Origin: PVC group bacterium | GTDB taxonomy: Bacteria > Auribacterota > Erginobacteria > Erginobacterales > Erginobacteraceae | Assembly: GCA_043804695.1 (NCBI GenBank) | Contig: JAZDIV010000065.1 | Coordinates: 1-12,127 of the forward strand | Length of the DNA: 12,127 bases | Direction: 5' to 3' | Shown: positions 1 to 12,127 of the stretch, piece by piece | How positions within the stretch are numbered: position 1 is the first letter of the stretch | Layout of the letters: every line of letters begins with the position of its first letter | Translations under genes and position numbers: made by a program | Notes under the pieces: generated by a model | Told to the model about the DNA's origin: nothing | The model's input: the letters and a program-made list of their open reading frames with translations, nothing else | Databases searched by the model: none

Positions 1-75
1 AATTCTCTCTATTAAACTGCGCTAATGTAATTGCCGGTAACTTTAGAATTATGTCTTATGTCAAGACGCGACACC
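1..75. mobile_element. MITE/REPIN-like inverted-repeat element, copy 1 (left end cut by window edge)
   Basis: 45-75 AGAATTATGTCTTATGTCAAGACGCGACACC is identical (31/31) to 1892-1922. Bases 1-6 AATTCT match the inner end of the opposite arm. The 38-nt core (7-44) matches the reverse complement of the 38-nt core of copy 2 (1854-1891) at 23/38 positions without gaps. Confidence 0.8.
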
Positions 76-1840
76 GCATCCATTTCCGGACGGAATTGAC
101 TAAATATATGCGGGAGCTTGCCGTTATTTTGGCAGCCGAAATCACCTCTTCCCTGATCTCTCCGCGTCTAATCAGCCGGCCCCGGAATGTTCCCGCCAGA
201 AGCCCGGAACTGACCGGGGGGGTGACCAGCTCGCCGTTTCGCTCAAGGACGACGTTGGCGACGGTAGACTCGGTTATTTCCCCCCGTTCATTCCAGAGCA
301 GAACATCATCGCATCCCGGGCATCCGGCCTGCGCCGCCTCATAGAGACCGCGATGAGTGGTCTTATGGTACAGAAAAGGATTACGGGAATCAACCGGAGA
401 AGGGGCAAGCTTTAAGGTCACGGCTTGTTTTGCCGGGGCTTCCGGCTGGATTGTTTCCTCGCAGGCGATGGCGCCGTCCCGGTTCACCAGCAGGCGGACC
501 CGATACCGCTGCCGTGGGCGATTCCGTGCCCGGGCGATCAGCAGCCGGCGGACAGAGGCGATCGTAACCGGGAACCCGAAGTAGAGCGCCGACTCCCGGA
601 GCCGTTCCAGGTGTTCCCGGAGGAGAAAATACCCGTCCTCCGGGGTCCACAGGATCGTTTCCAGAAGGGAGAAGTCCGGCCGATCTTCGGTGAGAAACCG
701 GGCTTTGATCCTGCACTCCCGGTATTCGTCGTCAGCGGTGGAGTCCCAGACGATCCCCCCCCCGACGCCGTACTCCGCCGATCCCCGCTCCCTGTCGATG
801 AGTACGGTCCGGATCGCCACATTGAACTGCGCCCGGCGCCCGGGAGAGAGGAAGCCGATGCATCCCGTGTATACCCGCCGGGGATTCTTCTCCAGTTCGG
901 CGATGATGCTCATTGTCCGGGTCTTCGGCGCTCCGGTAACGGACGCGCAGGGGAAGAGGGCGGCCATAATGGCGGAGAAGGGGGCGTCGGAATGGGCTTC
1001 TACCGTGGAGGTCATCTGGAAAACCGTCCGGTATTGTTCGATCCGGAAGAGGTCATCTGCCCGGACACTTCCTGTCAGCGCGACCCGGCCGAGGTCGTTC
1101 CGGATCATGTCCACGATCATGAGATTTTCGGCCCGGTTTTTCTCCGAACGGCGGAGCCATTCCGCCCGCGCGGAGTCCTCGGCGAGAGTGCGCCCCCGCG
1201 CGGCCGTCCCCTTCATCGGCCGGGAGAGGACGTGGCGGCCGTTGAGACGAAAGAACAGCTCCGGGGAAGCGGAGCAGATCGTGTACCTGCCGGCGTCGAT
1301 GAAAGCGCCGTATCCCCCTCCCTGAGCCCCGGTCATCTGCAGGAACAATTCCCAGCCGTTGCCGGTAAAGGGGGCGGTCAGGCGGAAAGTGAAGTTAACC
1401 TGGTAGGTGTCGCCCCGGGCGATATGCTCTTTGATCCGGTCAATCGCCTTCCGGTAATCACCGGCCGTGATTGAAGGCGACCAGGAAAGCGGGTGTGCTT
1501 TGGCGACGGAGGGGGGCAGGAAAATCTCCCGGCGCCGGTCGTAGATGCCGAACCGGAGCAGGGGAAAATAATCCGCCGCCTTCGTTTGATATGAACTGTC
1601 AAAAGCCGGCGCTGCTTCGTAACTGATGAACCCGGCCGCGTGCAGCCTGCTCCCCTCGACCAGTTTTTCTATCCGCCGGAGAGCGGGCAGGATACCGCTG
1701 ATCGAATCCGCTTCGACGACATCAACCGGTTCCCGGAAGAGGAGCCAACGTCCTTCCCCGCCGATCTGGATATAGGCCCGGTCTTTTATATGATCTGGTC
1801 TGGCTGGTGTCATCTCCCGGGGTGGTGTTCGTCTTGACAT
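56..1840 (-). CDS. pabB: Aminodeoxychorismate synthase component I fused to a C-terminal class IV aminotransferase/ADC lyase domain
   Basis: Chorismate-binding motifs GDTYQVN, SPELFF, PMKGT, KNRAENLMIVDMIRNDLGRV, SVTGAPK, GVGGGIVWDS. C-terminal part has LLETI, HKTT and ITESTVAN...TPP...GLLAGTFR, typical of PabC/aminotransferase IV. Start uncertain (1840 or 1813). Confidence 0.92.
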   Translation of the reverse strand: MSRRTPPREMTPARPDHIKDRAYIQIGGEGRWLLFREPVDVVEADSISGILPALRRIEKLVEGSRLHAAGFISYEAAPAFDSSYQTKAADYFPLLRFGIYDRRREIFLPPSVAKAHPLSWSPSITAGDYRKAIDRIKEHIARGDTYQVNFTFRLTAPFTGNGWELFLQMTGAQGGGYGAFIDAGRYTICSASPELFFRLNGRHVLSRPMKGTAARGRTLAEDSARAEWLRRSEKNRAENLMIVDMIRNDLGRVALTGSVRADDLFRIEQYRTVFQMTSTVEAHSDAPFSAIMAALFPCASVTGAPKTRTMSIIAELEKNPRRVYTGCIGFLSPGRRAQFNVAIRTVLIDRERGSAEYGVGGGIVWDSTADDEYRECRIKARFLTEDRPDFSLLETILWTPEDGYFLLREHLERLRESALYFGFPVTIASVRRLLIARARNRPRQRYRVRLLVNRDGAIACEETIQPEAPAKQAVTLKLAPSPVDSRNPFLYHKTTHRGLYEAAQAGCPGCDDVLLWNERGEITESTVANVVLERNGELVTPPVSSGLLAGTFRGRLIRRGEIREEVISAAKITASSRIYLVNSVRKWMRCRVLT

Positions 1841-1922
1841 AATACATAATTCTATAGCTGCCGGTAATTGTATTAACGCAGGTTTTATTCAAGAATTATG
1901 TCTTATGTCAAGACGCGACACC
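1824..1922. mobile_element. MITE/REPIN-like inverted-repeat element, copy 2 (complete, 99 bp)
   Basis: Left arm 1824-1853 GGTGTTCGTCTTGACATAATACATAATTCT versus reverse complement of right arm 1892-1922 GGTGTCGCGTCTTGACATAAGACATAATTCT: inner 24 nt match 23/24 and both end in GGTGT. AT-rich 38-nt core. Confidence 0.85.
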
Positions 1923-2714
1923 AAGTGCGATCCGGGCCTGGTTTGCCAGGTCCCGGTCCTCCGGCGCGGCGCAGGTTATCACCTGACGGTACGCCCTGAT
2001 TGCCTGGCGGCTTTTCCCGAGGTCGTCGAAGGTCAGCGCGGCGATATACCACAGAGAAGCGTTCCGGGGTTCTATCTGGAGCGCCTTCCGGTAGCAGACG
2101 AGCGCTTTCTTGGTCAGGGCCAGGCAGTTTAATGAGTCCCCTTTGTCCTTCCAGGTCTCTGCGTTCTTCCGGTCGATCCGCAGCGCCCTGTTGTAGCAGG
2201 CGATGGCCTTCCTGAAACGGTCGAGATTGTGAAGGGCCGTGCCCTTCAGCCTCCATACCTTCGGGTCCCGCGGGTTGGCCTGGAGGGCCGCGTCGTAACA
2301 TTCAATCGCTTTCTCGTACTGCTGAAACCTGTCCGCGAGCAGGTACCCCTTGTAGAGAAGGACGGCGACATCACGGGGATTCAGCTGGAGGGCCCGTTCG
2401 TAGCAGTGGAGGGCTTGATCTGAACGCCTGGCTGCGGCGCAAACCCGGCCTTTCAGCTTCCAGCCCTCGGCGTCCTGCGGATAGAAATCGAGATGCTTGT
2501 CGCAGTAGGTGATCGCCGGGTCGTGTTGTCCGAGCCGGGCGAGAAGGGCGCCCTTGACCAGGAACGAAAAATCCGCGTCCCCGTCGATGGTGAGGGCCGC
2601 CTCGTAATGGGTCAGGGCCTCGTCATGCCGGCCGAGTTTGAAGAGCTCGTCTCCCTGATTCAGCAGGGCGGCAGCGCTGTCGGTTGTCAATTCAGGATCA
2701 GGAGGAGAAGGCAT
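1908..2714 (-). CDS. Tetratricopeptide repeat (TPR) protein
   Basis: About 7 tandem 34-aa units with W..KG..L......A...Y..AL...P pattern. ATG at 2714 chosen over 2783 because it has GGAG 8 nt upstream. Confidence 0.88.
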   Translation of the reverse strand: MPSPPDPELTTDSAAALLNQGDELFKLGRHDEALTHYEAALTIDGDADFSFLVKGALLARLGQHDPAITYCDKHLDFYPQDAEGWKLKGRVCAAARRSDQALHCYERALQLNPRDVAVLLYKGYLLADRFQQYEKAIECYDAALQANPRDPKVWRLKGTALHNLDRFRKAIACYNRALRIDRKNAETWKDKGDSLNCLALTKKALVCYRKALQIEPRNASLWYIAALTFDDLGKSRQAIRAYRQVITCAAPEDRDLANQARIALGVAS

Positions 2715-2859
2715 CGGACGGTCTCCCGGAAGAGGTTGGCGGCGTCGGCATCTCCGGCCCGGGGGGAAAGCAGAAAATCCCATCCGCCGGCGTCGGAAAC
2801 TCCGGTGGCCCGGGGATTTGATGGCTGCGGGAAATCAAGCCCTTTATTCGCGGACCGAT

Positions 2860-3231
2860 CTACGAGTCGGCTGTCAGTTTTTTTATATTTTGCTCCAGTT
2901 CGGATAGATTCAGAGGTTTGTCCAGAAAGATCGACGGGCCCAGTTCCAGAAGATGGTTGATTTCGTTAAGGGCGGCCACCCCGGAGATGATGATGATGGG
3001 AAGATCGGCGAAATTCTCTTTCCCCCGCAGGATCTTGATCAGCATCATGCCGTCCAGCTCGGGCATCATGATATCCGAAATCAGAAGAGAGATATCCGGG
3101 TTATCGAGAAGAACCCGGAGGGCCGTCTTCCCGTTGGAACTCTGGATGGCGATCAGCCCCATTGACTCCACGATGTTGGCGATGATTTCCCGTGACAGCT
3201 CATCATCCTCGGCGACCAGCACTTTTTTCAT
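2860..3231 (-). CDS. Single-domain (CheY-like) response regulator
   Basis: VLVAEDD, SDIMMPELDG (phosphoacceptor Asp), IIIISG, FLDKP; no output domain. GAGG lies 6 nt upstream of ATG 3231 (alternative ATG 3234). Confidence 0.9.
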   Translation of the reverse strand: MKKVLVAEDDELSREIIANIVESMGLIAIQSSNGKTALRVLLDNPDISLLISDIMMPELDGMMLIKILRGKENFADLPIIIISGVAALNEINHLLELGPSIFLDKPLNLSELEQNIKKLTADS

Positions 3232-3335
3232 CATAGACCTCACTGCTACCATCCATAGCTGCCTTAAATGTACATTATCAGGGGAAAAATGGCAAGCCCA
3301 TAATCACGGCGATCGCTTTTCCGGGCAGCGTCTGT

Positions 3336-4244
3336 TCAGCCGGCCGGCCCGTGCCATCCGGCAGCCCTGGCTTCGGCCAGCGCATGCCGGTATTCGCCGG
3401 GCCGCAGCGTTCTCCCGATCACCGGATCTCTGGCCGCGCCTCCGCAGGGGCGGTACTGGGCCATGATGTTCAGATACGTGCGGGGAGAGATCTCGTCAGC
3501 CAGGAAACGGGCGAGCTCCGCCGTCCCCGCAACCCCTTTCGGCATCACCAGGTGCCGGACCATCAGTCCCCGGCGGGCGATGCCCCGGTGATCGGTCCGG
3601 AGGCCGCCTGCCTGCCGCTGCATCTCCCGGATCGCCGCGCAGGCCCGCTCCCGGTAGTCCGGCGCCCGGCAGTACTTCCTGGCCCACCGGTTATCCCAGA
3701 ACTTGAAGTCCGGCAGGTAGATGTCGACGATCCCGTCCAGCAAACGCAGCGTCTCCAGCTTTTCATACCCTGAAGAGTTATAGACCAGGGGGATGTCCAG
3801 CCCCCCGTCAATGGCCGGGAGCAGGGCCTCCAGAATCTGGGGGACGACGTGGGTGGGGGTGACAAAGTTGATGTTATGGCACCCCCGGCTGGCGAGATCG
3901 AGCATCAGTGCCGCCAGCTGTTCGGGATCGACGGCCGTTCCCCCGGGGCAGTGGCTGATGTCGTAGTTCTGGCAAAACGAGCAGAGAAGGCTGCAGGATT
4001 GGAAGAAGATGGTCCCGGAGCCGTCCCGCCCGACCAGCTCCGGTTCCTCCCCGAAGTGGGGGTGGGAGCTGGCGACGCGGGCTTGCCGTCCGGTCCGACA
4101 GACCCCCGTTTCGTCTGCCCGCCGGTTGACCCCGCACTCCCGAGGGCAGAGGCGGCAGGGGTTCAAAAGCTCGCGGGCCCGTTCAAACCGTTCCCGGAGT
4201 TTGCCGGTCCGGTGGAGCCTGAGATAGGACGGCTTCGCGGTCAC
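3336..4244 (-). CDS. Radical SAM protein, PflX-like (pyruvate formate-lyase activating enzyme family)
   Basis: N-terminal CRLCPRECGVNR...GVC, HFGEEP..GSGTIFF, CxxxCxxC (CSLLCSFCQN), NINFVTP, DIYLPDFK, RHLVMP, NIMAQYRP; GTG start. Confidence 0.88.
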   Translation of the reverse strand: MTAKPSYLRLHRTGKLRERFERARELLNPCRLCPRECGVNRRADETGVCRTGRQARVASSHPHFGEEPELVGRDGSGTIFFQSCSLLCSFCQNYDISHCPGGTAVDPEQLAALMLDLASRGCHNINFVTPTHVVPQILEALLPAIDGGLDIPLVYNSSGYEKLETLRLLDGIVDIYLPDFKFWDNRWARKYCRAPDYRERACAAIREMQRQAGGLRTDHRGIARRGLMVRHLVMPKGVAGTAELARFLADEISPRTYLNIMAQYRPCGGAARDPVIGRTLRPGEYRHALAEARAAGWHGPAG

Positions 4245-4250
4245 GAGAAC

Positions 4251-4276
4251 TTAGCGCCTTCGGCGCTAACCTTTTT
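4251..4276. other. Perfect 8-bp hairpin TTAGCGCC-TTC-GGCGCTAA followed by CCTTTTT
   Basis: Arms 4251-4258 and 4262-4269. Terminator-like on the + strand; on the - strand it lies 6 nt upstream of the radical SAM GTG start. Confidence 0.5.
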
Positions 4277-4322
4277 GGATCCGGGCCCGGGGATTAACAG
4301 ACGGTATATGTACCCCCGGATT

Positions 4323-4460
4323 GGATATCAGGTTATCAGCATACCAGTGGGCAGAAGACCGGGATATCAGGTTATCAGGCGAGGCCGACCTTGCCGACCG
4401 AGCCTCTGATGCTCTGATTCCCTTCCCACTGATTCCCTGATTATCTGATCCGCTGATGCG
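4323..4460. repeat. Inverted octanucleotide tandem-repeat element (nnnATCAG units facing CTGATnnn units)
   Basis: Left units GATATCAG, GTTATCAG, CATACCAG (4324-4347) and GATATCAG, GTTATCAG (4363-4378). Right units CTGATGCT, CTGATTCC (4406-4421) and CTGATTCC, CTGATTAT, CTGATCCG, CTGATGCG (4429-4460). Confidence 0.8.
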
Positions 4461-4641
4461 GCTTTTATCCCCCAAATGGCTGATCATACTTTAAATTGAT
4501 TGGATTTTCATTTTTGAAATCCCGAAGACGAAATACTCTCCAGAGTAATCCGGCCCGACCTTCCTGACAACTCTATTGTTGCGGCCGGGCGGGGAAAACA
4601 GTATTCTGATGGAAACATATGTCAATGGGAGGAGGATGACG

Positions 4642-5169
4642 ATGGAGAAGAGAATGCGGAGCATACGCGGGATGATAACGGCCGCCGTTATTTCCGGAGC
4701 CCTGCTGTCGGCATGGACCGGACCGTCCGCCGCCGACGATGCCGTCGAGTGGAGCGCCCCCCGCCAGTACGACAGGGGGAGGACACCGTCGGTGGCCGTG
4801 AACGACGGTGGCCGGGTGGTGGAGGTCCACCAGTCGGACAGCGACAACACGCTCTGGTGCCGGGTGGGCAGCATTTCGGGCGACCAGATCGCCTGGGGCC
4901 CCTCCCGCCAGTACGACAAGGGGCGTTCCCCCTCGGTGAGCCTGAACAACGGCGGCCGGGTGGTGGAGGTCCACCTCTCGGACAGCGAGGACACCCTATG
5001 GTACCGGATCGGCTGGATCGACGGCGATCAGATCGCCTGGAGTCCCTCTCGCCAGTATGACAAAGGCAGTGTGCCCGCGGTGGCGATCAACAGCGACGGC
5101 CGGGCGGTTGAGGTGCATCAGTCGGCTACCGAGACCACGCTCTGGTATCACGTCGGGCGGATGAAATAA
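4642..5169 (+). CDS. Secreted protein with three tandem 48-aa repeats (probable beta-propeller blades)
   Basis: GGAGGAGG RBS at 4628-4635, ATG 4642. Signal-peptide-like N-terminus (KRMRSIR...hydrophobic...SAA|DD). Repeats W.psRQYD.G..PsVa.N..GRvVEVH.S....TLW..vG start at 4750, 4894 and 5038. Confidence 0.82.
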   Translation: MEKRMRSIRGMITAAVISGALLSAWTGPSAADDAVEWSAPRQYDRGRTPSVAVNDGGRVVEVHQSDSDNTLWCRVGSISGDQIAWGPSRQYDKGRSPSVSLNNGGRVVEVHLSDSEDTLWYRIGWIDGDQIAWSPSRQYDKGSVPAVAINSDGRAVEVHQSATETTLWYHVGRMK

Positions 5170-5185
5170 AGGGGGTGCCCGCTCC

Positions 5186-5680
5186 TTATTCCCGGCTCAG
5201 GCGGTCCGCTTCCCGGAGCATGGCCGGGATGCGGTATGGCCCGTGCATGGCCCGGATGTGCGCGGCTGCTTCCTCTCTGGGGATCCCGGCGGCGGTAATG
5301 TAGAGCGGCCGCCTGCTCTTTCCCCGGAAAACCCGGCATGAGAAATTGTCATTTTGGAACCTGGTCTTGGCGACACCGATGACGGGGATTTTCCCCCGCA
5401 TTGCCCGGTAAAGATGACCTCCCAGCCCCGGGGTTCCCCGTTCGTCCAGCCAGACGTAGCCGTCGATGATTACGGCGTCGAGAGGAGAAGCCGCCTTCTC
5501 GATGACCGTGAGCAGGGGAGAGAGTTCCCGCCGGTAAAACCTCCCCGGCCGGTAAGGGTCGCCGGGGGAAGAATCGCAGACCAGGCTTCCGGCCGGCTGG
5601 CGATCGGTCCAGTCCCCGATCAGGACACAGGCGACCACGGTCCGATCTTCCCGGTAATGCGCGTCGACACAGGCGATCAT
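5186..5680 (-). CDS. Endonuclease V-like (deoxyinosine 3' endonuclease family, short form)
   Basis: MIACVDAHY (catalytic Asp), Y.PG.FY.REL (Glu), IIDGYVWL (Asp), PGLG.HLY, PVIGVAK, RG.S..PLY. The longer ORF to 5962 is antisense overlap with mltF, so ATG 5680 is used. Confidence 0.85.
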   Translation of the reverse strand: MIACVDAHYREDRTVVACVLIGDWTDRQPAGSLVCDSSPGDPYRPGRFYRRELSPLLTVIEKAASPLDAVIIDGYVWLDERGTPGLGGHLYRAMRGKIPVIGVAKTRFQNDNFSCRVFRGKSRRPLYITAAGIPREEAAAHIRAMHGPYRIPAMLREADRLSRE

Positions 5681-5771
5681 GATATTTGGATTTGCCGGTA
5701 CGGTTTGCTGCCCGGTATAGTATATACTAACCTGGTATATGAATAAACCGGGTTGACGGAGAGCATATGTC

Positions 5772-8189
5772 ATGCCAAGAATACGAATTCCTTTCATCTG
5801 TCTTCCAGTTGCCGTCATTGCACTGCTGATGATCGGCGGATGCGGGGGAGAGGACGAAAAAGCGGTGAGTCCCCTGCAAACGGCCGCGGTGGTCACCCTG
5901 GATAACGCGGAGAGCAAGAAGGGCGATCTGGACGCGATCAGGAAGAGGGGGGAGTTTGGCATCCTGGCCCAGCGTTCGGGAGAAAATTACCTTCCCCGCC
6001 GGGGAGACCCCCTGCGCGGCCAGACCGATCTGGCGATCGAGTGCGGCCGTTCCCTGGACCTGGAACCGGTGCTGGTCGTCGTCGATGATTTCGATCAACT
6101 GATCCCGGCCCTGCTGGCCGGGAAGGGAGACATCATCGCCGCCAACCTGACGGTAACGGAGGCCCGCCAGCAGCACCTCGCGTTTTCCCGTCCCCTGGCC
6201 CATGCCCGTGAGCAGATCGTCGCCCGCGCCGGAGAGGAGAAGATCAGGGAACGGTCCGGCCTCAGCGGCCGGACGGTGGCCGTCCAGGAAGGAACCTCCT
6301 TTCTGGAGACTCTCCGGGGATTGCAGAAAGAGATCCCAGGGCTGAAGATCAGGATTATCCCGGGGGATCTGTCGAGCGACGACATCCTGGACCGGGTGGC
6401 GTCCGGTGATGTTGATCTGGCGGTCGAGGACAGCAATGTTCTCGCTGTTGCTCTTTCCTATCGTTCCGATGTCAGGCCGGTCCTGGATCTGACCGGCCAA
6501 CGGGAGATCGCCTGGGGTCTCCGCCCCGATAATCCGGAATTGCTCCAGGCGGTCAATCGCTTCCTGGAAGGCGCCGCCCGGACCGGTTCGGGGGGCGAGG
6601 TCTATCGGGCTGATCTCCCGGGGATCAGGGGGAGGGGCGTCCTGAGGATGCTCACCGTCAACAACGCCACCACCTATTTTTTGCTCTGGGGAGAGCTGAT
6701 GGGTTTTGAATACGAGCTGGTCCGGTACTTCGCCGAATCCCTGAATATGAAGCTGGAGGTGGTCGTCGCCCCGGCTTATGACGATCTCATCCCCTGGCTC
6801 CGGGAGGGGAGGGGAGACCTGATCGCGGCGTTCATGACGGCCGGCAAGGATCGGGAAGAAAGGGGAATCCGGTTTTCCCGGCCCTATCATTACGCGGAAG
6901 AGATCGTCGTGGCTCGCGCCGAAGAGCGGGCTCTGAAAACCCCCCGGGATCTGGACGGCCGGACCGTCGTGGTCCGCCCGGGCAGTTCGTACCGGAAGAG
7001 CCTTGAGGAGCTTAAAAGATCGGGAGTGAATCTGTCGATCGGTAACGCGCCGCCTGAGATGGAAACGGAAGAGATCATCGATAACGTGGCCAGGGGAGAG
7101 TTTGACCTGACCGCGGCGGACACCCAGATTCTTGATCTGGAAACAAGCTACCGGGACGATATCAAGGGCGTTTTTTCAATCAGCGGAGAGGTCCCTCACG
7201 GCTGGGCGGTGAGGGAAGAAGACCATGAGCTTCTGGCCGCCGTCAACACTTTCATCGAGAAAGAATACCGCGGTGTTTTTTACAACATCACCTATAAAAA
7301 ATATTTCAAGAATCCCCGGAAGGTGAAGCAGGCGGCCGAAGAATACGGAGCGGTGATGAAAGATGGGAAGATATCTCCCTATGACGATCTCACCCGGCGG
7401 TATGCCGACCGGTACGGTTTTTTCTGGAGGCTGATCGTCGCCCAGATATACCAGGAGAGCCGGTTCAATCCCCGGGCCCGCGCGTGGTCCGGCGCCCGGG
7501 GGCTGATGCAGGTGATGCCGAAGACCGCGAAAGAGTTCGGTTTCACGGACCTGGAAAACCCGGAGATCGGCCTCCACGCCGGAATAAGGTACATGGACTG
7601 GGTTCGTGGCCAGCTCGCTAAGACCGCGGATCTCCTCAATCGCGCCTGGTTCACGCTGGCGGGGTATAACGCCGGTGTCGGCCATCTCCAGGATGCCCGC
7701 CGTCTCGCCCGGCAGATGAACTGGAACCCCGACGCCTGGTTCGACAATGTGGAGAAAGCCATGCTGCTCCTCTCCCGGCCGGAATACGCCCGGAAGGCGA
7801 GGTATGGCTATGTCCGTGGCCGGGAACCGGTCAGTTACGTGAGCGCCATCCGTGACCGCTACCGGGCCTACCAGTCGCTGGCCGGCGAGTCGTTTCCGGA
7901 AACCGCCGCCGCGGATCCGGCCGGCATCCCCGCCTCGCCGCCGCCTCTTCCCGCCGCTACTGAGCCGCCGTCCCGGGAAAGCGCCCTCCCCCAACCGGCG
8001 GAAAAGGAAAAAGCTCCCTCAGGGAAGACGTTCACCGTCAGGAAAGGAGACACCCTCTCGAAGATCGCCGGCGAGGTGTACGGGGACCGCGGCGCCTGGC
8101 AGGTGATCTACCGGGCCAACCGGGATATCCTCCCCGGGCCGGACGCGCTCAAGGTGGGTCAGGAGCTGAAGATACCGGATAGGCAGTAG
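5772..8189 (+). CDS. mltF: MltF-like membrane-bound lytic transglycosylase: two substrate-binding domains, SLT domain, Pro/Ala linker, LysM
   Basis: Lipobox-like LMIGGC; two PBP-type domains (DLDAIRKRG...GDIIAANLT; DLPGIRGRG...GFEYEL); SLT motifs QESRF, GLMQ, AGYNAG, YGYVRGREP; C-terminal LysM (VRKGDTLSKIA...IYRAN...LKVGQELKIP). Confidence 0.88.
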   Translation: MPRIRIPFICLPVAVIALLMIGGCGGEDEKAVSPLQTAAVVTLDNAESKKGDLDAIRKRGEFGILAQRSGENYLPRRGDPLRGQTDLAIECGRSLDLEPVLVVVDDFDQLIPALLAGKGDIIAANLTVTEARQQHLAFSRPLAHAREQIVARAGEEKIRERSGLSGRTVAVQEGTSFLETLRGLQKEIPGLKIRIIPGDLSSDDILDRVASGDVDLAVEDSNVLAVALSYRSDVRPVLDLTGQREIAWGLRPDNPELLQAVNRFLEGAARTGSGGEVYRADLPGIRGRGVLRMLTVNNATTYFLLWGELMGFEYELVRYFAESLNMKLEVVVAPAYDDLIPWLREGRGDLIAAFMTAGKDREERGIRFSRPYHYAEEIVVARAEERALKTPRDLDGRTVVVRPGSSYRKSLEELKRSGVNLSIGNAPPEMETEEIIDNVARGEFDLTAADTQILDLETSYRDDIKGVFSISGEVPHGWAVREEDHELLAAVNTFIEKEYRGVFYNITYKKYFKNPRKVKQAAEEYGAVMKDGKISPYDDLTRRYADRYGFFWRLIVAQIYQESRFNPRARAWSGARGLMQVMPKTAKEFGFTDLENPEIGLHAGIRYMDWVRGQLAKTADLLNRAWFTLAGYNAGVGHLQDARRLARQMNWNPDAWFDNVEKAMLLLSRPEYARKARYGYVRGREPVSYVSAIRDRYRAYQSLAGESFPETAAADPAGIPASPPPLPAATEPPSRESALPQPAEKEKAPSGKTFTVRKGDTLSKIAGEVYGDRGAWQVIYRANRDILPGPDALKVGQELKIPDRQ

Positions 8190-8215
8190 GGCGCCGGTAT
8201 TGGGTGGCGGACCGG

Positions 8216-8251
8216 ACCGATCAGTCGGATCCGACGGATCCGTCCGATGAC
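8216..8251. repeat. Degenerate 9-nt tandem repeat between convergent genes
   Basis: ACCGATCAG, TCGGATCCG, ACGGATCCG, TCCGATGAC; the two central units contain the palindrome CGGATCCG. Confidence 0.6.
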
Positions 8252-8271
8252 GGAAAACTCTCTCTTGCCGG

Positions 8272-9438
8272 CTACAATGCCCTTTGCAGAATCTCTGTCA
8301 GTTCCTCATCACTGAGCTCGACCGGGTTCCCCTTCATGCTGCTGGATTTTTTAGCTTTCTCCACCACTGACGGGATGTCGTCCCGTTCGATCCCCAGCCG
8401 GGAGAGCGGCGGGATCTCCAGTTCGCGGCAAAGCTTCCGGACCCAGGCCGCCCCGTCCGCCTCCGTCGCCGACCGGTTCCCGGTGATGATGACCGCGATC
8501 TCCCGGTAGCGGGCGATCGCGGGAGAAGAGGGGTCGCGTTCCTGCAGCGCCCGGATATTGGCCTCTATGACGAAGGGGAGGAGACGGGCGCAGATAACGC
8601 CGTGGGGGGCCTGGAACATGCCCCCCAGCGGACCGGCGAACGCGTGGGCCGCTCCCAGGCCGGCGTTGGCCAGGGCCAATCCGCCGAAAAGGGAGGCCAG
8701 TGCCATCTCGATCCTTCCTTCCCGGTCTTCCCCGTCCCGGTACACCCGCGGCAGGGCCCGGGCCCCCCGGCGGAGGCCCTCCCGGCAGAGAGCGTCGGTC
8801 AGGGGGTTCGCCTTCCGGGAGACATATGGTTCGATCAGCTGGGTGAGGGCATCGAGACCGGTAGCCGCGGTGACCGCCGGGGGCACCGGGATGGTCAGGA
8901 GCGGATCGACCAGCGCCACCCGGGGGATCATCAGGGGGCTGCGCATGCTGACCTTGACCCGGTGGCCGGGGGAAAGAAGGACGCCGTTTTTCGTCACCTC
9001 GGCCCCGGTCCCGGCGGTGGTGGGGATGGCGATGTACGGCGCGGGGGCCCGCTCGATCATCTTCCCGGCGCCGATCACCTCCAGGTAGTCCGCCAGGTCG
9101 CCGGTGTTGGTCAGCAGCGCCGAGATCACCTTACCGGCATCAATAACGCTTCCCCCGCCGATCCCGATCACCAGGTCGCATTTCTCTTTGCGGGCCGTCG
9201 CAGCCAGGGCAACGACCGTGTCGGTGGTCGGCTCTCCCCGCACCGGGAGAGTGATATGGCTGAGTCCGGCCCGGTCCAGTTCTTTAATGAGCGGTGCGGC
9301 GCGTTCCGGGGTGCCGCCCGTGACCACGCAGCAGCGCTCCCCCAGACCGGCGGCCAGCTCGCCCGCCCGTCCGACGACCCCGGGCCCGAAGATAATCCGT
9401 TCGGCGGTGGCGAACTCGAATGTGGGATTCGACATCAT
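8272..9438 (-). CDS. Iron-containing alcohol dehydrogenase
   Basis: GEPT, GIGGGSVIDAGK, IPTTAGTGAEVT, DPLLT, GLDALTQLIE, NAGLGAAH, PHGVICA motifs. Confidence 0.93.
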   Translation of the reverse strand: MMSNPTFEFATAERIIFGPGVVGRAGELAAGLGERCCVVTGGTPERAAPLIKELDRAGLSHITLPVRGEPTTDTVVALAATARKEKCDLVIGIGGGSVIDAGKVISALLTNTGDLADYLEVIGAGKMIERAPAPYIAIPTTAGTGAEVTKNGVLLSPGHRVKVSMRSPLMIPRVALVDPLLTIPVPPAVTAATGLDALTQLIEPYVSRKANPLTDALCREGLRRGARALPRVYRDGEDREGRIEMALASLFGGLALANAGLGAAHAFAGPLGGMFQAPHGVICARLLPFVIEANIRALQERDPSSPAIARYREIAVIITGNRSATEADGAAWVRKLCRELEIPPLSRLGIERDDIPSVVEKAKKSSSMKGNPVELSDEELTEILQRAL

Positions 9439-9494
9439 GTCTGTTCGTGATAGATGTCGTTTGGGAGATTGTGAATATTTATGAACAGATAAAA

Positions 9495-9574
9495 TGGAGT
9501 AATGGAGTGGTGGAGTAATGGGCCCCGTCGGTCCGGCCCGGTCGTTCCCACTACTCCATTACTCCAGTACCCCC
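9495..9574. repeat. Inverted octanucleotide repeat hairpin (TGGAGTRR units facing their reverse complement)
   Basis: TGGAGTAA-TGGAGTGG-TGGAGTAA-TGGG (9495-9522) versus CCCACTACTCCATTACTCCAGTACCCCC (9547-9574). 9503-9522 pairs with 9547-9566 at 17/20 Watson-Crick positions; 24-nt loop. Confidence 0.8.
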
Positions 9575-9617
9575 TTTGGATAGTTGAATGGTATTAGGAA
9601 TATAGAACGTTCTTTCC

Positions 9618-9923
9618 TTACCAGGCGTCATCCGGAGGAAACACGTTCTCGTATTTGATGCTGTAGCGCGGTTCGGCCATCATGTGGGTCACGGTCTCTC
9701 GCCACCGGTTGTAGTGCGCCGTCTCTTTGTGGCGGGCCGGGACGCCCGGATCGCGGTAGGCCTCAAAGAGGATGAACCGGGTGGGATCATCCTGCTGCTG
9801 AATAACATCGAACCGGAGGAAGCCCGGCTCCTGGAGGCTGTGGCGGGCGTTGTCCAGCGTGATTTCCTTGAATTCTTCCACCCTGTCCGCCTTGACGTGA
9901 ATAAAGACGAGTACAATCAGCAT
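9618..9923 (-). CDS. Antibiotic biosynthesis monooxygenase (ABM) / LsrG-like protein
   Basis: V.IHVK, NARHSLQEPG.LRFDV.Q..DDPTRF.L.EAY, HKETAHY..WR..V..MMAEPR; strong RBS AAGGAGG upstream. Confidence 0.9.
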   Translation of the reverse strand: MLIVLVFIHVKADRVEEFKEITLDNARHSLQEPGFLRFDVIQQQDDPTRFILFEAYRDPGVPARHKETAHYNRWRETVTHMMAEPRYSIKYENVFPPDDAW

Positions 9924-10047
9924 GCCACCCTCCTTTTACCTGTCCATAAGACTCTATCTTTTGTCGGGAATCGTGCCGTCATTCTGACCAGTATTTTCAC
10001 CATGTCTTGCCTGTCGTGACCGAAAAAACACCGGCTGCCGGAGTATC

Positions 10048-10105
10048 TTACAACATTTCATGTCCGCCACGCGCTCCGCGCGTCGGCTGAACCCGGTTGG
10101 TGTGT
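10048..10105 (-). other. Integron attC site (58 bp, degenerate) at the 3' end of the cassette gene
   Basis: Minus strand just after TAG: R'' ACACACC (AAC changed to ACC), 5-nt spacer AACCG, L'' GGTTCAGC, stem CC(G)ACGCGC-GGA-GCGCGTGG with a bulged base, degenerate L' GCGGACA, R' GTTGTAA. Confidence 0.72.
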
Positions 10106-10106
10106 G

Positions 10107-10970
10107 CTATTTGTTCTTCTCTACTTTCCATCGAAAGCGTGTTGATAGCCTCCACCCAACAGCCGGGCACTCTTCTTCCATTCCGATCTGCGTCATGACA
10201 CCTTCGGACTTCTCGTCCTCGACCTTCGTGATCCTGACGGACTCGACGATGTTGTCGGGTTTGACCACATGTAATTCCATTCCAGGCAGGAGTCCGTGAT
10301 CCTTTCCCACGTTCAGAGTGACGGGGATATCCTTGAAATTCCAGTCGCAAACACTCGGCCGTGTCGTAGGTAAGCCGACAGCAACAATCCCGGCCGCGAT
10401 CGGCCGCTTCAACAAATAGGCTTGGAACTTCTGTGGGACGCTCGGAAATCCGAAGACGTTCTTCTTCTCATCGCCAGCCCTCAAAAGGTAGCTGCCATGG
10501 GCATATTCACGGGGCTCCGAACCTCCGTTTACGTCATTGCAGAAGCCGACGACGTCGTCTGCCGGGACTAAATATCTTCTCGGTCCCCACGGGATGGGGA
10601 TGAACTCCTCTGCAATTCCTTGGAACCCTTCCCTCTTGTTCTCGAACGTGAAGTCAAGACGTATCCTGCCATTTGCCTCCGAGACAGCGCCGTAGTTCCG
10701 ATCATACAGGCCAAGACAGCCATGCCATTCAAACAGGTATCCGGACTTCGGTGCCAGCAACAAAGACACGTTCACTCCCCGGCCGTCTCCGTGGTAGTAC
10801 TCCCCGGCCCACGCATGATCACCCAGCGTCTTAATCTCTGCCGGTATCTTCTCACGGAGTACTTTGGCCGTATTCTCCGCCTCATCAGAGTATTTAGAGT
10901 CATCAGAACTGCCTGCAAAGGCCGTGAGGGCAATCAACGACAGAATGGAGAGGAGTGGGCATGTTTTCAT
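10107..10970 (-). CDS. Hypothetical exported protein carried as an integron gene cassette
   Basis: GGGAG RBS before ATG 10970; signal peptide (MKTCPLLSILSLIALTAFA|G); ATG lies about 20 nt from the upstream GTT core and the stop abuts attC R''. C-terminal LNVGKDHGLLPGMELHV resembles FlgT-C-like beta domains (tentative). Confidence 0.8.
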   Translation of the reverse strand: MKTCPLLSILSLIALTAFAGSSDDSKYSDEAENTAKVLREKIPAEIKTLGDHAWAGEYYHGDGRGVNVSLLLAPKSGYLFEWHGCLGLYDRNYGAVSEANGRIRLDFTFENKREGFQGIAEEFIPIPWGPRRYLVPADDVVGFCNDVNGGSEPREYAHGSYLLRAGDEKKNVFGFPSVPQKFQAYLLKRPIAAGIVAVGLPTTRPSVCDWNFKDIPVTLNVGKDHGLLPGMELHVVKPDNIVESVRITKVEDEKSEGVMTQIGMEEECPAVGWRLSTRFRWKVEKNK

Positions 10971-10984
10971 CTTCGTCTCCCTGC

Positions 10985-11111
10985 ACACAACGCCGAGCTC
11001 AGCCGCCCCGGTTATAACCAGAAAATATTGGAAGTAATATTACTCCTGACCAATCCAGTCGAGCCAGCAGCCGCAAGGCGGTAAAGGGTCGGCTTAAGCG
11101 TATGGATACTG
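10985..11111 (-). other. Integron attC site (~127 bp) upstream of the cassette gene, R'' disrupted by the IS110 end
   Basis: Minus strand: CAGTATC at the R'' position, 5-nt spacer CATAC, L'' arm GCTTAAGCCGACCC, variable loop, L' arm GGGGCGGCTGAGC, 5-nt spacer TCGGC, R' GTTGTGT. Arms pair with extrahelical bases as in attC. Confidence 0.78.
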
Positions 11112-11254
11112 TTTAAGGCCTCCTCCTTTATCATGCCGATTGGTATGATGAAGAGAAACATTAACCCGCAACCCACGACAAGCCCCGATAAATCGGGGGG
11201 GCCGGGGAAAGGAGGACTTGTCCGGCACGTTTTTTATGACGTATGACGGAGGCC
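11105..11254 (+). ncRNA. Candidate IS110 bridge/seek RNA region
   Basis: Non-coding leader upstream of the IS110 transposase with a 12-bp hairpin (11126-11153), stem GACAAG/CTTGTC (11177-11182/11217-11222) enclosing hairpin CCCCGA-TAAA-TCGGGG, and long-range pair GGCCTCC/GGAGGCC (11117-11123/11248-11254). RNA identity is inferred from position. Confidence 0.45.
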
Positions 11255-11356
11255 ATGTGATTCTACACCCAGCGACATAAATTTTACTGCGGGGTGGATC
11301 TGCATGCAAGGTCAATGTATCTCTGTATCCTAAACCGGGCGGGGAATTTTCGCTAC
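11105..11356 (+). mobile_element. Truncated IS110-family element: left non-coding end plus start of transposase
   Basis: attC similarity stops at 11104/11105 and is followed by a ~150-nt structured leader and an IS110 transposase N-terminus. Both boundaries are inferred; the right one is approximate. Confidence 0.75.
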
Positions 11357-11401
11357 AGACATCAGTCCGGTGTGGGGAAGTTCAGCGAATCGGATAATTG
11401 A
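11255..11401 (+). pseudogene. IS110-family (DEDD) transposase N-terminal fragment, nonsense codon at position 2
   Basis: After GGAGG the frame reads M*FYTQRHKFYCGVDLHARSMYLCILNRAG..., the 'GxDLH...cild..G' first catalytic-Asp motif of IS110 RuvC-like domains. Similarity is lost after ~11350 and the frame stops at 11399-11401. Absent from the ORF track. Confidence 0.82.
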
Positions 11402-11519
11402 GCCTCGATAGGAGTTTGGAGCGGGCATGTCCTGTAGCCAGCGAAGTTTGAGAAATTCACCTGAAAAATGAATAAATCATAGTCTTTTCTCCGGCGATTT
11501 GCGGTAATTGTATAAATAT

Positions 11520-11796
11520 TTATTCATCTTTAATGCCAGCAGGACAATTCGTTCCCTTCATACACCTCCCCATAATTCCTTCTACTTGTTCAAGTTCATT
11601 CCTTTTCAAATTCGGCGGAAATTTTTAGAAACTCTTTTCGTAAATCCCAGGGTATAAAATAGATGATGCCCATACCGCAAAGGAAAAGTATATAAATTGC
11701 TAAAGCTCTCTTTGAAAATCGAAAAACAATAGCAGGAATGCTAAGGAGAGACCAGAGAAGAACTATAAAAACGTAAAATATTAATGCAGCATGGAG
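11520..11796 (-). pseudogene. Frameshifted, start-less remnant of an AT-rich membrane protein gene
   Basis: 11793-11596 reads HAALIFYVFIVLLWSLLSIPAIVFRFSKRALAIYILFLCGMGIIYFIPWDLRKEFLKISAEFEKE* (two hydrophobic helices) with an in-frame TAA upstream. Shifted frames continue KGM / LEQVEGIMGRCMKGTNCP...* to 11520. Confidence 0.5.
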
Positions 11797-11861
11797 TTAA
11801 GCAATGGGGGCAAAGGGGGACTTCGGTGGCGTCTTTACTTAAAAAAGTATCTTGATTGTCG

Positions 11862-12127
11862 TCATCTTCCCCCTTGGAAAATTATAGACCACAGATATTC
11901 GGCTACCCGCCTATGCCCTTCAGGGGAAAGGTGCGTATCACCCCAGATCCCCTCCAGGAAATAGTCGGTTTCATAAATTCCCTTTTCTGATTTGAAGGCC
12001 GGTAGCAAGTCTATAAAAGTGAAGCCGTTCTCCGAGCAAAACTCTTTCAACCTCTCCTGGGGGTAGAGGATTATCTTTTTATCTCCATTTTGATTGAGTG
12101 CTTCAATTTGTGGCCGGGCGGGGACTG
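11862..12127 (-). CDS. SGNH/GDSL hydrolase family protein, C-terminal part (5' end outside window)
   Basis: Frame is open to the window edge (VPARPQIEAL...PQERLKEFCSENGFTFIDLLPAF...GDTHLSPEGHRRVAEYL); D-x-H block V-type motif followed by the typical terminal helix. Confidence 0.8.
   Translation of the reverse strand, partial: VPARPQIEALNQNGDKKIILYPQERLKEFCSENGFTFIDLLPAFKSEKGIYETDYFLEGIWGDTHLSPEGHRRVAEYLWSIIFQGGR

Follow-up and report, generated by a model that had tools for sequence, protein, structure and literature searches.

Remnant of a probable IS1111-type DEDD element in a broken integron attC site

Cassette array and the broken attC site

The window analysed here is a whole contig of 12,127 bp from a genome bin of 155 contigs, and its right-hand part carries a presumed array of integron gene cassettes on the minus strand. 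A cassette open reading frame (ORF) of 287 aa (10107..10970, minus strand, ATG at 10970) has a signal-peptide-like N-terminus and no Pfam family. It starts 14 nt past the R' box of a broken attC site and lies immediately downstream of that site on the cassette strand. This cassette is closed by a probable short attC (10040..10104, minus strand; CACCAAC ... GTTGTAA), which was recognised by eye and folds weakly (z -1.51). Farther along, an ORF with an ABM domain (PF03992; 9618-9923, minus strand) precedes a probable attC-like long hairpin (9478..9612, minus strand), likewise found by eye, with ATTCAAC on its 5' side; its fold has a z of -3.29, and none of 200 shuffles folds as well. On the other side of the broken site lies the 3' part of the gene that precedes it on the cassette strand (11862..12125, minus strand). 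This gene is cut by the contig end and has a weak GDSL-lipase-like match below threshold. The contig stops 1 kb past the element described below, inside the presumed array. No integron integrase above the TIGR02249 cut-off is present in the genome of the window, which is 88% complete (best score 99.6 bits against 265), and the integron context therefore rests on these attC-like sites, with weak fold energies for two of the three (z -1.3 and -1.5).

The broken attC (10985..11104, minus strand) can be read box by box, apart from the R'' box. It comprises R' GTTGTGT (10985-10991), which departs from GTTRRRY at one position (6/7), an R'-side spacer of 5 nt (10992-10996), L' (10997-11009), a variable centre, L'' (11086-11099) and a second 5-nt spacer, CATAC (11100-11104), all on the minus strand. 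The L'' and L' arms pair in a DNA fold of unexceptional energy (z -1.32). The L'-spacer-R' end, GGCGGCTGAGC-TCGGC-GTTGTGT, is akin to that of the dfrB3 attC from plasmid R751, which reads CCCGCTGAGC-TAGAGC-GTTAGTA. In other words, both the palindromic layout of an attC and a cassette ORF directly after R' are present, and R'' is missing by insertion. Its position is occupied on the minus strand by CAGTATC. From 11105 the plus strand reads GATACTG TTTAAGGCCTCC, followed by a leader and then by an ATG at 11255.

Reading of the sequence confirmed that 11105 is the junction between the broken attC and the left end of an element. The first-pass annotation of this DNA had placed a DEDD-transposase element exactly there, at the R'' edge and in the direction opposite to the cassettes, and this placement is borne out both by the sequence and by the relatives of the element. 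The same layout of L arm and spacer also stands to the left of 74 related elements.

The remnant at 11105 and its intact relatives

The left end of the element (11105..11123, plus strand) consists of the 7-nt extension GATACTG and a 12-nt subterminal inverted repeat, TTTAAGGCCTCC, and the same end was found in 81 of 86 related loci. The extension resembles a -10 box and would form half of a predicted promoter at a circle junction. A 5' leader follows at 11124..11254 (plus strand). Next comes a dead stub of a DEDD transposase gene (11255..11351, plus strand), in which an ATG is followed by TGA at codon 2 (11258-11260) and by about 30 codons (FYTQRHKFYCGVDLHARSMYLCILN...), and homology ends near 11351. 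The start of a transposase had been proposed here, and the homology agrees with it (tblastn, 75% identity over 32 aa), but what is left is a stub of about 32 codons only. The peptide quoted earlier, beginning MRF..., is wrong for the window, whose second codon is TGA and not an arginine codon; the intact relative has AGA at this place. Similarly, the predicted match to PF01548 was obtained with a full-length relative (47.7 bits), whereas the stub alone has no Pfam match.

The stub ends at an internal-deletion junction (11352..11360, plus strand), where positions of about 195-1479 of the intact element are missing. As judged from the collinear alignment of 11105-11351 and 11361-11543 to that element, about 1.3 kb was lost, and with it the bulk of the transposase gene and the beginning of the 3' non-coding region. 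The remnant of this region extends over about 11361..11543 (plus strand); its alignment is loose but collinear and becomes strong at 11381-11456, with 90.8% identity to intact-element positions 1512-1587. A guide-like core is kept at 11399-11426 (TGAGCCTCGATAGGAGTTTGGAGCGGGC), and the two RYYYAAC-TGG motifs that lie upstream of it in intact elements have been deleted. The right end, expected at 11544..11557 (plus strand) as a right subterminal repeat with 3 nt and then GTTRRRY, the complement of R'', is degenerate. GTT at 11551-11553 is its sole recognisable trace, and the right-end motif CCTYATARG occurs nowhere in the window. The element continues, into the 3' remnant, beyond the extent given in the first-pass annotation (10985..11356).

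The likeness of this stretch to other elements is not due to chance, since 11105-11351 matches intact elements of the same genus at E 8.8e-41 (positions 1-194, 71% identity) and a second stub in its own genome at E 2.8e-51. The window copy can no longer move. Its lasting effect is only the splitting of one attC, which is therefore disabled.

Intact relatives allow the anatomy of the element to be described. A DNA search of 60 related genomes gave matches in four, and in a genome of the same genus (G001) two copies of a 1706-bp element, 99.4% identical over about 1740 aligned bp, supplied the intact relatives whose collection had been proposed earlier. From left to right, the element comprises the 7-nt GATACTG, the subterminal repeat TTTAAGGCCTCC, a leader of 97 nt in all, a transposase ORF of 347 aa (start MRFYTQRHKFYCGVDLHARSMYLCVID...), a non-coding region of 565 nt, and the right repeat GGAGGCCTTATA with the 3-nt extension AGG. 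In addition to PF01548, the full-length relative matches PF02371 (55.9 bits) and the NCBIfam IS110-family model NF033542 (180 bits). A C-terminal motif, R-L-V-K-C-x-x-x-S-A-G, is invariant in five aligned members of the clade and differs from the IS1111-type GL-P----S(T)G.

A scan of contigs from one genome per species with the five-member protein alignment indicated that at least 612 loci, from the 614 matches listed, encode a relative, and these come from many phyla. The best 80 of the 612 relatives were kept (54-100% identity, many phyla) and were combined with five plasmid copies and the second G001 copy into a set of 86 loci. The left end was recognised in 81 of them, the right end in 65 and both ends in 63, and element lengths range from 1557 to 2221 bp. 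Relatives have subterminal inverted repeats of 10-15 bp, with extensions of 7 nt on the left and 3 nt on the right, and 3' non-coding regions of about 450-1100 nt.

The leader deserves separate attention. In the window it is structured (fold z -3.36), with GGCCUCC of the left repeat pairing with GGAGGCC just before the AUG. It carries an insertion of 33-39 nt compared with copies from the same genus, and a GC hairpin of the host type lies at 11181-11198, with matches elsewhere in the genome. The median leader length is 83 nt among the 80 relatives. An exact complement of the left repeat at the ribosome-binding region measures 13 nt in G001 and reaches at least 8 nt in 24 of 80 loci, compared with 37 of 4000 shuffles. 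This suggests that the leader is better explained as a putative translational control, in which the left repeat would pair with the ribosome-binding region. A role of the leader as a guide RNA was rejected, as the leader is short in relatives, contains indels between close copies and pairs with the ribosome-binding region. An Rfam scan of 9500-12127 at E up to 1 returned no family, only a chance snoRNA match.

Target and guide-like motifs of the relatives

The flanks of related loci define the target of the clade. The search for right ends was repeated with a pattern holding no flank letters, which left 42 loci with at least 7 nt of flank. The first flank base is G in all 42, and GTT follows the right end in 36; GTTRRRY is exact in 14 of the 42 and present with at most one mismatch in 29. 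On the other side, the 74 left flanks share a conserved arm, approximately GTC-G-TG-A-CG, and then a spacer ending in TT, with T at -1 in 64, T at -2 in 56, A at -8 in 57, T at -11 in 57 and C at -15 in 53. Taken together, the conservation of the two flanks gives a rejoined target of L-arm-NNNNN^GTTRRRY, which corresponds to the boundary between R'' and its spacer in attC, read on the opposite strand. This is the common target of the clade, and the flanks of related loci also agree with the earlier expectation that relatives would interrupt their targets where the window copy does and point the same way.

Integron genes are found near some of these relatives. In three of five genomes checked, an integrase above the TIGR02249 cut-off lies 0.35-14 kb from the element: G001 has an intact integrase gene 12.7 kb away, a Bythopirellula bin has one with a single in-frame stop 1.9 kb away, and a Scalinduaceae bin has a decayed one 0.35 kb away. 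The element runs against the expected cassette direction in all three, and the other two of the five genomes have no integrase above the cut-off near the element. Moreover, the longest neighbouring ORFs lie on the strand opposite to the element in 48 of 66 left flanks and 40 of 49 right flanks. When rejoined flanks were given a crude structural attC score, 13 of 56 loci passed, as did 25 of 1120 shuffles (2.2%), and eight of the 56 yielded no candidate; this score is a poor discriminator.

The 3' non-coding region of the relatives contains three recurrent blocks. A RYYYAAC-TGG string lies about 40-55 nt after the stop codon, and a second such string about 240-365 nt from the right end. The third block is a core, TGARCCTC-N-ATARGT-GTT-TGGTGCAG, at about 140-210 nt from the right end. 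The motifs of this region co-vary with the flank and with the right end of the element itself, although all the covariation tests ignore kinship among elements. For instance, the four variable bases of the first RYYYAAC string score 117 against the complement of the right flank, compared with 100.1 (sd 4.1) after permutation, a value reached in 1 of 10,000 permutations (n = 48). The second string gives a marginal result (80 against 70.3, sd 4.8; 292 of 10,000; n = 45). The hexamer of the core is identical to the last 6 nt of the element in 42 of 61 loci, and 337 of 366 hexamer positions match the right end, against 301.9 (sd 3.8) when permuted and with none of 10,000 permutations as high. The next 3 nt of the core equal the first 3 nt of the flank in 57 of 61 (GTT with GTT in 54, GTA with GTA in three), and the three related elements with a GTA core sit at GTAGGTG sites. 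Guides could not be mapped from exact 7-mer matches, of which the 3' region and the target share too few.

Such an arrangement, in which a string complementary to one target strand would stand 5' of another that is identical to this strand, appears to follow the pattern described for IS1111-type seekRNAs. According to PMC11187229, the seekRNA of IS1111-type elements comes from the 3' non-coding region and has short matches to both strands of the target. The termini fit a related scheme: the left tip carries GATACT, TTGACA precedes the right tip by 18 nt, and promoters with -35 and -10 boxes formed at a circle junction are described for both the IS110 and the IS1111 families (PMC11187229). In addition, the right end tends to finish on the same base, T or G, that precedes the left tip, and the first base of the left tip is G, which means that an N-G dinucleotide would be common to target and circle junction.

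By analogy with seekRNA and bridge-RNA elements, a mechanism can be proposed. The element would excise as a circle, in which TTGACA and GATACT, 18 nt apart, would form a promoter, and the transcript from this junction would include the 3' region as well as the transposase gene. An RNA derived from this 3' region would carry the two RYYYAAC-TGG strings, predicted to be complementary to the GTTRRRY strand of the target, and also the core CCTC-N-ATARGT-GTT-TGGTGCAG, which would repeat the last six bases of the element and the first three bases of the target. This RNA may guide the transposase to the R'' edge of attC. Strand exchange would then take place at the N-G dinucleotide common to target and donor, in a manner resembling the core of IS110-family elements, and the insertion would fall exactly between the R'' box and the 5-nt spacer, with the element pointing against the cassette array.

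Family placement, known systems and further copies

The sequence from 11105 to about 11550 is very probably a dead, internally deleted DEDD element of the IS1111 type, putatively RNA-guided and inserted antisense in an attC site. The notion that GATACTG... is simply the start of a neighbouring cassette, or else a repeat that the integron integrase took up at a secondary site, with an incidental likeness to transposases, is barely credible. It could draw on the position of the break, at the G that matches, on the other attC arm, the crossover base of the integrase, and on the fact that several copies in the genome of the window are short pieces without a gene. However, in 63 loci this left end runs on into a complete transposase gene and has a matching right end, inverted repeats are present on both ends, and the missing GTTRRRY box stands directly after the right ends of relatives; the short pieces, moreover, align to the ends of the intact element. 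Very unlikely, too, is an assembly artefact hiding an element that is intact in the real genome. Assemblies typically break at repeats, and the 12-kb window makes up an entire contig of a bin in 155 contigs, but the stub has its own inactivating TGA and a diverged, AT-rich tail that is still collinear with the 3' region, which speaks of long decay rather than of a chimeric join. Additionally, the further stubs of this genome and of the same-genus genome break off at different points, each with unique flanks.

The choice of family required more weighing. The first-pass annotation had assigned the element to the IS110 subgroup on account of its upstream leader, and a corresponding alternative would be an IS621-like lineage with a leader-encoded guide RNA that came to target attC independently. 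The structured leader of 150 nt before the ATG in the window copy (z -3.36) and the remoteness of the transposase from IS4321 are in keeping with this alternative, as is a remark in PMC11187229 that a few elements with subterminal repeats fall in a deep branch classed as IS110. According to PMC11187229 and PMC11208160, the two types differ in the lengths of their ends, in subterminal repeats and in extensions; IS1111-type repeats measure 7-17 bp, usually 11-13, with a left extension of 7 (or 6) nt and a right one of 3 nt. The intact copies carry these published IS1111-type marks: subterminal repeats with 7- and 3-nt extensions, a short left end with a long 3' region, and a DEDD transposase of 347 aa. 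The marks of IS110 proper, a long left end, a short right end and repeats that are absent or of 2-3 bp, were not found in the relatives. It is the 3' region that holds the motifs matching target and donor, and the leader varies by an insertion of 33-39 nt between close copies while its pairing with the ribosome-binding region is conserved. The assignment to the IS110 subgroup is therefore unsupported, and an independent IS110-type lineage is most unlikely. The habit of the IS1111-attC group, insertion near the R'' end and antisense to cassettes, is seen in the window and in the relatives.

The IS1111-attC group, whose members include ISPa21, ISPst6, ISKpn4 and ISPa25 (Tetu & Holmes 2008, Post & Hall 2009), is among the closest known systems. 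It is alike in its antisense insertion near R'' of attC (PMC3001079) and in its IS1111-type layout of subterminal repeats with a 3' non-coding region, which in IS1111-type elements is the source of the seekRNA (PMC11187229). Insertion near the attC 5' end, antisense to cassettes, had already been described for ISPa21, ISPst6 and the IS1111-attC group in PMC3001079, and the suggestion of novelty made earlier could not be upheld. The hosts here, by contrast, belong to environmental phyla, and the likeness is one of target and layout. Elements of the clade are 1.6-1.7 kb long; ISPst6 is about 1.5 kb, as inferred from coordinates in PMC11187229. Searches of 72,556 plasmids by tblastn and blastn, seeded with the clade, found no integron element from Klebsiella or Pseudomonas. 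The plasmid matches came only from marine Gammaproteobacteria, Ca. Manganitrophus and relatives at about 30% identity, some of which are named ISGsu4-like.

Other systems share single features. IS4321/IS5075 have a DEDD transposase of 330-350 aa with PF01548/PF02371 and NF033542, subterminal repeats, and orientation-specific insertion in a structured or repeated target. Their target, however, is the terminal repeats of Tn21-family transposons and differs from that of the clade. The clade transposase is 25% identical to that of IS4321 over 208 aa (residues 97-296), with RLVKCARGSAG in place of GLVPRQYSTGG at the C-terminus, and it finds none of the at least 5000 plasmids bearing IS4321/IS5075, even at E up to 10. 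The IS621/IS110 bridge-RNA elements belong to the same enzyme superfamily and would share the RNA-guided recognition of target and donor, a common core dinucleotide, and a circular intermediate with a junction promoter (PMC11208160, PMC11187229). They differ in carrying the guide RNA in a long left end, with a short right end and repeats of 2-3 bp, whereas the clade has a short left end, a long right end and repeats of 10-15 bp. Group IIC-attC introns are also mobile elements that insert near the attC 5' end in antisense (PMC3001079), but they are retroelements with a ribozyme and a reverse transcriptase, unrelated in sequence and mechanism.

As a finding, the remnant is largely ordinary: an element that is now dead split one attC in a chromosomal cassette array, and such footprints are a known outcome of the invasion of integrons by IS1111-type elements. 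Tetu & Holmes are said to have noted that IS1111-attC elements leave degenerate footprints in chromosomal arrays. A more tentative reading, which we regard as possible though somewhat doubtful, is that the remnant may come from a large, deep-branching and uncatalogued attC-targeting clade, distinct from the ISPa21/ISPst6/ISKpn4 group. Its marks would be the RLVKC...SAG catalytic-finger motif, the GATACT/TTGACA termini and a duplicated RYYYAAC guide, and in more than 12 phyla it might be the chief parasite of environmental integrons, with at least 612 copies in species-representative genomes. If this were true, natural retargeting would be visible in the GTA-core variants at GTAGGTG sites. The wider clade offers hundreds of natural variants of a putatively RNA-guided recombinase that is probably aimed at a structured, weakly conserved target, and attC-targeting elements appear to be common far beyond Pseudomonas and clinical class 1 integrons. 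Environmental surveys, as reported in PMC11089894, list IS1111-group transposases among cassette-associated proteins. The stubs of the clade may also serve as a practical marker of cassette arrays without a nearby integrase.

Further traces of the lineage are scattered through the genome of the window. The assembled contigs contain no intact gene of the lineage, which is extinct in them, and three left-end stubs are present, in the window and on contigs C133 and C154. Six solo right-end pieces of about 50-120 nt lie on C110 (two), C24 (two), C30 and C90. Five of the six end in ...GGCCTTATAAG(G/T); four of these five continue with GTTATG, GTTAGG or GTTATGA and one with GTCAAG. The piece on C90 breaks off inside the repeat. 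The sole intact IS110-family gene of the genome, on C43, is unrelated to the stub. A common truncation point, followed in each case by a similar long hairpin, links the stub on C133 to one in G001, which suggests that the two represent a family of non-autonomous derivatives.

Remnants of the element in its own genome and in a congener

Besides the copy in the window, six solo right ends of the same element family, each approximately 50–120 nt long, occur in the genome bin of the PVC group bacterium. Two of these footprints are located on contig C110 (15705-15825 and 18471-18567) and two on C24 (22923-22993 and 22017-22086), while C30 (16905-16953) and C90 (21652-21726) carry one each. The full terminal repeat is retained in five of the six, and in four of those five it is immediately followed by GTTATG or GTTAGG.

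Left-end stubs represent another form of partial copy. One is present in the same bin, on contig C133 (locus L002, 1506-1760), and another lies on the reverse strand of contig C18 in G001, a genome of the same genus that also contains intact copies (locus L024). Both stubs are cut at the identical codon, after ...GVDLHAR, and in each of them a similar perfect hairpin of about 40 nt comes next; in G001, one such stub-hairpin unit runs on into a right end. These units look like a MITE-like, non-autonomous derivative of the element. On either side of the C133 stub, the opposite strand carries a pair of small open reading frames that overlap (780-1293 and 1768-2510 of L002); judged by their layout alone, these look like toxin–antitoxin cassettes.

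Leader hairpin and variants of the 3' core

The leader of the element contains a GC hairpin, CCCCGATAAATCGGGG(GG), at positions 11181-11198 of the window, and exact matches of 17–18 nt to it recur elsewhere in the same genome, on seven or more further contigs. The leader may have acquired, or may imitate, a host motif.

In three related elements (L065, L078 and L091), the guide-like core motif of the 3' non-coding region reads GTA, not GTT, and their insertion sites adjoin GTAGGTG or GTATTTG rather than GTTRRRY. These elements may represent natural retargeting.

Clade members in other hosts

Among the best 80 of at least 612 relatives, two copies (L039 and L040) lie less than 4 kb apart and in the same orientation on one Acidimicrobiia contig (16846-24661). 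Another from this set (L056), with 60% identity, comes from a contig of 2.8 kb that was assigned to a Candidatus Heimdallarchaeota bin; either misbinning or transfer into an archaeal host could account for this. On a Vibrio campbellii plasmid (L026, 1068-3544), a clade member immediately adjoins an IS4 element and a further IS110-family gene that differs from its own, and in Pseudoalteromonas the 3' region of the clade member is interrupted by an IS3 element.

Follow-up and report, generated by a model that had tools for sequence, protein, structure and literature searches.

The window, a stretch of 12,127 nt from contig JAZDIV010000065.1 of a PVC group bacterium, contains at positions 11111-11254 what comparison with intact same-genus copies shows to be part of a decayed IS110-superfamily element of IS1111-type layout, namely its left end and translation leader. 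The first-pass annotation had assigned this stretch to the leader of an IS110 element, an assignment borne out by homology to those copies, and had proposed that the structured leader was a bridge or seek RNA directing the element to attC sites. Comparison of intact relatives instead places the predicted guide just 3' of the transposase stop codon, and shows that the leader is not the guide. Taken as a whole, the locus is very probably explained best as the dead left end of an IS110-superfamily element, with the guide encoded 3' of the transposase gene and with the leader having the roles proposed below in live elements. All features described for the window lie on its forward (+) strand.

The left boundary of the element was fixed by comparing two intact copies with differing flanks; positions 11105-11110 (GATACT) are target flank and lie outside the element. 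The non-coding left end (11111-11254) is 144 nt in length, compared with 91 nt in the intact same-genus copies. In an alignment to the intact copy L013, window positions 11103-11216 corresponded to L013 1507-1600, and 11250-11351 to L013 1600-1702. The unaligned interval 11216-11250 contains a 33 nt insertion (11217-11249) within the old ribosome-binding site (RBS; CTTGTCCGGCACGTTTTTTATGACGTATGACGG), and a second insertion of 20 nt (11183-11202) appears as a clean gap in the alignment. The 20 nt insertion was common only to dead copies on contigs C133 and C110 of the same genome (G000) and was missing from intact copies, and an insertion similar to the 33 nt one was present in the C133 copy. 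The ancestral Shine–Dalgarno sequence, AAAGGAGGA (11208-11216), is now split from the start codon and is complementary to 11121-11129.

The sequence straight after the leader reads ATG, TGA and then FYTQRHKFYCGVDLHARSMYLCILN.., and represents a relic of the transposase gene (11255-11351), with TGA at codon 2 followed by FYTQRHKFYCGVDLHARSMYLCIL.. and with homology that fades by 11351. Codon 2 is AGA in the intact copy, and 32 codons survive. The relic was assigned on the basis of 97 % DNA identity to the intact copy over 11248-11325; a Pfam search with the 46 aa relic of the window gave no match. About 1.3 kb is deleted (L013 1703-3019), and beyond the deletion a piece of the 3' non-coding region survives at 11381-11456 (L013 3020-3095, 91 % identity), a module in which the family alignment shows the right-end junction repeated in the same sense (CCTCGATAGGAGTTTGG). 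Neither the guide modules nor the right end has survived, and no right-end sequence is present after position 11456. Given the stop at codon 2, the deletion and the missing right end, the window certainly holds, to judge from its sequence, a dead footprint and not a live element.

Three further partial leader copies were found in G000 (155 contigs, 88 % complete), on contigs C133, C154 and C110, and none of the three was followed by a transposase gene. A metagenome scan for exact matches to a 35 nt pattern from the long leader of the window, spanning the 20 nt insertion, returned 0 contigs, a search that the C133 variant would escape. A second metagenome scan with a hairpin pattern returned two contigs, both with short leaders and truncated genes.

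Within the searched order, 4 of 14 genomes gave a match. The same-genus genome G006 carried two intact copies that were 99.6 % identical over 1,734 bp and had differing flanks, giving an element of ~1.7 kb, which in L013 spans about 1515-3217. The intact transposase, P0001 (347 aa), contains the DEDD/RuvC-like N-terminal domain PF01548 (1.8e-12) and the C-terminal domain PF02371 (5.5e-15), by which we assign the element to the IS110 superfamily, and scored 180.1 bits against the NF033542 model ('IS110 family RNA-guided transposase'; cut-off 140). A scan of one genome per species identified 176 relatives, the best 80 of which were kept (50-100 % protein identity, many phyla), and both ends could be located in 46 of these 80 loci. 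The family left end reads ..(T/A)(G/A)AGGCCTCC.. and the right end ..GGAGGCCT(C/T)A.., with 4-5 nt outside the repeat on the left and about 5 nt on the right. At the left, the flank ..NNNNTTGATACT is followed by 4-5 variable bases and then by (G/A)AGGCCTCC; at the right, the element closes with cTTGACA-N10-GGCCT(C/T)ATA(A/G)G(G/T). The family has conserved the TTGACA that lies 18 nt from the right end, but a search for a junction promoter found no convincing −10 partner for it across the junction.

The leaders of 54 relatives were 62-114 nt in length and consisted mostly of repeat, hairpin and RBS. The 3' non-coding region spanned 456-662 nt in all but one of the 46 elements, the exception having 1,097 nt, and contained at least three conserved modules in the family alignment. 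The IS1111-type layout (PMC11208160, section 12; PMC11187229, section 6) combines long sub-terminal repeats with a left end that is short and a right end that is long, and the inverted repeats of the IS1111 group are sub-terminal and 7-17 bp long. This layout is seen in the family, whose inverted repeats are sub-terminal, whose left end is short and whose long non-coding region comes after the transposase gene. Inspected by eye, the C-terminus of P0001 (..SSYARLVKCARGSAGK.., with SA and without proline) does not show the IS1111 motif GL-P----S(t)G, which makes placement in IS1111 proper uncertain. We have, therefore, filed the element under the IS110 superfamily with an IS1111-type layout, and not firmly under IS1111.

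Among named elements, ISGsu4 and ISMahy12 appear to be the closest relatives. Compared by eye, their transposases (PMC11187229, supplementary file 6) look collinear with P0001 at ~347 aa, and share with it an N-terminus of the form M-RFYT..H.(F/Y)YCG(V/I)DLHAR and a C-terminus of the form ..SY.RL(V/I)KC...SAGK....KIGN.HLKWAFSEA..; unlike these elements, the window copy is only a footprint. In the identity matrix of that paper (PMC11187229) both are placed at the far end, and our literature search found nothing on the targets or non-coding RNAs of either. The element belongs to this ISGsu4-like clade, which spans many phyla and is poorly described.

The structural observations of the first-pass annotation were confirmed, and each motif it lists lies where it states. 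The RNA fold of 11105-11254 had an energy of −58.7 kcal/mol, compared with −41.96 ± 3.77 for 200 dinucleotide shuffles (z −4.44), and none of the 200 shuffles matched it. The 12 bp hairpin was found in place, with CTTTATCATGCC at 11126-11137, a GATT loop at 11138-11141 and GGTATGATGAAG at 11142-11153, and the closing stem between GGCCTCC (11117-11123) and GGAGGCC (11248-11254) was present in the minimum-energy fold. The alternative pairing of TCCTCCTTT (11121-11129) with AAAGGAGGA covers 9 nt with 100 % complementarity. For the second arm, the motifs were present, as was the hairpin between CCCCGA (11183-11188) and TCGGGG (11193-11198) in the minimum-energy fold, but the pairing of GACAAG (11177-11182) with CTTGTC (11217-11222) was not used; the fold paired GCCGGG..CCGGC in its place. 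Nor is this arm a conserved leader structure: it lies in the two insertions, the 20 nt insertion carrying the CCCCGA/TCGGGG hairpin and the 33 nt insertion contributing the CTTGTC half, and occurs only in dead copies of G000. An Rfam search of the window gave no match at E ≤1, and a search of the intact copy gave two chance-level matches only. Scanning of 10900-11600 for sigma-70 promoters and terminators found 0 and 0, with a promoter scan that requires a −35 box.

It is highly improbable that the leader encodes a bridge or seek RNA with loops that bind the attC target and the donor ends, although several observations are compatible with such an RNA. The stretch 11105-11254 is strongly structured, IS621, of the IS110 group, carries its bridge RNA in the left end (PMC11208160, section 12), and upstream or double non-coding regions are known from a few relatives of IS1111 (PMC11187229, section 6). 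As to the noted resemblance of TTAAC and GCAAC in the leader to the YAAC core of attC, YAAC was modestly enriched in the family leaders (45 occurrences versus 23.6 ± 4.4), but it did not covary with the target. Against a guide in the leader, intact leaders are just 62-114 nt in length, the second arm exists only in dead-copy insertions, there is no Rfam match, and the leader is the short non-coding end, with conserved structure limited to one hairpin and a stem between the repeat and the RBS. Leaders also showed no surplus match to their own targets. The mean longest exact match of a leader to its own target was 5.06 nt, versus 5.11 nt to the targets of other elements, and 3,536 of 5,000 permutations were as high. 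By the same measure, the first 230 nt of the 3' region matched their own target over 6.76 nt, compared with 6.16 nt for other targets (0 of 5,000 permutations).

This 230 nt stretch, which begins directly after the transposase stop codon, is conserved, and contains two short segments that lie beside an invariant TGG. The putative right-flank guide, NNNCTAAC-TGG, lies at +34 to +57 and is reverse-complementary to the right flank; the putative left-flank guide, NNNNNN-TTGAT-TGG, lies at +129 to +166 and reads in the sense of the left flank. Guide and flank were compared in 34 of the 46 elements, seven being left out for short flanks and five because a motif was not located. The six variable bases of the left-flank guide gave 89 of 204 own-flank matches, versus 54.5 ± 5.9 when permuted (0 of 10,000), and the right-flank guide gave 100 of 204, versus 90.2 ± 4.4 when permuted (190 of 10,000), with three elements shifted by one base. 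Individual examples include L050 (guide ACCCTGTTGAT, flank AGCCTGTTGAT), L090 (guide CCCAAC, flank GTTGGG) and L048 (guide TTTAAC, flank GTTAAA). RNAalifold analysis of the 34 sequences predicted a long-range stem around both guide segments, with 20 pairs, 18 of which showed compensatory changes. A module-2 motif of the 3' region, CGGTATGAGGG, was considered as a partner for the leader hairpin and rejected, as no covariation was apparent by eye.

The covariation of guide with flank and the covarying stem in the 3' region speak strongly against the reading of the leader as the guide. The leader itself gave no signal of this kind; on this comparative evidence the guide maps downstream of the transposase, an outcome that the annotation had itself named as contradicting its proposal. 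Downstream guides are also the published arrangement for IS1111-type elements, including the attC-targeting ISKpn4, ISPst6 and ISPa25 (PMC11187229, sections 6, 8 and 9; PMC11208160, section 12). The family guide has its top-strand match 5' of its bottom-strand match, in agreement with the order of published IS1111-type seekRNAs (PMC11187229, section 9). Like IS621 and the IS110 group, the family has a DEDD RNA-guided recombinase and predicted guide strands in an internal loop closed by a covarying stem; the difference is that the IS621 RNA lies in the left end, upstream of the gene, whereas the guide structure here lies in the right-hand non-coding region.

The proposed targeting of attC-like sites is well supported for the family, whose members insert beside a GTTRRRY core that adjoins attC-like hairpins. 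Right flanks started with GTT in 39 of 43 cases and with an exact GTTRRRY in 20 of 43; the window copy itself is without a right end. Of 16 reconstructed empty sites that were folded, most formed bulged hairpins, and in some (for example, L019, L023, L024, L032 and L040) the right-flank GTTAG paired core-to-core with an upstream CTAAC, as in attC. A crude search for the inverse core upstream, allowing at most one mismatch, found it in 8 of 39 sites versus 5.4 ± 2.1 by chance, which is not significant. Empty target sites of the form TKGATACTGTTRRR (at most one mismatch) showed no excess over a reversed-pattern control in G000 and G006.

In the window, the left part of the putative target site occupies 10985-11110. 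It consists of an imperfect inverted repeat, GCCGAGCTCAGCCGCCCC (10992-11009) with GGGTCGGCTTAAGC (11086-11099), followed by GTATGGATACT at 11100-11110. The left flank fits the family consensus ..NNNNTTGATACT, and by this consensus and the repeat the window site also appears to be attC-like. An integron integrase (TIGR02249) was detected above the cut-off in G006, G010 and G005 (439-462 bits versus a cut-off of 265); the match at G006:C7:233078-234010 is ~12.7 kb away from an intact copy and shares its strand. A search of G000, which is 88 % complete, found none above the cut-off. Of the longest ORFs to the right of the element, 24 were in the opposite orientation to the transposase gene and three in the same orientation, compared with 19 versus 19 on the left. 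The element, thus, probably lies antisense to the cassette genes, just past the first core of the site in the cassette direction.

In site-specific insertion at putative gene-cassette recombination sites, in sub-terminal inverted repeats and in a predicted guide RNA 3' of the transposase gene with the top-strand match first, the family resembles the IS1111-attC group (ISPa21, ISKpn4 and ISPst6; PMC11187229, sections 8 and 9). It differs in that P0001 belongs to a separate deep-branching clade, with its best plasmid-borne matches outside the clade only ~30 % identical, and in the size of the 3' region, which at 456-662 nt and with at least three modules contrasts with peak seekRNAs of 82-154 nt.

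The leader does have conserved features of its own, beginning with the left sub-terminal inverted repeat, AAGGCCTCCTCC (11115-11126). In intact copies its inverse, GGAGGCCTT, forms the right-end repeat, and the left repeat is also complementary to the RBS. The terminal 16-18 bases of the element, which take in this repeat, complement the Shine–Dalgarno sequence and in many cases the start codon as well, with CATTGAGGCCTCCTCC facing GGAGGAGACCTCAATG in one example. Shine–Dalgarno bases are covered by the predicted duplex in 78-91 % of leaders, and the duplex extends over the ATG in 44-58 %. The duplex between the first 18 left-end bases and the 22 nt that end with the ATG had an energy of −18.3 kcal/mol for cognate pairs versus −16.2 kcal/mol for non-cognate pairs. 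None of 10,000 permutations was as strong as the cognate set (n=55, L083 left out), although, because the family members are related, this and the other permutation and shuffle tests, those on guides and flanks included, overstate independence and their P values are too optimistic. Variants at the two sites covary, with TATGG at the end accompanying CCATA before the ATG, and the pairing reaches the start codon and the outermost bases, as in CATTG with CAATG. A C-A mismatch lies in the middle of the stem in most relatives. The first-pass annotation had suggested that RBS pairing may limit transposase translation; as the pairing is family-wide and covarying, such a role is plausible.

The window hairpin (11126-11153, loop GATT) also has a counterpart at the same position across the family. 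The 45 nt stretch after the repeat had a mean folding z-score of −2.16 in 56 leaders, versus −0.16 in 108 coding-region stretches (Mann–Whitney P=6e-13). A hairpin of the same type was seen in 26 of 55 leaders; in this set, chosen by eye and in a chosen register, 70.2 % of cells were paired versus 35-51 % when the partners were slid, the covariation score was 0.244 versus 0.176 ± 0.016, and double changes numbered 13 versus 5.0 ± 2.0. In an unselected MAFFT alignment of 55 leaders, the hairpin was weak in the window register (43.7 % paired, and 59.2 % with the partners slid by −1), and RNAalifold predicted no consensus pairs for the 26 leaders. The helix is rich in G-U pairs (in one column pair, GU occurred 10 times and AU nine times), which fits a structure of the sense strand better than a plain DNA palindrome.

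It is unlikely that the leader structure is functionless, a by-product of an inverted repeat and a GGAGG RBS that in the window is simply decaying DNA. The window copy is certainly dead, and CCTCC and GGAGG are complementary for free, with non-cognate pairs already reaching −16.2 kcal/mol. However, cognate pairs were stronger than in all 10,000 permutations, the pairing extends to the start codon and the outermost left-end bases, and the excess hairpin stability is specific to the position after the repeat. Slightly less probable still is that the hairpin and repeat act as the DNA left end for the transposase–RNA complex, with the RBS complementarity a chance resemblance to the right-end repeat. 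The fixed position of the hairpin beside the repeat and the resemblance of the RBS region to the right-end repeat GGAGGCCTCATAAG are in keeping with a DNA end, and an ISEc11 mini-element requires about 50 bp of left end (PMC11187229, sections 10 and 11). On the other hand, the many G-U pairs kept in the helix would be C-A mismatches on the opposite strand, the hairpin sequences vary widely among subfamilies while the TGnTAnnnT box described below stays put, and the cryo-EM report on IS621 (PMC11208158) describes duplex DNA read by RNA.

This box is an extended −10-like element, TGGTATGAT (11141-11149), which lies in the loop and the 3' arm of the hairpin and may be the resident promoter from which the transposase gene is transcribed. 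Of 56 leaders, 26 had the motif TGnTAnnnT at left-end positions 20-34, versus 0.8 ± 0.9 after shuffling, and 43 had TAnnnT, versus 12.8 ± 3.0. In the 41 intact elements with the hexamer (L083 aside), the distance from the end of TAnnnT to the ATG was 35-52 nt, except for one element with 58 nt.

Our favoured reading of the leader as a translational element in live copies leads to a possible mechanism. The left inverted repeat would serve as the recombination end and also as the complement of the RBS and start codon, so that any sense transcript containing the full repeat can fold back and would mask the translation start. Transcripts that arise from the TGnTAnnnT box may start without the repeat and would then be translatable. 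The hairpin beside the repeat may stabilize the RNA 5' end, compete for the CCUCC bases, or form part of what the transposase complex recognizes. We, therefore, tentatively propose, at somewhat less than even odds, that the leader of the live clade is a cis-acting switch in which the element end pairs with the Shine–Dalgarno sequence and AUG, the hairpin may capture CCUCC, and an internal −10 starts repeat-less transcripts.

A fold-back of this kind is known from IS10 and IS50, in which the terminal repeat is present only in externally started transcripts, where it pairs with the RBS of the transposase, and transcription from the resident promoter begins beyond the repeat. The logic proposed for the family is alike, and is deduced there wholly from covariation and motif position. 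In the literature that we searched, IS10/IS50-like fold-back inhibition was demonstrated for no IS110/IS1111 element, and no such translational control was described for RNA-guided IS110/IS1111 elements. It should be noted that the orientation of the element weakens the analogy: the gene to the right is usually on the opposite strand (24 versus 3), so that outside transcription from the cassettes would mostly be antisense, and the rationale of shielding against outside transcription is weakened accordingly.

The window locus itself is of little importance: as an unremarkable stretch of an element of known kind, it may simply be annotated as a dead IS footprint. Degenerate IS1111-attC footprints have reportedly been described in cassette arrays, by Tetu and Holmes in 2008. 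More generally, strong structure in the leader of an IS110-family element is insufficient to call a bridge RNA, and the layout of the element, namely whether its repeats are sub-terminal and which of its ends is long, predicts the position of the guide. The comparison also exposes the ISGsu4-like clade as one that inserts at GTTRRRY cores by attC-like hairpins and has an unusually long 3' RNA region of three modules. On the sequence evidence, this clade combines clear guide-to-flank covariation with a leader that appears to pair the end of the element with its own translation start. If the proposed switch is true, translation of the transposase would depend on where the transcript originates, be it the resident promoter, the circle junction or outside the element.

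The 3' non-coding region of the element family contains at least three conserved modules, which can be followed in the intact copy at locus L013 of the same-genus genome G006 (L013 2650-3214). The first holds both flank-matching segments, enclosed by a covarying stem, and the second comprises a second ..CTAACTGGA.. followed by ..TTTGAATGGGACGGTATGAGGG..TTTCTAGGTCGC.. The third, ..GAACCTCGATAAGTGTTTGGTGCAGG.., duplicates the right-end junction (..CCTCATAAGT|GTT) in the same sense; it changes together with that junction in related elements, to GTA in L043 and to ATAGATGTT in L050. Published seekRNAs, the guide RNAs of IS1111-type elements, are far shorter than this 3' non-coding region. The sole remnant of the region in the window copy lies at 11381-11456. 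To the right of this relic, positions 11457-11900 are AT-rich, in contrast to the remaining window, and carry an inverted repeat (AAAAATGAATAAAT at 11464-11477 and ATTTATTCATCTTT at 11518-11531); no long ORF was found in this interval.

Across 46 related loci, the right end carries an invariant-looking TTGAC(A/G) 18 nt from its terminus (L013 3191-3214 is one such end). This motif would suit the -35 element of a promoter created by the circle junction. The initial left-end bases were searched for a -10 partner, and no convincing one was found.

The first-pass annotation had tentatively likened words in the leader linker of the window (11154-11176) to the attC YAAC core. In 56 family leaders, the stretch from the hairpin to the RBS was richer in YAAC words than its shuffles (45, versus 23.6 ± 4.4), and 30 of these leaders contained such words. 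No covariation of the leader YAAC words with the target was detected, and the enrichment may be explained by shared ancestry. In the transposase of the intact G006 element (P0001), residues 202-261 weakly matched the NCBIfam model 'TIGR-Tas system RNA-guided endonuclease' (31 bits, below the cut-off of 100), a match that falls under the PF02371 region.

The genome of the window (G000) contains several separate footprints of the family, each consisting of left-end sequence only (C133:2217-2409, C154:9476-9563 and C110:15612-15657) or right-end sequence only (two on C110, two on C24, and one each on C30 and C90), and no intact copy was found among the contigs searched. On C133, a long and nearly perfect palindrome (ACCGAATGGGAGTAGACACTTCTT .. 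AAGAAGTGTCTACTCCCATTCGGT; L002 1695-1757), with TTAAGC after it, truncates the transposase relic. ORFs resembling a PIN-type toxin and an antitoxin adjoin this palindrome on the opposite strand.

Three relatives (G006, G010 and G005) carry integron integrases scoring well above the curated cut-off, at G006:C26:450934-451878 and G006:C7:233078-234010, and also on G010:C49 and G005:C364. The integrase of G006:C26 has an in-frame TAG, and several broken integrase fragments are also present in G006 and G010. On a single gammaproteobacterial contig, three related-element copies (L074, L075 and L095) lie within about 20 kb, each flanked by ..TTGATACT and GTTAGG.. Such clustering would be expected from multiple hits in one cassette array.
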